Positions 1 to 64,000 of a stretch of 64,000 nucleotides of DNA are shown piece after piece; positions within the stretch are counted from its first letter, which is position 1; each line of letters opens with the position of its first letter. The notes below the pieces were generated by a model. That model was not told where the DNA came from, did no database searches, and saw only the letters and a program-made list of their open reading frames with translations. This DNA is from Candidatus Bathyarchaeota archaeon. Lineage in GTDB: Archaea > Thermoproteota > Bathyarchaeia > Bathyarchaeales > Bathycorpusculaceae. The position numbers were made by a program, and so were the translations under genes. The DNA is taken from contig CAWHVC010000002.1 in NCBI GenBank assembly GCA_963832745.1, positions 256,001 to 320,000 on the forward strand, given 5' to 3'.

Positions 1-36
1 CATAATTTTTAGCACATTAAAAACTGTAGAGGTTGT

Positions 37-282
37 TTGTACATGAGACGATTAAACGATAGAATGGATTTAGCCAAAACCGTACTAAAAGAGCTTAACA
101 GAGAGCAGCTTTCACGCACTGAACTTGAAAACCGAACCGTCCGCAAAAGAGGCACACACGCCACCTTTGAAGGCATATTTCGGTACTTAGTTCAAGGAGG
201 CTACATAGAAAAAAGCGAACAAAAACACCGTTCAAACTACAAAGTAACCGAAAAAGGCGCCAAACTTTTGGAGGCCATCTAA
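37..282 (+). CDS. Small winged-helix DNA-binding protein
   Basis: 81-aa ORF ending in the wHTH wing motif (YLVQGGYIEK...YKVTEKGAKLL); true start may be the ATG at 43. Confidence 0.7.
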   Translation: MYMRRLNDRMDLAKTVLKELNREQLSRTELENRTVRKRGTHATFEGIFRYLVQGGYIEKSEQKHRSNYKVTEKGAKLLEAI

Positions 283-604
283 AATGATCCCTATATTGCA
301 AAAGTTTCTTGAAGCTTTTTCGCCAAAACGTCCCGCTCTCACTTTTCGTTACAATCGCTTTGGCGGCTACGCAAAAGCACTACTTTCAAGCTTCAAAGAC
401 ATTGCTGAAAGTTTTGCTCTTAAAATTACTGTAATTGGCTACGGTTCAGCACCTATTTTGGCCAATCAAAAAATTAAAATAGCACTTGAAAAAATTTGCC
501 TGTTTTTTTACTTTTTTTCCTGTTTTTCTGACCATTTTGAGGGAGTTATTTTTATAATTGAATCACAGTATGGTTCAGACGAAAGAGACGAGGGATCCAT
601 TTAG

Positions 605-1291
605 TTGACAGTAATAGTTGACGACGCCGGCAGCGGAGACTTGCTTTTTGGCGTTGTAGTCGGCGCTTACCGTGAAGAAACAGGCGATTTCAAATACGAC
701 CTCATCGATGTACGGTTCTATCAGGAGAACTTTAAAGAAAAAGAGTACCTTCAAGAATCCTCACGGGTTGTTTCAAAACTCGTAACCGGCTTTAACCTTG
801 CACCAGACGAAGAAATCCACATTTGCCAAGGATGCATTTTCGACGTAGCCGCAGAAGAACTCCGTAAAATTTACGGTGAAGACCGAGTAAAACGTATCCG
901 GGTCGAAGGCGAAGCTCAACGCTTAATCGAAATAGCCTATTTGGATGAAATCCGTAATTTGGGTTATGAACCATTGGCTGAACGTGAAGAGAAACGGGGT
1001 AAAAGCTTCTTTCATATGATGCGTTGGCTAAAAGATAACCCCGAAATGCTCCGGTACGCGAAAACTGGCTGGCCTAAACTGAAAAATTATCAGTTATTCC
1101 GGAAATTCCACATTCCAACTGAACCTGTTCAGGTGTATAAGGCGGTTTGCGCTGAATGCGGTGTTGAATGTGAAGTGCCTTTTCAACCGAAAACCGATAA
1201 ACCGGTCTACTGCAAAAAATGTTGGTCCCACCACAAACCCCGTAAAAACAACCGCTACAAAAAGAGTAAAACGGTAAAAAATAAAAATTAG
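605..1291 (+). CDS. RNase HII-like fold protein with C-terminal CxxC-x17-CxxC zinc ribbon
   Basis: N-terminal VDDAGSGDLLFGVVVG resembles the RNase HII DEAGRG start motif; C-terminal CAECGVECEVPFQPKTDKPVYCKKC followed by a basic tail. Confidence 0.65.
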   Translation: MTVIVDDAGSGDLLFGVVVGAYREETGDFKYDLIDVRFYQENFKEKEYLQESSRVVSKLVTGFNLAPDEEIHICQGCIFDVAAEELRKIYGEDRVKRIRVEGEAQRLIEIAYLDEIRNLGYEPLAEREEKRGKSFFHMMRWLKDNPEMLRYAKTGWPKLKNYQLFRKFHIPTEPVQVYKAVCAECGVECEVPFQPKTDKPVYCKKCWSHHKPRKNNRYKKSKTVKNKN

Positions 1292-1300
1292 GTAAAAAAA

Positions 1301-1612
1301 ATGAATGTATTTTTTGATTTTAATTCAAGCTGGTATGTGCTTTTGTTTGCTTTTCTTGGCGCATGGGCACTGCTAATGTTTGTACGGAAACGATGGACTA
1401 AGCATGAAGTGAAAGAGCAAATGTTTCTGGCTTTGGGCGGCATGACGGCTCTGGGACTTATGGAATTCTTCGCCGTATCCACCGGCCTATGGAATTACAC
1501 ACCCGGCAACTGGCCAGTCATCCTATGGCCCACCTACTTCGCAGCAATACTATTCGGATACCAACTACTGAGATCAATAGAAGGACTACTACTAAACAGG
1601 CGCATACTATAG
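1301..1612 (+). CDS. Small membrane protein (about 3 TM helices)
   Basis: Hydrophobic segments, GLWNY motif, starts 9 nt after the previous stop. Confidence 0.7.
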   Translation: MNVFFDFNSSWYVLLFAFLGAWALLMFVRKRWTKHEVKEQMFLALGGMTALGLMEFFAVSTGLWNYTPGNWPVILWPTYFAAILFGYQLLRSIEGLLLNRRIL

Positions 1613-1828
1613 ATAAAGTTTATAGCTGCCTGAAACTTTTTTTCGAACTAATGCAGCATAAACAACTTTTAGTTAAATCTTCTTATTCTATATGTAAAAC
1701 AGAGTGTGTAAGATTATGTTGTTCTTTTACGTTTGTCTGCCTTTGGCTTATGTGGCAGCTTGTGTACCATAAGTATTTTTGTTTGCTTGTTATCCGACCA
1801 ATTTCTTAAGTGTATAAAGAAATAAACC

Positions 1829-2131
1829 CTATCCATTGTTGCTTCTTAAATTAAGAGACTGTTGTTTACTTATTTTGATATTTTTGTTTTTTAACGCTAC
1901 AACGGCAACTGCAAGTACAGCTATGACTGCCACAACTGAAGCCAGTATTATATACGTTAAAACGTTATCAGTTTTTGGAATTAGTGAGTATGGGTCAGGG
2001 GTTGCTTGAGGGTTCTTTTCAGTCAAGTAAGGCTTAAAGTTTAACGTTCCCAAAGTGAACTCGTACTTGTCATCAAAAAGAGATTTGCTGATTGTTTCTT
2101 CGTTTGTTGTTTCCCACCAATTTAGTTTCAT
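1829..2131 (-). pseudogene. C-terminal fragment of a membrane-anchored surface protein
   Basis: Pro/Thr linker, TM helix and basic tail; no intact upstream portion or signal peptide. Confidence 0.45.
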
Positions 2132-2306
2132 CCCAATCTTTGCTTGAAGGCATAACCGAATTTCGCCACCAATAAGTTAAACCTGCTCATTGACACTGCC
2201 TTTTGCATTTAAAGTAACCATCAACCTGCAAAAAGTTTTGTTCCTTCGTTATTAAGATTTTGAAAAAGTATTTTGTAAAGTTAAACAAATGTTTAATGTT
2301 AAAAAG

Positions 2307-2635
2307 ATGGTGGGATCATGGTAACGTCGAACTGATCAACAAGTCCTTTTACAAAGTTCTGCAGTAAGTTCAAGCAATGCTCAAATTTGGGGCAGCCTCA
2401 GTTTTCAAGCTGGTGGTAGTGGTTTCACGTCAGCGCCAAGCGTTACAATAACTGGTAACTGTTCAGGTGCAACTGCTGTATCTAAACTGAAAGTTTAACG
2501 AATAAACGTTTTATATGGTGGTCAGGTGCAAGTCTTCAGGCTAAAATGTCAGTTTGGAAAATCAATATTACCAATTCTGGATCAGGTTACACTTCTAATC
2601 CTAATGTTACAATTGATTCTCCAACAGGTCCATAG
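2307..2635 (+). pseudogene. Remnant of a G(G/S)SG(Y/F)TSxPxVTI-repeat structural protein
   Basis: Manual translation gives AGGSGFTSAPSVTITGNCSGATAVSKLKV* and, in a shifted frame, SGASLQAKMSVWKINITNSGSGYTSNPNVTIDSPTGP*; internal stops and one frameshift. Confidence 0.55.
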
Positions 2636-2813
2636 CTGTCCGAAATTGGGCAGATGCTTACTCAAAATTAAAACCAGATGGCTCTGTTGACGTGAGTTGA
2701 CAGGGTGCAATAAATCTAAACTATGGATTATCTGGTAAACCCATATTATCATCACCGCCAAGTATTCAACTATTTGCTTCCGAAACGCCGTATCCATCAC
2801 ATCAGGAAATACT

Positions 2814-2996
2814 TTGCCACCAAACTCTGAGAGAAGTCCAAACATACAAAGTGTTTGTGCTGACTGTGGTAGCGAATGCGAAATACCTTTCCAACCAAAA
2901 ACTGACAAACCAGTATACTGCCAAAAATGCTGGACCAATCACAAACCACAAAAAAACAGCCGCCACAAAAAAAGAAAAACGATAAAAAAAATTTAG
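2814..2996 (+). pseudogene. Duplicated CxxC-x17-CxxC zinc-ribbon fragment (paralog of the 3' end of 605..1291)
   Basis: CADCGSECEIPFQPKTDKPVYCQKCWTNHKPQKNSRHKKRKT aligns residue for residue with CAECGVECEVPFQPKTDKPVYCKKCWSHHKPRKNNRYKKSKT. Confidence 0.7.
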
Positions 2997-3300
2997 TCTA
3001 TATCAGAGATAGTTATCTCTTTTTGCCTCACTCTGACGTAAAGGTGTTGGCAAACGATTGTTAGCCCTCTATATGAGTAAAGGGTATGCAAGTAAATAGA
3101 GATTTTTGTCTTTATACAATGCCTAAGTATTGTAAGAATAATTCATAGGGTTAACAGTCCTTTTTGATATCTGGTTTAACAGATGATATCTAACCTGTGT
3201 TTTTATGCTTGTAACACACCTAACTGCTTTTTCTTAAGCTTTTTATGTTTGAGGGTCTTTTGAATAAGCCTTATTAGCATGTATAGGTCGGTTTTTAATT

Positions 3301-4004
3301 GTGGATGCTCGGAGGATTATGATGGCTAAAATTCGAAAGTTTGGCTTGGTTTTAGTGGGGATTTTACTTGCCAGTGGTTTATTGCTGTCATTTAATGTTC
3401 ATGCCGAGCCTTCAGTTGACCCGCCGCCTTTCCCAACTTTTACCGTTAGTCTGGTGGACTTCTCCTATGATGTACCAGTCTGTAACAAACCCTTATAACG
3501 GCAATATTACGACTCCAGACTCATAATGTTACAGAATATCAGTTAGAGCTCAAAATTAAAAATGTTCATGTTCCCTACAAGGAAGTATACTATAACATAC
3601 AAACCAAAGGTTTCTATGAGGATATATGGACAAGCCACTCACGAAATAGGGCATCTGATTCAGAGTACACTATGGTTCACCTTTCTGCAGAGTATAGTGT
3701 TGGTGATAAAATAGATATTCAAGTGCAGACGGAAATTGTGTACCAATATGAACAAGCTCCAATCTTGCCTAATCATGATTCGACCTTTTTAACTGGCTAC
3801 CAAAAAGGCAGTTGGAGCCCAACTCAAACTTTCACAATGCCAGACACATCCACGCCATCATCGACTCCAACATTTAGCGCCCCAGAATTTACCGCACTTA
3901 TAACAAATCCATTGGCAATCAGCATTATAGTCTTAACAATAGGCTTTATATTTGTAGCATTTGTGTTAAAGAAAAAAACAACCTCTAATTTCCACAAAAG
4001 CTAA
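3301..4004 (+). pseudogene. Frameshifted secreted, C-terminally anchored protein
   Basis: Signal peptide + PTFTVSLVDFSYDVP, continues in other frames (VTNPYNGNITT; HNVTEYQLELKIKN...SDSEYT) into ORF 3672..4004 with a Ser/Thr/Pro linker and TM anchor; two frameshifts near 3480-3525. Confidence 0.65.
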
Positions 4005-4415
4005 CCTGATTAAACTGAGTTTTATTTGTCGTATCTTAAAAACATGAATGAAAAAGACCTCGCTAAACTGCTTGGGCACCAATATGTTGATTATAGAAGA
4101 ACTCACAAATTGTCACCAATTTACTAAATATTAAACAGAACCTTACTGTTATAAGATCACGGCATAATGCAATTTTAATATTTTGAAATTATTGTCATTA
4201 TTAAATTGTTGTTAGTAAATAATACATTTTATTATGCAAAATAGTATAAATTGTGCGATAACTTCTCGTTTTCTGATAAATATGACAAAATTATTAAAAC
4301 AATCAGTCAGAAGCTTTTTGAGAACAAAAGCACTAAAAACTGCGCGAACAGTCTTTTTCAAAAAAACCACATTTTCACATAACCTTTCGAGTACCAATTA
4401 TGAGGTGAAAAATCA

Positions 4416-6011
4416 ATGACATGTTACAGAAGATCACACATTATACAGCAGCGAGCAGGCGCTGGTACAGGTTACCAAATCAAAATTATTGTTCACAGTG
4501 GAAACGGAACCACTCAGAACGGAACCAACGAGCTATGGTGTAATAACCATTGTAAAAACGATTTTAGTGATATTAGATTCACTGCAAGCGATGGCTATAC
4601 ACCGTTACCTTTTTGGTGTGAAAGTCTAACCCAAGCAGACCAAGCTGTTTTTTGGGTTAAAATTCTTGATGATCTCAGTAGCGCGAACAGCACAATTTGG
4701 GTTTATTACACTCTCAATTATGATGCTACATATACCCCTTATCCATCAGCAAACAATGGTAAAGAAACTTTTCTATTTTTTGACGATTTCGCAGGATACC
4801 TAGATCCTTTGAAATGGAACACTTGGAAGGAAGGCGGTACGGGGGGCGGTACCGAGGTTAATCAAAGTGAATTGCGTGTAACCGGTGTCTCAAATTGGCA
4901 AAAAGTCGGTTCTAAAGTCATGTGGGGTTACCCAGTAGCTTTCCGTTATAAAGGTCGATTTAGTGAAGCAGGTTATTGCCAGATAGGTGCAGATGATGGT
5001 ACAGCAAGCAGTACTGGTGATGGATATAATGGGGTGGATCAAGCAGCCTTTAGTTATGGGAATAGCACGAAATCATATCGGTTTTCTAGACAAGGTGGCT
5101 ATACTACGATTTCAAGAACGTCTAATTTAAGCTCAAACACAACACTGGAAATTTGCAGACTCAAGAAATAGATACCGCAGACCCCTAAAAAAATCTACTT
5201 CTATGAAAATAATGTCCTTAAGGCATCGAATCAGAGTAGTGGTGTTCCGCTTAATGATCAAGGTCTCTATTTTGCGGCATATGGGTCAGATGTGTATCTT
5301 GATTGGTGTTTAGTTCGCAAGTTTGTTGACCCTGAGCCTGCTCATGGAGACTGGACAGGCGAAGATGTTGGGACAGATCAACCGGTTACAGGTAATTTGT
5401 TAGTGGCAGGAACAGCAGTAATAAATGGTCCCATCACAACAGGTCACGCAACACTTACTGGTTGTATGCAAAGTAATGAACATTGGGATAGCTTAGGATG
5501 GAACGATTTTTTGGACGCTATGAAATATCACAGGTTTTCTAATACAGTAGGCAAAATTCGTTTCCATGATTTAGCTGGTAGTGGTGATGTAGATCTTCAT
5601 GGTGCCTCGTTGGGTGATCCTATATTGGTTTGTACTCAACATTTCGCTGTAGAAAAAGACTTGTTAGCCACTGGAATGTTAAACAGTATTGAAGGAGAAT
5701 TATGCCTTAATGCAGGCAAATACGCTCCAAATTGGGCATGGGAAATCGTCAGCACTCATACACCTCTTACAACGGGTGAAACTACTACAACAAAGAACCC
5801 TTTCATTTGGCTAGCACAAGGTGGAATCTTTGGAAATTATAACACTTTGGAAATAAGAGTAACTGGAGACGCTAATGGAAACTGGAACTGGGGAAATTTT
5901 GCATGTGGAGACATAACAAGTTACGGAAACCTGCAAGTAAACTCGATAGTATTACCTACAAATCGTGCATCGCCTGCTGATGGTGAAATCTGGTTATACT
6001 CTGGAGCGTAA
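4416..6011 (+). pseudogene. DUF2341-domain structural/adhesin-like protein (~531 aa) interrupted by one in-frame TAG at 5169-5171
   Basis: GAGGTGA RBS at 4402-4408; DFSDIRFT, AVFWVKI, TIWVYY, NNGKETFLFFDDF motifs; ORFs 4416 and 5292 are in the same frame and the gap reads open (IPQTPKKIYFYENNVLKA...DVYLDWCLVRKFVDPEPAHGDW); ends ASPADGEIWLYSGA. Confidence 0.7.
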
Positions 6012-6086
6012 CAAAATGTCAAATGACTTACTTAATGGAGAGTTTTTTTCTTCTCTCTTTTTTTATCAAAACAACTGTGAAATGAG

Positions 6087-7945
6087 GTGTTACTTGGGAG
6101 TTGGTTGACTGGTTGGACTAATAGAAAGTCTCATTTGATTACTGGTGCTACTGGTGCAGGTAACGATTACCAAGTAAAAATTATCGTTAATTATGGTTCT
6201 GGTAGCGATAGTGGTAACAGTGTTTATTGTAGCAGCAATTGTGGTCAGGATTTTGGTGATATACGTTTTACTGGTTCAGATGGAACAACATCACTTCCGT
6301 ATTGGATGGAGAAAAAAACTGATGGAACCAGCGCAGTCTTTTGGGTTAAAGTATTAGCCGATTTAAGTTCTAACCTAAACTATCTATGTCAACTACAATA
6401 AACCCAGCGAAACAACCACAAGTAACGGTACTGACACTTTTGACGTTTTTCGCAATTTAGTCGACAACTTCTATGCTGCTTTGGGAACAGTTAACCTTAC
6501 CATTTACAATAATGGCCAAGATCCTGGAGACTACTTTATCGCTTCACAAACTGTAAATTCAGTGAACATTAGCCCCTGTATCTACTTCAGAGTTTATGGT
6601 GGCAAAAAATATGCCGTATCTTTGTCTAACCTGTACTTTGAGGGTTTACTTGGTGGTGGAAACTATGGTATCTGCGGAATAGACCTACGCAACCGAACCT
6701 GAGCTGCTCCAACAGGCTGGAAAACATCAATGGCCTACACTGCAAATACAACGCTAAACAAAAAACACGTTGTTGTACTCGATTACTTAAAGGCAGGCAC
6801 TGGCAGTGGATCTATCGTGTTCTATTCAAGCTGGTCTAATCCTGATGATATACCTGAAGGTACATCTGCTTTAAGCCAAAGCCTTTCTTCCACGTCAAGG
6901 GCTGTCACCGAATACTTATACAATGGAAGCGTTTCGCACATTAGAATATCTGGTGAACCAAATTCCCAAGTTACCGCTTACTCTGCAGTATACGCGGTAG
7001 GTAAATATGTTAACCCTGAACCATCACATTCAACCTGGGGCAATGAAGAGTCTTCAGGTGGCGGAACAATACCTGATCAATCCAGTTTCCTACGTTTCAA
7101 GCGGGCTGACGGAGTTTACGCGCTTTGTGTTGTACCTAACGGTCAAGGTGCGGCCAGCATGGGTGGAATACCCAAAGTACGAAAAGACGGTGTCACATAT
7201 GACATCTATCTTGTTGAAACAAACGACGCTTTTGCAAGCCCTGTTAGAGTTAAAACCAGTGCTGGAACAAAAGCCGTACGATACTACACGAGCTCACAGT
7301 GATTCAGTGCACTCGGACGTAGCTCACAGCGATAACAGTTCTCACAGTGATGTCCCATTTTCAAATGTTGTGCATTCTGACTCTTCAACTCACAGCGATG
7401 TTGCTCATTCCGATGTTTCCGCTTTTTCCAACTGGGTAGAGCACTACGATCACAGTGACAGCCCACATAGCGATATTACTCATTCAGATGCCAGTAGCGC
7501 CCATAGCGATACGGCATTTAGTAACGTTGCTCACTCTGATACTCAACCCCAGTACTATTACGATGCCGCCCATTACTGGGATGGTTATTACCATTTGGAC
7601 GCGACTGGCGGTACCCCGATTGAACACTACGATTACAGCGACACTCCACATTCTGACGTTGTACATAGTGATGCTTCATCTCACAGTGATACGGCATTTA
7701 GTAACGTTGCTCATTCCGACACTCAACCTCAAGGATACTATGACCAATACAGTTGGTGGGACCAATATGACCACACAAATCATCAAAATGTTCCCTTTAG
7801 TAACACAGCACATTCAGATAGCACTCCTCACAGTGATGTTACTCATTCAGACGTACCCCACAGCGACACCGCGACAACACATAGCGATACCCCACATTCA
7901 GACTCTGTACATTCAGATACAGCAGAAGGCATAATCGCCTTCTGA
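6087..7945 (+). pseudogene. Reconstructed ~620-aa protein: DUF2341 domain + linker domain + C-terminal HSD/aromatic-x-Asx repeat tail
   Basis: Extra A near 6378 (removing it restores TIYVNYNKPSETTTSNGTDTFDVF), in-frame TGA at 6700-6702 (NRT*AAPTGW), and a +1 shift near 7290 joining KAVRYYT to AHSDSVHSD; joins track ORFs 6087, 6481, 6730 and the 3' part of 7007. Confidence 0.7.
7292..7920 (+). repeat. Coding low-complexity repeat: 23 HSD, 5 FSN and other aromatic-x-D/N triplets, with an internal duplication of ~180-nt period
   Basis: Counted from the translation; GATACGGCATTTAGTAACGTTGCTCA occurs at ~7508 and ~7688. Confidence 0.9.
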
Positions 7946-7963
7946 CCTTTCGGGGTGAATATT

Positions 7964-9246
7964 ATGGCTATAATTGTAGTTCCAAATTTAAGTTGCAATA
8001 TCGGCTGCAAATACTGTTTTGCCCACGGCTACAGTTGGGTTGAAAACTCAAAAAAGAGTTACAACCTTAACGCTATGCTGGAATCAATGGAAAAGATGCA
8101 CAAACAAACCGGCGGTGACCTATTTTGTATGCATGGCGGCGAATGCACGTTGATAGATCGAAGTGACTTTGAAACCATCCTTAAAAAAATGTATCAGTTA
8201 CAGGGCAAATCATCTATTCAAACTAACGCTTACGAAATTGACAATGACTTAATTCGGCTATTCAAAAAATACAAAACTTCTGTTGGGGTAAGCATTGACG
8301 GAGACGGCGAGTTAAACTCCTTAAGAGGGTTCCCTTGTAACAAAGAAATGTCCAGCAAATATACCAATGTTGTTCTCAAGAACATGTTTGAAATGCAAAA
8401 ACAAGGCATCAATGTTGGCGTAATCACTTTGTTGCATAAAATTAACGCTGGCACTGACGAGGCACTTGACAAACTAGTTGACTTCATTTTGATGTTAAGA
8501 GCCAATAACATCAGAGGCGGCAGACTAAATTTAATGTGGACAAATTATCCAGAAGTAAAACAATACGAATTAACTCCACAAGAAGCTTCAAATGCATGGC
8601 TATACCTCTATGGCAACCTTAAACATTACCTGATTTAGAGTGGCAACCCTTCAGAGAATTCGCCGATAACCTTCTTGGTTATGGTCATTTTAGCTGTTCC
8701 TTTGGTAAATGTGATTACTTCTGCACAATGGGTGCTAAAGTCATACTGCCAGATGGTTCACTTGGAAATTGTGACCGCACTCATCAGGAAGGAGTTACAT
8801 ACACTAGAGCAACTGAGTCTCCTACATACGAACGATATGAAGTGTTAAAAGAAACAGATTGCAGTAATTGCAGATTCTGGAACATATGCTATGGCGGTTG
8901 CCCTTCTGAAGGTGACAACAGCGACTGGCGAAACAAAACACGATGGTGTAAACCAACATACGACCTCTACAGCGTTATTGAAGCCGATATACGCGCCCTT
9001 TTTCCTAACATAAACCTTGTAACCGATTATCATGGCAAAGAAGACTACTTTGATATGGTAAAAAAAGGCGTATACATCAAAGCATTCAGTAAAATGACCT
9101 GGGAAACAGCATGCAACCCTTCTTCATGGAAACACACTCAAGAAAAGCAGCCTTGGGGTACAAATCAATCCCGTCAACCTGTTTGCAATCCTCATGGCGA
9201 TTCTCCTCATGGTGACTTTACAAACAATGGTGGTGAAACCAATTGA
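7964..9246 (+). pseudogene. Radical SAM/SPASM maturase (~427 aa; anSME/triceptide-maturase-like) split by a 1-nt deletion at ~8630
   Basis: GGGGTGA RBS before ATG 7964; CNIGCKYC, HGGE, QTNA, SIDG; restoring one C gives YPDLEWQPFREFADNLLGYGHFSCSFGKCDYFCTM, joining ORF 8728 with SPASM cysteines GNC...CSNCRFWNICYGGCP...WC. Confidence 0.85.
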
Positions 9247-10040
9247 CAGACCTTAACCCGTTTTTTAAAATATCTTGGAACAACGCCAATATCAGAAATA
9301 CATACGACAAAATAATTGCTTCAGCCAACGAATTAAGCTACAGAGCAGAATATGAAATGGTAAAGCTTGGGCTGCGACAAGCAAACGTGTACCACATGAC
9401 TCCGAATAGCTTTGACAAACAAATCGAAACCATAACAAACGATGGATTGGTTTTCTTGCCAATTCTTAGAAGCAAGGCATACAGCGGATTTAGCCACAAA
9501 CATTTTCCAGTTGACAAGTTAGACAGCGATACATTCGTATTTGGAGTAGTTGCCCAAAGCATTGAGATAGCCCAAAAATTCAAAGCTGCCTCCCTTAAGG
9601 GTGACCATATTACTCAAGGTGAACTGCTTGGCTACCCCAAATGCTGTTGTGAAGCATTCAGCAAAAACTGGTCTAGCAATAAACTTGATCCATGTTATGA
9701 ATCGGCAGTCAACACACCTGAAGCTACTTTGGATTACACTAAAGAAAAAGTACACGTTAATGGCGATGCATGCCTTAATACTATGCTTAGGTACTTTGGG
9801 GTGAGAATAGTTCCTTTCTTCCCGTGTAGTTACCAATGCAGCGAAGCTTTGGATGTCAGCAAGAACTGGTTTGAAGTAATGAAATCCTTAAACAAAGATG
9901 TTACTTTAAAAGTCAAGGAACTGCTTGAACAACCACTAACATGGGTATTTAACAAAGGCATAATCTACATAACAACTCCCATTATGCGAGCTGTTGTGAA
10001 CGGATATGAATGTGAAAGGAAGAGTGTACTATGGCAATGA
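9243..10040 (+). CDS. DUF483-like Cys-motif protein
   Basis: GELLGYPKCCCEAF and VPFFPCSYQC motifs; start overlaps the radical SAM stop (TTGA); GGTGA RBS. Confidence 0.6.
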   Translation: MTDLNPFFKISWNNANIRNTYDKIIASANELSYRAEYEMVKLGLRQANVYHMTPNSFDKQIETITNDGLVFLPILRSKAYSGFSHKHFPVDKLDSDTFVFGVVAQSIEIAQKFKAASLKGDHITQGELLGYPKCCCEAFSKNWSSNKLDPCYESAVNTPEATLDYTKEKVHVNGDACLNTMLRYFGVRIVPFFPCSYQCSEALDVSKNWFEVMKSLNKDVTLKVKELLEQPLTWVFNKGIIYITTPIMRAVVNGYECERKSVLWQ

Positions 10041-10744
10041 CTGAAGAAAAGCAAAAGTATGCAATTGATTTCGTCAAAAAGACTCTTCCAGCTGATGCTG
10101 AAATACTCTTCTTAAGCTTGACTGGCAGTAGAGCATTTGGATGGGCCGATGGCGCTCAAGACTATGATGTTCATGGTGTCTTTCTATGTGATAACTATTG
10201 GGATTGGGTTCATTATGGAAAAAATATGTTTGATATTAATCTCTATGAGCTTCACCATATACAATCCGATATAGTTTGTTAGCATTTTGAGGAATTCATG
10301 AACTTTTCTAATCCATTCTATGTAAACCCCAAATTTGATTATGACGGATTGATGTCTTTTTGCACAAATGATAGTGTCAGACAAAAAGATGCTGATATAG
10401 AATCGCAGATAAACCGGTTTAAGTACGACGGATCACCAAGGACTGCTTTGCATGCCTACAGAATACTTATGGTGCCTTTGTATTTCATTGAAAATCGAAA
10501 GTTTAAGCTGAACATTTTTGAAATCAACGGACAGGACGCATTTGGTTTTTCTGAATTGAATAACTTAAAAGCTGCATATAATCTTGGGCATTCTAGTTAT
10601 AATAGAAAAAAAGTGCTTTCTGATTTAGAGTATTTGCACAATCTCTGCAAAGAAAAAATTGCTAAGTTACCTGCTGAAAAACCGGATATGGAGAAGGCTA
10701 AGATTTGGCTTAAAAATGTTAAGGGGGGTTTATTGCAAAAATGA
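10037..10744 (+). pseudogene. Pol-beta superfamily nucleotidyltransferase (YcgL/RlaP-like) with in-frame TAG at 10280-10282
   Basis: LTGSRAFG...DYDVHGVF (GS...DxD) motif; ORFs 10031 and 10298 share a frame (DIVC*HFEEFMNF); ATGA overlap with the upstream gene. Confidence 0.7.
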
Positions 10745-10971
10745 GTAACGAACTAAACCCTTATCAGGATATGTCACCAATGAACGGTAAATTAAATGTT
10801 GAAATGCAACGGCAAATCGCTACTTTGAACGCTCGGATTAACAATGCTACGTTAGCTTATGATGATTTGCTTAAAGAGATTAATTGCGTCTTTAAGATGA
10901 TGCTGAATACAATCGAAGTCCTGCAAAGGGAAGCTACTGAAATTAAGGCCAAGGCTCAGGATAAAGCCTGA
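10741..10971 (+). CDS. Small coiled-coil protein, last gene of the island operon
   Basis: ATGA overlap, G-rich RBS, heptad-like helix. Confidence 0.6.
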   Translation: MSNELNPYQDMSPMNGKLNVEMQRQIATLNARINNATLAYDDLLKEINCVFKMMLNTIEVLQREATEIKAKAQDKA

Positions 10972-11411
10972 ATCTTGGTCTGTTAATCTATTATACTTAT
11001 GTATTGTAAATTAAAAATTTGTCAATGGATGCTTTTTCTTAATTTTTATGAACATTTCTCAACACATTTTAAATATGCTTGGACAATTAACATGTTTTTA
11101 GAGCACACAAAAAAGTGTATGTGAGTTTCATGGCAGGTATAGTTTGGCAATTCAAGCCTTTTTGCCTTGTTAGTCACCTTAACAAGCGCCTCTGATTCCG
11201 CACACTCGAGTACCCAGCGAGCAGTGTCAACGGGTAGTATGCCGTGTATAGCTTGATAATTTTGGATTGCCAAGCAGCTACCGCCATCCTCCGCTCTTCC
11301 TGCATGCAAATTTTTTGTTTCAACTTATTTTTTACGTGTATATGAGCATGTTACATAATTTTATATTCAGATTCCACAGATGAACAAAGTCTTCAAGGAG
11401 GCGAAAAAACT

Positions 11412-11537
11412 TTGCTGAGTAGAGACTGCGACGGATGCGCCCAACTGCACATGTGCAGCGAACGATACCGCCGCGTAAACAAAAACGAAAAGGTTTACTG
11501 CCCAGACGGAACAGCCCACCTAGTAGACCAAAACTAA
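11412..11537 (+). CDS. 41-aa Cys/His small protein (putative zinc finger), absent from the ORF track
   Basis: AAGGAGG RBS then TTG; MLSRDCDGCAQLHMCSERYRRVNKNEKVYCPDGTAHLVDQN*. Confidence 0.6.
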   Translation: MLSRDCDGCAQLHMCSERYRRVNKNEKVYCPDGTAHLVDQN

Positions 11538-11555
11538 CCGCTATTTTCCAATTTT

Positions 11556-13062
11556 TTAAAATAACTTATGCATTGTTTTCGCTGTTTTTGTTTTTTTTCG
11601 TCGAAAGACCATAATTATTAATATGATAATTATGCTTGCAGCAACTACCGCGGCTATCCAAAGGGGCGGTTGATATGACAATTCTTTTGCTTCGTTTTGG
11701 ATTAAGCCCTGATTTGTTACGGTTATGGTGCCGCCGGATGTTTGGTCAAAAACAGTTGTTTCGCCCCCCAAGTTCATGAGGGTTTGCGCATCGACGTTTT
11801 CTATGAAAGAAGTTGTAAATGAAATGTTTGCCATATTGTTAAACACGATTTTCGCTGCTTCGCTACTTGTTTTTATCATCCATTCGTCAGGCGTAGATTG
11901 ATTTGCTGTTTAGTATGTTCATGTTTGCGTTACTTGTGAATTGAGTATTGGTGATGTCTAAATTACCGTTGTTTGCCATGTTGTGTATGTTGCTGACGTT
12001 GCAGTTTGTGAATGAGAGGTTGCCGGCGGTGTTGAAGCTGTTTATGTCTAACAGTTTGGTGCTGATGAATGTAGCTGTGCCTGCATTATTGTAGTTGTTC
12101 AGGTTTGTGATTGTACAGTTAGTCATTGTCTCGGCACCGTTAGTGTTGTAATTTCCGATGCCGCTGAAATTGCAATCATCCATTGTGTTTTCTATTCCGT
12201 AATCGCTGTAGATTATGTTGGCTGATGTACTTTCTATTATGCTGTTTTTCCAAGTTGCTTGCCCTGTTAAGATGCTGATGCTTGCGGTTTTTCCGTGTGA
12301 TGCTCCTGAGGCCGAAAAACCGCCTGAATCCACCGTTAATGTGCCGTATTGGCTGTTTAAGTTTATTGTTCCGCCATAATTGGCGTCCATTATGCAATGG
12401 GTAAGTTGGAGGTTGCCTTTGTTTGCAATGTTTTGTATTCCCCTGGCTCCGTTCGCGGTGAAGCCGGTGTTTGTTAGGGTTGCATCTTTGTTGTTTGTAA
12501 AGAATGTGCCGTCAAATTGGTCTTTAAGCTGCCAATTGTCCGCGTTTAGGGTGCCGTCATTGGTGATGTAGGCGACTCCCCCGTAAACGTTGATTCCCGC
12601 ATTTTTTACGATGAGGGTCTCGGTGTTGATTATGTGTAGTGTTGAGTTGCCTGATAGGTTGATGTTTTCGTCTTGAATAGTTAAGGTTCCTTTGTTTAGT
12701 ATGGTTAAGTTGGCTTGGGTGCATTGGATTTCTGCTTTTATGGTTAATTCGCCGTTGTTTATGATTTCTAACAGGGTTTTTTGGTTGTTTGTTCCTTGGA
12801 CGTTAATGTTGTGTTCAAGATTGCTTTTTTCGTTTGCCTCAATGGTTACTGTTGTGTTAGAAGTGATTGAATCGTTCATGTCTGATAAAATTTCGTTAGC
12901 TTGAGTAGTTTCAACAATAGAAATAGTTAAAATTATTATGATTAATGCACAAATTACCCTGTTTTTGTTCAATTTGAAATGCCTTCTCCCTTGAGGTTTT
13001 ATTATGTTTTGAGTGTTTATTTGTTTTTTGGGCTGGTTAATCACCGGTTGCTTGGGAAACAT
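11556..13062 (-). pseudogene. Asn/Thr/Gly-rich beta-helix-like surface protein with N-terminal hydrophobic segment and C-terminal TM anchor; one frameshift near 11890
   Basis: NxGxL-type repeats; removing one base reads IYADEWMIKT, parallel to internal NADNWQLK, and fuses ORFs 11887..13062 and 11556..11879. Confidence 0.65.
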
Positions 13063-13086
13063 AAAAATTAAAGACTACATGATTGT

Positions 13087-13644
13087 TTGTTAGTATTCTC
13101 TGGTGAATTACAATTGGATAAAGCTGATTATTTAATTTGGAGCCGCAAATACGACAAAGCCTACGGTTTTCTAGCACAGCGCGAACGAGAGTTAGGTTCC
13201 AAGTTTCGAAAAAAGAAAATGATGACTAAAGCGGATTTGGCAGCGATTGTTGAATGGAAATTCAAAGATGAACCTGACAAGAAGATGCATGCTTTAGAGT
13301 TGGTAGAACGAAATAGTGAGGAAGCGGTGGAACGTATTTCGAGTCAAGTTTTCAACCTGCCTGCAGGCGATGACGTTTACCGTATGAATTGCTTAACAAC
13401 CCTTGAAGGTGTTAACCCAGTGCTTGCAAGCATAATTTTGGCCTTCTTTGACCCTAAAATTTATGGAATTTTTGATGCTCGTGTTTGGAAACCAGTGCTT
13501 GGTAATGCTCCTTCTGGTCTGTTAACTACCTCGAATTATCGGACCTTATTGTTAGCTCTTCGAAAGACGGCTGCTAAACATAATTTAGACGTTAGAGTAA
13601 TTGATAAGGCGCTTTACAAGAAAAGTTTGGATGCGTCCAGTTAA
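13087..13644 (+). CDS. HhH-superfamily (DNA glycosylase-like) hypothetical protein
   Basis: LTTLEGVNPVLASIIL...P..YGIFDARV resembles a helix-hairpin-helix followed by the conserved Asp. Confidence 0.55.
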   Translation: MLVFSGELQLDKADYLIWSRKYDKAYGFLAQRERELGSKFRKKKMMTKADLAAIVEWKFKDEPDKKMHALELVERNSEEAVERISSQVFNLPAGDDVYRMNCLTTLEGVNPVLASIILAFFDPKIYGIFDARVWKPVLGNAPSGLLTTSNYRTLLLALRKTAAKHNLDVRVIDKALYKKSLDASS

Positions 13645-13685
13645 GGAAAAAGGAATTTAAAAATTGTTAAAGAAATTGATTGTTT

Positions 13686-13994
13686 TTAGATTAGTTCTAT
13701 GGTTACGTGTACTTCTTCTGGTACGCGTATGCGCATGATGCGTCTCATGACCCGTTCTTCTGAGTCAATATCGATTAAGCGTTTGTGAATGCGCATTTCC
13801 CATCTGTCCCATGTGGCTGTGCCTTCGCCGCAGGGTGTTTTCAGAACTGGAACACGTAGGCGTTTTGTTGGTAGTGGTACTGGACCGTTGATTTTTACGC
13901 CTGTTTTTGTAGCTATGCTTTTGAGTTCCTCACACACTTCTTCAAGTTTACCGTAATCGGTGCTTGTGAGGCGTATTCGTGCTTTTCTTACCAT
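13686..13994 (-). CDS. rps10p: 30S ribosomal protein S10 (uS10)
   Basis: [34 protein letters not shown]. Confidence 0.97.
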
Positions 13995-14190
13995 TTTTGA
14001 ACGTCAATCCCGCTTTGTTGCAATCCTTAGACACAAAAGCGGAACATAAAAACCTATCGTAACACAAGGATGATGTTATGGCGTAGATTTTGGGTTATTT
14101 CGCTATTGTGGATACATTTTTTGGGTTTAATTTTATGTCTAACGGCTTGTTGGCGAGGGTTTGACAGTTTTGTACATGTTTTAGCTTGCT

Positions 14191-14255
14191 TTTGAACCAT
14201 TAGGCACCTACCCCCTATAGGTTTTCTGCATAGATGGGTATTAGGATCCAAATAG
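14191..14255 (-). repeat. Dispersed intergenic repeat, copy A
   Basis: Reverse complement reads CTATTTGGATCCTAATACCCATCTATGCAGAAAACCTATAGGGGGTAGGTGCCTAATGGTTCAAA, matching copies B-D. Confidence 0.8.
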
Positions 14256-14314
14256 TTTGCTCAAAAATTTAACGTAAATTCGACAAAATAAAAAGAAGCA
14301 AAAAAGAAAAGAGT

Positions 14315-15370
14315 TTACTCTTTCTTTTGTTTGTTGGGACGTAGTGAACGTACGGTTGCGCCTGCACGCCACAATTCGCTGTTGCCCATGGCTTTTAGTT
14401 CGTCTGAGAGTTTCTGTTTATAGTTTTCTTCTTTGCTGCGTTCTAGGACAATGCGTGATTCTTCGCCTGCCGCTGTAAGCTCATAGAGTGAGTCAAACAC
14501 TGGTTTTGTTGCGCTGCGGAAGCGTTCTTTCCAGCGGAGTGCGCCGATGCGTGCGGTTTCACTGCAGTTGTTGTACATCCAGTCCATGCCGTTTTCGTCG
14601 ACGAGGCGGATGAGGCTTTGTGTGAGTTCTTCGACTGTTTCGTTGAATGCTTCGCTTGGGCTGTGTCCGTGCTCGCGTAGGGTTGCGTATTGGGCTTCAA
14701 TTATGCCTGCGAGTGCACCCATTAGGGTTCCGCGTTCGCCTGTTAGGTCACTGTATGTTTCTTTTTCAAAGGTTGTTGGGAACAGGTAACCGCTGCCGAT
14801 TGCGATTCCCATGGCTTTTGCGCGTATTTCTGCTTTGCCTGTTGCGTCTTGGAATATTGCAAAGCTGCTATTGATGCCGCTGCCGTCAAGGAAGTTTCTG
14901 CGGACACTGGTGCCACTGCCTTTTGGAGCGACCAGTATAACGTCTATGTCTGCTGGCGGGATAACGCCTGTCTGTTCTTTAAATACGACGCTGAAGCCGT
15001 GGCTGACGTAAAGGGCGTCTCCTTTCTTGAATGAAGTTTTGACTTTGGGCCATTCTTCTTTTTGGCCTGCGTCTGTGAGTAGGAACATTTTGATTGTTCC
15101 ACGTTTTGCGGCTTCTTCTACAGTGAACAGGGTTTCGCCTGGAACCCAGCCGTCTTTAACTGCAAGGTCCCATGTTTTTGAGCCTTGCCTTTGACCAACA
15201 ATTACTTTGATGCCTTGGTCGCGCATGTTTAACGCTTGTGAGCGCCCCTGGATACCGTAGCCAAGGGTTGCGATGACTTCGTTTTGTAGGATTTTTTGTG
15301 CTTGTTCAACAGTGAACTCTTTTCGTGTGACAACGTTTTCTTTAACGCCGCCAAAATCCAATTCGACCAT
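14315..15370 (-). CDS. ilvC: Ketol-acid reductoisomerase
   Basis: GYGIQG, SHGFS, APKGSG, SDLTGERG, PSEAFNET motifs. Confidence 0.95.
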   Translation of the reverse strand: MVELDFGGVKENVVTRKEFTVEQAQKILQNEVIATLGYGIQGRSQALNMRDQGIKVIVGQRQGSKTWDLAVKDGWVPGETLFTVEEAAKRGTIKMFLLTDAGQKEEWPKVKTSFKKGDALYVSHGFSVVFKEQTGVIPPADIDVILVAPKGSGTSVRRNFLDGSGINSSFAIFQDATGKAEIRAKAMGIAIGSGYLFPTTFEKETYSDLTGERGTLMGALAGIIEAQYATLREHGHSPSEAFNETVEELTQSLIRLVDENGMDWMYNNCSETARIGALRWKERFRSATKPVFDSLYELTAAGEESRIVLERSKEENYKQKLSDELKAMGNSELWRAGATVRSLRPNKQKKE

Positions 15371-15458
15371 TAATGATTCCTCGTTAACCTTTTTCTACAA
15401 TTTTGAAGAGAACGCAGTAAATAAGAATTTTCCCTGAAAAATCTGGACAGGCACTTGA

Positions 15459-15947
15459 TTACTCTTTAAGTTGCAGCCATAAATTAATTATCCATGCTTC
15501 AGGTGAGGTTTCTTGCTGCCAGTTAACGATTTCTTCAAACCCTGCAGTTACCCAACCGTAGACTCGCCTGATTACGCCTGCCTGCTTGTAACCAGCAGAT
15601 TCTACCATGCTAAACAGTGCCTTCCAGCCTTGCGGGATTTCAGCGATGCCTTTAACGCGCAATGATGCGTAGAGGCCTTCGGGTATGTTTCGGATTACTA
15701 CTTCGCTTGATGATTTAACGTCTTCTTTAATGGTTAGGTAGTATTCGTAACCGTGGGGTTCAGGTTGGTCTGTGGGGTAAAAGTTTCTTCCAAACAACCG
15801 CACGCCCGATTTATCAGTTAAGCCATTGTTTTTGGCATATTCAAAAATTTTGTCGAATGCATCCTCTTCAGGATTTTCGGCTTGTGATTGCACGTTCGCT
15901 GCCCGTATCATTTTGAATCGTTCCATCTTTAATTCTACGCTAACCAC
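15459..15947 (-). CDS. GyrI-like/AraC effector-binding domain protein
   Basis: NPEEDAF...RLFG...GYEYY...EGLYA pattern; GTG start at 15947 follows a GAGGCG RBS (track ORF is over-extended). Confidence 0.7.
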   Translation of the reverse strand: MVSVELKMERFKMIRAANVQSQAENPEEDAFDKIFEYAKNNGLTDKSGVRLFGRNFYPTDQPEPHGYEYYLTIKEDVKSSSEVVIRNIPEGLYASLRVKGIAEIPQGWKALFSMVESAGYKQAGVIRRVYGWVTAGFEEIVNWQQETSPEAWIINLWLQLKE

Positions 15948-16062
15948 ACATTTCGCCTCAGCAGATAACAGAAATCTTTGCATTAAACATAAATAAATTT
16001 TATTCCAAATCACGTTTTCTGCTACAAAAAAGCTAATTAGCATTTTGCAGATAATACAAAAT

Positions 16063-16551
16063 ATGGCCAATACCCAGTTTAAAGTTGACCTGATTGCACC
16101 CTGCGGCATGAACTGCGGTGTCTGTAAAGCGTACCTTGCCTACTCACGTAATGTTCCATACAAGAAGGGCAAAGTATACCATTGCCCAGGCTGTAGAGTA
16201 CGCGACAAAAATTGTGCCTTTATCAAACGTGATTGCCACAGAAAAGTTGGCAAACAACTAACATTCTGTTTTGAATGCACTGACATGCCCTGCAAAAGAT
16301 TAGTCAAACTAGACGAGCTTTACCGTGCACGTTATGGAATGAGTATGGTTGAAAACTTAAAAATAATAAAAGAAAAAGGAATAAGTGAATTCATTAGAAG
16401 TCAAACAGAAAAATATCGATGCCCAAGTTGTGGCGACGTGGTTTCTGTGCATGATGGGAAATGTTACGCTTGCGGCTTTCAAGGTGAAAAACCAAAAGGC
16501 ACAAATCCTAAACACCGATGGGTACCCAACAAAAAACAAGCGAAAACCTAA
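16063..16551 (+). CDS. DUF3795-type Cys-rich protein
   Basis: APCGMNCGVC, CPGCR, FCFECTDMPC, CPSCG...CYAC. Confidence 0.8.
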   Translation: MANTQFKVDLIAPCGMNCGVCKAYLAYSRNVPYKKGKVYHCPGCRVRDKNCAFIKRDCHRKVGKQLTFCFECTDMPCKRLVKLDELYRARYGMSMVENLKIIKEKGISEFIRSQTEKYRCPSCGDVVSVHDGKCYACGFQGEKPKGTNPKHRWVPNKKQAKT

Positions 16552-16641
16552 ACCATAAGAAACCTGAGATTTTTTGAGTTTGTCTTCTTGGTTGATATAA
16601 AAGCTTTTAGGCAATTAACACATCTTTAGCTTTGACCAACA

Positions 16642-17049
16642 ATGTCAAAAATTGTCCGTGTAGGCGTAACGTTTCCACCTGACTTGCTTAAGGATTTTGA
16701 CGAAATAATAAACACAATGGGTTATGAAAGCCGAAGCAAAGCCATCCAGGACTCAGTGAGGCTGTTTGTTTCTGAACGTAAATGGCTAAAAGAAGAAGAC
16801 GCAAACCAAACTGGCGTAATCCTAATGGTTTATGACCATGATGTCCGCAATCTGGAAAGCGACCTGACAGACTCTCAGCATCATCACTCTGACTTAATCT
16901 CATCAACTATGCACATACATCTTGGCGAACATGACTGCCTTGAAGTAATAGCTGTAAAAGGAAAAGGTTCAGAAATAAGGCACTTAAGCGATGAACTTGC
17001 AACAAGAAGAGGAGTAAAAATCCTCAAAGCAATGATAGTAAACGTCTAA
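16642..17049 (+). CDS. nikR: Nickel-responsive regulator (RHH + ACT)
   Basis: RVGVTF...GYESRSKAIQD; YDH, MHIHL..HDCLEVI. Confidence 0.9.
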   Translation: MSKIVRVGVTFPPDLLKDFDEIINTMGYESRSKAIQDSVRLFVSERKWLKEEDANQTGVILMVYDHDVRNLESDLTDSQHHHSDLISSTMHIHLGEHDCLEVIAVKGKGSEIRHLSDELATRRGVKILKAMIVNV

Positions 17050-17056
17050 AGACGTT

Positions 17057-17968
17057 TTAGCTTTTTACTTCAAACATCCTTTCTAATGAAGCCCGCGCCT
17101 TCTTTGCAACAGGTTCGGGTATCTTTATCTGATGCTTTTCCTCTTTCAATGAAGCATAAATCCTCTCAAGCGTTGTTAGCTTCATGTTGGGGCAAATTGC
17201 GCCGTCATATGCAATGATGAATTCTTTGTCGGGGTTTTCCTTTTTGAGTCGATGCATGATGCCGTCTTCGGTGCCGACGATGAATTTTTTAGCACTGGAT
17301 TCTTTGACGTACTTACACATTTTTGAAGTACTGCCGATAAAGTCAGCAACTTTGCGGGTTTCGTAGCTGCATTCTGGATGAACCATAACAAGCGCATCTG
17401 GATGCTGCATCTTTAAAACCGCAATGTCCTCAGGCTGGAACAGCAGATGTGTTGGGCAGAATCCCCATTCTGGAATTGGAATAATTTTTTTGCCAGTTTT
17501 TTCAGCAACGTATTCGCCTAGGTTGCGGTCGGGGCCAAACAGGATGGTGTCAGCGTTAAGGGATTCAACTACTTGAACAGCGTTGGCGGAGGTGCAGCAT
17601 ACGTCACTGCAGGCTTTTGCAGCAGCCAAAGTATTTACATAAACTACTACAGGCGCATTCGGATACAGGGCTTTGACGCGTTTTATTTCGTCAACTGTTA
17701 ACATTTGAGCCATTGGGCAACGTGCGCCAGTACAAGGTAAGAGAACCTTTTTTTGCGGATTCAAAATGGCAGCTGATTCAGCCATAAAATCCACGGCTGA
17801 GAAAACAATCAGTTCAGCATCCTTTTCTTGCATGGCTTTGCGGCTAAGCTCAATGCTGTCGCCGACGTAGTCTGCTATTTCTTGGACTTCTGGACGCTCG
17901 TAGTTGTGTGCAAGAATTATTGCTTTTTTCTCTTTTTTAAGGTCAAGGATTTTCTGCGTTAAATCCAT
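17057..17968 (-). CDS. nadA: Quinolinate synthase
   Basis: LAHNY, GDS, FMAESA, CPMA, YVNT, CCTSAN, HPEC, CPNMK. Confidence 0.95.
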   Translation of the reverse strand: MDLTQKILDLKKEKKAIILAHNYERPEVQEIADYVGDSIELSRKAMQEKDAELIVFSAVDFMAESAAILNPQKKVLLPCTGARCPMAQMLTVDEIKRVKALYPNAPVVVYVNTLAAAKACSDVCCTSANAVQVVESLNADTILFGPDRNLGEYVAEKTGKKIIPIPEWGFCPTHLLFQPEDIAVLKMQHPDALVMVHPECSYETRKVADFIGSTSKMCKYVKESSAKKFIVGTEDGIMHRLKKENPDKEFIIAYDGAICPNMKLTTLERIYASLKEEKHQIKIPEPVAKKARASLERMFEVKS

Positions 17969-18206
17969 ATTCTGCGCCTTACAACTAATGATAAAAAAAT
18001 ACAAGGATTAATTACAAGATATAATCTTTACCCCTTCAAAAGCCTTTTTTGACATAATGCTCAAAAAATTGGCTTAAGCAACCCCTAACAGTTGGTAAAA
18101 AGCTCCAAATTCACAATAGAGGTCATAATAAGCCGTAAAAAGACGGTTTTTTAAGCAATAAGATTTTAAACGTTAAAGCAAGGATTGATTTTTAGGAATT
18201 AACCAA

Positions 18207-18926
18207 ATGCAGATTAAAGCAGTACTGTTTGACATGTTTGATACTTTAGCGTTAATTGACAACGACTACGAATTCTACAATCATGCAGTAGTCCGAATGC
18301 ACAAATACTTAACAGAACAAGGGGTAAACGTGGCTTTTGAGCCGTTTCGTGACGCCTACATTAAAGCACGTGATGAAATCTATGCTGCTGCAGACAAGAA
18401 CCTTGAAGAACCCCACTTCAACGTAAGAATACAAAATGCCCTACAACTTTTAGGCATCAATATTGACGCTTCAAACCCAACTGTAACTGGGGCAACATGG
18501 GAGTTTTGCCAAGAATTCCTTAACCACGTAAAAATCGACGAAAACGCCGCTAAAGTCCTGCAAAGCTTATACGGCAAATATAAACTGGGAATAATCTCTA
18601 ACTTTGCAATCCCCGAAGGAGTATACCATTTTCTGAAAGCAAACAAAATAAACGATTTGCTTGATTTGGTTGTAATTTCTGGTGAAGTGAATAAGCGCAA
18701 GCCTAGCCCAGAAATTTTTAAAAGTGCACTTAAAATGTTGGGTTTGTCGTCTGATGAGGCGGTTTTTGTTGGTGATACGGCAGATGCTGATGTTGCGGGG
18801 GCTCATGCTGTTGGTATGAAGGTGGTTTATATTAAGAGGCGTTTTGAGCAGACTCTTGAAAGGTTTACGCCGGATGTGGTTATTGATAGTTTGGCTGAGC
18901 TGCCGTCTGTTCTTAAAGGCATATAG
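18207..18926 (+). CDS. HAD-superfamily hydrolase
   Basis: FDMFDTL, ISN, KP.PEIF, VGD...DV.GA. Confidence 0.9.
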   Translation: MQIKAVLFDMFDTLALIDNDYEFYNHAVVRMHKYLTEQGVNVAFEPFRDAYIKARDEIYAAADKNLEEPHFNVRIQNALQLLGINIDASNPTVTGATWEFCQEFLNHVKIDENAAKVLQSLYGKYKLGIISNFAIPEGVYHFLKANKINDLLDLVVISGEVNKRKPSPEIFKSALKMLGLSSDEAVFVGDTADADVAGAHAVGMKVVYIKRRFEQTLERFTPDVVIDSLAELPSVLKGI

Positions 18927-19035
18927 TGGCAACGGGTTTTTTGGCTGTATTTTTGTTGTTTTTATCGACAACAAACGGTAATACTTATATTACGATTCAA
19001 TATTCAAGCAATTGTCAAACAAAAGAGGGCTCAAA

Positions 19036-19152
19036 ATGGAAAATAAAACAGAAATCCAATTCCAAATAATAAAAGCAATGCTTGACGAGTTCCCAGAATT
19101 AAAACAAAAAGTACGAGAATACTTTGGCGAAGTTTTAGTTTCTGCGTACTAA
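19036..19152 (+). CDS. Possible 38-aa small protein
   Basis: GAGGG upstream of ATG; MENKTEIQFQIIKAMLDEFPELKQKVREYFGEVLVSAY*; overlaps the end of the convergent wHTH gene. Confidence 0.35.
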   Translation: MENKTEIQFQIIKAMLDEFPELKQKVREYFGEVLVSAY

Positions 19153-19473
19153 GAGTTTTTTGGGCATTTTAACGCCATTCTTGCCGGTCTCGCAACCATT
19201 TATCAACTCAACAAGTTCACCGTGTCTTTCAAGAAAGTTAAGACCTTTCTGGGTTGCACCGTAGACTTCTCTTCCAGATTCAGCGAATTTTTCAAGCAAA
19301 TCAGTACTTGACATGAAGGATAAGTATTCTCCGAGTTGTGTAAAGCTAAGGTTTGCTTTGTACATAATTTGTGTTTTTAAAGCGCCATCTTTGGCGATGC
19401 CGATTATTTCTGCGATTATGCTTAGTTTGTCTCTTCTTTTTGATTTTTCTTCAAGAGAGATAAAGGGGTTCAT
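19135..19473 (-). CDS. Winged-helix regulator (ArnR1-like/HTH_45)
   Basis: RRDKLSIIAEI...KTQIMYKANLS...Y..TQKG..FL. Confidence 0.85.
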   Translation of the reverse strand: MNPFISLEEKSKRRDKLSIIAEIIGIAKDGALKTQIMYKANLSFTQLGEYLSFMSSTDLLEKFAESGREVYGATQKGLNFLERHGELVELINGCETGKNGVKMPKKLLVRRN

Positions 19474-19644
19474 TTTTCTGTTTTCCTCTTTCAGATTATT
19501 GTTCTATATGCTTCTTCCTCAAAGTCAATATTAAGTCCTGTTTCATACGACAAAATATTCCCAAATCGGAATACCAAAAAAGCGCCAAAACAAAAAACGA
19601 AAAACCTTAACTTCACCCACAACAACACCAACAAGTGATAAGTT

Positions 19645-20142
19645 ATGCTAATCGGCTTAATCTCAGACACCCATGACAACCTTCCACAAATCGAAAAAGC
19701 CGTCAACTACCTCAACGCCATAAAAGTCGACTTAGTCCTGCATGCAGGCGACTACTGCGCGCCCTTCACACTTGCCAAATTCAAAGCTCTAAACTGCAAA
19801 CTTATCGGCGTATTTGGCAACAACGACGGCGACCATGAGCTGCTTAAAAAAAGGTTCAGCGAAACCCAAAACTGCGAAGCACACGGCAGATTTGCCCAAG
19901 TCAACATTGACGGCTATAAAATTGCCCTACTACACGGCGACGAGCCAGAACTGCTTTTCGCTTTAATCGGTAACCAATGCTTCAACGCAGTCGTGCATGG
20001 ACACTCCCACAACAAGGGCATTGAGCAGCGAGGAAAAACGCTAATCATTAACCCTGGTGAGCTTTGCGGGTACTTAACAGGCAAATCCACCCTTGCCCTG
20101 CTTGATACAAAGAAAAATGAAGCAAAAATAGTGGACCTCTAA
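19645..20142 (+). CDS. Metallophosphoesterase (YfcE/MJ0936 family)
   Basis: SDTHDN, HAGD, GNND, HG, GHSH, INPG. Confidence 0.92.
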   Translation: MLIGLISDTHDNLPQIEKAVNYLNAIKVDLVLHAGDYCAPFTLAKFKALNCKLIGVFGNNDGDHELLKKRFSETQNCEAHGRFAQVNIDGYKIALLHGDEPELLFALIGNQCFNAVVHGHSHNKGIEQRGKTLIINPGELCGYLTGKSTLALLDTKKNEAKIVDL

Positions 20143-20147
20143 AGCGT

Positions 20148-22055
20148 TTACTGTTTGACGCTTGGCTGCTGTTGCGAGATGCAGTGAAGTGTTCCAAAAC
20201 CATAAACCAAATATGAGCAGTCGATGCCGACAACTTTTCTGTCAGGGAACAGTTTCTGTAGTATCTCAAGCGCTTTGGCGTCGTTTTTGTGGTTGAAAAC
20301 TGGCATGAGCACTTTTGTGTTGCCTATGTAGAAGTTGGTATAGCTTGCGGGTAATCGGCAGTCGCATCCGGTGACGTTTCCGGGCATGGGCAGCTTGACA
20401 ATGCTGAGGTAGTTGCCGTCTTGGTCGGTTGCTTCCGTGAGAAGTTCATAGTTGGCGTTTAGTGCAGCATAGTTTTCATCTGTCTGGTCATCTTCGTAGG
20501 CACAGACTATTGTTGTAGGGTTTACAAATCGTGCGAGGTCGTCTATGTGTCCGTCGGTGTCGTCTCCGCAGATGCCGTTTTTGAGCCAGATGAAGTGGGT
20601 GATGCCGAGGTTGTCTTTTAGGTATTTTTCTATGTCTGTGCGGGTCATGTCGGGATTTCTGTTTGGGTTAAGCAGGCACTGCTCGGTAGTTAGAAGCGTG
20701 CCTTTGCCGTTAACGTCAATAGAACCGCCTTCCATAACAACGTGCGGCCTAAAACAGGGTAACTTTAGGGTCTTGTTGATTATTTGGGGGATGTCTTTGT
20801 CTTTTAGGAGGATATCGTATTTGTCGCCCCAAGTGTTGAAAATCCAGTTAACCATAGCAAGCTTTCTCTGGTCATTAATTACGAAGGTTGGTCCATAGTC
20901 ACGGAACCAAACGTCAGCGTATTCAAACATGAAGAAACTGATTTTGCCAAAATCAACATCAGCCTTCTCAAGCAGCCATGTGACTTTTTGTTTCATGTCT
21001 TCGTCTTTAACGAAGAGGTTGACGTTTTCGCTTGTGTGGATTTCTTTGATTATTTGGACGTAGGTTGCTTCTACTTTGTCGACGCAGTCTGGGAAGGTTA
21101 CGGGGTCGTGTGGCCAGCTTAACCAGATTGCGTCATGTTTTTCCCATTCTGCTGGCATGCGGTATCCCTGTTCAATAGGTGTCCCTAAGGAAAGAGGGTC
21201 GGTTAAAGGCTTGTAAGTGTCAGGTCGCCTGTTCTTTAGGAATCCCCACCCTTCACGAATCCGCTTGTTAAATGATAAGTCAACTTTGGCGATTACGGTT
21301 TCTTCTTTGTCGCCCGCTTCGGCAAGAATCTCCCCGAATGCGTTGCACACAAAGCTGCCTCCCCAAAATTCAAGTTCGTCTTCTTCTCCAACGCGGTTAA
21401 CTGCGGCTATGTGTACGCCGTTTGTGATGGCGTGTCCACGCTGAACAGTTTTCCAAGCGTCATGCCAGTCGCCGTCGGCTGAGGTGTGGTCTTTGATGTA
21501 GCCTATTGCAGTTGGGTAGAAGATGATGTCGGCGCCTTTTAGGGTGCAGATTCTTGCTGCTTCAGGGAACCATTGGTCATAGCAGATGAGTACGGCGATT
21601 TTTGCGTAGGCTATAGAATATATTTTGTAGCCTAAGTCGCCTAGTTCGAAATAGTTTTGTTCATAAAACAGGGGGTCTTGTGGGACATGGATTTTGTGGT
21701 AAGTGTCAAGTAGTGTTCCGTCTGCATCTATTACGACTGCAGAATTGTAGAATTTTCCGTCAAGGTTCCGCTCGAACAGGGGTATGATTATGACTATTTT
21801 GTATTTTTTGGCAAGTTCAGCAAAAGCGGCTGTAGATTCGCCGGGTATGGTTTCAGCGTATTTTTGGGCGTCTTGGCATTCTTCTTGTGGGAAGTAGCGA
21901 GTATGGTAAAGTTCTTGCAGACAAATGATTTGGGCGCCTTTTTGTGCGGCTTCCTCAACCCGTTGCAGGGTCTTCTGCAGATTTGCCGCCATATCTTCTG
22001 AAACCACGGTCTGAATTAGCCCAACTGTCACAATTTTCCCAGTTTTTGAGTTCAC
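20148..22055 (-). CDS. Fused N-carbamoylputrescine amidohydrolase (CN hydrolase) + agmatine deiminase
   Basis: N-half: LQEL, YHKIHVP, ICYDQWFPE; C-half: MPAEWE, WFRDYGP, EGGSIDVNG, DDTDGHIDD, GTLHCISQQQP. Confidence 0.92.
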   Translation of the reverse strand: MNSKTGKIVTVGLIQTVVSEDMAANLQKTLQRVEEAAQKGAQIICLQELYHTRYFPQEECQDAQKYAETIPGESTAAFAELAKKYKIVIIIPLFERNLDGKFYNSAVVIDADGTLLDTYHKIHVPQDPLFYEQNYFELGDLGYKIYSIAYAKIAVLICYDQWFPEAARICTLKGADIIFYPTAIGYIKDHTSADGDWHDAWKTVQRGHAITNGVHIAAVNRVGEEDELEFWGGSFVCNAFGEILAEAGDKEETVIAKVDLSFNKRIREGWGFLKNRRPDTYKPLTDPLSLGTPIEQGYRMPAEWEKHDAIWLSWPHDPVTFPDCVDKVEATYVQIIKEIHTSENVNLFVKDEDMKQKVTWLLEKADVDFGKISFFMFEYADVWFRDYGPTFVINDQRKLAMVNWIFNTWGDKYDILLKDKDIPQIINKTLKLPCFRPHVVMEGGSIDVNGKGTLLTTEQCLLNPNRNPDMTRTDIEKYLKDNLGITHFIWLKNGICGDDTDGHIDDLARFVNPTTIVCAYEDDQTDENYAALNANYELLTEATDQDGNYLSIVKLPMPGNVTGCDCRLPASYTNFYIGNTKVLMPVFNHKNDAKALEILQKLFPDRKVVGIDCSYLVYGFGTLHCISQQQPSVKQ

Positions 22056-22165
22056 TTCTGCTATTTTTTATTCCTGCCTTAATTTTCATCATATAATACT
22101 TTAGAGGGAAAAACCTTTCTGAAAATCAAAAACAAAATAACAGGTAAACGAGGCAAAAAAGAAAG

Positions 22166-23470
22166 TTATGGCTTCGCCCTGCTGGAGTGTTTTCTTTGGT
22201 AAATTATCAATCCAGCGATAACAGCTATTACTGGAATAGCAATCAGGGCAGCATACTCAATTGGAAATGCGGAGTCGGTGTTTGTTATGTTTGTTACTGA
22301 ATCGTCTTGGGTAGTGGTAAACTTGGCAAGCCACAAGTAATTACCAGACGAACCATTTGCTTGAGGATTAGTGAGAAAACGAACATTTAGCGTGCCTGAA
22401 ACTACAAAACTATTGTTGCTTGAAGGGGTAATTGATTTAAGTGCACTGCTTTGTCCATCAGTGGTTTCTCCATAATGGCAATCAGCAATTTTGTTGCCGA
22501 CATTGTCGAGTTTAACGATATATGATTGGTTGTTTTGCGCTCCAACGGCGATGTAGGCATTTGATATTTCGGTAACTGAATGAAAGATTGCAGGTTCGTA
22601 AAGTTGGTACCAGTTTATGTTTCCAGTTGAATCAGTCTTTAAAACAAGGCCATGATTGATGTTTCCACCAGCAAAGATAAAACCAGTATCAACTGTTTCA
22701 TAAATGTCAAGCAGCGGAACTGTAGATAATTCATTAACATGAATTGTTTTCCATAATTGCGTGTTCCCATCGCTGTCAGCTTTTACAAGTAATCCTTCGT
22801 TATCGCGTGAGCCGGCTATGGCATAATTGTGGTCGCTTGTTTCTATCAGGTTTGTAAAGAATATTTTTGATGAGTCTTCGCCAAAAGTTTTACTCCAAAC
22901 TATACTGCCGGTTTCGTCTAGCTTTATAAGAAAGCTGTCGTCGCCATTAAAGTTGTTTTGTTTACTACCAGTTACGATGAAGTTTCCGTCACTGTCTTGG
23001 ATAACACAAGGACCGTCTATAGCCAATGTTTTATTCCATTGAATTGAACCATCACTACCAGTTTTTAGTATGTAACTTTCAATAGTGACGCCAGTTTTTA
23101 GTATAACATTTGAGTTGGATTGAGAAGAAGAATATATAACACATGCCATAACAAAGCCGCCATCTACAGTTTGCGCCACAGACCGTACACCTACTAACCC
23201 CGATAGCTCAAAGGTTTTGCGCCATTCCATTTCGCCTAAAGAATTCGTTTTAACCAAGACAGGCGCTATTTGTGAGGATGGATACATTGTCAATGAAGCG
23301 TTACTTCCAACAATTGCATAACCGCCATCACTTGTGCTAATTGCATAACCACTCCAGCCAGAAAATGTTTTGCTCCATTGCATCTGAAAGGAGCCTTCAG
23401 CGTTAACTGTACAAATTGAGGCTAAGAAAAGTAAACAAACCAGAAGCAATAATGCGTTTTTTCTCTCCAT
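22166..23470 (-). CDS. Secreted repeat (beta-propeller-like) protein with C-terminal TM anchor
   Basis: Signal peptide; repeated (T)xDGG..I.G...L.KTD..G...W.KT units; TM + basic tail. Confidence 0.8.
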   Translation of the reverse strand: MERKNALLLLVCLLFLASICTVNAEGSFQMQWSKTFSGWSGYAISTSDGGYAIVGSNASLTMYPSSQIAPVLVKTNSLGEMEWRKTFELSGLVGVRSVAQTVDGGFVMACVIYSSSQSNSNVILKTGVTIESYILKTGSDGSIQWNKTLAIDGPCVIQDSDGNFIVTGSKQNNFNGDDSFLIKLDETGSIVWSKTFGEDSSKIFFTNLIETSDHNYAIAGSRDNEGLLVKADSDGNTQLWKTIHVNELSTVPLLDIYETVDTGFIFAGGNINHGLVLKTDSTGNINWYQLYEPAIFHSVTEISNAYIAVGAQNNQSYIVKLDNVGNKIADCHYGETTDGQSSALKSITPSSNNSFVVSGTLNVRFLTNPQANGSSGNYLWLAKFTTTQDDSVTNITNTDSAFPIEYAALIAIPVIAVIAGLIIYQRKHSSRAKP

Positions 23471-23668
23471 TTACATTACCCGGGCAGCAATTATATATCT
23501 TTTAAGCGTTTGATTAAATAGTTATTTCAATAAATAAGTTTTAAGACAAAAAAAGAAAAAAGGTCTTGACAAGCGGCAGTATTCTGCTAAAAAAGGTATA
23601 TTGATTTATTAGTCGTAGCATTCTAAACAGTAAAAGCAAGAATCAGACTTACAGGAGGTAGTTTAACG

Positions 23669-24850
23669 TTGATGTCTCATCAAAGTGTATTCAAAGACGA
23701 ATCAAAATTAGACATAAACTACCTTCCAACCCGCATGCCTCACAGAGACCGAGAACACCGCCTCTTAATGGAGTTCTTCAGTTTCCTAACCCGGTACCCT
23801 GACCGTATGGCACAACGTGTAATCGTCACCGGCGAAGTAGGAACTGGAAAAACCGCGCTATGCCAAAACTTCGGCAAAGACATCAGCATCGAAGTAGGTA
23901 AAAAAGGCATAAAATTCCGTTACATCCATGTTAACTGCCGCGAATACCGCGGAAATCTCGCTCCGATTCTACATCAAGCTGTCACCATGTTTCGACCAAA
24001 CTTTCCAGCACGCGGCTACTCAGCAGAAGAAATCCTCAAAACACTACTGCAAGTGCTCGAAGAAGAGCAGGCATTTATTATTTTAACACTTGACGAGTTT
24101 GACAGCCTCATCGAGAAGGAAGGCTCAGATGCCGTCTACAAGCTGACACGTTTGCAGGAGATGCAGGCAGGCAAGCCTCAGAGGATTTCGTTTATTTTTA
24201 TTCAGCGTGACCTTTCACCGCTTAAAGCCTTGGATGACAGCGCCCGAAGTACACTGCAACGCAACATCGTCAGCCTCGAAAGGTACAGCAAGGAACCGTT
24301 AACAGACATTCTTAGTGACCGTGTGAAATTGGCTTTTGAACTCTCGGCTGTTCCCGAAGACGTAGTTGGCTTAATCGCTGAACTAGCCGCTACAGAGACA
24401 GGAAACGCACGGTTCGGCATCGAACTGCTTTGGCGTTCCGGCAAGTATGCTGACGCCCAAGATTCCGAGCGAGTTGAACCAGAATTTGTACGGCAAGCAG
24501 TCTCAGCCATCATACCCACTGTTAAACGCAGTGAACTCAGCGGACTGGGCATGCACGAAAAAATGCTTCTGCTTGCAGTTGCCCGCTTCTTTAAAGAGAA
24601 CAAGGACGCTTTTGCCACACTCTCAGAGATTGAGGAGGCATACGGAGTCATCTGCGAAGAGTATGAGGAAACACCGTATAGTCACACCCAGCTTTGGAAG
24701 TACCTGCAACGTTTTGTGCAAATTGGACTTGTGAAAACTGAAGTAGGCGCTGCCTCTTCACGTGGGCGTTCAACCATGGTTTCTCTGCCAGCGGTTCCAG
24801 CAGCTGAACTTGAACACGAGTTGTCTACTTTGCTTGCGATGGAGCGGTGA
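23669..24850 (+). CDS. cdc6: Orc1/Cdc6 replication initiator
   Basis: GEVGTGKT Walker A, HVNC, LDEFD Walker B, GNAR sensor 2, C-terminal wHTH. Confidence 0.92.
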   Translation: MMSHQSVFKDESKLDINYLPTRMPHRDREHRLLMEFFSFLTRYPDRMAQRVIVTGEVGTGKTALCQNFGKDISIEVGKKGIKFRYIHVNCREYRGNLAPILHQAVTMFRPNFPARGYSAEEILKTLLQVLEEEQAFIILTLDEFDSLIEKEGSDAVYKLTRLQEMQAGKPQRISFIFIQRDLSPLKALDDSARSTLQRNIVSLERYSKEPLTDILSDRVKLAFELSAVPEDVVGLIAELAATETGNARFGIELLWRSGKYADAQDSERVEPEFVRQAVSAIIPTVKRSELSGLGMHEKMLLLAVARFFKENKDAFATLSEIEEAYGVICEEYEETPYSHTQLWKYLQRFVQIGLVKTEVGAASSRGRSTMVSLPAVPAAELEHELSTLLAMER

Positions 24851-25125
24851 TTGAGATGGAGCTTGAAGAAGTTTTCTCATCTAAACCCCGCATGAAAATC
24901 CTAAAACTGCTTGACAAGCTCGGGCAGCTTAACGTTTCGGACATTGCTCGGCGAATAAAAATGAATTATACTGTTACTGACGAGCACTTGCGGCTTTTGG
25001 AGTCTGAGGGCATCTTGAAACAGTACACTTATGGCCGAATCCGGTTGTACAGTTTTAATTTAGCTTCTGAAAAGGCGAAAGCTGTGCAAAACCTAATACA
25101 AGTGTGGGAACAAAATAAACAGTAG
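24847..25125 (+). CDS. ArsR-like wHTH regulator
   Basis: EVFSSKPRMKIL...LNVSDIARR...HLRLLE..GIL. Confidence 0.8.
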   Translation: MIEMELEEVFSSKPRMKILKLLDKLGQLNVSDIARRIKMNYTVTDEHLRLLESEGILKQYTYGRIRLYSFNLASEKAKAVQNLIQVWEQNKQ

Positions 25126-25136
25126 AGGAACCATTT

Positions 25137-25574
25137 ATGGCAATGATTGATGTTTCTGGAAAAGCTGAAGTTTTACGAGAAGCCACCGCTTCAGGCACAA
25201 TCCATCTTAAACCTGAAACCATAAAACGCATCCAAGAAGCAAAAATCGCTAAAGGCGACCCCCTGTACACTGCAAAAATCGCCGCAATCTTGGCAGCAAA
25301 AAAAACCAGCGAGCTAATTCCACTTTGTCACCCGTTGCCTTTGACTAACGTGGAGGTTTACCCAAAAGTTCTCAACGAAACAACTGTAGAAGTCACTGCA
25401 ACGGTTAAAACTCGTGCACAGACGGGCGTGGAAATGGAAGCACTCACGGCGGTGTCGATGGGTTTGTTGACGGTTTGGGACATGACTAAACAATACGAAA
25501 AAGACGTCAACGGGCAGTATCCTTCAACTGCAATTCAAGATATTCATGTTATCCGCAAGTTTAAGCAGGTTTAA
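25137..25574 (+). CDS. moaC: Cyclic pyranopterin monophosphate synthase
   Basis: MIDVSGK, AKGD, LIPLCHPL, TGVEMEAL. Confidence 0.95.
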   Translation: MAMIDVSGKAEVLREATASGTIHLKPETIKRIQEAKIAKGDPLYTAKIAAILAAKKTSELIPLCHPLPLTNVEVYPKVLNETTVEVTATVKTRAQTGVEMEALTAVSMGLLTVWDMTKQYEKDVNGQYPSTAIQDIHVIRKFKQV

Positions 25575-25577
25575 CTT

Positions 25578-26114
25578 ATGAGTGAAACTTCAAAACAGCA
25601 CAAAGAACATGCACCAAAAAAACTCAACTTTGCAATCTACACATGCAGCACCTCACGTTATCACCAATTTGAAAAGGGCGAAAACGTCACTGACCTTGGC
25701 GGTGACACTATCCAAAACCTTGTCCAGTCGGCTGGGCACCTCGTGTTGCGTAAAAAAATTATTTTAGATGACACGGTAATGATTGCTAAAGCTTTTGATG
25801 AATGTTTAACTTCTAAAGACTTGGATGTTGCCATTTTTTCTGGCGGCACCGGAATCACACCCACAGACGTAACGATTGAAGCTGTTTCGCCGTTACTGGA
25901 GAAGATTTTGCCGGGTTTTGGCGAGTTTTTTAGACGCATTAGTTTTGACGAGGTTGGTCCAGCGGCGGTGTTATCTCGCGCAGTTGCAGGCGTCGCGGGA
26001 GGTAAAGCGTTTTTCTGCATTCCAGGTTCTCCAAACGCTGTGAAGACTGCGGTGGAAAAACTTATTTTGCCCGAGTCGCCTCACATCGTTAAACATGCAC
26101 GTGAACAGCGATGA
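25578..26114 (+). CDS. moaB: Molybdopterin adenylyltransferase (MogA/MoaB)
   Basis: SGGTGITPTDVT, PGFGE, SRAVAG, PGSP. Confidence 0.92.
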   Translation: MSETSKQHKEHAPKKLNFAIYTCSTSRYHQFEKGENVTDLGGDTIQNLVQSAGHLVLRKKIILDDTVMIAKAFDECLTSKDLDVAIFSGGTGITPTDVTIEAVSPLLEKILPGFGEFFRRISFDEVGPAAVLSRAVAGVAGGKAFFCIPGSPNAVKTAVEKLILPESPHIVKHAREQR

Positions 26115-27043
26115 ATTTAGTCGACAACTGCGGCAGACCCCTTCTTAATTTAAGAATTTCAGTTACACAACGATGCAATTATCACTGTACATACTGTCAC
26201 AAGGAAGGCGAAGTTGAACGTGCAAACAGCGCTGCAGAAATACTAACTCTGCAAGAAATTGTGCGTATAGCCAAAACCGCAATCGACTTGGGTATATCAC
26301 GGATTAAGCTTACAGGCGGCGAACCCTTAATGCGCAGTGACATCTGCCAAATTGTTGCGGGTATCTCTGGCATTCCGGGACTGCGGGACCTTTCGTTAAC
26401 CACGAACGGTTTAATGCTGGCGGACATGGCTAAAGAATTGCACGCCTCCGGTTTAGGTAGAATAAATATTAGTTTAGCCTCGCTTAACCCTGAAACATAC
26501 GTTAAACTTACCGGCGGCAATCTTGACAAGGCACTATCTGGCGTTAAAGCCGCTGTTGAAGCTGGATTTAACCCCGTCAAGCTTAACATGGTTATTCTCA
26601 AAGGCGTTAACGTGCATGATGTCGCAGACATGATTGCATACGCAAAAAAAATGGGCGTAATCCTGCAGCTTATCGAGCTTGACCCCGTAAACGTCAGCCA
26701 CAATTACTATTCACGGCATCATCGTGGTCTTGAAGATCAGGAAGAAATGCTTCGTCAAAAAGCCGTTGAAGTTGAGCAGCGCCGCTTTATGCATAACCGC
26801 TTAATCTATCACTTGCCAAACGTGACAGTTGAAGTTGTTCATCCGATTGAAAACACGGATTTCTGCATGCACTGCACAAGGCTACGTGTTACCAGCGACG
26901 GGAAACTCAAGCCGTGCCTGATGAGAAACGACAACCTTACTGATATTCTAACGCCTATGCGGCAAGGAGTCAGCGATGAGGACCTCAAAAAATTATTCAT
27001 TCGAGCTAACCGGTTGCGGGAACCCTACAACAAATGTGTTTAA
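26111..27043 (+). CDS. moaA: GTP 3',8-cyclase
   Basis: LRISVTQRCNYHCTYCHKEG, TGGEP, FCMHCTRLRVTSDGKLKPCL. Confidence 0.95.
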   Translation: MNLVDNCGRPLLNLRISVTQRCNYHCTYCHKEGEVERANSAAEILTLQEIVRIAKTAIDLGISRIKLTGGEPLMRSDICQIVAGISGIPGLRDLSLTTNGLMLADMAKELHASGLGRINISLASLNPETYVKLTGGNLDKALSGVKAAVEAGFNPVKLNMVILKGVNVHDVADMIAYAKKMGVILQLIELDPVNVSHNYYSRHHRGLEDQEEMLRQKAVEVEQRRFMHNRLIYHLPNVTVEVVHPIENTDFCMHCTRLRVTSDGKLKPCLMRNDNLTDILTPMRQGVSDEDLKKLFIRANRLREPYNKCV

Positions 27044-27121
27044 CCATTTTTAGGGGGTGTAAAAGTGCCTTTCAATTTGAAAGGCTTATTGGGGTTAAAA
27101 AGAAAACTGGAAAGTTTGGGT

Positions 27122-27190
27122 TTATTTCTTTCCGGTTTTTTCTGCGTGTTTTGCTTTCTTTGCTTTGTTTTTCTTTTCTAATGATGGCAC
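27122..27190 (-). CDS. Possible 22-aa Lys-rich small protein
   Basis: AGGTGA RBS 5 nt before GTG; MPSLEKKNKAKKAKHAEKTGKK*. Confidence 0.45.
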   Translation of the reverse strand: MPSLEKKNKAKKAKHAEKTGKK

Positions 27191-27582
27191 AATTTTCACC
27201 TGACGTTTAAGGTTTTTAAGTTAATAAGCCCCCTAAAAACCTGCCTATCCAAAAAAAGAGGAAAAACAGTTTTTGGTTCTTGAAAATAGGGCAGAAAAGC
27301 GGAGTATGCTCATTTTATCGGCATGTTTGGCGTCTGTTAGGGCTCTGCTTCAGGTTTATTGCTGAAACTATGGAGGCGTAGTCTGTGTTTGCAGTGTTGA
27401 TGGTTCAAAAAGCAGTGTCTTGAATTTGTTCTAGAAAAATGGTTGATTGTTGAGAGATTCGGGCAGATTTTCGTCAACCGCTCGCTTTAAGTGGATTATG
27501 ATGGGAAAACTAAAGTTCCGTAGCCCTTTTTGCCATAAAAACGTTTTTAAATCAATACTGCACTCACTAAATCCGACATTAA

Positions 27583-28152
27583 ATGATACCAAAATACTTC
27601 TTTCTAACAAAAGGAGTTGGCAAACACAAAGAACAACTCCAATCATTCGAATTAGCCCTACGAGATGCAGGGATTCAAATGTGCAACCTAGTCGCAGTAT
27701 CAAGCATTGTTCCACCCGGATGTGAACTGCTAACTAAAGAAAAAGGCTTAAAAATGATTCACCCCGGCGAAATCACCTTCGTTGTCATCGCACGCAATGC
27801 AACCAACGAGCCACACCGCCAAGTCGCATCATCAGTCGGCGTAGCTATCCCCTCAGGCAAAAACCAGTACGGCTACCTCAGTGAACATCACAGTTTCGGA
27901 GAAACAGATGAAACCGCAGGCAACTATGCAGAAGACTTAGCTGCAACAATGCTTGCAACCACCATGGGCATCCAGTTTGATCCAGAAACCGCTTGGGATG
28001 AACGCAAACAACTTTTCAAAACTACTGGTTTAATCATTAAAACATCAAACAGTACTCAGTCAGCGGCAGGCGACAAGAACGGGCTCTGGACAACAACCGT
28101 TGCAGCTGCAGTCTTTGTCCCACCAGAAAACGGCGAACCAACAAAGGAATAA
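27583..28152 (+). CDS. pdaD: Pyruvoyl-dependent arginine decarboxylase
   Basis: [23 protein letters not shown] self-cleavage motif, [16 protein letters not shown]. Confidence 0.93.
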
Positions 28153-28211
28153 AAAATTGCCAGCAAGTTTTTTCACACTTGCTTTCCTTTAACTTTTTGG
28201 CGCTTTTTGCT

Positions 28212-30659
28212 TTAGGGTTTTTTGAAGACAATGTTCTTGTGGTCAATTAACTTGTAGAAGTACACTTTCAGAAAGTCAGTGATGACAAAAGCCAGCAACG
28301 CGTAACCCCAAACAAAACCTGCCAGCGTCCAACCAATGGGTGCGACAAAGACGCCGTAAACCACAACCAATGTTGCCATTAGTTTGGTGATTACTGCTGA
28401 CCAGAAAAGCAAGCCGCCGGGTCGGATTGACCAGAAGTGTCCTCTTGTTCGGGTCACAAAGATGGTTAAGTGCCCAGCAACAGCTAACTTTAGGAAAATG
28501 AAGGATTGCAGCACAGGTAAGGGTAACTGCAAAACTACTTCACCTATGTAGAAGATGAAGAAGGATGCAAAGACGCCTACGATGCCCAGCAGGGTTGAAA
28601 TGATTAGGACGTTACGCATGTTCCATTTCTCGGGTTCATTGGAGTACTTGACGTTATCATACGCGATTGCCATGATTGGCACGTCGTTAAACAAGGCTAA
28701 GAGTACAATCATGACGGCAGTGACGGGGTAAAAATTGAACACAATAATCGAAGTTACAATAAAGAATAGGACACGTATGGTTTCAGCTATGCGGTAAATC
28801 GAGTAATTGTTCATACGCTGGAAAACCTTGCGGCTTTCCTTAATTGCATCAATAATTACTGATAAACCAGGTTTGGTGAGTACAATGTCGGCTGCTGATT
28901 TGGCGGCGTCAGTAGCGCCCGCAACAGCTATACCCGCGTCAGCCTCCTTCAAAGCCGGTGCATCATTCACGCCGTCACCAGTCATACCAACAATATGATT
29001 ATCATCTTGCAACAGTTCAACAATCTTATACTTGTGCTCAGGAAAAACTTCAGCAAACCCATCCGCAGCCTCAACAACCTTGCAAGCCTCCTTATCGCTA
29101 AGGTTAAGAAAAGTTTCCGGCAAAGCAATCTTGTCACCCAAGTTTACTTGACCAGCAATTTCTTTAGCAATTGCAATATGGTCGCCAGTAACCATTTTTA
29201 CTTGTAAACCCATGTCTTTGGCAGTTTGAATGGTTGAAGCCGAATCTTCGCGAGGAGGGTCATAAAGTGCAAGCAGTCCAACATATTGCCAGACGCCTTT
29301 CTCGTCGGTTTTTGCAACGCCAAGTGCACGGTGCCCCTTAGAAGCAAAATCCACAATAACTTTGTCAACCTGAGAAGTTAGTTTTTCCTCTGCGTTAACC
29401 AGTTGCATGATAACTTGAGGTGCCCCTTTAGAAACTTTGAAGCTAACGCCTTGAGGGTCTTGAACTGTTGCTTCGGTACGTTTTATCACTGGGTCAAAAG
29501 GCTTGAAAGACTGCACTTTAAAGGTTCCAAGCTGTCCCGAGACAGTTGATTCGGCCTTAGCACGGGATATTACGGCGTTGTCAATTGGGTCTTTATCTTC
29601 TTGCCGGGAAGCTAAAGCACTAAGAAACAGTACATCAGCAGTTCTAAAACCACTTGCCGGGTTAATTTCTGCAACGGTTAATTCATTTTTGGTTATGGTT
29701 CCTGTTTTATCGGCACAGAGTACATCAACGCCCGACATTTCCTCGATAGCGGCAAGTTTACTTACAATCGCTTCTTTTTTCGCTAAAGCGATGGCGCCAA
29801 CTGCTAAAGTAACCGACAGCACTGCCGGTAAAGCTGCTGGAATAGCGGCAACAATCAAAATTAAAGCGAACTCTAAAGTGTCAACGATGCTTTCCTGCCT
29901 AAACAGGGCAACCATGAAAACGACGGCAACCAGTACCACAGCCAAAACGATTAGGTAATCGCCGATTTTGACAACTGCTTTTTGGAAGTGACTTTTTGGT
30001 TGAGCTTGCTCTACAAGCTTTGCGGTTTTCCCAAAATAAGTATGCATGCCAGTGGTTACAACTAAAGCGTCCATTTCACCTTGCCTTACAATAGACCCCG
30101 AGTAACCAACGTCAGAAACGTGTTTTTCCACTGGCAACGATTCGCCAGTTAATGCTGATTGGTCCACTGACAGGTAGTCGCCTTCGACGAGTTTAATATC
30201 TGCAGGTATCACGTCGCCTAAACGGATTCTTACCACATCGCCGGGCACCAATTCTCTTGAGGGAATCTCTATCCATTTATCATCACGGTGAACACGAGCG
30301 TTTAGGGCTAAACGCTTCTTTAACAGTTCAATTGCATTGTCTGCTTTGCGTTCCTGCCAAAAACCAACTACAGCATTAAGCATTAGCAAAGCAAAAATTA
30401 TGCCGAAATCTTCCCAGTGATTTATAACTGCAGAGAGGATAACGGCTGCTTCAATCATAAAAGGAATTGGACCCCAAAAATACCGGAAGAACTTTTTTAA
30501 GGGGTTAATTTTTTTTTCTGATATTTCGTTTGCGCCATAAGCTGTTAGGCGTTGTTTAGCTTCTTGAGTGCTTAAACCATTTTTGCCACTGGATAGAGTG
30601 TTAAACAACTCCTCGGGGGAGGCTTTTTTTACGTTTTCAACAGATAATGTCTTTTCCAT
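28212..30659 (-). CDS. Plasma-membrane proton-efflux P-type ATPase (P3A)
   Basis: FWGPIP, TGES, CADKTGT, KGAPQ, DPPR, TGD, GDGVNDAPAL; start taken at MEKTL. Confidence 0.93.
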   Translation of the reverse strand: MEKTLSVENVKKASPEELFNTLSSGKNGLSTQEAKQRLTAYGANEISEKKINPLKKFFRYFWGPIPFMIEAAVILSAVINHWEDFGIIFALLMLNAVVGFWQERKADNAIELLKKRLALNARVHRDDKWIEIPSRELVPGDVVRIRLGDVIPADIKLVEGDYLSVDQSALTGESLPVEKHVSDVGYSGSIVRQGEMDALVVTTGMHTYFGKTAKLVEQAQPKSHFQKAVVKIGDYLIVLAVVLVAVVFMVALFRQESIVDTLEFALILIVAAIPAALPAVLSVTLAVGAIALAKKEAIVSKLAAIEEMSGVDVLCADKTGTITKNELTVAEINPASGFRTADVLFLSALASRQEDKDPIDNAVISRAKAESTVSGQLGTFKVQSFKPFDPVIKRTEATVQDPQGVSFKVSKGAPQVIMQLVNAEEKLTSQVDKVIVDFASKGHRALGVAKTDEKGVWQYVGLLALYDPPREDSASTIQTAKDMGLQVKMVTGDHIAIAKEIAGQVNLGDKIALPETFLNLSDKEACKVVEAADGFAEVFPEHKYKIVELLQDDNHIVGMTGDGVNDAPALKEADAGIAVAGATDAAKSAADIVLTKPGLSVIIDAIKESRKVFQRMNNYSIYRIAETIRVLFFIVTSIIVFNFYPVTAVMIVLLALFNDVPIMAIAYDNVKYSNEPEKWNMRNVLIISTLLGIVGVFASFFIFYIGEVVLQLPLPVLQSFIFLKLAVAGHLTIFVTRTRGHFWSIRPGGLLFWSAVITKLMATLVVVYGVFVAPIGWTLAGFVWGYALLAFVITDFLKVYFYKLIDHKNIVFKKP

Positions 30660-30816
30660 GATTGTTCGCTTTACACAGTTTAACGGACACAAAACGTATT
30701 AGCGTTCAAAATAGAAAGGGCTAACACGGTTACTTAACTTTGTGTTGTAGCTTAGATACAATAACAAAAGCACTTATGCAAAACAAACAAAAAAAGGCTA
30801 ACTTAAAAAACAGTTT

Positions 30817-31347
30817 TTATTTGAAGTGCAAGTTGAAACGTTGCATTGCTGCTTCTACAATCTGTTTAGCGTTTTCTGCGTTGCGCCAACCCTTGACTTT
30901 AGTCCATTTATGTGGCTCTAAGCGCTTGTAGGTTGTAAAGAATTCTTGAATCTGATTTAATTGATACTCATGAACGTCAGTGATATCATTGTAGCCTTCG
31001 AATCGGGCGTCATTTGCAAGGACGGATAAAATTTTTTCGTCTGGACCATTTTCGTCTTCGATATGAAGAACTCCGATTACGCGAACGCGAGCAATTGCGC
31101 CAACTTCAAGGGGTTCATAAGTTAAAGTCATAATGTCTAAGGGGTCATCGTCTTCTGACCAGGTTTGGGGAACAAAACCGTAATCAACAGGGAAAAAGAC
31201 TGCTGACGGAATAATTCGGTCAAGCACAAAAGCTTCCCAGTCTGACTTGTACTCGTACTTGTCGCGTGAACCGCTTAAAACTTCAATAACCATGTTAAGG
31301 TGTGTTGGTGGATTTTCGCCGGCGGGGATTTGTTTCCATAAATTCAT
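30817..31347 (-). CDS. ppa: Soluble inorganic pyrophosphatase (family I)
   Basis: KYEY, LDR, YGFVPQT, DDDPLD, FF.TYK.LE. Confidence 0.93.
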   Translation of the reverse strand: MNLWKQIPAGENPPTHLNMVIEVLSGSRDKYEYKSDWEAFVLDRIIPSAVFFPVDYGFVPQTWSEDDDPLDIMTLTYEPLEVGAIARVRVIGVLHIEDENGPDEKILSVLANDARFEGYNDITDVHEYQLNQIQEFFTTYKRLEPHKWTKVKGWRNAENAKQIVEAAMQRFNLHFK

Positions 31348-31410
31348 AACAAATAACCATATGGTTTGAGTTTAACAAGCATAAAAGTTTACCGTGAAGT
31401 TAACTCAGAT

Positions 31411-31875
31411 TTAACTTTTAAGTTCTTTCGCCATTGCCACCGCTAAAAGCCTCCAAACCGCCGAATCTTCACAACACAAAGAATCCGCAAGCATCTGTGC
31501 CTCAACTGGTGAAATTTTTTCTTTTCCGTGGTCAACATGGACTGCTTCAAAATTCAGCCTTGAACCACCATTTTTTGGTTGAATCTCATAGAGAAATTGA
31601 GAGTGCATGTTTGTACCTGTAATGTGTGTAGAAATCCAGCTGAATCTGTCTGGGTAAAGATGCACCAGTTTCTGCTTTTCAACAACACCGTCTGCAGTGT
31701 GAAAAACATCCTTCAAAACCATTACATCGTTAGATACACGCATAACTTGGCGTTCAGCCGTTGCGTGACCCATTAACTGATGGTCTATTGGCGAGAAGTC
31801 TGTGCACCACAAAAACGCCTCTATAGCCGAAACAGCAAAACTTTGGCTAAACCTATAACGAACTGTAACTGGCAT
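31411..31875 (-). CDS. Hypothetical protein (possible SRPBCC/START-like fold)
   Basis: Compact ORF with beta strands and a long C-terminal helix; no decisive motif. Confidence 0.5.
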   Translation of the reverse strand: MPVTVRYRFSQSFAVSAIEAFLWCTDFSPIDHQLMGHATAERQVMRVSNDVMVLKDVFHTADGVVEKQKLVHLYPDRFSWISTHITGTNMHSQFLYEIQPKNGGSRLNFEAVHVDHGKEKISPVEAQMLADSLCCEDSAVWRLLAVAMAKELKS

Positions 31876-31914
31876 AAACAGCCCTTAAGTTAACCAAATA
31901 TTTAGTGGTTGCGT

Positions 31915-33252
31915 TTAACCGAAAAAGTCAGACATACGCTTCTGATAAAGCGCACGCTTAAGCAATTCGCTCTGCCGTATCCAACGTCCCAACGGAATCT
32001 CGAACCGTGTACTAATATGTTGCAATGATTCAGCCAAAGTGTTGAAAAGTAAGGGTTTTTGGCGCATAGCGTTTCTGACGTTTTCACGGACTTGCCAGAC
32101 ACCAATAGGCATGATGTAGCCGGGGCGGGCTTCACGTAGCACAATCACGGTTGCCTGACGCTGCTCCTTAACCAGCAACTCACAAGTTGCCAGCCGAGCC
32201 GAATAGTAGCAGCCTCCAATAGCCGCGTAAGTTGTCCGCCCATTGTTGCCTTCCCAATCCGAAAAAATGGCTACGTTTTTACCGGCGGGATTCCAAACTG
32301 TTCCCGGATACCATGCCTCCATTGATTCGTAACTGTACTGGGCAGGAATCATCAAAACTTCAAACACGTTATCAAGATAGACTGATTCGTACACACGGTA
32401 CTCGTTTATTTCAGGAAAAGTTTTGACCTGTTCACGGAGATTTTTGGAGATTATGTCGTCAACAGCGGTTATACTCCAGCGTGTAGGAACTAAGCGGCGG
32501 TTTTTTTCTACTCCGAATGCGCCGACGCTGAAGGCTTTTTGGATTTTGGTGACTATTACGCCTCGGTCGTAAAGTTCCAGGACGGCGTTGGTTGATTTTA
32601 GGTCGGTGTCGTAGTATGCTTTTTCGATGTGCTGCTCGTAACGAGCGTTACCAACACGCATATCCCTAATAGGCGCCGACGGACCAAACGGCTGCACGTC
32701 ATCATCCATAAAGATTGAACCGCGGGGCTTCTTTGTAAGATTTAGCTCCATGTCCACACTGTTATCCGCCAACGCCAACTCGCGGGTGGAATCCATGATT
32801 TTTCCCGCTTTAAGCACGTTTGTTACGTTAACGCGGTGTTTGCCCCTGATCAGCATGGAACGGAACCCTACAATCTCGTCAATTGACTTGCCAAACCATT
32901 GTTCGGGCAAATCGTAAATACTCGTGTCCTCGCTCACGGGCGGGACGAGTGGGCCAGCGTAAACGTTGGGGTAGCCGATTCTGCCTATAAAAACGCTTGG
33001 CGGCGACATGCCGGTGATGTCTTGATTGGACATTAAAGGGATGCTTTTGTTGAAGTAGTTTACTTTTACCATTATAGGGCAACGGGTTTTTCCACAAAGG
33101 TTTCGCGAGCCCTTACAGATAACACACAAGCTATCTTGAGAAGTTCGGGCAACGATTTGGCTGTCGTCTCCCATGTTTGCGTGTTTTAGAATGTCCTTTA
33201 GCCAGTTATCTGTTGGATGCACGTTTTGTGCTGGTTTTGCGGTGAAAGACAT
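31915..33252 (-). CDS. nreA: Nre DNA-repair protein
   Basis: CVICKG..LCGK.RCP, SPPSVFIGR.GYP, RRLVPTRWSITAVD, GGCYY, C-terminal PIP box QKRMSDFF. Confidence 0.93.
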   Translation of the reverse strand: MSFTAKPAQNVHPTDNWLKDILKHANMGDDSQIVARTSQDSLCVICKGSRNLCGKTRCPIMVKVNYFNKSIPLMSNQDITGMSPPSVFIGRIGYPNVYAGPLVPPVSEDTSIYDLPEQWFGKSIDEIVGFRSMLIRGKHRVNVTNVLKAGKIMDSTRELALADNSVDMELNLTKKPRGSIFMDDDVQPFGPSAPIRDMRVGNARYEQHIEKAYYDTDLKSTNAVLELYDRGVIVTKIQKAFSVGAFGVEKNRRLVPTRWSITAVDDIISKNLREQVKTFPEINEYRVYESVYLDNVFEVLMIPAQYSYESMEAWYPGTVWNPAGKNVAIFSDWEGNNGRTTYAAIGGCYYSARLATCELLVKEQRQATVIVLREARPGYIMPIGVWQVRENVRNAMRQKPLLFNTLAESLQHISTRFEIPLGRWIRQSELLKRALYQKRMSDFFG

Positions 33253-33363
33253 CTTAATTGATGAAGGATGATGCGTGTTGATATGTTTTCTGCAAACAAA
33301 CCCTTAAAAACCGCCATAGCCACCAAAGCGAACCATGTTTAGTATGCAATTAATTTTGTTAAA

Positions 33364-33948
33364 TTAACGTCCAGTGATGGTTTTTAACATACGAGATTTT
33401 CGGATAACACGCCTGACCGGCGGCGGTAGCCGTAACATGACAAAATCAGCCGCTTTATACAATCCAAAAAGCCCATTTGGCGCCACGCCAGCATCAATAA
33501 TTTTCAGGTAACCATCAATGTTTCTGATATTCTCACAGCTTATGTCCAAAAGCCCAAACTTGCTTGCGATGCTGCGCAGTTGAGTCAACTCCTCGGCGGT
33601 TACCTCTACTTCTTTGCCGTATTCCTGAAGTAGACAATATTTTGTATGCCAAAAAACACGTGCAAAATAGACGTGCCTGTACTGGCGGGGCAACTGTTGG
33701 TAAGCTTTATGGTCATTTTCTATTGCTTCTTTTTTACCGATTTTAAGCGCTAAAATCTTGGATTTAAAATTCACTCGGAAAACAAGTTTATGCATGCCAT
33801 AACTGAGCATTGAGGATTTAGAAAAAATCATTGGAACAACATTTACTAACTCGCTCATGGGGACAAAAGTGGTTTTTTTCGCGGTTAAATAAGAATCTAT
33901 TAAACCGTCTAAAATTTTTGCTCGATCTTGCATTCTTTTATATTTCAA
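33364..33948 (-). CDS. Hypothetical protein with minimal protein-kinase-like motifs
   Basis: YGMHKLVF, LALKIG..E, LLQEY, DISCENI, IIDAG in kinase subdomain order. Confidence 0.5.
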   Translation of the reverse strand: MKYKRMQDRAKILDGLIDSYLTAKKTTFVPMSELVNVVPMIFSKSSMLSYGMHKLVFRVNFKSKILALKIGKKEAIENDHKAYQQLPRQYRHVYFARVFWHTKYCLLQEYGKEVEVTAEELTQLRSIASKFGLLDISCENIRNIDGYLKIIDAGVAPNGLFGLYKAADFVMLRLPPPVRRVIRKSRMLKTITGR

Positions 33949-34334
33949 TATTTCACAGCATCGGAAAAATGTTTAGGCTCAATAATTGGGTATGTGACTA
34001 CATGGATACAACTACATTAGGCTATCAAGTGATACTGATTTATAGCCACTGTTCCAACTAAATTGACCTCAATTCCTACAACGATGAATGCTTTATGGTA
34101 CCACCGTAGTTCCTTGCTAAAACCTCTAAGCGTTAACAAGAAAAGAAACGGGTAAAAATCCATTGGCGCTCCATTGTGGGGCTGATTGTCGGCTCAGAAT
34201 CAGGAATGAAAAGAAAAAAATGCCAAGTATTGTTGCCAGCCTGCACCAGACGAAGCACCAACCAGCAACCCAATCAGCAGTGATCTGTTAAAAGATTCGA
34301 TAAAAGTTTTGGCCCTAAAAAGGGAAAGGGAATT

Positions 34335-35873
34335 TTAGGCTTTGGTTACGTATTTTTCTTTAAACTCAGAAAGCCTTACTTTACGTTTCTCAAGCGCATT
34401 GATGATGCCGTCTCTCTCTGACTGCAACGCAGTTAACACTTTCTTGGAGTCATTAACGATGGTTTCAGCCTGAGACGCTGTTGTTTGAGCGTTTGCAAAA
34501 ATGTCTTTTGCAGATTTCTCTACGCCTTCAGCTTCAGCAGTTACATCACTTGCCAATTTTCCGATGCTTTGCGCGTTAGTTACTGCGCGTTCAGCTGCTT
34601 TCTCAATGTTTTCGGCGGCAGAGGAAACGCTTTTGGCGATACCTGCAAGTTCTTCGGCTGAAGCGGTTTGTTCTTGAATCGCTGATGATGTTTCTTCTGC
34701 TGCGGAGGAGCTTTCTTCAGCGATACTTGCAACTTCCTGAATTGTTTTAACAACAGAGTCTAAGGCTTCTACGCCGCTTCTGACGTTGCTTGTTAAATTA
34801 TCAACTTTAACGGTCATGACATCCATGATTTGGGCGATGCTCTCTGCTTCCTTTATTGCGCCAAGCACAACAGTTGCGCCTTCAGCCGCGCCAGATTGGG
34901 ATTGGGAAGCTACACTGCTGCTTTTATCTCCGGCTCCTTTGATGTCTTTAACCAGTATTATTGCTTCACCGGCAGCAACTTTAGATTGGCCAGCTAAGCC
35001 TTTGACGGCATCAGCAACCACTGCAAAGCCTCTCCCTGCTTCGCCTGCACGGGCAGCCTCGATAGCTGCGTTAAGTGCCAGCATGTTTGTTTGGCCTGCA
35101 ATGTCTGAAATTGAGCCGGCCATTTCCCCAATCTTGTCAACGGAATTAACCATGGAGGTAACTGCGTTGGAGAGTTCTGTAATGTTTCCTTTGATGTTTT
35201 CAATTGCATGCAGTCCCTTTTGGCCTTTCTCGTTTGCCTCTTTAGACTTCTTTAGGGCTTCAGCAGTTACTGTTGAAGTGTCTTTGGCGATTAAGCCTGC
35301 TTCATCCATGACTTTTTTAAGTGATTCAGTACTTTTAGCAGTATCCTGTGAGAGTTCCGCAAGCTTTTGGGCACCCGTTGAAACCTGCTGAGAAGCCGTA
35401 CTAACTTGTTCCATACCGTTAACAATCTGGTTAGTAGCGGCAGCGCATTGTTTGCCCATTTCTAAAAGTTGCCTGCTTGCTTTAACTGCGCCATCCGAGT
35501 TTGTAGCAATTTTTTCCGCTGCATCAGTAACTTCTTTTACGCTTGTAGATACTTTAGCGACTGCTTGACTGGCACTTTCAGCCAGTTGCGTAACTATTGT
35601 TGACGCATTTTTCATTTGCTCAGAATATTCTGTTACTTTGGTGAAAGTATTGATGATTTCTACTTGATTATTAAGAACGTTTTCTCCACTTTTTACCGCT
35701 TCTTCAAGCACTGGAACAACGTACTCGACTAGTTCTATGATCTTAGCGTCGAGTTTGCTGTTTTCTTCTTTTAACTGTTTGTTTTCTAACTGTAACCGTT
35801 TGTTTTCTTGTTCAAACTGGTTTAGCTGTTTTTCTTGAACAGGGACTATTTTGGCTTTTGCTTCCTCTTGCAT
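34335..35873 (-). CDS. Cytoplasmic methyl-accepting chemotaxis protein
   Basis: [33 protein letters not shown] hairpin signature; no TM segments. Confidence 0.9.
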
Positions 35874-36119
35874 TCAGGTAACTCCTTAGAATGACAACTT
35901 TGCCAAATTGTTTATAATAGGGTTATGAACACCGAATATTCATCAGAAAAAACAGAATTTGCAAAGAAACAAAATGAAAAACCTGAAGCAGCTTAATTTA
36001 GGCATCAAATTGTAATTAAAATAATCAATTTTCTCTGAAAATATTGTAAAAACCTTAAACAAATAAGTCATCAAAAAAAAGCAGAAACGGTATAAAAAAC
36101 ATTTTTTGATTAAGAGAAG

Positions 36120-36197
36120 TGGCGCCCAGGCCGGGATTCGGACCCGGGTCCTGCGGGCGACAGCCGCATATACTGGACCGAACTATACTACCTGGGC
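36120..36197 (-). tRNA. tRNA-Asp(GUC), CCA encoded, no intron
   Basis: Acceptor GCCCAGG/CCTGGGC, anticodon arm TGCGG-CTGTCGC-CCGCA, T arm CCGGG-TCCGAAT-CCCGG, G discriminator + CCA. Confidence 0.93.
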
Positions 36198-36331
36198 TCT
36201 TAAGCGCCGAAACAATACACACCATTTAACTAATTAAGCTTTCTTTGGTAAAAACCAGTATAGCTAAGGAATGCCGCATAAAGAAGCGTTAAACAACCAA
36301 AAAATCAGGAGCAAGGCTGAGGTTTTTTGAT

Positions 36332-36817
36332 TTATGGTGCAGTAGGCTTCTGGTGCTTTTTGCCAGTCATGCCTTCAATGCAGATTTTACCCATCGTCGT
36401 CTTAGCCAACTTTTCAGGCTTAACCTTTGCAAGTTTCTCTTCAGGAGTCAAACTAACCTGCCTGACAAGCACAGCCATGCCATGCTGCTTCTCCGCCAAA
36501 TCTTCAATCAAAACCATTTTGCCCCAGAACTCAACACACGTATAAGCATAATCGCACTCGTCAGTTACGCCGTAGTCAAGGACTGCTTGGCCCCAAACGC
36601 GGTTGTTAGCTTGCAGGTAAACCAGTTTTTTGCCTTCGGGGGCGCAGTGGAAGTAGAGGCAGTTTTTTTCTTCATCATATCCGTGGCTCAGTGAGACAAG
36701 GTAAGGCTCATTGTTCATGCATTGAGCTATCGTGACGTACTTGGTGGTTTTTAGAACTTGGCGCATTTCTGCTGGGTCAGTGATTTCCCGTTCTTTGCGG
36801 CGGACATGAAAAGACAT
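36332..36817 (-). CDS. Pyridoxamine 5'-phosphate oxidase-like flavin-binding protein (NimA-like)
   Basis: RRKEREI, EPYLV.LSHGY, YFHCAPEGKK, TGKK. Confidence 0.85.
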   Translation of the reverse strand: MSFHVRRKEREITDPAEMRQVLKTTKYVTIAQCMNNEPYLVSLSHGYDEEKNCLYFHCAPEGKKLVYLQANNRVWGQAVLDYGVTDECDYAYTCVEFWGKMVLIEDLAEKQHGMAVLVRQVSLTPEEKLAKVKPEKLAKTTMGKICIEGMTGKKHQKPTAP

Positions 36818-37201
36818 ACTGATTCCTAACCAAACGACCTCATATTAACTTTTAGAATCCAATTGCTCAACCAATTTGGCGTATTCTTCTTTTGCGTTGC
36901 GAGCCCAAATCACAAAAACAAACTAAAAATGGCTATCCTAAAACTCGTGAAGCATATTGCATCCCATGGTTGCCCAAAAATCGCAGTTAAACCAATAGAT
37001 CTTGTGCTAATAATGCCTGATAGGTAAGCAATAAGCGGGCTTTTATCTAACGCCTTTTTAACTTTAAGTTTTGCTCTTGCAGACTGGTTCTTGTTTAATC
37101 AAAGAAGTTTAACTACACCATTAATGCCTAGCACATGGTAGTCAACGCTTTCTATGCTGGAAAACCAAGACTGAAAACGCTGAACAGCTTTTGGAAGCAG
37201 T

Positions 37202-37362
37202 CTATTTGGTTCCTATTAGAAATTGTATGCAGAAACCTATAGGGGGTCTACCTTTCCAAGTAGGAGTAGACTCTATCTGCACTTTTCTGGCTCCAATGCT
37301 GCAATTTACTAAGGGGGGTAGGTGCTAATGGTTGAAATTTGACTCATTAATATGTTGAAAAA
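37202..37362 (+). repeat. Dispersed intergenic repeat, copy B (two halves separated by ~70 nt)
   Basis: CTATTTGGTTCCTATTAGAAATTGTATGCAGAAACCTATAGGGGGT ... GGGGGGTAGGTGCTAATGGTTGAAATTTGACTCATTAATATGTTGAAAAA. Confidence 0.8.
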
Positions 37363-37441
37363 CGGTAAAAACCCGGTTTTAGGGCTGCTCACTTTTTATA
37401 CTCGAGCATTTGAATGATTTCGAACATTACAAGAGACCCTT

Positions 37442-38800
37442 ATGGATGCAGCCTCCGTCATAGCAGTATCAATTTTTGTCTGTACACTCTTTTTGATGAT
37501 TAGGCGTCCCAGAGGTATTCGTCTTGGCTTGGCGGCGGGCATAGGCGCTTTAGCTTCACTGATTTTGGGCACGGTAGCGTTTGGGCAGGCGTTGCAGTCT
37601 TTTTTGGATATTTGGGATGCAGCTCTGGCGTTTATTGGCATTGTGGCGCTCTCGGTGACGTTGGATGCGATGGGTTTCTTCAAATGGGCTGCGCTTAAAG
37701 TCGTCAAACTTGCAGGCGGCAACGGCTTAAAACTATACTTCTACGTTTCACTCCTCACCGCCGCAGTAAGTATCTTGTTTGCTAACGACAGCGCTGTACT
37801 GATTTTGACCCCGATTGTGTTGGAAATCGTTACCTGCCTAAAAATCAACGAAAACGGCAGACTGGCATACCTGTTTTCAGCAGGCTTAATCGCAGACACA
37901 GCAGCAATGCCCTTAATCACCAGCAACCCAGTCAACATTGTAAGCGCCGACTACTTCCATTACAGCTTCATCGACCACCTAACCCTAATGAGCCTCGTCG
38001 CCGTTGCAACAATAACAACCAGCATGTTGCTTGTTTACGTGATTTTTAGGAAAAAAATCCCCAAAATATATTCTACCGAACTGGCTGAAAGCCTCTCACA
38101 GAGCACGCAGCCAATCCCCCGTAACCTGCTAAAAATCAGCATTGCCGCTCTAATCGCGGTAGACGTTGGCTATGTTATTGCTTCCCTACTGCGCATACCC
38201 GTTTCCTTTGTCATCTGTTCAGGCGCAATCTTCCTAATCCTCACCTACTGGACCGCGCTAAACCGTGGCTATTTCAAAGCTGCCCAAACCAAAGGCCTTA
38301 AAACCTTAGCTAAAGAAATCAACTGGGATATCGTTCTGTTCATGCTAAGCATCTTCATCGTCGTCCAAGGACTAGAGCATGTGGGTTTAACTGATTTTTT
38401 GGCGACGGTTCTTGTTTGGGGTAGCTCCTTGCCGTCAGCATTATCGATTATCATGCCCAGCCTAATGGTTACGGTTGGAGCCAGTTTCATGAACAATTGG
38501 CCCATGACTATCCTTGGATTAATCTCGATTAATCAGGCAGCAGCAGCCACAGCGTTAAGCAGTCAAGCCATGACGGGACTGGTTTTTTCAAACATAATCG
38601 GCAACAATTTGGGGCCACATTTCTTTCCGTTGGGCTCTTTGGCGATTTTGATGTGGCTTGAAACTATGCGGCGAAAAGGAGTAAACATTAGCCTCTGGAG
38701 TTACCTTAAAGTTGGCGCGGTACTCTCAATTGTGGAAGTTGTTGTTGCGTCGCTGGTTTTATGGGCTGAAATAGTCTTGTTAGGCATGCATCTGTTCTAA
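37442..38800 (+). CDS. arsB: ArsB-family arsenite/anion permease
   Basis: LFANDSAVLILTPIV, IADTAAMPLITSNPVNI, MNNWP, IG.NLGP...P.GSLA..MW. Confidence 0.85.
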   Translation: MDAASVIAVSIFVCTLFLMIRRPRGIRLGLAAGIGALASLILGTVAFGQALQSFLDIWDAALAFIGIVALSVTLDAMGFFKWAALKVVKLAGGNGLKLYFYVSLLTAAVSILFANDSAVLILTPIVLEIVTCLKINENGRLAYLFSAGLIADTAAMPLITSNPVNIVSADYFHYSFIDHLTLMSLVAVATITTSMLLVYVIFRKKIPKIYSTELAESLSQSTQPIPRNLLKISIAALIAVDVGYVIASLLRIPVSFVICSGAIFLILTYWTALNRGYFKAAQTKGLKTLAKEINWDIVLFMLSIFIVVQGLEHVGLTDFLATVLVWGSSLPSALSIIMPSLMVTVGASFMNNWPMTILGLISINQAAAATALSSQAMTGLVFSNIIGNNLGPHFFPLGSLAILMWLETMRRKGVNISLWSYLKVGAVLSIVEVVVASLVLWAEIVLLGMHLF

Positions 38801-38831
38801 GCAAACGTTTTAAGCCCAAACCTCAGATTGA

Positions 38832-40066
38832 ATGTCTGGTACCTTTATGCTAGTTAGCACTACCAATCTTAGCAAAGACACGTTGAAAGGCAAAACTGCC
38901 ATAGTCACGGGCGCAGGTAGAGGCATTGGCTATGAGGCAGCAAAAGCGCTTGCATGGCTTGGCTCAAACGTGGTTATCGCCGAAATCGACTCACAAACAG
39001 GAAAAACCGCAGAAGAAACCCTCAACAAAGAATTTCCCGGAAGAGCCTTTTTTGTTAAGACAGACATTGGCAACGAACAAGACATTCAACAACTTGCAAA
39101 GGACGCAACCGGACGTTTCGGCAAAATTGACATTGTCTTAAACAACGCTACAGTTTTTCCAATGGGCGCTGTCAAAGATATACCAGTTTAGAAGTGGGAT
39201 TTTAGTTACCGCGTTAACCTGAGGGGGCCAGTGCTTCTGGCAAAACAGTTTCTGCCAGCTATGCTTGAACGCAAGTCGGGCGTATTTGTCTGCGTTTCCT
39301 TTTCAGGAGCAGCGCCATTTATGGGTCCATACGAAGTTTTCAAAACGGCACAAGTGGAGCTTGCTAACACTCTTTCTGGTGAACTGGAAAACAGCGGCGT
39401 CTATGCTTTCACTATTGGACCCGGCATCTCATTGACACCAGGGTTTATTGAAGGCGGCGGCAAAGTTGCAGAACTAATGCGCCTGAGCCTAAAAGAGTTG
39501 TTTGAACTAAACAAGAACGCTCAGATTAGCCCCGAAGCGGCAGGCACAGGCTTTGCATTAGCCATTGTTTACGCACAAAAATATGCAGGCCAAGAAACAA
39601 GCTCCATTCAGGTACTGCGTGAAGCAAACATTGCCATCAGCGCAGAAATTGAAAGCCAGCCAGAAAACCAAAGTCAGCTAACACCTACAGCAAGGGAATC
39701 AAGCGAAAACCTAAGCACACAGCAGCTCTACAGGGCAGTCCAAAAAAGCTTCATGGAACAATCCGAAGGCTGGAAAAAACGCAATCTTTTCGAGCGGCAA
39801 GGGTTAGCCGAGACTTCAAAAAGAACACGGGTCGAAGCATAGACGAAATGCAATCAGCCCTTAAAGCACTTGGCGAAAACATCAAAAATCAGCAATCTAC
39901 AGCCGAATTCATTACGCCTCTAAACAGTATAGCCGTTTACTATGCGCATCAGCAAGACCAGTTAAAAGGTTACGAAAAAGATCCAAATAAGCTGGCAGCA
40001 AACCTGAAAATCATTGATGGCTGGATAAAAGAAGTTAAAACCCTAATTCAGGTATTGCAAAGTTAA
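38832..40066 (+). pseudogene. SDR oxidoreductase with C-terminal extension; in-frame TAG at 39189-39191 and a 1-nt deletion near 39800
   Basis: TGAGRGIG, NNA, YEVFK; DIPV*KWDFSYRVNLRG reads through in frame; restoring a T gives ERQWVSRDFKKNTGRSIDEMQ joining ORF 39848. Confidence 0.8.
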
Positions 40067-40156
40067 GCTTTTGCAGGTTATAACCGTTTTTTACGGTTAA
40101 CGAAAAGAATTTGAACTCCCGTACTTCTTCCTTTTTGTTATTTTTAACTGGCTTTT

Positions 40157-41695
40157 GTGTGGAGCATTAAACCCATCATGAACCGTTTTTTCCGTTTTTC
40201 TATAAACAAAAAAGACGCGTTACCAGTTGTACACTCGGTTGATAATCTAGCGTCAGGAAATGTTGAGCCGCCAAAAGACCTCAAATATGCAAACAGTGTC
40301 TTGTTGGTCGTCACAACAGTTGCTTTGCTTATCAATTATGTTGAAACAATGGTTATTCCAGGAATCCCCACAATCCAAAAAGACTTCAATACAACCGACA
40401 CTATCGCATCATGGATAACCTCTGCCTTGCTAATTGTCGGCGCAGTGACTTCACCACTATTTGGCAGAATGGGCGACAACTATGGCAAAAAACGCATGTT
40501 CCTTGTTGCACTTGTCTTTTACACTGTAGGCGTTGGCGCAGCAGGTTTTTCGACTTCAATCTATTTTTTGATAGTAGCTCGAGCAATTCAAGGCGTAGGC
40601 TTTGCGATTGTGCCTTTGGGGCTCGCCATTATAACTGACGTTTTCCCAAAGGAACGAGTTGCTATGGCACAGGGAATAATCAGTGGAACCTTCGCTATAG
40701 GCGCAGCTATAGGATTAATTTTAGGTTCATACGTGGTGCAGGATCTTGGCTGGCCATACGCTTTTCACACGGCACTTATTTTCAGCGTAATCCTGCTTGG
40801 AGTAACAGCGAAAGTGCTCAAAACAGAAACTCCTCAAGTGAGAAGTAAAGTGGATTACGGAGGCGCCTTCATCCTAATGTCTGGTATCGCGTTAAGTCTC
40901 ATTTACGTTACCGAAGGACCACAGTTAGGTTGGGTTTCTTTGGAGTCATTTGCCTTTTTGATTCCCGGCTTAGCACTTGTAATAGGTTTCTTCTTTTATG
41001 AAAGAGTCAAAACTAACCCGTTAATTCCACTTAAACTTCTAGAAATCCGAAACGTTATGGTAGCCAACATAATCGGCATAATCAGCGGAATTGCCCTGTT
41101 TCTGCTGTTTTTTGCCCTAACTTATTATGCTCAGCAGCCGGAACCGTTTGGCTTAGGCTTAACAATAATCGAGACAGGCTTATCCTTGGGACCTGCAACA
41201 ATTGTTATGTTTGTCCTCGGACCTTTAATGGGGCGGGCTGTAGCAAGAATTGGGCCTAAACCCGTTATTTTCATAGCATCCGCACTGGTAATTGCTGGGT
41301 TCCTTCTGTTAATTTTTAACCGTTCCTCCTCCGAGATGCTTACAGTAGACATTGCCGTCTCGCTTGCAGGAATTGTTTCACTCATAATTCCAATCGTTAA
41401 CATGGTTAGCATTTCAGTCCCAAGCAACGCCACAGCCGTAAGCTTAGGCGTAAACACTATGCTTAGAAACGTGGGTGGCGCCATTGGACCTATAGTTGCT
41501 ACAAGCATACTGCTAACCTATACTTCCCAGTTAATCATTACAGTTCAAGGACAACAAGTGCCCGGTCCAATGCTGGCAAACGCGACTGCTTTCAACACAA
41601 TCTTCGCAATCGGTATTGGCTTAATTGTAGCTGTAATAATAATCAACTTTGCAACCAAAAATTACACATTCAAAAAGAAAAAGAGTGTCCGCTAA
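40157..41695 (+). CDS. MFS transporter (14-TM, DHA2-like)
   Basis: GRMGDNYGKKR motif A, ARAIQGVG, many TM helices; exact start uncertain. Confidence 0.9.
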   Translation: MWSIKPIMNRFFRFSINKKDALPVVHSVDNLASGNVEPPKDLKYANSVLLVVTTVALLINYVETMVIPGIPTIQKDFNTTDTIASWITSALLIVGAVTSPLFGRMGDNYGKKRMFLVALVFYTVGVGAAGFSTSIYFLIVARAIQGVGFAIVPLGLAIITDVFPKERVAMAQGIISGTFAIGAAIGLILGSYVVQDLGWPYAFHTALIFSVILLGVTAKVLKTETPQVRSKVDYGGAFILMSGIALSLIYVTEGPQLGWVSLESFAFLIPGLALVIGFFFYERVKTNPLIPLKLLEIRNVMVANIIGIISGIALFLLFFALTYYAQQPEPFGLGLTIIETGLSLGPATIVMFVLGPLMGRAVARIGPKPVIFIASALVIAGFLLLIFNRSSSEMLTVDIAVSLAGIVSLIIPIVNMVSISVPSNATAVSLGVNTMLRNVGGAIGPIVATSILLTYTSQLIITVQGQQVPGPMLANATAFNTIFAIGIGLIVAVIIINFATKNYTFKKKKSVR

Positions 41696-42732
41696 GAAAT
41701 TTTCAATTTGCCGAAAATCTCTCTATACAGCCTTAAAGCTTCATCTTCGCCTACAACACCTTTAATCAGCATACGTCCACCATTAAAAAAGCTAACTTCA
41801 TACCCCTTGTAATTGAACAACAAAGCCAAACGGGACCTTAACCGAACGCTAAACAGGCAATTCACTTTATCATAAACTTCATCAAGACTTAGCCGTAAAG
41901 GCTTTTCCGGGTTAATGTTAGCGGTGTCCTTGCCGCAAAGCCAAACTAGCTGCTCGCCGTCTTTGACTTGTGAAATTGTGCCGTGACAGGTTGGGCAATG
42001 TGGATTTTTAGAGATATCAATTGTTCTAAAGTCCATGTCGTTGAAGTCGCAGACCATCAGTTTACCCTTCAGCGTTGAGCCTATGCCTGTTAAGAGTTTG
42101 ATGGTTTCCATTGCCTGCATGCTGCCGATAATTCCTGGGGTTGAGCCTATTACACCTCGGGTGTTACATGTTTGCATTTGGTCATCAGAAATGTTCGGTA
42201 TTAAACATTCAAGGCAGCCGGTTTCTGGCGGGGCAAAAACTGAAAGGTTGCCTTCAATGCCTATAGCGGCGCCAAAAACGTAAGGCACTTTAGCTTTGAC
42301 GCAGGCACGGTTAACAAAGTAACGGGTACGCATGTTATCTACGCCGTCAACAACGCAGTCCACGCCTGAAATTAGCTGCTCAACGTTGCCGGCATGCACG
42401 TTTTCCGACACTGCATCAACTGTAATCAGTGGGTTAACTTGCTTTAGGCGTTTTGCTGCAGCTTCAGCCTTCGGATAATGCAGGTCCGCGGGTGTATAGA
42501 GGATTTGTCGATGTAAATTGTGAGGCTCTATTGTGTCTTGGTCAATTACGCGTATGTAACCGACGCCGGCGAGTGCAAGATACAGCGAGGAAACAGTGCC
42601 TAATCCCCCCACGCCCACAACTGCAACTCGGGCTTTGCCCAACTTTTGTTGACCAGCTTCACCCAGTTCTTTAAGAGCGACTTGGCGACTGTAAAACTCT
42701 TTAGCAAAATTTACCTTGCCTGCGTTGTCCAT
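41692..42732 (-). CDS. MoeB/ThiF family E1-like adenylyltransferase
   Basis: YSRQ, VGVGGLG, NLHRQ, CLEC, CPTC. Confidence 0.9.
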   Translation of the reverse strand: MDNAGKVNFAKEFYSRQVALKELGEAGQQKLGKARVAVVGVGGLGTVSSLYLALAGVGYIRVIDQDTIEPHNLHRQILYTPADLHYPKAEAAAKRLKQVNPLITVDAVSENVHAGNVEQLISGVDCVVDGVDNMRTRYFVNRACVKAKVPYVFGAAIGIEGNLSVFAPPETGCLECLIPNISDDQMQTCNTRGVIGSTPGIIGSMQAMETIKLLTGIGSTLKGKLMVCDFNDMDFRTIDISKNPHCPTCHGTISQVKDGEQLVWLCGKDTANINPEKPLRLSLDEVYDKVNCLFSVRLRSRLALLFNYKGYEVSFFNGGRMLIKGVVGEDEALRLYREIFGKLKIS

Positions 42733-42758
42733 GCTTTGTGCCTGCCAATGTTGTGTTG

Positions 42759-44453
42759 TTAGTCGGTTTTATATTTGCCTTTTTTGCTGAATTGCCGTTC
42801 ATAAATCTCTCTGACTTGCCCAATTGTGCTGGCTTCATCTGAAGATTTATCATCTCTTATGCGTGTGATTCTGGCAAACCTTAGCGCCATCTGGCTGGCA
42901 TATTTGGGGCTCTGTTGAATTTCATTATAAGCGACTTCCACAACCACCTTAGGAATGACAATAACACGGTGACCTTCCTGACTAACAGCCAAATCCTTAA
43001 GATGCATTGTCAAATCGATGATTTCTGTGTCTGTTAAGCCTTTGAAAGTTTTGCCAATATCCAAAAAACCGCCTGACTCAGGGTCTCGTGCTGCAAGGTA
43101 ATAATCTGAAAGCCACCCTTTACGCCTGCCATACCCATACTCAGCTGCAGTAATAACCAAATCCAACGGTTCCATCACCTCCTTAATTTTAAGCCAACGC
43201 TTCCCCCGACGACCCGGCGTATAAGTACTCTCAAGCTTTTTAGCCATCAAACCTTCATGCCCAGCTTTAAGAGCTTCCTGCAGGAAATCTTGGGCACGAA
43301 CAGGTTGGTCAGTTACAAGTTGCTTGCTTAGGGGCAGGTTACCTGCGACTTGGGCAAGGATTTGTCTACGTTTAAGGTACGTGTTGGTGATTAGGCTTTC
43401 TCCGTTTAGGTACAGAATGTCAAAGAGGACAAGGGTTAAGGGGATTTTTTCTGCGGTGCCTGCTATGTTTTTTATGCGTTTGAAACGGCGCATTAGGTGC
43501 TGAAACGCAATCGGGTATCCGGCGGCGTCAAGAGATATAACTTCTCCTTCCAAAATGGCTGACTCAGCGGAAATGTTCCGTTTAACTGCATCTACTACCT
43601 CGGGCAGGCTGTCTGTTACGTTTGTTAATCGGCGGCTAAAAATACAAACTTTCCCCGTTTTGATGTGAATTTGTACCCTTGCCCCATCGTATTTGTATTC
43701 TAACGCCGATACACCCTCCTGCAACATCAAAGCTTCCTGAACGTTTTCAGCAGTTTGAGCAAGCATCAACTGTACAGGCCGAAAAACCTCAAAACTCACT
43801 GTTTCCAAGCCCTGACCGCCTTTGACTTTTAGAGTTACTGCTACTTCACCAATGTCACCCAATACCATGCTGGCATGCTGCACTTTTTGTAAGGGTACAT
43901 CAAATGCTCTGGCGATGGATTGTTCCATTAACCCTTCATGCATTCCCGTCCGCATTTCACCCGTAAATACCTTAACCAAATACTTAATCTCCAAAGGTGA
44001 AGCCTGACTCAGCAGCGTCGTGATTAGGCGCTCCTTTCTTTCCCTTGCACCCGAACCACTTGCCTGCGCTATGGCTTCAAAAGTGTGTCTAACCTCAACA
44101 ATCGTAAGCGGTTTCTCCAAAAGTTGAGTCTGCTTTTTAGTTTTCGAGCTTTCAAGTACGATTTTTGTGGCTGACCCAATGTCCCCTGTTGCCGCCATGG
44201 CTGATTGAAAAAGGCTCCAGTCAAAAGTTGCGATACGCTGCAAAATGCGGACAATGGTGGACCAACTTACGTCGAGAGTTATTTGGCTATGTTTTGTGAA
44301 GGCTCGGGCAACCATCAAGTTTACGGCGGGTTCAAGTTCGTTGGCGCCTAAGGTTTTTAGGAAATCTGCTGTTTGCTCTATGATTTCGAGGCGTTTTTTT
44401 GTGGCCTCAACTTTTTCTAGTAATTCGGATAGTGATTTGAATGAGGCAGACAT
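42759..44453 (-). CDS. lig: ATP-dependent DNA ligase
   Basis: EYKYDGARVQIH, EGE, FDILY, EGLMAK, WLKIK, ALRFARI..IR.DK. Confidence 0.95.
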   Translation of the reverse strand: MSASFKSLSELLEKVEATKKRLEIIEQTADFLKTLGANELEPAVNLMVARAFTKHSQITLDVSWSTIVRILQRIATFDWSLFQSAMAATGDIGSATKIVLESSKTKKQTQLLEKPLTIVEVRHTFEAIAQASGSGARERKERLITTLLSQASPLEIKYLVKVFTGEMRTGMHEGLMEQSIARAFDVPLQKVQHASMVLGDIGEVAVTLKVKGGQGLETVSFEVFRPVQLMLAQTAENVQEALMLQEGVSALEYKYDGARVQIHIKTGKVCIFSRRLTNVTDSLPEVVDAVKRNISAESAILEGEVISLDAAGYPIAFQHLMRRFKRIKNIAGTAEKIPLTLVLFDILYLNGESLITNTYLKRRQILAQVAGNLPLSKQLVTDQPVRAQDFLQEALKAGHEGLMAKKLESTYTPGRRGKRWLKIKEVMEPLDLVITAAEYGYGRRKGWLSDYYLAARDPESGGFLDIGKTFKGLTDTEIIDLTMHLKDLAVSQEGHRVIVIPKVVVEVAYNEIQQSPKYASQMALRFARITRIRDDKSSDEASTIGQVREIYERQFSKKGKYKTD

Positions 44454-44608
44454 TTTTCTCTTAAAACTTCTACTTTAACTATGGTATTTTAGAGATTAAT
44501 TGGTTGCCGTTACTTTCACTTTAACTGACCCCTCCCCTGTTCTGGTTTGTTGCTTCTTCGATGCTTTAAATAGGCAAAAATGCCGTAACAGGTTTTTGTG
44601 AAGTAACG

Positions 44609-45349
44609 ATGCAAACAGTAATACTCAGACCAACAATGGCGCAAAAACAAACATCAATTTCTAGGTTAACATTTAACGTGCCCGACTTAGACATGCTTTT
44701 TCCCGCGTTCCAGGCAGGTGACTTTGCCATCCTTTATGGTTCCCCATTAGTTACTTCCTTAATGTCACAACTCTGTGTTCGCGCACATATGCCAACAGGA
44801 CAAGGCGGCTTAAACAGCAATATGGTCCTTATTGATGCCGCAAATAGTTCCTCATTATCTAGTATCCTACAGGTTGCTGAACTTCAGCAAGTTGACCCTC
44901 AAAAAGTAATGAGTCAAACCAAAACTTTCAGAGCTTACACCGCTTACCGGCTTCATTCCTTGATAATGGAAAAACTTGAGGAAACGATAGAATCATCCCA
45001 GGCAAAGCTTGTAGTCATCTCTGACATAATGTGCCCATTCTTAAACGAGAATGTGGACGACCAAGAAGCAAGAGCCGCTTATACACAAATTGTGAATTAC
45101 CTCTCGAACTTTGCAAAACAACATGGCATAATTATAGTTGCAACCTGCCTGCCACATGAAAGCAGCAGACGAAACAGTACCTTGCAAGAAATCACCACTG
45201 CAAAAGCAGGCACGATTATTCGCTTTACGAGAACACCCTACACAAGTGAGGTGGAGTTAGAAAAGCATTCATCTTACATGTTAGGCGTCGTTGATTTTGC
45301 TCCTGAAAACAAGACCTTGACCGACTTTTTAAGATTCATGGTCGCATAG
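44609..45349 (+). CDS. Inactivated RadA/RecA-like paralog with C-terminal PIP-like motif
   Basis: LDMLF...GD..ILYG with no GKT; GGL..NMVLIDAANS, RAYTAYRL, LVVISDI; ends NKTLTDFL. Confidence 0.75.
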   Translation: MQTVILRPTMAQKQTSISRLTFNVPDLDMLFPAFQAGDFAILYGSPLVTSLMSQLCVRAHMPTGQGGLNSNMVLIDAANSSSLSSILQVAELQQVDPQKVMSQTKTFRAYTAYRLHSLIMEKLEETIESSQAKLVVISDIMCPFLNENVDDQEARAAYTQIVNYLSNFAKQHGIIIVATCLPHESSRRNSTLQEITTAKAGTIIRFTRTPYTSEVELEKHSSYMLGVVDFAPENKTLTDFLRFMVA

Positions 45350-45370
45350 CAGGATTTTGAAAACACTTAG

Positions 45371-45419
45371 AGGGGGTAGGTGCTAATGGTTGAAAAACAC
45401 GCCATTAGTATGTTGAAAA
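45371..45419 (+). repeat. Dispersed intergenic repeat, copy C (right half)
   Basis: AGGGGGTAGGTGCTAATGGTTGAAAAACACGCCATTAGTATGTTGAAAA; contains a CTAATGG/CCATTAG inverted repeat. Confidence 0.8.
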
Positions 45420-45432
45420 CCAGTTGTTATTG

Positions 45433-46272
45433 TTAGGCGAAGAGTAACAGATAGCAATAGATTGTTATTAGTGCGCTTGGAATGAATGTTGCTGCCCAAA
45501 CTTTTTTGTCGACACTAAAGATTTTGGCGCCGTCAAGTATGCCGAAAGGTACCAAGTTAAAAACTGCCATGAACGCGTTTATGTATGCAGCGTAAACCAA
45601 AATTATTGTGTAAAGTATTAACTCACCTGGTAAAATGAATCCTATGACTAAAAAGGTTGCTGAGAAAACGATGTTTGTAATTGGTCCAGCAACCGAAATT
45701 TTTAATATTCCTTTTCTATCTGCGGTGCCGCCAATCATCATTGCTCCTGGGGCAATCATTTTGAATCCTGGCAAGAATACTGAGACAAATGTCAAAAGTG
45801 CTCCCCAGGTTGTTAAGCGGAATTCTGCCCATAAGCCATGTTTTTGGGCAATGATTTTATGTGCGAATTCATGCACCAAAAATGATGCTGTCATGCTGAC
45901 GGCAAAAATTGCCATCATGTCAAGTGTCCAGTTAAATCCGAAACCGCCAAAATAGTTGTTGTAAAAGCCTATCGAAAAGCCGATGCCGATTACAAGCAGA
46001 GCTGCAACGCCGATGTGTTTTAACTCTTTAGGGCTAAAATGGCCGCTTCGGTGAGTTCTGATTGGCTGTGGGTTAAAATTAAAACTGTAATTGTAGCCGC
46101 CGCCAGTTTGCGTCATTACTGTTTCTACAGTGTTTTGTCTTTGAGCGCGTGCTTTGCCGATTTGTGGGCATGAATGGTTTTCTGGTAGACGGTGTTGACT
46201 GCAGAATTGTCCTCCACAGTAAGGGCACGTGTAAGGCATGGTAACTTCGGTTCCGCAAATTTGGCATTTCAT
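45433..46272 (-). CDS. AN1-type zinc finger fused to M50 (site-2) membrane metalloprotease
   Basis: CQIC...CPYCGGQFCSQHRLPENHSC; HEFAH, AGP.TN, FNLVP...LDG. Confidence 0.88.
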   Translation of the reverse strand: MKCQICGTEVTMPYTCPYCGGQFCSQHRLPENHSCPQIGKARAQRQNTVETVMTQTGGGYNYSFNFNPQPIRTHRSGHFSPKELKHIGVAALLVIGIGFSIGFYNNYFGGFGFNWTLDMMAIFAVSMTASFLVHEFAHKIIAQKHGLWAEFRLTTWGALLTFVSVFLPGFKMIAPGAMMIGGTADRKGILKISVAGPITNIVFSATFLVIGFILPGELILYTIILVYAAYINAFMAVFNLVPFGILDGAKIFSVDKKVWAATFIPSALITIYCYLLLFA

Positions 46273-46437
46273 AACTTTAGCCTTTTTTAGAAAGTGAATC
46301 TGTGTTTAATGGTTTATATTTTTCCCCAAAATCACACGTTTATGCCCGATATTTCATCCGTAAGACTTTCCAGAGGGTTGGATAAGGCTTAAAACCTACA
46401 AGCCAACTTTACCTAAATCTGTAGAGGCAAGAAGGGT

Positions 46438-47646
46438 TTGAAAGCTTTCAGTTTTGTTCACGCATCGGATTTACATTTGGGTTACGCTCAGTATGGGCTT
46501 GAAGCAAGACGCCAAGACTTTGACAACGCATTCTCGGAACTAGTAGACCGAACTATTGAGCTTAAACCTGACTTCATGATTATCGCAGGCGACTTGTTCC
46601 ATCAACCCCGCCCCTCCAACGTCACCTTGGAAAACACAATCCGCAGCTTTAAACGGCTAAAAGACGCTGGAATTCCAGTGCTCACGGTTGATGGTTCCCA
46701 TGATTCAGCCCCAAACACCATCACAGGTACCATCCTTTACCCACTTGACAGCGCCGGGTTAATATACCATCTTCCACGACACGAAGGCGCAAGCTGGAGC
46801 CAAACCGGTTGCTGTTACGTTTACGGCATCCCCAACTTTCACAGCCGCCACAAAACCCAAGACGCACTGCCCAAGTTCATGGCTGAAAAACCTCCCGCTC
46901 CAGAAGAGGGACTTGCCAATATTTTCGTTTTGCATGGCGCCGTGGATTTGCAGGGAGTAAAGCCTCCTTATATGGAGGCTGAATTGTCTCCTGAAATGTT
47001 GCCTTCTGGATTCTGTTACTATGCAGCTGGGCACATCCATGAACGCTTCAGCACCAAATTCAAAGACGGCTACTTGGTTTACAGTGGTTGTATAGAAACA
47101 GCAGGTTATGACGAAGCCAAGTACCCTAAGGGCTTTAATTACGTGCAGGTTAACGAAAACGGAGAAATCCAAATCGAACAAATGGAACTCTCAACGCCTC
47201 GGCAATTCATAATTTTAGACGAAACAGACTTTTCGGGAATGGCTTCAGCTAAAATCACTGAAATAGCAACTCAAATGGTCAAAGATGCTGATATGGAAGG
47301 CGCCGTTCTCATTCCCGTTCTGAAAGGCACTCTGCCAGCTGAAGCCAGTAGAACCGAGATTGATATCGCCAAAATCCGTTCTGCAGGCGAAAAAGCCCTG
47401 CTTGTGCATCCGGTAGTGCTTCTCAAGGAGACGGCGGTTTCAGATGAGGTTGTTAGAAGCATTTTTGAAGGCAACTTTAAAGACCTAAAAACTAAAGCGT
47501 TTGAATATTTCGTGCAGATTTTCAGTGAACGCTACTCTAAAGAAGAAGCCGAAAAAGTTGCCCATTCAGCTTTGGCCTTAATTGAACCGCTTACACGAAA
47601 ACAGGATGAGAAGGTTAAACAGGCAATTGAGGCGTTGCAGAAATGA
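46438..47646 (+). CDS. mre11: DNA double-strand break repair nuclease
   Basis: SDLHLG, AGDLFH, GSHD, GHIH, YSG; directly upstream of rad50. Confidence 0.92.
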   Translation: MKAFSFVHASDLHLGYAQYGLEARRQDFDNAFSELVDRTIELKPDFMIIAGDLFHQPRPSNVTLENTIRSFKRLKDAGIPVLTVDGSHDSAPNTITGTILYPLDSAGLIYHLPRHEGASWSQTGCCYVYGIPNFHSRHKTQDALPKFMAEKPPAPEEGLANIFVLHGAVDLQGVKPPYMEAELSPEMLPSGFCYYAAGHIHERFSTKFKDGYLVYSGCIETAGYDEAKYPKGFNYVQVNENGEIQIEQMELSTPRQFIILDETDFSGMASAKITEIATQMVKDADMEGAVLIPVLKGTLPAEASRTEIDIAKIRSAGEKALLVHPVVLLKETAVSDEVVRSIFEGNFKDLKTKAFEYFVQIFSERYSKEEAEKVAHSALALIEPLTRKQDEKVKQAIEALQK

Positions 47647-49730
47647 AAATTGAAGTTGTACAGCTGGAAAACATCCGCTCTCACGTTAAATCTACAGTGC
47701 CGTTTACGCGCGGTTTTAACTGTGTTGTGGGCGGAGTGGGCTGTGGAAAATCTAGCGTTATGTACGCGGTAGACTTTGCCTTGTTTGGTGACTCGATTGC
47801 ACGCAGTTTCGAGTACCTTCTTAGGGAAGGTGCAGACTATGGCAAAGTGTCTGTGCAGTTTTCTCAAAATGGTAACACTTACAAGATAACCCGCGGGTTA
47901 AGGCGAAAGGGCAAGGGAATAAGCCAAGATTTTGATCTACTCCGGCTTTATGAAGAAGACACTCTTATTGCAAGCATAAAAAACGATGCCATCGCCGAGC
48001 AGATAAAAGCCATAACTGGCTTGGATCGAGACCTGTACCGAGAAATTGTTTGGTTCCGCCAAGAGCACCTAAAGGAACTGTTGGATGCGGCCCCCCGTGA
48101 CAGGCAGAGACGCCTTGACGAACTATTCGGTTTATCGGATTATGAAGTTGCATGGAGCAATATTGCCCAGTACCAACGTGACTATGAAACAGAAAAAAGG
48201 GTTTACGAGAAGGACCCTGACGTTAACAGCCTTGAAAAACTTAGCAACGACTACAACCGCGCAAGCGAAGAATTCACGCTTCTGGAAATGGACCTTGAAA
48301 ATTCAATACAGAAACTGGCAATCACCAAACTTACCCTTGAAGAGGCTGAACAGAAACTTAAAGCGCTTGAAGAGAAAAAGCTACAGGTTGAAGAGTTTAA
48401 ACGTAAAGAAGCCCGCATGCACGCAAGCCTTCAAGGCATAACTAACGCTCTTACTTCATTAACTCAGAGGATTGAGGACAAAAAAATTCTTGTTGACAAC
48501 CTATGTCAACGTCAAACTTCAATGGATTCCCAAAAGAAGCTATGCTTAACTAAACTAGAGCAGGCTGGGTTGCCAACAAATCAACCATTCGAACAGTTAG
48601 CGCCATATTTGGCCTCTTTTGACGACAAAATCAGCAGCCTTCGTGGTGAACAGGAAGCAGCATCCAAAGGTATCCAAACCGACCAAAAAAGAACCAGTCA
48701 ACTTGCTCAAGAAAACAAATGCCCTCTATGTATTCAACCCTTAACAGGTCAATATAAAACAGACCTAATGCAACGTATAGAACAGGAAAATACTGAACGC
48801 CAAAGAATCATCAACCATCTGCGCCTTGAAATCGCCGATTTACAGAAAGCCAAAACCATCGCTTCAGACGCTTATTCTGGATTGCAAACATGTCTAACCC
48901 GAGAAAATGACTTGAAATCCCGAATCTTTGAAGAAAATGGCAACCTAAACAATTTGACTTGTGAACTGGAAAATCAGCAAAAGCTTGAGTTGGAACAGAA
49001 GACTCAGTATTTGGCAGTGCAGGCTGAAATCAGTAAATTTGACTTATCAGACTTGGATTTAGCTCGCAACCGTCGAGAGCAAGCGTTTAGGCAATACTAC
49101 GCTTTAGACTCAGACTTGCGTACTAAAGAGAACCGCAAAAAAGACGTTCTTCGACGTATTGACGAAGCCAAAACTCGCATCGATGTTGCCCAAGAGAAGG
49201 CTGAGAAGGTCGAGAAACTCAAACGCACAATCGAAACTCTTGGAGCCATACGAGACGCCTACCGAAGCATCCAACCTAAACTTCGAAGCGAATTCGTCAA
49301 AATCTTGCGCAATTTCATTCAGCAAGTACTTGACAGTTTAGTCGGAGGAGAAACCCCCATGCTAAACGTAGCCATCGATGAAACCTACACGCCCTACGTA
49401 AAAAGCGAATCTGGCGTTGACCGCGAAGTATCTAACCTTTCAGGCGGAGAACGTACACTCTTAGCCTTTGCTTACAGGCTGGGCTTGGGTCAATTGATTA
49501 TGCAGTCAAGGACTGGTCACGGTTTGGGCGTGTTGATGCTCGATGAACCCACCGAAAACCTTGGTAGCGAAGACGGTAGTATCGAACGTTTAGCTGAAGC
49601 AATCAGCAGATTCAAAGCCATAGAACAAATCATCGCCGTTACCCATAGCGAGGCTTTTGCGGACAAGGCAGAGCACGTAATAACTTTGGAGAAGGAAGCA
49701 GGTATAAGTAAAATTTCGATTGAACGATAA
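47643..49730 (+). CDS. rad50: DNA double-strand break repair ATPase
   Basis: GGVGCGKSS, coiled coils with CPLC zinc hook, LSGGE, LDEPT. Confidence 0.92.
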   Translation: MKIEVVQLENIRSHVKSTVPFTRGFNCVVGGVGCGKSSVMYAVDFALFGDSIARSFEYLLREGADYGKVSVQFSQNGNTYKITRGLRRKGKGISQDFDLLRLYEEDTLIASIKNDAIAEQIKAITGLDRDLYREIVWFRQEHLKELLDAAPRDRQRRLDELFGLSDYEVAWSNIAQYQRDYETEKRVYEKDPDVNSLEKLSNDYNRASEEFTLLEMDLENSIQKLAITKLTLEEAEQKLKALEEKKLQVEEFKRKEARMHASLQGITNALTSLTQRIEDKKILVDNLCQRQTSMDSQKKLCLTKLEQAGLPTNQPFEQLAPYLASFDDKISSLRGEQEAASKGIQTDQKRTSQLAQENKCPLCIQPLTGQYKTDLMQRIEQENTERQRIINHLRLEIADLQKAKTIASDAYSGLQTCLTRENDLKSRIFEENGNLNNLTCELENQQKLELEQKTQYLAVQAEISKFDLSDLDLARNRREQAFRQYYALDSDLRTKENRKKDVLRRIDEAKTRIDVAQEKAEKVEKLKRTIETLGAIRDAYRSIQPKLRSEFVKILRNFIQQVLDSLVGGETPMLNVAIDETYTPYVKSESGVDREVSNLSGGERTLLAFAYRLGLGQLIMQSRTGHGLGVLMLDEPTENLGSEDGSIERLAEAISRFKAIEQIIAVTHSEAFADKAEHVITLEKEAGISKISIER

Positions 49731-49826
49731 CCTGAGCGAAGCTGTTTTTTGTTTTAATTTCAGGTGTTCTTCACTTTTTTGTTGTATGGGTTTTTATTGG
49801 TGCAGGGAAATATTGTATGATATTTA

Positions 49827-51017
49827 GTGAGGAAAGAAGGGTTGAATGGAAAACCACTTGTCAGCATAATTAGCGCTGGAATGTCAAAGTTCCAAAAACA
49901 CGAAGGTTTACTTGCAAGAGAAATCTTCACCCAAGCAGTCCAAGAAGCTTTTACGCGTTGCCCGAAACTGGAGCCAAAACGCGACATCAAAACCATGTTC
50001 ATTGGACACATGGGTGAAGCCTACGAGCACCAAGGACACATGGGCTCAATTCTTGCAGACTGGACGGGCTTACTTGGAATCCCCGCTACCCGCTGTGAAG
50101 CAGCCTGTGGGTCATCAGGCGCCGCTTTACGAGCTGGCATCTACGCAGTTATGTCCGGACTCGCCGACGTCGCTATGGTTGGTGGAGTAGAAAAAATGAC
50201 TCACCGCACGACCGCCGAGGTCACTGAATATCTTGCAATGGCTTCGGATTACCCGTTTGAGCAGTACCACGGCATCACCTTCCCTGGGTTGTTTGCGTTA
50301 ATGGCAACACGTCACATGCATGATTACGGCACTAAAGAGGAACATTTCGCGATGGCAGCGGTTAAAAATCATTATCATGGAAGCCTTAACCCTAAAGCGC
50401 ACATGCAAAAAGAAATCACACTTGAAACGGTTATGAAGTCACGTTATGTTGCGTGGCCACTCAAACTTTATGACTGTTCAATAGTTACTGATGGTGCAAG
50501 CTGCGTAATCTTGACCAAGCCTGAACTTGCAACCAAATACACAGATAACCCCGTACACATTGTCGGCAGCGGACAAGCCAGCGACTCCATCGGGCTTTAT
50601 GAACGCAAAAGCTTCACATCCCTATGTTCAACCAAGACCGCCGCAAAAGCAGCCTACGACATGGCACAGTTAACCCCTCAAGACATAAACATCGCTGAAG
50701 TTCACGACTGCTTCACCAGCGCCGAACTAATGGCATACGAAGATTTAGGGTTCTGCAAACCAGGCGAAAGCGGCAAACTGCTGGAAAACAACGAAACTCG
50801 GCTTGGAGGGCGCATCCCAGTTAACACAAGTGGTGGCTTAAAAGCCAAAGGCCACCCCGTAGGTGCAACAGGCACTGCCCAAGCATACGAAATCTACCTG
50901 CAACTCACAGGTCAAGCTGAACGGCGGCAGGTTAAAGACGCTAAAATCGGGTTAACCCACAACGTTGGCGGTTCAGGTGCAACGGCGGCAGTTCATATTT
51001 ACAGGAGTGCACAATAA
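49827..51017 (+). CDS. Thiolase (archaeal/SCP2-like)
   Basis: EAACGSS, GGVEKM, DCS..TDGA, EVHDCF, GGL..KGHPVGATG, HNVGG. Confidence 0.92.
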   Translation: MRKEGLNGKPLVSIISAGMSKFQKHEGLLAREIFTQAVQEAFTRCPKLEPKRDIKTMFIGHMGEAYEHQGHMGSILADWTGLLGIPATRCEAACGSSGAALRAGIYAVMSGLADVAMVGGVEKMTHRTTAEVTEYLAMASDYPFEQYHGITFPGLFALMATRHMHDYGTKEEHFAMAAVKNHYHGSLNPKAHMQKEITLETVMKSRYVAWPLKLYDCSIVTDGASCVILTKPELATKYTDNPVHIVGSGQASDSIGLYERKSFTSLCSTKTAAKAAYDMAQLTPQDINIAEVHDCFTSAELMAYEDLGFCKPGESGKLLENNETRLGGRIPVNTSGGLKAKGHPVGATGTAQAYEIYLQLTGQAERRQVKDAKIGLTHNVGGSGATAAVHIYRSAQ

Positions 51018-51018
51018 A

Positions 51019-51417
51019 ATGAGTACACAAGAAACCTTCACTATTGGGCAATTCTACAAGTTCCTTTCACAAGGCAAACTTATGGCTGGTAAGTGCCTTA
51101 AATGTGGCAAAATCCATCTGCCACCACGCCCACTTTGCGACAACTGTTACGGCAGCGACTTTGAATGGCTGCAGGTTTCAGGCAAAGGCAAACTCTTAAC
51201 CTACACTGTAATTCACATAGCACCAACGGCATTTCAAAATTTGACACCCTATGCAATAGGTATCATCGAGTTGGAAGGTGGCTTAAAAATTCCCGGTATG
51301 ATACAGGCGATACCGCAGGAGCAGTTGAAAATCGGCATGACCCTAAACGTGGATTTCAGCACTTGCAGTACACCACAAAACTGGCCTCAATGGCCTAGAT
51401 ACTGCCTAAAACCCTAA
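51019..51417 (+). CDS. DUF35 zinc-ribbon/OB-fold thiolase partner
   Basis: CLKCG...LPPR..CDNC, GKL.TYTVIH, PY.IGI.EL. Confidence 0.9.
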   Translation: MSTQETFTIGQFYKFLSQGKLMAGKCLKCGKIHLPPRPLCDNCYGSDFEWLQVSGKGKLLTYTVIHIAPTAFQNLTPYAIGIIELEGGLKIPGMIQAIPQEQLKIGMTLNVDFSTCSTPQNWPQWPRYCLKP

Positions 51418-51509
51418 TTTTTCCTTCTTGCTCTTTTTTCTGTTAACTTGTTTCTTTTTTGAAAAGAGATTTATTTGATTCTATACAGTAGCTCAAGATA
51501 GGCCTTTAA

Positions 51510-52178
51510 ATGAACGAAAAATCTAAGGTATGTCTTGTTTCTTGTAGTGTCCTTAAGCCTGAACTTCAAGGGCTAGTTAAGGAAGGCAAACTTCCCGATA
51601 TCGACCTTGTTTTTGTAAGCAAAACCTTCCATGTTGACTACGGGCTCGTCGAGCAGAATGTGCGCAAGGTTTTGGAACACACTCTCAAGCGTTACCATGG
51701 TAGGGTTGTGCTTGTTTACGGAGACTTATGCATGGGGCAAGATAACGAGATGAAACGGCTCGCAGAAGAATATGGTGTAGTCAAGGTTGACGCTTTAAAC
51801 TGTATTGATTGCCAATTGGGCGGTAAGGGAAGTTCTGAAACTGCTGACCCAACGCATAGATTGATGTTTATGGGTCCTGGCATGATTGACTTCTTTAAAG
51901 ACATGAGATCGCAGCTTGCTAAGCAAGGCGTAGATGAGGCGGGTTTAAAGAAAATGTTCAGCGGTATTGAGGGCTTTGTGATTTTGGACACTGTTGATAA
52001 CGGTGAGGCGTGCAGGCGTGACCTTGAAAAGCTGGGTTTAGGCGTTAAGATTCTTGAAACACGTAAAATCGGTTCTGAGAACGTTCGGTTGGTGGTTTTG
52101 GAAGCTATGGAAAAATCAGGCAAAACAGAGGCATCTGCCAAAAACCGTGACCAACACTTAAACCTTAATATATACTAA
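51510..52178 (+). CDS. DUF1638-type protein
   Basis: SCSVL..EL, LVYGDLC, NCIDCQLGG. Confidence 0.7.
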   Translation: MNEKSKVCLVSCSVLKPELQGLVKEGKLPDIDLVFVSKTFHVDYGLVEQNVRKVLEHTLKRYHGRVVLVYGDLCMGQDNEMKRLAEEYGVVKVDALNCIDCQLGGKGSSETADPTHRLMFMGPGMIDFFKDMRSQLAKQGVDEAGLKKMFSGIEGFVILDTVDNGEACRRDLEKLGLGVKILETRKIGSENVRLVVLEAMEKSGKTEASAKNRDQHLNLNIY

Positions 52179-52428
52179 ACCTGCGTTTTTTCGTCCAAAA
52201 CAATTGCCCTATGTTGTCATTTTTGCGTTTTTTTATGACTTTTTCTCTGTTTTGTTCTATAAATTTGAAATTAAACAGCCAATATGGAATTTTTTAATCA
52301 AACCTTTAAAGTCCACGCAAGTGTTTGGATGGCGCAATAAGCCCCTTTTAGGTTTCCTGCTAAACCAGCTTAACCGTAAGTATTAAAGAAGTAAAAACAC
52401 AATAATCAAACAAAACGCTTGTTCAAGG

Positions 52429-55400
52429 GTGGACTCATTGGCACAACTAAACTCTTCTCCATCAATGCGCCGTGTTGAAGATTGGAAATCACGGTTAATC
52501 GATTTAACCCGCAGAAACAACCTGCTTTACTTCCACGCAACCAGACGCGGAAACCTTCCAATAAACAAACCCGACGCAGAAACCATATTCAAAGAGTTGG
52601 TTATAAAGAAAAAGCATCTCGAGTTCTGGATGCCGCCCGAAGAGGACGAAACTCAAACTGATGTGTCAATTAAATCTGTGCCTATTGAAGAACCCAAAAA
52701 GCCCGGACCAAACCAACTTGTCAATGAAAACCTCAAACGCATCGACCTTGAACGGGTCCTAAAAAATCTTCAAAGACGCTCACTGCTCGACTACCGTGAA
52801 CGTGGTGTAAGGATTCTTTACGCCGCTTTTGGTAGGCTGAACTGGGTGGACAGCGAAACCAAAGAAAACGTGCATTCCCCGCTGGTTTTGGTCCCGTTGG
52901 AGCTGGCAAGGGAAACAATCCGCAAACCTTTCGAGGTTTATTTGCCGCCAGTTGAAGACGAAGCCATTGTAAATCCTGCATTGCAGGTAAAGCTGAAGGC
53001 AGAGTTCAAAATTGATTTGCCTGTTGCCCCAGAAGATTGGGAAACAGAAACCCTTGCAGAGTACTTTACCGCTGTAGCTCAGGCAGTTGCCCAGATGGGT
53101 TGGACAGTTGAGTCCACGATAGATTTAGGTTTATTCTCCTTCCATAAACTTGTCATTTACAAGGATCTTGAGTCCAACGCTGACTTGGTTACCCAGCACC
53201 CAATTATCCGTGCAATTGTGGGCATTAAAGACGAAAAGCTTGTGCTTGACCAGCTTCCAGACGAAAAAGACGTTGATAAAATCCAGTTGCCCGAGAAAAC
53301 CTACGAAGTCCTAGATGCAGACAGCAGCCAACGCGTTAGCATAGAATACGCGCTCCGTGGTCAAAGCTTTGTCATGCAGGGACCACCTGGTACTGGAAAA
53401 AGTCAAACCATCGCAAATATTATTGCCGAATGCATAGCACATGGGAAAAGTGTGCTTTTTGTAAGTGATAAAATGGCTGCTCTTGAAGTTGTCTATAAAC
53501 GGCTTAGTGAGGTTGGGTTGGCTCATTTCTGTTTGGAACTTCACAGCAGCAAAGCTAACAAGCAAGAAGTTGTCGCTGAGCTTAAACGTAGTCTTGATGA
53601 GCATCTTGTGCCACGTAAGTTGCCTTCAGCGCACGAGTTTGAAACAATGAAAGCTTATCGTGACAACTTAAACGGTTACGTCGCAGCTTTGCATGAAAAG
53701 CGTCCGTACCTGCAAAAAAGTGCCTATGAAGCCCTTAGTATAATCGCCAGCCTTGAACGGGTTCCCTACGTTGCAGTTGGCTTAACAGGTTTAAACACTT
53801 TAACGCCTCAAAAAATAAGCGAACTCGAAGGATTAAGCTCTGAGTTAAGCAAGGTTTGGCACGTGGTTGAAGAATCAGATTTCCCATGGGCAGGCTACCG
53901 CGCCAGCATCTACAACCTTGAAGTGCGCTCCGAACTGTTAACCACTATTGAAGTCCTCGCACAAACCGTTGAAGACCTTCAACTGGAAAGCGCAAACTTT
54001 TCTGGGCGACTCGGATTAAGAACCCCTGCAAGCCTTGAACGCGTAAAATGGTTAATCAGCATCGGAAGACTGCTTTACGAAAGCCCTAAACCTGAAGCAC
54101 AATGGGTAACCAGCCCAAAAGTAGACACCCTGATAGCTGAAGCCAAAGGCTACAATGAAACTTGCCAATGGATAAAAACTACAAGAAAAAGTCTCCTTGA
54201 ACGCTATACTTCTTCACTGTTTGACCTCGCCTTTGACCGGTCACATGAGCTAAAGAAGAACTTGATTATTCTTGAAAAACTGTTTCCAGGCGTAGACTTG
54301 CAAGAAGCCGAATTCTTAGCTAAACAGGAGAAACTCTTAGCTTACATCCGAAGCACACAGCAAGCTGCTAAAAAATGGCGTGAAAACGCTCGGTCGCTTG
54401 CAGAAATTTGTGGTTTGCCAACTGAAAACTTGAACCTGCAGAATGCTCGGCAATTATCCAAGATGGCTTTGTTCTGCTTTACCGAAGACAAGCCGGAGCC
54501 GCAATGGTTTGATCCAGCTGTTTTCCAGCAAGTACAAAATATTGTTTCAAAAGCAAAAGACGCTTACCAGCAATATAATCTGATGCGGGAACGTTTAAGC
54601 AAATCTTATACTTCAGGCATTTACGAGTTGGACCTTGATGAACTTATAACCCGCTACAACGGCAGCTATCAAGGCTTTACAAGAATGCTTAGTCCAAGCT
54701 TTCGAGGTGATCAAAAACAGATTGCCAGAGTCAGTGTTGATGGAAGAGTTCCCAAAACGATTCTGGGTGACTTAATCGATGCTCGTAAAGTTAAAGCGCT
54801 TCATACAGAGATTGATGCTCAGGCGGAGGACGTCAAAAAACTGTTAGGCCGTTTCTACCAAGGATACAATACAGATTTTCTAAGTGTAGAAAAAGCCGTC
54901 AACATGCTGAATGAGCTTAAACAGGTTAAATGGGCAAACCCGCTTCCAGAAAGTTTGGTCAAACTTGTTACGAGCACTTCCAGTCCTTCACCTATGATTA
55001 AACATTTAGGCAGTGAACTGGACGATTCAATAGTTAAATGGGAACAACAAGCCAAAGAAATAGCTGAATTAATTCCCGAACGTTTGCCTTACTCGGATTT
55101 GCCGTTAAACCAGACTGCACTGTCACCGCTTGAAGAATGGGCAGCCGACGTTGAAAAACAACTTGCGCCATTAAACATACTGACAAAAGAAACTCTATCA
55201 ACCGCCAAAACATCACCGAAAAACTATAACCAACTTCTTGAAGACCTAGCTAACGCTGAAGAAGTTCGTAGAAAAGAGGCGGCAATAACCGGCGAGAAAT
55301 TCCAGCTCCAAATCAAGTACGGTTCTCGTTTCAATTTGCTTGAAACGAACTGGCTAGACATAATCTCCGTGTTGGAATGGGTAAAACGTGTTCAGGCAGC

Positions 55401-58044
55401 TTTCGGTGAAGTTGCAGTTCCAGAAACTTTTGCGTTAATTGCGGCTGCTGGGCCCTCTAAAGCGCCCTCTGATGCCAAGTTGGCTCGTTATTATGAAGAT
55501 ACTTTACAGTCAATATCTATTTTTGAAGCACGATTTGAAACTGAACTCAAATATCAAAATCAGAAACTCCGCAACTTAGACCTCTTGGTGATTTATGAGC
55601 GTCTCAAGGCTTTGCGTGAAAGAGTTGATGAACTGCAGGTTTGGATTGACTTCAAAGACCTTAGGAACCGTTTCTCTCTTCGTGGTTTAAGTGAATTCTT
55701 CCAACGGCTGGTTGAGCAGAAGACGCCATCTCGCCAGTTGATTGATGTTTTCCGTAGAGGCACTTATCAGGAATGGATAAACAATCTTTACAATGAAGAC
55801 CCCCGATTGGGCAGGTTCCGCAGGGAAAACCATGAACAATTAATAGTTGACTTTAAGAAGCTTGACAAAGAACTTATACATTTAACCTCAAGTATGGTTA
55901 TTGAAGCCGCAAACAGCCGCAAACCGCAAGACATCCTAATCCAAGCTAACGACTCCGAAGCAGCAATCCTCATGAAGGAAGCCGCCAAAAAACGCCGCTT
56001 AATGCCCATACGCACACTTCTACAGAAAATCCCACACCTGCTCGTCAAATTAAAACCGTGTTTGCTCATGAGTCCCATCAGCGTTAGCCAGTTCCTTTCG
56101 CCTGAAACAGCCCAGTTTGACCTTGTCCTGTTCGATGAGGCTTCTCAAATTGTTCCTGAAGACGCTATCGGCTCAATTTACCGAGGTAAAACACTCGTTG
56201 TCGCAGGAGATAACAAGCAGTTGCCGCCGACCAGTTTCTTCCAAAAATCCCTCATAGATAATCTTGACTGGGACCAAATAAACGATGAAGACTTTGAAGT
56301 TTTTGACAGCATACTTGATGAATGTCTTGGCATAGGTTTACCTGTCAAAACCTTAAGGTGGCACTACCGCAGTAAACATGAGGATTTAATCGCGTTCTCT
56401 AACCACCAGTTTTACGATGACACGCTCATTACTTTTCCAGCAGCAAAAGCCCGACATGACAGTTTAGGTGTTAAAATGGTTTATGTGCCAGACGGCATCT
56501 ACGATAGAGGCGCAAAACGGGACAACACGATAGAGGCTGAAAAAGTCGCAACTTTGGTCTTTGAACACTTCACTAATTACCCAAAGAAAACCCTTGGAGT
56601 CGTTACTTTTAGCATTGCTCAGATGGAAGCAATAGAAGAAGCAATCGACCGCCGCCTAAAAGAGCAACCACAGTTTGACCAATTCTTTAAAGAAGACCGT
56701 CTTGAAGGCTTCTTTGTTAAGAACCTTGAAAACGTTCAGGGTGACGAGCGTGATGTTATCTTCTTCAGTGTCGGTTACGGTTACGACCAAAACGGGCAAA
56801 TGGCTATGAATTTTGGTCCATTAAACAAGCCTGGAGGCGAACGCCGCTTAAATGTTGCTGTAACTCGTGCCCGTGAAAAAGTTGTTATTGTTACATCCAT
56901 TAAATCTGTGGATATTGACCCCGAAGCAAAAGCTCAAGGTGTCCAAACTCTACGCAGCTATCTGGAGTATGCTGAGAAAGGTCCTGAAATTCTTGATACG
57001 CCCCATCAGAAAGCTGGCACATACGAGTCACCGTTAGATGAAGATGTTGGTTCTGAAATTCAAAAGTTGGGTTATGAGGTTATTCCGCAGGTGGGTTGTA
57101 GCGGCTACAAGATTGACATTGGTGTTATTGACCCTGTTAACCCTGGTTCCTACTTGCTGGGTGTCGAATGTGATGGAGCAACATATAAGTCAAGTAACAG
57201 TGCCCGTGACCGTGACCGTCTCAGAGAACAAGTCCTCAAAGGCTTAGGCTGGCGAATTCACCGTGTTTGGTCTCCCTCTTGGGTTGCCCGTCGTGATTCT
57301 GAAGTTAAACGCTTAAAAGAAGCTCTTGAACAGGCACAGAAACTGCAACTGGACAAGGAAGTACTTATACCGTCTGTTGACGCAAAAGAGGACGGTCTTG
57401 TGGAAGCTGACGTGCGCAAAGTCAAGTTTGCTGGCATAGAAAAAATCGGTGTCCCCTACAAGATTTACCCATTAAAAGCAGCGTTTAGTCCATACATTAA
57501 AGTGCAGACAGAAAAAGCTACTCACACCTCAAAACAGAAAAACGAGTTCCATTACCCAGAAAACCGCGAAATCCAGACACGCCTTCTCGGCGAACTCATC
57601 GAAAAGGAAGGGCCCATCCATTTTGACTATGCTGTTGAACGCCTCTCTGATGCTTGGGGAATCAAACGTATAACACCAAAAATTAGCCATGCGGTACAAG
57701 AAGCCCTCAATGCCCTACTAAGAGACCAAAAAGTCGTAATCAAAGGCAGCTTCTTATGGCCACCACACCTGAAAGACGTGCAAATCCGCATACCAGTTGA
57801 CGGCATACCTGAAACCAAACGTAAACTTGAGCATATCCCGCCTGAAGAGGTGGAAGCTGCTATGAAGCTTATCGCTCAATATGCGCTTGGTATAAGTGAT
57901 GAATCTTTGGTGGCTGAAACCGCTAAAGTCTTCGGCTTAAACCATTCAACCGATAAGTCTAAAGAGTACTTCAATGAAATTCTAAAACGGCTCGTACGGG
58001 AAAGAAAATTAGCCATTAAAGATGGAGTTATAACTTTGGCTTAA
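52429..58044 (+). CDS. DUF4011-SF1 helicase-Vsr-like nuclease-DUF3320 protein (Hhe-like defence candidate)
   Basis: WKSRLIDLTRRNNLL, DADSSQ, QGPPGTGKSQTIAN, KPCLLMSP.SVS, FDEASQ, GDNKQLPP, LRWHYRS, ENVQGDERD, RRLNVAVTRAR, GVECDGATY...RDR.R..L..LGW. Confidence 0.9.
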   Translation: MDSLAQLNSSPSMRRVEDWKSRLIDLTRRNNLLYFHATRRGNLPINKPDAETIFKELVIKKKHLEFWMPPEEDETQTDVSIKSVPIEEPKKPGPNQLVNENLKRIDLERVLKNLQRRSLLDYRERGVRILYAAFGRLNWVDSETKENVHSPLVLVPLELARETIRKPFEVYLPPVEDEAIVNPALQVKLKAEFKIDLPVAPEDWETETLAEYFTAVAQAVAQMGWTVESTIDLGLFSFHKLVIYKDLESNADLVTQHPIIRAIVGIKDEKLVLDQLPDEKDVDKIQLPEKTYEVLDADSSQRVSIEYALRGQSFVMQGPPGTGKSQTIANIIAECIAHGKSVLFVSDKMAALEVVYKRLSEVGLAHFCLELHSSKANKQEVVAELKRSLDEHLVPRKLPSAHEFETMKAYRDNLNGYVAALHEKRPYLQKSAYEALSIIASLERVPYVAVGLTGLNTLTPQKISELEGLSSELSKVWHVVEESDFPWAGYRASIYNLEVRSELLTTIEVLAQTVEDLQLESANFSGRLGLRTPASLERVKWLISIGRLLYESPKPEAQWVTSPKVDTLIAEAKGYNETCQWIKTTRKSLLERYTSSLFDLAFDRSHELKKNLIILEKLFPGVDLQEAEFLAKQEKLLAYIRSTQQAAKKWRENARSLAEICGLPTENLNLQNARQLSKMALFCFTEDKPEPQWFDPAVFQQVQNIVSKAKDAYQQYNLMRERLSKSYTSGIYELDLDELITRYNGSYQGFTRMLSPSFRGDQKQIARVSVDGRVPKTILGDLIDARKVKALHTEIDAQAEDVKKLLGRFYQGYNTDFLSVEKAVNMLNELKQVKWANPLPESLVKLVTSTSSPSPMIKHLGSELDDSIVKWEQQAKEIAELIPERLPYSDLPLNQTALSPLEEWAADVEKQLAPLNILTKETLSTAKTSPKNYNQLLEDLANAEEVRRKEAAITGEKFQLQIKYGSRFNLLETNWLDIISVLEWVKRVQAAFGEVAVPETFALIAAAGPSKAPSDAKLARYYEDTLQSISIFEARFETELKYQNQKLRNLDLLVIYERLKALRERVDELQVWIDFKDLRNRFSLRGLSEFFQRLVEQKTPSRQLIDVFRRGTYQEWINNLYNEDPRLGRFRRENHEQLIVDFKKLDKELIHLTSSMVIEAANSRKPQDILIQANDSEAAILMKEAAKKRRLMPIRTLLQKIPHLLVKLKPCLLMSPISVSQFLSPETAQFDLVLFDEASQIVPEDAIGSIYRGKTLVVAGDNKQLPPTSFFQKSLIDNLDWDQINDEDFEVFDSILDECLGIGLPVKTLRWHYRSKHEDLIAFSNHQFYDDTLITFPAAKARHDSLGVKMVYVPDGIYDRGAKRDNTIEAEKVATLVFEHFTNYPKKTLGVVTFSIAQMEAIEEAIDRRLKEQPQFDQFFKEDRLEGFFVKNLENVQGDERDVIFFSVGYGYDQNGQMAMNFGPLNKPGGERRLNVAVTRAREKVVIVTSIKSVDIDPEAKAQGVQTLRSYLEYAEKGPEILDTPHQKAGTYESPLDEDVGSEIQKLGYEVIPQVGCSGYKIDIGVIDPVNPGSYLLGVECDGATYKSSNSARDRDRLREQVLKGLGWRIHRVWSPSWVARRDSEVKRLKEALEQAQKLQLDKEVLIPSVDAKEDGLVEADVRKVKFAGIEKIGVPYKIYPLKAAFSPYIKVQTEKATHTSKQKNEFHYPENREIQTRLLGELIEKEGPIHFDYAVERLSDAWGIKRITPKISHAVQEALNALLRDQKVVIKGSFLWPPHLKDVQIRIPVDGIPETKRKLEHIPPEEVEAAMKLIAQYALGISDESLVAETAKVFGLNHSTDKSKEYFNEILKRLVRERKLAIKDGVITLA

Positions 58045-58730
58045 TTTTCTTTTTCTTTATTTATTTTTTGTACAAGTAATGGTAAATCAGAAATTGCTGT
58101 TATGATATAGTTGGCTCCGTTGCGTGTTAACTGTTCCATTTTTGCAGTGCCTGTGGGGATGCCGATTGCGACTGCTTTGATTTCTTTGGCGCTTTGCATG
58201 TCAACAATGCTGTCACCAACAACCAATGTAGCTTTCGGATCTGTTTGTAATGCTTTTAGGACGGCTTCAAAATGTTCCGGGTTAGGTTTGACACGTTTAA
58301 CATTATCTCTTGGGACTACTGCGTCAAAGAAGCCTGCGATTTGGAACCTCTGTAAAATGTTGCTGGTAGCTTTTTGACTGTTTATCGTGCATAATCCTAG
58401 TCGTACATTCATCTGCTTCAACGTTTTCAATGCGTCATATGCACCGGGCATTAAGCTGGTGCAGGCTGCGGCTTCAACCTCAAACTTTTCAGCGATAGCT
58501 AACGCTTCTTTCTGGACGTCAATGAAGGCTTCCTCAGTTTTGGCTACATTTTTGAAGAAAATTTCTGCTTTCTGTAACATTTCGAATATGGTTTCGTTAG
58601 TTGACAGGACGGATGTTGGTATGCCTCTTGACCGTAGGTAGTTTCTTACCTCTACACGGAGAGTTTTGTAGTCAAGGTTAAAACTGGCTAATGTTCCGTC
58701 TAAATCAAATATGACTGCTTCAATGGTCAT
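58041..58730 (-). CDS. HAD hydrolase (phosphoglycolate phosphatase-like)
   Basis: FDLDGTL, KPNP, VGDS..D. Confidence 0.88.
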   Translation of the reverse strand: MTIEAVIFDLDGTLASFNLDYKTLRVEVRNYLRSRGIPTSVLSTNETIFEMLQKAEIFFKNVAKTEEAFIDVQKEALAIAEKFEVEAAACTSLMPGAYDALKTLKQMNVRLGLCTINSQKATSNILQRFQIAGFFDAVVPRDNVKRVKPNPEHFEAVLKALQTDPKATLVVGDSIVDMQSAKEIKAVAIGIPTGTAKMEQLTRNGANYIITAISDLPLLVQKINKEKEN

Positions 58731-58828
58731 AGCAATGAGGCTCCGTTGCTGGTTTTCCCGGTTTCGGATTAAGAGTTTCTTTAATGAAAATATACTTTGT
58801 GGTCTGTTACATGGAGCGTTATCTGTTA

Positions 58829-58917
58829 TTTTTCAACATATTACTGGCGAGAAAAAATGTCGTTGAAATCTACTCCCTATAGGTTTCTGCATACTGTTTC
58901 TAATAAAAACCAAATAG
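58829..58917 (-). repeat. Dispersed intergenic repeat, copy D
   Basis: Reverse complement reads CTATTTGGTTTTTATTAGAAACAGTATGCAGAAACCTATAGGGAGTAG...CGCCAGTAATATGTTGAAAAA. Confidence 0.8.
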
Positions 58918-58957
58918 GCAGCAAATAGGTTGGCTATGGGCTTCCTAATTGGCTCTC

Positions 58958-59935
58958 TTATTTTGTTACTACAACTTTTAGGGCTTTCTCGTCAGGATTA
59001 TCCACTGTTTGCAGTGCCTTTTCAAACTCGTCAAACTGGAACCTGTGCGTAATCAACCCTTTCACGTCTACTAACCGTCGTGCAATCAATTCTACAGCCG
59101 ACGGATACTCAACAGGCGAAATGTAAATCGTAAAAAACGATACCTCATCAGCATCCTCCAAATTCAAGAAACCCTTAGATTCGCCCACCAAAGCGACTTT
59201 GCCTGTTTTCTTAGCTAAAAACGGCGTCTGCTCTACAGACTGGGTGGTTCCGGCGGCTTCAATCACAAAATCTGAGCCTAACTTGGTAAGTTTGCGTACG
59301 GTTTTGATTACGTTGTCTTTTTTGGCGTTGATTACTGCATCTGCACCGTATTTTTGGCTGAACTCTAAGCGGTAATCCTCTAAATCAACTGCTATAACAC
59401 GGCAACCCTTCATTAAAGCTATTTGCGTCATTAACAAGCCGATTGCGCCTTGACCAAGAATTGTTACCCAATCGCCAAGGTTAGGCTTAAATTTGTTCAA
59501 AACCCTAAGTGCCAAAGCTACAGGTTCCACAACGGCGGCTTCCTCATCAGTCATTCCTGCAGGCACCGAAATTAGACTTCTGGGTAGCATGGCTTTGGAT
59601 TCTGCGAAGAAGCCGTTTCTTGTTAGGCCATAGAATTTGCCGTGAACGCAATAGGTGGGTTTTCCACGTAAGCAGAAGTAGCAGTGTCCACAGTTAACCA
59701 TGGGAACCATAACTACACGTTCACCATTGTCATCGCGAACTCCACAGGCATCGTGACCAATTATTGTGCCGTCCCGCATCCATTTCCACTCACCACGATA
59801 CAAATGCATGTCAGTGCCGCAGATGCTTCCAGCCTTAAAATGCACAAGCACACGTTTTCCTTTAGCTTCAGGTTCAGGAACATCCATGATTTTGATGTTG
59901 TGCGGTCCATTATAGACTGCTGCTTTCAAAAACAA
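58958..59935 (-). CDS. Zinc-dependent MDR dehydrogenase (threonine/sugar-alcohol dehydrogenase-like)
   Basis: ICGTD, GHD, CGHCYFC...C, GQGAIG. Confidence 0.9.
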   Translation of the reverse strand: MFLKAAVYNGPHNIKIMDVPEPEAKGKRVLVHFKAGSICGTDMHLYRGEWKWMRDGTIIGHDACGVRDDNGERVVMVPMVNCGHCYFCLRGKPTYCVHGKFYGLTRNGFFAESKAMLPRSLISVPAGMTDEEAAVVEPVALALRVLNKFKPNLGDWVTILGQGAIGLLMTQIALMKGCRVIAVDLEDYRLEFSQKYGADAVINAKKDNVIKTVRKLTKLGSDFVIEAAGTTQSVEQTPFLAKKTGKVALVGESKGFLNLEDADEVSFFTIYISPVEYPSAVELIARRLVDVKGLITHRFQFDEFEKALQTVDNPDEKALKVVVTK

Positions 59936-60014
59936 TTAACCTCAAAGAACTAGTTGGGTCAATAATGTGTATTAAGTTTGTTGTGTTTCAAGTTTTGCAG
60001 CAGCATATTAGAGG

Positions 60015-60248
60015 TTGATGGCTACGAATTTAGATGATTATAGTAAAGAGAAAATTTGGCAGTTACTTGTGGAAACAGCTCACGCTTCTGTAATGTATCC
60101 TACCCATAAAGCGTACACACGAGAAAAAGTGCTTCCTGAAAAGCCTGACGTTACGCCTGAAGAACTTGCGCAACGACTAAATATGCCGCTTGGCGAGGCA
60201 CTGGTGATTTTGGACGAATTATCGGCTGATCAGAAAGTTTCAACTTAA
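60015..60248 (+). CDS. Small hypothetical protein (HTH-like)
   Basis: VTPEELAQRLNMPLGEALVIL; ATG at 60018 follows GAGG. Confidence 0.65.
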   Translation: MMATNLDDYSKEKIWQLLVETAHASVMYPTHKAYTREKVLPEKPDVTPEELAQRLNMPLGEALVILDELSADQKVST

Positions 60249-60320
60249 AAACTGCATTTGTACTATTTTGAGATATATTTGGTTAACTTTATTTTTGGCG
60301 AGTGCTACCTTCTTAATGAA

Positions 60321-60663
60321 ATGCTTACCGACAAAAAATCTGCGTTTTCCAAGTTTCAGTTCACCTTAACAACAGCATGGTTCTTGATCAAAATGGTGCA
60401 AAAATTCTAGAAACCCTCGACAAAACCCGGTCAATTTGTGAAACAGCAAAAACCCTTAACGTGTCTTACCGTCATGTATGGAATTACGTTCGCCGCATTC
60501 AAAACGTGATAGGTCAACCGGTTGTTGAAACCTTCAAAGGCGGAAAAGACGTGGTGGAGGCGCAAAGTTAACTAAGCGGGGGGGGGGAAAAACTCTTCTA
60601 TTGGAGTATCGCCAAGTTGAGTGGTACCTAAACGCTTTTTTGTATTCTTCAGATATGGAGGTG
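60321..60663 (+). pseudogene. Frameshifted ModE-family wHTH regulator
   Basis: SICETAKTLNVSYRHVWNY...GQPVVET.KGG then GGGAKLT in another frame; G10 run at 60578-60587; boundaries approximate. Confidence 0.65.
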
Positions 60664-60669
60664 AAACAA

Positions 60670-60876
60670 GTGAAATTAAGTGCAAGAAACCAATTAAAAG
60701 GAAAAGTAGTCGCTGTTGAAGAAGGCGTGATAACTGCGAAAGTTAAGGTTGAAGTTCAAGTTCCGGTTACAATTACAGCAGTTATTACAAAAGAATCCGT
60801 GGAAGAATTAGCTATAAAAGTAGGCGACGAGGTTGCGGCAATCGTTAAATCCACAGAAATAATGATTGCCAAATAG
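60670..60876 (+). CDS. Mop/TOBE molybdate-binding protein
   Basis: GGAGGTGA RBS then GTG; KLSARNQLKGKV...AVIT.ES..EL.I.VGD.V.A.VKS. Confidence 0.9.
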   Translation: MKLSARNQLKGKVVAVEEGVITAKVKVEVQVPVTITAVITKESVEELAIKVGDEVAAIVKSTEIMIAK

Positions 60877-60897
60877 GCAAAAACCTATTTGACTTTT

Positions 60898-61464
60898 TTA
60901 TTCTACAACATAACGGTAAGTAATGTGTTCGCCTGCGGTTGTGCTTCTTCTTGTAATCTTTAGCACATCGCCTGGTTTTGCGCCGATAACTTTGACGGCT
61001 GGGTCACCTGACCTTACTTGTGGCATCTGGTATGGTTTAACTTTGAACTGTGCAAGAAGTTGGTTTTTTTCTTTTTCGCTTAATATTTCATGGAACGGTA
61101 CTAAACCGTGCTCGAAAATGTCAAACACTGGGAATGATTTTGGCAATAGTTCAACATTCTTCTTTTTTGCGCCCAACTTTACTGCGTGAGTGTAGCGTCC
61201 TTCAGTTACGACGATGGCGCGTTCGAGCTCTTTTTCTTTCATGATTTTGTACAGGTTATTCATGGCGGCTATACCGACGGTTGCTTCGCCAAGGATACAC
61301 CAGACAATTGCGCGTTCTTTGTCTTGTGGAATATCAATAATGTAGGCGTAGGCGCCTTCGAAAGGTTCTTTCTCTACAAGCTTGTACTTTCTAAGTTTAA
61401 TGAGAACTTCCGCTTTACGTTCTTCAATTGTTAGGACTTTAGTGCTCAAACCACAAACCCTCAA
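60898..61464 (-). CDS. rpoH: RNA polymerase subunit Rpo5/RpoH with ~110-aa N-terminal extra domain
   Basis: C-terminal H.LVP.HEILS, MPQV...DP, GAKPGDVLKITRRS.TAG....YR.V; start may be TTG 61449. Confidence 0.9.
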   Translation of the reverse strand: MRVCGLSTKVLTIEERKAEVLIKLRKYKLVEKEPFEGAYAYIIDIPQDKERAIVWCILGEATVGIAAMNNLYKIMKEKELERAIVVTEGRYTHAVKLGAKKKNVELLPKSFPVFDIFEHGLVPFHEILSEKEKNQLLAQFKVKPYQMPQVRSGDPAVKVIGAKPGDVLKITRRSTTAGEHITYRYVVE

Positions 61465-61619
61465 GATGAAATACTCGAACCTTAAACAAACATTTCGCCC
61501 TTAAACTTTATGGTTTGTCTAAACAAAGGAAATGATTAAAAAATAAAAAAGGGAAAAATGTGCATGCTTTACGCTCCTTAGAGGAGCAAGATTATAACAA
61601 AATACTTGAATTCTTAGGT

Positions 61620-61790
61620 TTAGCCGATGATTTTTTTCTTCAGCTTACCCATTGATTCTTCGGTTTTACCGCCAGTCTGCTCCATTTTGCCCTTAACTTG
61701 CTTGCCTGTGTCTCCAGTAATTTTGCCTGAGGTTTCATCCATCTTTCCTTTGATTTGCTTTCCTTTACCTTTCAATTCATCTTCGGTCAT
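61620..61790 (-). CDS. CsbD-family stress protein (56 aa), absent from the ORF track
   Basis: MTEDELKGKGKQIKGKMDETSGKITGDTGKQVKGKMEQTGGKTEESMGKLKKKIIG*. Confidence 0.85.
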   Translation of the reverse strand: MTEDELKGKGKQIKGKMDETSGKITGDTGKQVKGKMEQTGGKTEESMGKLKKKIIG

Positions 61791-61890
61791 TTCAAATTCA
61801 CAAAAAAATTGAACTTAAAGGCAATATAGAAGTTTAATGGCGAAAAAGCCCTCCACGTCATGCCCAGCCTTTCTTGAGATTAATCTGACT

Positions 61891-62361
61891 TTAACATTGT
61901 TTTACTCTGAATTTCTTTGCTGCCAAAGCCGTTGTTACGAGTTCTCTGATTTCATCTGGTAATTGGTTTTCTTGCCATTTGCGTTCATTATCCACTGGTT
62001 TACCTGCGGTTTTAACAGCTTTTAATGCATACCAAGCTGCTCCTAATGAGTGATCAGCCATGTGAGATGCTGCAACAGTTTGCCCAACGCTTCGAGCTAC
62101 TGCGAGAGCTAATGGGTCAGTTAATTCTTTTGCTAACGCAATTATATCGTAAGCTGCTTTTCTTGCGTCGCCAACTGTAGCTTTTCCCTGTTTCCAAGCT
62201 TCAGCCACTTTTAACGCGTTTAGCATCAGTTCATCAGGTTTATCTCCATAGAGGGGTAACACGTGTTGGGAACAGTTGATTGCCCATTGGATTAGTTGTC
62301 GGTGCTGCTCTAATTTTAATTGTCCTCCGCGGTGTTCGGTTATGAATCTTTTATCTCTCAT
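61891..62361 (-). CDS. Imm5-like putative immunity protein
   Basis: HRQL..WA..C..HVL...AW..G....ARKAA....A...GQ.VA..HM.DH..GAA.YA.KA...E..WQ...LP pattern. Confidence 0.7.
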   Translation of the reverse strand: MRDKRFITEHRGGQLKLEQHRQLIQWAINCSQHVLPLYGDKPDELMLNALKVAEAWKQGKATVGDARKAAYDIIALAKELTDPLALAVARSVGQTVAASHMADHSLGAAWYALKAVKTAGKPVDNERKWQENQLPDEIRELVTTALAAKKFRVKQC

Positions 62362-62524
62362 TTTCGTTCTCTGCCTTCTTAGTAGCTTGGTTATGTTGTA
62401 GAAAGGTTAATATGTTGTATTTGATTATACTGTACTATTACAAATAAGCTGTTTCTCTATAGTTTAACCAAAACTAACGTTACATGCTAAATTGTATACA
62501 AGCAAAAAATAAGGAGGCCACTTA

Positions 62525-62722
62525 ATGAAAAATTCAGCATCGATACTGTTCCGTTGTCCCCAATGCCGTGAACGCTTCGAGTTTGACTTAATTGGAGAAT
62601 TCGAGTTTGTTTCCTGTCCAGTCTGCGAAACAAACTGCGTCACAGTCAAAAAAGGCAACAAGCTACAGCTTCAAACCTTTAGCGAAAGCCAAAATAGCCA
62701 AGAACCAGTAATTCTTGCCTAA
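62525..62722 (+). CDS. Small zinc-ribbon protein (LysW-like fold, no EDWGE tail)
   Basis: AGGAGG RBS; CPQC...CPVC. Confidence 0.7.
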   Translation: MKNSASILFRCPQCRERFEFDLIGEFEFVSCPVCETNCVTVKKGNKLQLQTFSESQNSQEPVILA

Positions 62723-62854
62723 ACACGCTTTAAGCCCTTTTTGGGCAACAAGACTTTTTGTTTAATCTTTTTTTGTTAGCTTGCTCCTTGCCCTTTAATG
62801 AAGCATAAATCCAAAATAAGACAGCTTACACTATCCACAAGAGGAACAGTGACT

Positions 62855-64000
62855 TTGAGCACACAGCAAGTAACATGGGATTTAACTGAACTTTTTTCTG
62901 GCATAAATGACCCCAAAATTAGTCAAGCAATCACAGAAGCCACCGCGATGGCCACCAGTTTTGAACAAAAATACCGTGGAAAAATCATTAGTCTGACCCC
63001 TGACGGCTTATTCGGCTGTCTACAGGAAATTGAATTGTTTAACCAAAAATTTAGCGACGTCGGTCTTTATTCTGGTTTAGCGTTTGCGGCTAACATGACT
63101 TTGCCTCAGACACAAGCGTTAAATGACAAAATTAACAAGCTGGACGCCCAAATCAGCAAGCAACTTGCGTTTTACCGTCTTGAATTAGGTGCATTATTGA
63201 AGAGTAAGCCCGAGTTTATCTGTAATCCCGTGTTAGCTAATTATCGGCACATGTTGGAGCGGGTTTATCGCCGTGTCGAGCATCAATTGTCTGAGGTTGA
63301 AGAGCAGCTGATTATTGAGAAGGACCAGTTTGGCGTTAACGCTTGGGAAGAACTGCAAAGCAAATGGTTAAACACGCGCACCTTCGAAGTCACCGTATTG
63401 GGCGAAAAAAAGACCCTAAGCTATGGCGAAGCTAACGGATTATTGCCACACCCTGACCGTGCCACACGCGAATCAGTCAATCGCTCAATCTACGGATTGC
63501 TGGGCAAGGATGGTGAAGTCTTCTCAGCCGCGCTCCGAAGCATATGTAATGACTGGGTAACAGTTTCTAAACGCAGAAAATACGCTACCCCCATGGAAGC
63601 TAGCCTAATCAACAACGATACAGAACAATCAATAATCGACAACCTGCTCGTCAGTATTGAAGAAGGCTCAAAAACCTATCGCAGCTACCTCAAAATGAAA
63701 GCTAAACTAATGAATCTGCCCGTGCTAGGAAACCATGACATCGTGGCGCCGCTTCCAGATTCACCTGAACTCAAATTCACTTATCAGCAAGCTCAAGACC
63801 TAATTGTCCGTGCATACAGCCGTTTCGACACAGGCTACGCCGAGGCTGTTAAGGAAATGTTTACAAAACGCCACATAGACGCAACTCCACGCTACGGCAA
63901 AAGAAACGGGGCCTTTTGCGCAAACTATTACAACGGCAAATCAGCCTACATACTGCAAAGCTTCAATGGCACCCTAAGCGACGTCTTCACTTTAGCACAC
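62855..64000 (+). CDS. pepF: Oligoendopeptidase F (M3B), truncated by the window end
   Basis: Manual translation: TWDLTELF..., H.LS..EE, GKRNGAFC, ends at FTLAH, the start of HExxH. Confidence 0.88.
   Translation, partial: MSTQQVTWDLTELFSGINDPKISQAITEATAMATSFEQKYRGKIISLTPDGLFGCLQEIELFNQKFSDVGLYSGLAFAANMTLPQTQALNDKINKLDAQISKQLAFYRLELGALLKSKPEFICNPVLANYRHMLERVYRRVEHQLSEVEEQLIIEKDQFGVNAWEELQSKWLNTRTFEVTVLGEKKTLSYGEANGLLPHPDRATRESVNRSIYGLLGKDGEVFSAALRSICNDWVTVSKRRKYATPMEASLINNDTEQSIIDNLLVSIEEGSKTYRSYLKMKAKLMNLPVLGNHDIVAPLPDSPELKFTYQQAQDLIVRAYSRFDTGYAEAVKEMFTKRHIDATPRYGKRNGAFCANYYNGKSAYILQSFNGTLSDVFTLAH

What the first reader, a model, noticed from the sequence alone, without database searches (positions are those of the whole stretch)
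4416..10971. Candidate new system: radical SAM/SPASM maturase operon with a large structural protein carrying an aromatic-x-Asp/Asn tail
Seen: a same-strand, tightly spaced operon (the last four genes overlap at stop/start) of DUF2341 protein 1, DUF2341 protein 2 with a tail of 23 HSD + 5 FSN + HYD/YYD/YWD/WWD/HLD/YSD/HTN/HQN triplets, a radical SAM/SPASM enzyme, a DUF483-like protein, a nucleotidyltransferase and a coiled-coil protein. Knowledge: triceptide maturases (XyeB, GrrM/OscB, FxsB families) are SPASM radical SAM enzymes that crosslink the aromatic residue to residue 3 of three-residue motifs such as WxN and FxN in short bacterial precursors. Inference: here the substrate is a ~220-aa domain with over 35 potential sites on a ~620-aa structural protein in an archaeon, which would give a poly-cyclophane rigid, protease-resistant or metal-binding fibre tip. 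No protease or exporter is encoded, consistent with protein rather than peptide modification.
Basis: partly seen in the sequence, partly recalled or inferred. Interest (0 to 1): 0.93.

Follow-up and report, generated by a model that had tools for sequence, protein, structure and literature searches.

The report
Broken archaeal radical-SAM protein-maturation cassette
An archaeal genome carries a damaged copy of a gene set, mostly found in viruses, in which a radical-SAM enzyme and a partner protein sit beside a large protein ending in dozens of His-x-Asp triplets, probably to cross-link that tail chemically, which nobody has yet tested.

Summary
The 217-aa tail (7292-7942) holds exactly the 38 aromatic-x-Asp/Asn triplets that were listed. 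It lies 9 nt before a radical SAM/SPASM gene, a DUF483-like gene, an RlaP-like nucleotidyltransferase and a small ORF.

The trio of repeat protein, rSAM and DUF483-like protein is a real, conserved module. Of 56 unique rSAM+DUF483-like loci fetched, 41 have such a repeat ORF on the same strand (median gap 21 nt). Ten of the 15 misses are cut by contig ends. The control gives 2 of 82. The module lies in viral tail modules.

The gene trio is already in print as the unexplained "rSAM module" of Thermus phages Cumys and phiMa (PMC11437467). This scan also found the same cassette before on other DNA, in phages.

New here:
- an archaeal (Bathyarchaeota-type) host;
- a DUF2341 carrier protein;
- a predicted rSAM-DUF483 complex, supported by natural fusions.

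This copy carries three frameshifts and three in-frame stops, so it is probably a decaying remnant. Ring-forming (cyclophane-type) chemistry fits the motif grammar but is untested.

The parts
4416..6011 (+). DUF2341 protein 1 (531 aa if read through): DUF2341, a LamG-like part ending in the conserved ...VRKFVDPEP.HG.W motif, and a C-terminal domain. It is interrupted by an in-frame TAG at 5169-5171.
   Evidence: Relatives run through this region without stops.
6087..7945 (+). DUF2341 protein 2 (about 619 aa): DUF2341, a LamG-like part, a small beta domain and the repeat tail. It is broken by a 1-nt insertion near 6378, an in-frame TGA at 6700-6702 and a 1-nt insertion near 7285-7299.
   Evidence: The small domain and the tail are one frame in L017.
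7292..7945 (+). Tail of 217 aa with 38 aromatic-x-Asp/Asn triplets. This is the proposed substrate array.
   Evidence: shuffle mean 9.5, maximum 18 of 5000. One search finds no DNA tandem array.
7955..9246 (+). Radical SAM/SPASM enzyme with no N-terminal recognition domain. It is split by a 1-nt deletion between the Tyr and Asp codons near 8630 (frame 2 to frame 1). All cluster cysteines are still present.
   Evidence: Relatives are contiguous there. Invariant Cys set in A3.
9160..9246 (+). The enzyme's own C-terminal HGD/HGD/FTN motifs.
   Evidence: 41 of 51 unique family members carry H-x-D/N in their last 45 aa.
9243..10040 (+). DUF483-like Cys-rich partner (265 aa), intact. It is predicted to dock on the SPASM domain.
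10031..10744 (+). RlaP-like nucleotidyltransferase, interrupted by an in-frame TAG at 10280-10282. It is an accessory of the archaeal-type sub-group.
   Evidence: Relatives occur in 9 of 160 loci. The TAG aligns with Gln in 6 of 9 and Gly in 3 of 9.
10741..10971 (+). Small 76-aa ORF that overlaps the stop of the previous gene. It is not conserved, so its membership in the cassette is doubtful.
   Evidence: No family hit. No relative in 160 loci.

Best explanation
This is an archaeal copy, damaged as sequenced, of a widespread and mostly virus-borne three-gene module.

How the module works (inferred):
- A radical SAM/SPASM enzyme has no recognition domain of its own.
- It works as a complex with a DUF483-like Cys-rich partner.
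- Together they post-translationally modify arrays of aromatic-x-Asp/Asn triplets on a large structural protein.
- In phages that protein is a tail or fibre protein. Here it is a DUF2341/LamG-type surface protein.

The most likely chemistry is a crosslink within each triplet, from the aromatic ring to residue 3, as in triceptide and dynobactin-type enzymes. That would turn the tail into a ladder of small rings.

What is shown: the gene association, the motif grammar, the intact cluster-binding residues in relatives, the viral tail context, and the fusions.

What is inferred: that the array is the substrate, that the partner binds the enzyme, and the type of reaction.

In this window four of the six genes carry stops or frameshifts. 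The copy is therefore most likely a decaying remnant of a horizontally acquired, probably proviral, cassette.
For: 1. Association. Alignment A2 fetched 160 loci. Of these, 63 (56 unique) have the rSAM beside the DUF483-like gene.
- 41 of the 56 have a same-strand ORF within 2.5 kb that is dense in aromatic-x-D/N.
- The median gap is 21 nt, 33 of 41 lie within 100 nt, and 38 of 41 are upstream.
- 10 of the 15 misses are cut by a contig end.
- Control: distant DUF483 loci without the rSAM give 2 of 82.

2. Grammar, over 47 unique arrays and 1752 motifs.
- Position 1 is H 61%, Y 14%, F 14%, W 11%.
- Position 2 is variable (S 36%).
- Position 3 is D 74%, N 26%.
- D/N follows at +2 for 90% of H, 63% of F and 64% of W, although D+N make up only 22% of these spans.
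- The forward motif outnumbers the reverse 1766 to 578.

3. Enzyme.
- C11/C15/C18, the GGE motif and the SPASM cysteines are invariant in 35 relatives.
- The best curated families for four members are DynA, sulfatase maturase, AmcB, YhhB and TIGR04083.
- His-C2 to C-beta rings on HAA, HNR and HTK motifs are established for HaaB, YhhB and HtkB (PMC11499958).

4. Partner.
- Complex model score 0.82, best of 3 controls 0.00. This mark was reached by 58 of 80 solved complexes and 2 of 110 mismatched pairs. These counts hold only roughly, because my own alignments were used.
- The runs agree in at least 69% of contacts, and the partner's pLDDT is at least 84.
- The interface includes the invariant D316 and R318 of the enzyme.
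- No like complex is solved by sequence.
- Independent support: 4 of 10 long relatives examined are rSAM-DUF483 fusions, and one is a PqqD-DUF483-methyltransferase fusion.

5. Viral context.
- In L092 and L094 the module follows the tape-measure gene.
- L092 also has a DUF2341 protein.
- In Thermus phage Cumys the array protein gp13 follows the baseplate and tail-collar-fibre genes and precedes the rSAM and DUF483 genes.
- The nearest Atlas clusters are 40-74% viral.

6. Patchiness. 0 of 400 other genomes of the class hold the partner at E<=1e-20. 1 of 24 same-genus genomes holds the enzyme.

7. Decay.
- Six disruptions fall within 6.3 kb.
- The rest of the window is 83% covered by ORFs of at least 100 aa, with a mean length of 345 aa.
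- L017, L019 and L020 have intact enzymes.
Against: - No experiment exists, so the chemistry is inferred from resemblance only.
- The enzyme scores 55-85 bits against cut-offs of 300-450 for every curated family. It is as close to anaerobic sulfatase maturase, which is also the only PDB match (4k36, E 2.3e-7), as to cyclophane formers.
- 5 of 46 evaluable loci (L020, L101, L105, L120, L134) show no array.
- Only 40% of Tyr obey the rule.
- A His/Asp ladder, together with HGD tails on 41 of 51 enzymes, would fit metal binding equally well.
- The only paper on the module suggested DNA modification.
- The partner's fold has no PDB match (best E 0.018), so its role is guessed.
- No PHROG or viral hallmark was found in this window or in the archaeal relatives (0 of 10 proteins), so the proviral origin is unproven here.
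- The six breaks could not be checked against reads, so assembly error is not excluded.
Confidence: 0.6

Rival explanations
1. The His/Asp ladder is a metal-binding fibre core. His and Asp from three chains would coordinate ions along a trimeric needle, as I recall His-x-His motifs do with iron in the phage T4 long-tail-fibre tip. The radical SAM enzyme would then do something other than ring formation, or use its own HGD tail to dock on the ladder through shared metal.
For: - Composition of the arrays: D 15%, S 12%, H 10%.
- 90% of His are paired with D/N at +2.
- 41 of 51 enzymes end in H-x-D/N motifs, some with 8-10 HGD copies.
- The arrays lie in tail or fibre context.
Against: - Phe and Trp do not bind metals, yet they obey the same rule (63% and 64% with D/N at +2).
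- Asn replaces Asp in 26% of motifs.
- Metal binding alone does not explain the near-obligatory adjacent radical SAM enzyme (41 of 46 evaluable loci).
- The T4 precedent is recalled and comes from no call.
Confidence: 0.15
2. The repeat proteins are multi-core precursors. They would be cut into many small modified peptides (a true RiPP), so the modification would not be of a structural protein.
For: In the Acidobacteria-type loci (L023, L151, L162, L173, L175) each unit of 11-14 aa holds one PHSD and is flanked by basic pairs such as RR. One relative of the partner is fused to a PqqD recognition domain.
Against: - Here, and in L017, the array is the C-terminus of a folded multidomain protein.
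- In phages the array sits on tail-module proteins of up to 1290 aa.
- No protease or exporter is among the genes of the window locus.
Confidence: 0.1
3. The locus is functional after all. Either the TAG (and TGA) codons are read through or recoded and the frameshifts are programmed, or all six breaks are assembly errors.
For: - Both TAGs sit in frames whose conserved sequence continues after them.
- The nucleotidyltransferase TAG aligns with Gln in 6 of 9 relatives, as expected for TAG-to-Gln recoding known in some phages (recalled).
- The same-genus relative G011 also has a frameshifted enzyme, at another site.
Against: - The host has no PylS or PylD above cut-off.
- None of the 40 tRNAs found has a CTA anticodon.
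- TAG ends 231 of 1497 long frames genome-wide.
- Three different kinds of lesion occur together.
- Relatives need no recoding.
- The rest of the window is not fragmented.
- CAG to TAG is a single transition.
Confidence: 0.1
4. The module modifies nucleic acid rather than protein, as suggested for the Thermus phage rSAM module.
For: The authors' suggestion rests on cyanobacterial homologues found near deazapurine DNA-modification genes (PMC11437467, passages seen). A nucleotidyltransferase is present here.
Against: - All the nearest curated families of the enzyme act on peptides or proteins.
- The conserved neighbour is the repeat protein. That paper does not use the word 'histidine' (0 occurrences in the main text).
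- The module lies in tail modules.
Confidence: 0.05

Closest known systems
Phage 'rSAM module' of Thermus phages Cumys and phiMa (Kolesnik et al., Viruses 2024, PMC11437467; passages seen)
   Same: - Same gene trio and order: a hypothetical protein, then the rSAM, then the DUF483 protein.
- The window's partner matches Cumys_11 at E 4e-34 over 98% of its length.
- Cumys gp13 ends in a dense H-x-D array.
- The paper also notes DUF483 fusions with rSAM and with methyltransferase domains.
   Different: - The paper gives no function and suggests DNA modification.
- It does not use the word 'histidine' (0 occurrences in the main text).
- Here the host is an archaeon, the carrier is a DUF2341 protein, a nucleotidyltransferase is added, and the copy is broken.
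Triceptide (three-residue cyclophane) synthases: HaaB, YhhB, HtkB, XyeB/XncB, GrrM/OscB, FxsB, ChlB (PMC11499958, part 1 of 3 read)
   Same: - An rSAM/SPASM enzyme without a recognition domain.
- Substrate motifs of the aromatic-X-X type, including His-first motifs (HAA, HNR, HTK).
- Several motifs per substrate.
   Different: - No curated model is reached. The best cyclophane models are AmcB and YhhB at 48-76 bits against cut-offs of 425-445.
- Substrates here are proteins with 7-148 motifs, not short peptides.
- An obligatory DUF483-like partner is present.
- HxD motifs are not among the motifs named in the part I read.
Dynobactin maturase DynA
   Same: It is the top NCBIfam hit for the window's N-terminal half and for 2 of 4 full-length relatives, at 62-84 bits. 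The dynobactin core WNSNVHSYRF contains W-x-N and H-S-x triplets. The crosslinks within them are recalled and come from no call.
   Different: The cut-off of 450 bits is far from reached. The dynobactin core is a decapeptide. DynA acts on a peptide, as its family name says; that it needs no DUF483 partner is recalled and not tested here.
Anaerobic sulfatase-maturating enzyme (PDB 4k36)
   Same: It is the only solved structure matched by sequence (E 2.3e-7). The full-length architecture of rSAM plus SPASM aligns end to end.
   Different: It scores 57-86 bits against a cut-off of 349. The middle residue of the triplet (often Ser) is variable, so it is unlikely to be the target. The conserved neighbours are repeat proteins. 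Sulfatases were not searched for explicitly.
CrpC/CrpA of Methanococcus voltae (PMC13692751; abstract and outline seen)
   Same: An archaeal SPASM radical SAM enzyme installs RiPP-type crosslinks on a protein-sized substrate encoded next to it.
   Different: The crosslinks are thioether (ranthionine) links on a Cys-rich protein. The enzyme has a predicted recognition domain (RRE). The families are unrelated.
His-Xaa-Ser system (HxsB/HxsC)
   Same: A radical SAM enzyme lies beside a His-containing triplet-repeat protein.
   Different: The HxsB model scores 30-36 bits against a cut-off of 370. The repeat proteins hit no NCBIfam model. The motif register is different (H-x-D/N).

Membership tests
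Phage rSAM module (rSAM + DUF483 protein + third protein; PMC11437467) | The DUF483-domain protein is homologous to Cumys_11 / the phiMa protein. | tested here: met
   tblastn E 4e-34 and 3e-33, covering 97-98%. Pfam DUF483 at 30.4 bits against a cut-off of 25.
Phage rSAM module (rSAM + DUF483 protein + third protein; PMC11437467) | The rSAM gene lies immediately upstream of the DUF483 gene, and a third gene lies upstream of the rSAM. | tested here: met
   Window gene order. Cumys gene order. 63 of 160 loci are paired.
Phage rSAM module (rSAM + DUF483 protein + third protein; PMC11437467) | The module lies in a phage or prophage. | tested here: inconclusive
   No PHROG hit for 10 archaeal-locus proteins. 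No att-like repeats. The distribution is patchy. The viral context is shown only for relatives.
Triceptide / three-residue cyclophane synthase systems | An rSAM enzyme with CxxxCxxC and a SPASM domain. | tested here: met
Triceptide / three-residue cyclophane synthase systems | The enzyme reaches the curated score of a cyclophane-synthase family (XyeB, GrrM/OscB, FxsB, YhhB, AmcB). | tested here: not met
   Best scores are 48-76 bits against cut-offs of 310-450.
Triceptide / three-residue cyclophane synthase systems | An adjacent substrate with aromatic-X-X motifs. | tested here: met
   38 motifs here. 41 of 56 loci. Grammar.
Triceptide / three-residue cyclophane synthase systems | A short precursor peptide. 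| tested here: not met
   Substrate ORFs are 49-1292 aa, most of them over 200 aa. Here the substrate is about 619 aa.
Triceptide / three-residue cyclophane synthase systems | A ring-to-C-beta crosslink (loss of 2 Da per motif). | not testable with these tools
   This needs mass spectrometry or NMR.
Anaerobic sulfatase maturase | The curated score is reached. | tested here: not met
   57-86 bits against 349.
Anaerobic sulfatase maturase | A sulfatase substrate is encoded nearby. | not tested
   No explicit sulfatase search was made. The immediate neighbours are repeat ORFs.
His-Xaa-Ser system | HxsB/HxsC enzymes and an HxsA repeat protein. | tested here: not met
   HxsB scores 30-36 bits against 370. 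The repeat proteins have no NCBIfam hit.

The most novel reading that the evidence does not exclude
Viruses of bacteria and archaea, and some cells that captured the cassette, build a poly-crosslinked (ring-ladder) tip on a particle or surface protein. The enzyme would be a two-subunit radical SAM maturase. Its DUF483-like subunit would be a new kind of substrate-recognition or second catalytic module. That would extend RiPP chemistry from peptides to whole structural proteins, and across both prokaryotic domains.
Probability: 0.35. Interest if true: 0.9.

Novelty: new variant of a known kind. Interest (0 to 1): 0.66.

Why it matters
If the arrays really are modified, this would be enzymatic radical crosslinking of a structural, virion-type protein with dozens of sites. 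That has not been described in the papers I could search. It would bear on how fibres resist proteases or bind hosts.

The DUF483-like partner has a confident fold with no solved relative and forms 571 representative clusters at E<=1e-30. It would gain a role.

The archaeal copies show that the cassette crosses domains. Cultured Thermus phages carry it, so the question can be tested directly.

This particular copy is probably dead, which limits its own value.

Tried and rejected
Steps that led nowhere:
Neighbourhoods were obtained with the search for related loci instead.
- Alignment A1 was too divergent for the search for related loci. The closer A2 was used.
- The look-up of sequencing runs listed no run. 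The six breaks could not be checked against reads, and read laying was not used.
- PHROGs gave nothing for 10 proteins of the archaeal loci.
- Fold search of the DUF483-like model against PDB gave no match at E<=0.001. A sequence profile against PDB gave only a chance-level hit.
- No att-like flanking repeats were found.
- The triceptide/phage literature search was badly framed and uninformative.
- Searches for rSAM plus tail fibre (3 papers, none relevant by title or abstract) and for HxD/HSD plus radical SAM (7 papers, 6 listed, none relevant by title or abstract) found no description of the repeat-enzyme link.
- Supplements of papers were not opened. The supplementary figures of PMC11437467 and PMC11499958 may show more loci or motifs.

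Readings considered and rejected:
- Pyrrolysine reading of TAG. There is no PylS or PylD.
- A shared sequence at two frameshift sites as a slippery signal. The enzyme's shift maps about 10 nt further on, between the Tyr and Asp codons.
- A DNA-slippage origin of the repeat.
- Ser of HSD as the target, sulfatase-maturase style. Position 2 is variable.

Full report
**What is in the window.** Between 4416 and 10971 on the + strand lie six genes.
- Two paralogous DUF2341 proteins: Pfam E 5.5e-16 and 9.4e-10.
- A radical SAM enzyme: Radical_SAM E 4.7e-14. Its second half carries the SPASM signature CxxCx5Cx3C and reaches TIGR04085 at 27.6 bits against a cut-off of 27.
- A DUF483-like protein: 30.4 bits against 25.
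- An RlaP-like nucleotidyltransferase: 24 bits against 23.
- A 76-aa ORF with no family.

The last four genes overlap at stop/start.

They are 23 HSD, 5 FSN, 2 HYD, 2 YYD and one each of YWD, HLD, YSD, WWD, HTN and HQN, which makes 38. In 5000 shuffles of the same residues the mean was 9.5 and the maximum 18. HSD is spelt with 13 different 9-mers, and there is no DNA tandem array to speak of. The pattern is therefore maintained at the protein level.

**The locus is damaged.** Reading stop to stop and comparing with relatives gives six lesions:
- Protein 1 has an in-frame TAG at 5169.
- Protein 2 has a 1-nt insertion near 6378.
- Protein 2 has an in-frame TGA at 6700.
- Protein 2 has a 1-nt insertion near 7285-7299.
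- The enzyme has a 1-nt deletion between a Tyr and an Asp codon near 8630.
- The nucleotidyltransferase has an in-frame TAG at 10280. That position is Gln in 6 of 9 relatives and Gly in 3.

Only the DUF483-like gene and the small ORF are whole.

Several results argue against recoding or a generally poor assembly:
- The host has no PylS or PylD above cut-off.
- None of its 40 tRNAs has a CTA anticodon.
- It ends 231 of 1497 long frames with TAG.
- The other 50 kb of the window are 83% covered by ORFs of at least 100 aa, with a mean of 345 aa.

The lesions are therefore local. Decay of this copy is the simplest reading. Assembly error could not be excluded, because no sequencing run was listed. 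The one same-genus relative with the enzyme (G011, 1 of 24 genomes) has a frameshift at a different site.

**The cassette is real and widespread.** The intact DUF483-like protein has 89 relatives at E<=0.001 in the word-indexed search. A profile search finds 571 representative clusters at E<=1e-30, 1393 at E<=1e-10 and 2656 at E<=0.001.

Using an alignment of close relatives, I fetched 160 loci: 75 from genomes, 5 from viral contigs and 80 from metagenomes.
- In 63 of them (56 unique) a homologue of the enzyme lies next to the DUF483-like gene.
- The 82 unique loci with only distant DUF483 proteins (mostly DPANN-type archaea) have no such enzyme.
- Of the 56 unique pairs, 41 have a same-strand ORF within 2.5 kb that is dense in aromatic-x-D/N. 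'Dense' means at least 5 triplets in 40 aa, or at least 7 H-x-D/N.
- The median gap to the pair is 21 nt. 33 of 41 lie within 100 nt, and 38 of 41 are upstream.
- Ten of the 15 negatives have the pair at a contig end on the relevant side.
- Five loci are true negatives: L020, L101, L105, L120 and L134.
- The control set gives 2 of 82.

Named hosts include four Bathyarchaeota MAGs, a Firmicutes-binned MAG, a Poribacteria MAG and a Granulicella MAG.

**The motif grammar.** Over 47 unique arrays, this one included, there are 1752 triplets.
- Position 1 is His 61%, Tyr 14%, Phe 14% and Trp 11%.
- Position 2 is variable (Ser 36%).
- Position 3 is Asp 74% and Asn 26%.
- D/N follows at +2 for 90% of His, 63% of Phe, 64% of Trp and 40% of Tyr, although D+N are only 22% of the residues.
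- The reverse pattern is three times rarer (578 against 1766).
- Spacing between motif starts peaks at 3 and at 5.

Non-metal-binding aromatics obey the same rule, and the middle residue is free. This is what the aromatic-X-X rule of triceptide synthases looks like. Those enzymes are known to make His-C2 to C-beta rings on HAA, HNR and HTK motifs (PMC11499958, part 1 of 3 read). It argues against a sulfatase-maturase-type attack on Ser.

**The enzyme.** In 35 aligned relatives the CxxxCxxC cysteines (positions 11, 15, 18), the GGE motif and the SPASM cysteines are invariant. The radical SAM motif starts at residue 11, so there is no N-terminal recognition domain.

No curated family is reached. 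For the window's halves and for four full-length relatives, the best NCBIfam models are DynA, sulfatase maturase, AmcB, YhhB and TIGR04083, at 55-86 bits against cut-offs of 300-450. The only solved structure found by sequence is sulfatase maturase 4k36 (E 2.3e-7). The enzyme thus lies in the neighbourhood of sulfatase maturases and crosslinking enzymes but belongs to none of the named families.

A striking family trait is that 41 of 51 unique enzymes end in H-x-D/N motifs of their own, mostly HGD and up to ten copies. The window's enzyme ends in two HGD and one FTN.

**The partner.** The DUF483-like protein folds with high confidence (mean pLDDT 95, pTM 0.90). It has no PDB fold match at E<=0.001 (best 0.018, TM at most 0.30) and no sequence match in PDB.

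A complex model of the L019 enzyme and partner scores 0.82, with the best of 3 controls at 0.00.
- This mark was reached by 58 of 80 solved complexes and by 2 of 110 mismatched pairs. The counts hold only roughly, because my own alignments were used.
- The runs agree in at least 69% of contacts, and the partner's pLDDT is at least 84.
- The partner's N-terminal strand and C-terminal sheet sit on the SPASM domain, touching the invariant D316 and R318.
- This is a model, not a measurement.

Natural fusions give independent support. Ten long relatives were examined:
- 4 are rSAM-DUF483 fusions, one of which carries an added methyltransferase domain;
- 2 are glycosyltransferase-DUF483 fusions;
- 1 is a PqqD-DUF483-methyltransferase fusion;
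- 3 carry inteins.

I infer that the partner is a subunit of the maturase, possibly its substrate-recognition part.

**Viral context and prior knowledge.**
- In two IMG/VR contigs the module follows the tape-measure gene (PHROG E 1.7e-28 and 6.7e-10).
- One of those contigs has a DUF2341 protein nearby (E 6.5e-18).
- The Atlas places the partner's nearest clusters at 40-74% viral.
- In the phage collection the window's partner matches 3 of 50,697 records, all Thermus phages.
- In phage Cumys, gp13 follows the baseplate and tail-collar-fibre genes and precedes the 'rSAM protein' and the 'DUF483-domain protein'. It is a 343-aa protein whose C-terminal two thirds are an H-x-D ladder.

Kolesnik et al. 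(PMC11437467, passages seen) described this trio as an 'rSAM module' of unknown function. They noted DUF483 fusions and suggested DNA modification. The word 'histidine' does not occur in their main text.

Earlier agents of this scan reported the same cassette in several phages. That note led me to the paper, which I then checked myself. So the gene module is known. Its reading as a protein-maturation system is not in the papers I could search.

**What is particular here.**
- The host is an archaeon of the Bathyarchaeota type.
- The carrier is a DUF2341/LamG-type protein. DUF2341 relatives lie near the module in 3 of 160 loci.
- The small domain that precedes the tail recurs in 5 loci.
- The nucleotidyltransferase recurs in 9 loci, all of the archaeal-type sub-group.
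- The module is very patchy. 0 of 400 other genomes of the class hold it at E<=1e-20.

This patchiness fits horizontal, probably viral, acquisition. No viral hallmark was found in the window or in the archaeal relatives, so that origin remains an inference.

**Verdict.** The most likely account has four parts:
- a two-subunit radical SAM maturase modifies aromatic-x-Asx triplets on a structural protein;
- it probably does so by intra-triplet crosslinks;
- the cassette is mainly viral;
- this archaeal copy is a decaying remnant.

Rivals are a metal-binding ladder, a multi-core peptide precursor, DNA modification, and a copy that is functional through recoding or assembly error.

The decisive experiment is mass spectrometry of gp13 from the cultured Thermus phages, or of a co-expressed intact trio.

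Noticed in passing
window 5169-5171 and 10280-10282: Two in-frame TAG codons lie in otherwise conserved frames of a host without pyrrolysine genes. The second aligns with Gln in 6 of 9 relatives. This is a CAG-to-TAG mutation or, less likely, viral TAG=Gln recoding.
   Followed up: yes
window 605-1291 and 2814-2996: Two ORFs (228 and 60 aa) both carry the treble-clef zinc finger zf_Tbcl_2 (E 1.6e-15 and 1.7e-15). They lie in a gene-poor, low-GC stretch upstream of the cassette.
   Followed up: no
window 3301-3498 and 3672-4004: An ORF with a signal-peptide-like start and an ORF ending in a membrane anchor lie 170 nt apart on the same strand. They may be two pieces of another broken surface-protein gene.
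   Followed up: no
window 11556-13062 (- strand): A 391-aa Asn/Thr-rich repeat protein with an N-terminal membrane segment is followed by a 107-aa ORF with a C-terminal anchor. The 391-aa protein has no family hit; the 107-aa ORF was not scanned.
   Followed up: no
P0096, P0103, P0108 (relatives of the DUF483-like protein): Three relatives of about 620-660 aa carry LAGLIDADG/intein insertions inside the DUF483-like domain.
   Followed up: partly
P0124, P0173, P0230, P0212: The DUF483-like domain is also fused to GT2 glycosyltransferases, to PqqD plus a methyltransferase, and to rSAM plus a methyltransferase. A GT2-like gene follows the pair in L021; its relatives in L093 and L095 were judged by eye.
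   Followed up: partly
L105, L121, L129-L132, L135, L136 (enzyme C-termini): Some enzymes end in 8-10 HGD repeats, as if a substrate-like array were fused to the enzyme. L105 has no separate array ORF.
   Followed up: partly
L023, L151, L162, L173, L175: Acidobacteria-type arrays have one PHSD per unit of 11-14 aa, separated by basic pairs. This looks like a multi-core precursor rather than a fibre.
   Followed up: no
L016 (G011) 9965-10035: The same-genus relative's enzyme gene is also frameshifted, at a different site. Its neighbour is a 565-aa protein with a short HSN/HSD/HSD/YYT patch.
   Followed up: partly

Follow-up and report, generated by a model that had tools for sequence, protein, structure and literature searches.

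A one-base frame break between a beta domain and an aromatic-x-Asp/Asn repeat tail in a virus-type radical SAM cassette of a Bathyarchaeota archaeon

In the window, that is, the whole 64,000-nucleotide stretch of Candidatus Bathyarchaeota DNA analysed here, a short-read contig and a set of intact homologs support the conclusion that one extra base splits a repeat tail from the body of a larger protein. For annotation, this means that ORFs 6730 and 7007 are to be treated as a single gene, which starts near 6087. This gene (gene B, 6087-7945) probably encodes one protein, the tail of which would be a protein-sized substrate for a modification resembling that of the triceptides. The analysis shows how the parts are fused, that the tail follows a triad pattern, and that the genes are linked across many loci. 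The features of the cassette are collected in Table 1.

Table 1. Coordinates of the cassette features, given as positions of the window.
Feature	Position	Strand	Description
DUF2341 gene A	4416..6011	+	one frame, in-frame TAG 5169-5171; Pfam DUF2341 E 5.4e-17
Gene B, DUF2341 part	6087..7053	+	start near GTG 6087; +1 frame change near 6385; in-frame TGA 6700-6702
All-beta domain	7078..7290	+	72 residues, FLRFKRADGVYALCVV...YDIYLVETND...SPVRVKTSAGTKAVRYYT
Extra base G	7290..7290	+	separates domain frame from tail frame; absent in an independent short-read contig
Triad tail	7292..7945	+	217 aa; triads of the form aromatic-x-Asp/Asn, in most cases HSD, spaced 5-6 residues apart
Radical SAM/SPASM enzyme	7964..9246	+	ATG 7964, CNIGCKYC cluster motif, -1 frame change near 8630
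DUF483-like Cys-rich partner	9243..10040	+	GYPKCC motif; Pfam DUF483 E 4.4e-7
RlaP-like polymerase-beta-type nucleotidyltransferase	10037..10744	+	in-frame TAG 10280-10282, Gln in L012 and L014

Reading frames of the tail gene and its relatives

The frame-1 ORF 6730-7302 ends in ...SPVRVKTSAGTKAVRYYTSSQ (...AVRYYTSSQ) before its TGA stop at 7300-7302, whereas the repeat is read in the +1 frame, where ORF 7007-7945 gives ...TRAHSDSVHSDVAHSD... from 7292 and the repeat extends over 7292-7945. This agrees with the initial annotation, in which the repeat began where frame 6730 stops. The first 92-95 residues or so of ORF 7007 had been described as a shadow of the other frame, and this description holds: in tblastn the homologs aligned to frame 1 until 7290 (59-65% identity) and to frame 2 only from 7292/7295. 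Frame 6730 is the true coding frame upstream of the repeat, as had been proposed, but it is not a separate gene. Its Met is internal to the DUF2341 gene, since the corresponding Met lies within the intact G076 homolog (locus L002) and since the window frame extends upstream beyond the in-frame TGA at 6700.

The DUF2341 match at 6087-6401 scored 39.3 bits (cut-off 23.4, Pfam PF10102). The G076 homolog (L002 1495-2601, minus strand), which ends in ...TWGPEESF and a stop, is 53% identical to 6105-6368 and 45% identical to 6379-7053, and in P0002, a near-identical relative, an S stands in place of the window TGA 6700. The DUF2341 part is joined to the 72-residue domain by SSGGGTIPDQ, and there is no stop or start in between.

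In run X1, a contig spans 7155-7306 with zero mismatches and leaves out the single base 7290, so that ...RYYT and AHSDSVHSD share one frame; this evidence consists of one 151-nt contig of depth 2, whose source may be either the sample of the window itself or a different strain. The sequence data over 7285-7295, where a check had been proposed, therefore favour a fusion. A second check concerned homologs of the SPVRVKTSAGTKAVR domain, and those having H-x-D repeats carry them in frame. Domain and tail lie in one frame in P0003 (which corresponds to L012 10001-10984), L013/L014 (295 aa), P0005, P0016, P0009, P0043 and P0033, with the junction consensus A[VI]RY[YF]T-x-H.D. P0003/L012 starts with GTG and has GAGGA upstream, and L013/L014 starts with ATG. 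No separately initiated repeat gene following the domain was seen among the domain homologs. Taken together, the X1 contig and the in-frame homologs support the earlier proposal that the repeat is a fused C-terminal domain. The fused homologs make up six of the 19 proteins picked by eye as running at least 27 residues past the domain, among the 150 matches listed.

The precursors measure 283-593 aa (about 620 aa in the window), with 38-50 triads and folded modules, and in the window, in L012 and in L013/L014 the tail gene is adjoined by the same gene set. When 401 genomes sampled from the class were searched, G000 alone had the enzyme clade, and G000 alone the precursor, apart from a partial domain match in G465.

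The tail itself has a pI of 4.67, contains no Lys, Arg or Cys and terminates in ...HSDTAEGIIAF before the stop. Its motif counts far exceed chance: in 2000 shuffles HSD averaged 0.8 occurrences and never exceeded 6, against 23 in the 217 residues, and [HFYW]-x-[DN] averaged 9.5 and never exceeded 18, against 38. All of the tail His residues except one (28 of 29) belong to H-x-[D/N]. When the tail alone was used for an order-level search, one of 201 genomes was matched, namely the window's own, and a scan of IMG/VR with an alignment of the tail family gave no relative. In a low-confidence AlphaFold2 model of the whole L014 precursor (7-row alignment, mean pLDDT 42), the tail is unstructured.

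The 72-residue domain was modelled by AlphaFold2 with six strands at a pLDDT of 91.6. A phmmer search of 1.84 billion representatives with this domain returned 199 matches at E<=1e-3; about 130 of the 150 homologs listed stop right after the domain and are tail-less. The domain has no family in Pfam or PHROGs, and domain plus tail correspond to no known family in Pfam, NCBIfam, PHROGs or PADLOC. Against the PDB, Foldseek found nothing at E<=1e-3 and the best Z of a wide VIA-align comparison was 2.6, which does not by itself prove a new fold; the best BFVD matches are uncharacterised Caudovirales proteins.

Cassette genes and their viral counterparts

Gene A matches DUF2341 over 4416-5171 with 62.5 bits (cut-off 23.4). 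Its C-terminal part, with the end ...ADGEIWLYSGA, weakly resembles the fibre-like gene located upstream of the precursor in L012; the 397-aa protein of L012 aligned to 5616-5858 with 30% identity (tblastn, E 5e-4).

The tail gene ends 18 bases before the start of the enzyme gene, and GGGGTGA stands six bases before the enzyme ATG. The enzyme product matched Pfam Radical_SAM (E 4.7e-14) and, over 8728-9246, the NCBIfam SPASM model TIGR04085 (E 4.1e-7). The intact enzymes of L012 and L014 align to 7964-8629 in frame 2 and to 8632-9237 in frame 1; identity to the L012 enzyme is 63%. The best full-length NCBIfam matches were DynA, the anaerobic sulfatase maturase and the cyclophane-forming YhhB and AmcB. 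With the L014 enzyme, the scores in bits (cut-off in brackets) were 99.7 (450) for DynA, 73.6 (445) for YhhB, 71.9 (425) for AmcB and 33.8 (450) for XyeB; as these lie far below every NCBIfam cut-off, the enzyme falls outside the curated cyclophane-maturase families. Among solved structures, anSME and the triceptide synthase ChlB are nearest in sequence. The C-terminus of the window enzyme itself bears HGD motifs (...NPHGDSPHGDFTNN...), and at least two H-x-D motifs were counted in the last 45 residues of 65 of 120 enzyme homologs, with a maximum of eight tandem HGD pentads. When precursor residues 1-115 were modelled in complex with the enzyme (alignment of 44 rows), the score was 0.00, which gives no verdict.

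The DUF483-like partner shares 57% identity with its L012 counterpart, the Atlas clusters nearest to it come mostly from tailed viruses, and a sequence search returned no solved structure. The nucleotidyltransferase is 56% identical to the L012 gene (tblastn), and the homologs in L012 and L014 match Pfam RlaP.

A triad-dense ORF (at least 14 triads per 100 aa) was present in 31 of 34 IMG/VR loci of the enzyme clade, some of which are near-duplicates, as compared with 4 of 43 control loci. In 21 of the 34 it ends just upstream of the enzyme gene, on the same strand, and 29 of them have a DUF483-like ORF. In Thermus phage Cumys, the baseplate genes and a tail-collar-fibre gene are followed in a row by the genes for Cumys_13 (H-x-D array protein), Cumys_12 (radical SAM) and Cumys_11 (DUF483). 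The L014 enzyme aligned to those of Cumys and phiMa by tblastn with 31% identity and 100% coverage (E 2e-54 and 3e-54, respectively). The window cassette is a member of this virus-type gene set. A PHROGs search of the window island detected no virion gene and returned nothing for its other ORFs, and the 20 kb upstream of the island hold ordinary chromosomal genes.

Only one of the 34 viral loci contains the 72-residue domain, the others having different N-terminal modules. The domain is therefore no general recognition element, and the idea that it replaces a leader peptide lacks support as a general rule. The companion idea, that it positions the tail on a fibre, fits better: the domain occurs in short forms in a phage structural module, and in Cumys the repeat gene comes after that for the tail-collar fibre.

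In the reading that we favour, gene B would consist of a DUF2341 module, a GGG linker, the 72-residue beta domain and the 217-residue tail, and the frame break at 7290 would be a one-base insertion in the assembly or in the strain instead of a gene boundary. We infer that the radical SAM/SPASM enzyme acts on the tail, together with its DUF483-like partner and, in the archaeal versions, the nucleotidyltransferase. By analogy with the triceptide synthases, the most likely reaction would form a bond between the ring of the first residue of a triad (His, Tyr, Phe or Trp) and the beta-carbon of the third (Asp or Asn), with a predicted mass change of -2 Da per motif. The disordered acidic tail would in this way become a chain of small rigid rings. 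The cassette is of viral type, and the phage repeat gene stands among tail-fibre genes. On this view, the two modules in front of the tail, DUF2341 and the beta domain, would anchor it to a particle or surface structure instead of taking the part of a leader peptide. In a bolder and distinctly tentative extension, all of the roughly 40 triads would be stapled into a chain of cyclophane beads, rigid, resistant to proteases and heat, and metal-binding. Such chains might be used at the fibre tips of tailed viruses that infect bacteria and archaea, and the capture of the cassette by an archaeal chromosome and the fusion to DUF2341 might have turned them to use at the cell surface.

Cross-linking of aromatic-x-x motifs by radical SAM enzymes is known in small peptide natural products, and HxsA is one recent case involving a whole protein. 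Here the same type of enzyme is genetically tied, in dozens of viral and a few archaeal loci, to proteins with tens of triads in the slot of a tail fibre. Should the triads prove to be modified, virus particles would have a post-translational chemistry that we found in no paper. Thermus phages Cumys or phiMa, grown on T. thermophilus HB8, would offer a cultured system for the test.

Origin of the lesions and alternative readings

Six lesions fall within 6.3 kb and affect five genes: TAG 5169, the shift near 6385, TGA 6700, base 7290, the shift near 8630 and TAG 10280. They stem either from assembly error or from decay, and with six of them the strain may no longer have a working cassette. The short-read contigs span 7155-7909, an interval that covers only the lesion at 7290. 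A search for sequencing runs gave no RNA run and two DNA runs sharing a small portion of words.

Recoding of stop codons was considered for the in-frame stops TAG 5169, TGA 6700, TAG 10280 and TAG 39189. It was rejected because in-frame split ORF pairs show no TAG excess genome-wide (TAA 131 of 1586, TGA 56 of 510, TAG 44 of 416); Aragorn, used without its intron mode, detected no tRNA with a CUA or UCA anticodon. Programmed frameshifting was likewise rejected, as no slippery motif was seen and the neighbouring genes carry unrelated lesions.

There is a minor but real chance that base 7290 exists in the strain and that the island is the remnant of a decaying mobile or viral cassette, from which no fused protein would now be produced, the fused form being ancestral only. 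The crowding of six lesions into 6.3 kb, as against one broken gene (an SDR gene, TAG 39189) in about 45 scanned elsewhere in the window, points in this direction, as do the rare and patchy occurrence of the cassette in the class and the fact that no frame-shift site is a long homopolymer. However, four short-read contigs over 7155-7909 match every base save for the indel at 7290, and P0002, in a near-identical contig, has a sense codon at 6700 and indels elsewhere, as sequencing noise would give. Moreover, apart from the lesions, triads and enzyme are well preserved, at 57-65% identity to their intact homologs.

Less probable is a reading in which the radical SAM enzyme, the DUF483-like protein and the nucleotidyltransferase act on nucleic acids or nucleotides, and the tail is an unmodified, acidic, metal-binding fibre segment that is merely co-inherited. 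His and Asp are classical metal ligands, which suits such a tail. The polymerase-beta type of the nucleotidyltransferase in the archaeal cassettes also fits, as does PADLOC, where the radical SAM core yielded only a generic viperin-like match. The Cumys paper further describes homologs near deazapurine DNA-modification genes and DUF483-methyltransferase fusions (PMC11437467), and such fusions occur in Atlas as well. The enzyme nevertheless carries a complete SPASM domain, and the enzymes that it matches best over its full length modify proteins or peptides; members of its clade often end in HGD pentads, and the triad-dense ORF directly upstream in many viral loci reproduces the usual precursor-maturase layout. 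These features speak against this reading.

It is very improbable that the repeat is a stand-alone gene, started at GTG 7307 and coupled to the TGA at 7300, or that it is reached by programmed +1 frameshifting. The initial annotation was right that no Met precedes the repeat, yet an in-frame GTG does lie at 7307, five codons inside the repeat and four bases past TGA 7300-7302, and the two frames abut with no overlap. Upstream of this GTG there is only GTGAT, three bases away, which we read as a weak Shine-Dalgarno-like match and not as a clear ribosome-binding site of the kind found before the next gene. Furthermore, no homolog begins at the repeats, the domain being in frame in all of them. 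For frameshifting, no slippery or rare-codon motif was seen at ACG AGC TCA CAG TGA; the lesions of the neighbouring genes and the existence of a DNA copy without the extra base speak against both forms of this explanation.

Comparison with known systems

In the HXS antiphage system, the His-x-Ser repeats of HxsA are matured by the radical SAM enzymes HxsB and HxsC, with HxsD (PMC13128918). The likeness to the cassette lies in a whole protein with His-x-small-residue repeats, for which maturation is known in the case of HxsA, accompanied by radical SAM enzymes and a small partner. HxsA, however, is a bacterial periplasmic protein with five basic HxS repeats and a peptidoglycan-binding domain, whereas the window tail has about 38 acidic H/Y/F/W-x-D/N triads without Lys or Arg, is accompanied by one radical SAM enzyme and is of viral origin, outside any defence island. 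Instead of a pair HxsB/HxsC, the cassette has a single radical SAM gene, and the HxsB model TIGR03978 gave 30.4 and 26.2 bits (cut-off 370). HxsD was not found at the window cassette, and the acidic triad protein bears no peptidoglycan-binding Pfam domain of an HxsA-type effector.

Triceptides are built on aromatic1-X2-X3 motifs, with HAA, HNR and HTK among the known His motifs (PMC11499958). As in the triceptide systems HaaB, YhhB, HtkB, ChlB and XyeB, a radical SAM/SPASM enzyme in the window lies beside a product rich in aromatic1-X2-X3 motifs: the enzyme combines a CxxxCxxC radical SAM domain with SPASM, and the adjacent precursor contributes its 38 [HFYW]-x-[DN] motifs. Weak matches of the enzyme to the YhhB, AmcB, XyeB, GrrM/OscB and FxsB models were also obtained. 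In place of a short leader-core peptide, the window has a precursor of about 620 aa with a folded domain, and it differs from triceptide systems in this large candidate substrate, in Asp or Asn as the third residue, in the DUF483-like partner and in the viral and archaeal context. In the literature searched, we found no pairing of H-x-D, HGD or HSD repeats with radical SAM, nor one of Bathyarchaeota with RiPP and radical SAM.

The only published precedent that we found for the cassette is the 'rSAM module' of the phages Cumys and phiMa, to which section 8 of the source paper assigns no function (bioRxiv 10.1101/2024.08.14.607894, PMC11437467). That section tentatively proposes DNA modification and makes no mention of the repeats. 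Several features set the phage module apart. In Cumys_13, which ends in ...HADQPVRG, three N-terminal PGSxWxEG...YxD repeats replace the 72-residue domain, and the module has neither the DUF2341 fusion nor the nucleotidyltransferase. It belongs to a phage baseplate and fibre block, whereas the window copy resides in an archaeal chromosome. Both nevertheless have an H-x-D array protein, a radical SAM/SPASM enzyme and a DUF483 protein in the same order, and the Cumys enzyme, of the same clade as that of the window, likewise bears HGD motifs at its own C-terminus. The window presents three features of the phage module: an enzyme of the Cumys_12 clade, an adjacent DUF483-type partner and a triad-array protein directly upstream.

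The repeat tail and its junction with the preceding domain

Gene B consists of a DUF2341 part, a GGG linker, a 72-residue beta domain and a His-Ser-Asp tail, the repeat of which is not due to chance. The 217-residue tail contained 23 copies of HSD, whereas 2000 shuffles averaged 0.8 and never exceeded 6; the triad [HFYW]-x-[DN] occurred 38 times (shuffle mean 9.5, maximum 18). Of the 29 tail histidines, 28 were found within H-x-[D/N]; Lys, Arg and Cys were absent, and the pI was 4.67.

Features of the window that bear on gene B, its neighbours and the surrounding chromosome
Feature	Position	Strand	Remarks
Frame-1 ORF	6730-7302	+	ends ...SPVRVKTSAGTKAVRYYTSSQ, then stop
+1-frame ORF	7007-7945	+	reads AHSDSVHSDVAHSD... 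from 7292 on
Second DUF2341 gene	4416-6011	+	upstream of gene B; in-frame TAG at 5169
Radical SAM/SPASM gene	7964-9246	+	downstream of tail; frame change near 8630
DUF483-like gene	9243-10040	+	after radical SAM gene
RlaP-like nucleotidyltransferase	10037-10744	+	in-frame TAG at 10280
Zinc-finger protein	605-1291		island edge; CxxC-x17-CxxC treble clef
Short-chain dehydrogenase (SDR)	38832-39842		in-frame TAG at 39189 (...DIPV-stop-KWDF...)
1871-residue protein	52429-58044		DUF4011, helicase AAA_11/AAA_12 and MTES_1575 nuclease domains
Imm5-like immunity protein	61891-62361		near the 1871-residue protein

The initial annotation had proposed that this repeat is a fused C-terminal domain and not a stand-alone precursor, the start of the +1-frame ORF being only a shadow of frame 1. 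The latter was confirmed for about 95 residues, as homologs align with frame 1 up to 7290 and with frame 2 only from 7292/7295. As had also been stated, no ATG lies ahead of the repeat; an in-frame GTG, present at 7307, lacks a convincing ribosome-binding site.

Short contigs covering the tail stretch were present in two marsh-metagenome runs. Four 151-nt contigs were placed on the window (7155-7306, 7318-7468, 7522-7672 and 7759-7909) with 0 mismatches. In the 7285-7295 stretch they revealed their single difference from the window, one base omitted at 7290, on the thin evidence of one contig of depth 2 possibly derived from the window's own sample. The omitted base coincides exactly with the frame lesion, and when it is removed ...AVRYYT and AHSDSVHSD... 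are read in one frame.

When used alone, the tail gave two weak matches only among 5.8 billion proteins. One of these, P0003, starts with a homolog of the pre-break residues, followed by in-frame H-x-D repeats. With the domain (window 7054-7299) as phmmer query, 199 of 1.84 billion representatives matched at E≤1e-3, and the 150 listed were mostly proteins of about 100-140 residues terminating right after the domain. Among 19 longer forms, chosen by eye from the matches listed and extending at least 27 residues past the domain, six (P0005, P0003, P0009, P0016, P0043 and P0033) carried in-frame triad tails with a common junction, A[VI]RY[YF]T-x-H.D; the remainder had Gly-rich, LamG, InlB-repeat or other tails. 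Furthermore, two near-identical metagenome loci (L013/L014) encode a 295-residue protein made of an ATG start, the domain and the HSD tail. No separate repeat gene after the domain was seen among the domain homologs and loci examined. Thus, given the single-frame contig, the in-frame homologs and this lack of a split form, the fusion of domain and tail is well supported. In P0009, residues ~190-260 lack triads and are flanked by triad sequence on both sides, which looks like a frame error in the record.

Extent of gene B and state of the window copy

The ORF starting at 6730 was rejected as a gene of its own: an intact DUF2341 homolog from another genome (G076, locus L002) passes through the position of its Met. 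This homolog covers window positions 6105-6368 and then, in a different frame, 6379-7053, ending in ...TWGPEESF and a stop. In the window, the DUF2341 protein runs via SSGGGTIPDQ into the 72-residue domain with no stop or start between. Because of this uninterrupted continuation, gene B spans ~6087-7945.

Three lesions affect gene B: the frame shifts near 6385, position 6700 carries a TGA (Ser in the near-identical protein P0002), and there is the extra base at 7290. Over the whole island (4400-10750), six gene-breaking lesions were counted in 6.3 kb; outside it, one broken gene, the SDR gene, was seen among ~45 in the window. The same gene set is intact in L013/L014 and in L012, a contig titled Candidatus Bathyarchaeota MAG. 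Recoding of TAG was rejected, since no genome-wide sign of it was found. The state of the window copy reflects either assembly error or decay. An AACCT is found no more than 15 bases from three of the six lesions (~6385, 6700 and ~8630). The region has 12 copies of AACCT on its + strand, and the proximity may be due to chance or to a systematic base-calling context.

Outside the island, the genes of the window are those of an ordinary archaeal chromosome, Cdc6/Orc1, Nre and Rpb5 among them, and the 20 kb upstream are likewise ordinary in content. The end of L013/L014 corresponding to the zinc-finger protein encodes a Cys-rich 148-residue protein. The 1871-residue and Imm5-like proteins may be defence-related and unrelated to the tail cassette.

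The radical SAM enzyme and the 72-residue domain

The best full-length family matches of the intact enzyme were DynA, anaerobic sulfatase maturase, YhhB and AmcB, all far under cut-offs; its closest solved relatives were anSME and ChlB. None of its 130 homologs at E≤1e-30 is named. At least two H-x-D motifs were present within the last 45 residues in 65 of the 120 homologs listed (P0153-P0272), with up to eight tandem HGD pentads, and the C-terminal end of the window enzyme (8728-9246) terminates ...NPHGDSPHGDFTNN... These pentads could act as a cis-fused substrate, as a pseudo-substrate or as a tail that binds metal. Among 401 sampled genomes of the class, enzyme clade and precursor were found in the window's genome only, apart from a partial precursor match in G465.

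In IMG/VR, 77 loci were collected, and the 34 with an enzyme match of at least 105 bits were used for counts, which are not independent because several loci are near-duplicates. A triad-dense ORF (at least 14 per 100 residues) was present in 31 of these 34, versus 4 of 43 control loci, and in 21 it ended immediately before the enzyme gene, in the same orientation; a DUF483-like ORF occurred in 29, and an enzyme ending with H-x-D motifs in 26. Atlas neighbours of the DUF483-like partner were mostly tailed-virus proteins. Tail C-termini are shared (for instance H.DQPV[LFY]VG), archaeal tails ending in [IV]P[TS][FWY]. The tail is most likely a substrate of the adjacent radical SAM enzyme.

The AlphaFold2 model of the domain (pLDDT 91.6) contains six strands. 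No PDB match for it was found; the closest matches were uncharacterised Caudovirales proteins in BFVD (top E 4e-6, TM 0.76). Short forms occur in six IMG/VR contigs, and in one viral contig (L019) the domain gene is flanked by a virion structural/tail-appendage gene on one side and a DNA-ejection gene on the other. The domain had been suggested either to replace a leader or to position the tail on a fibre. Its short forms in the structural block of L019, and its presence in a single one of the 34 viral enzyme loci (L030), make a module for mounting on a fibre or particle the more likely role and leader replacement the less likely one.

In a genome of the same family as the window's (L026, G465:C2), the C-terminal half of the domain is fused to Cys-rich CQTxCEVSC repeats (7454-7834) and followed by a different radical SAM/SPASM gene (8212-9375); P0121 and P0128 carry the full domain with such repeats. 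Several types of predicted rSAM-modified tail may be attached to this domain.

Comparison with known systems

A fibre-like gene precedes the precursor in L012 and L013/L014, with an end of the form ...G.IW....; that of L014 contains an NADMLDGHH motif, which we take to be typical of tail fibres. The fibre-like genes before archaeal precursors (L014 1668-3119, L012 8797-9990, window 5292-6011, L106 3961-4992) end ...G(A/N/E)(L/I)W(V/L)... In many other viral loci the triad protein begins with PGSxWxEG...YxD repeats, two or three of which start phage H-x-D proteins such as Cumys_13 and P0004. These ends and repeats may represent one structural element that is divided between genes in different ways.

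In a search of 50,697 phage records, the enzyme matched only the Thermus phages Cumys, phiMa and phiLo. In Cumys, baseplate genes are followed by a tail collar fibre protein, two hypothetical proteins, the rSAM protein and a DUF483-domain protein; Cumys_13, the 343-residue hypothetical protein adjoining the enzyme, is an H-x-D array protein. Where it names this 'rSAM module', the published description gives no function and guesses at DNA modification (PMC11437467). With triceptides as defined in PMC11499958, layout and motif are, by analogy, compatible with triceptide-like ring formation. The HXS defence system offers a whole-protein precedent, but the type and charge of its repeats, its enzymes and its context differ from those of the window cassette (PMC13128918).
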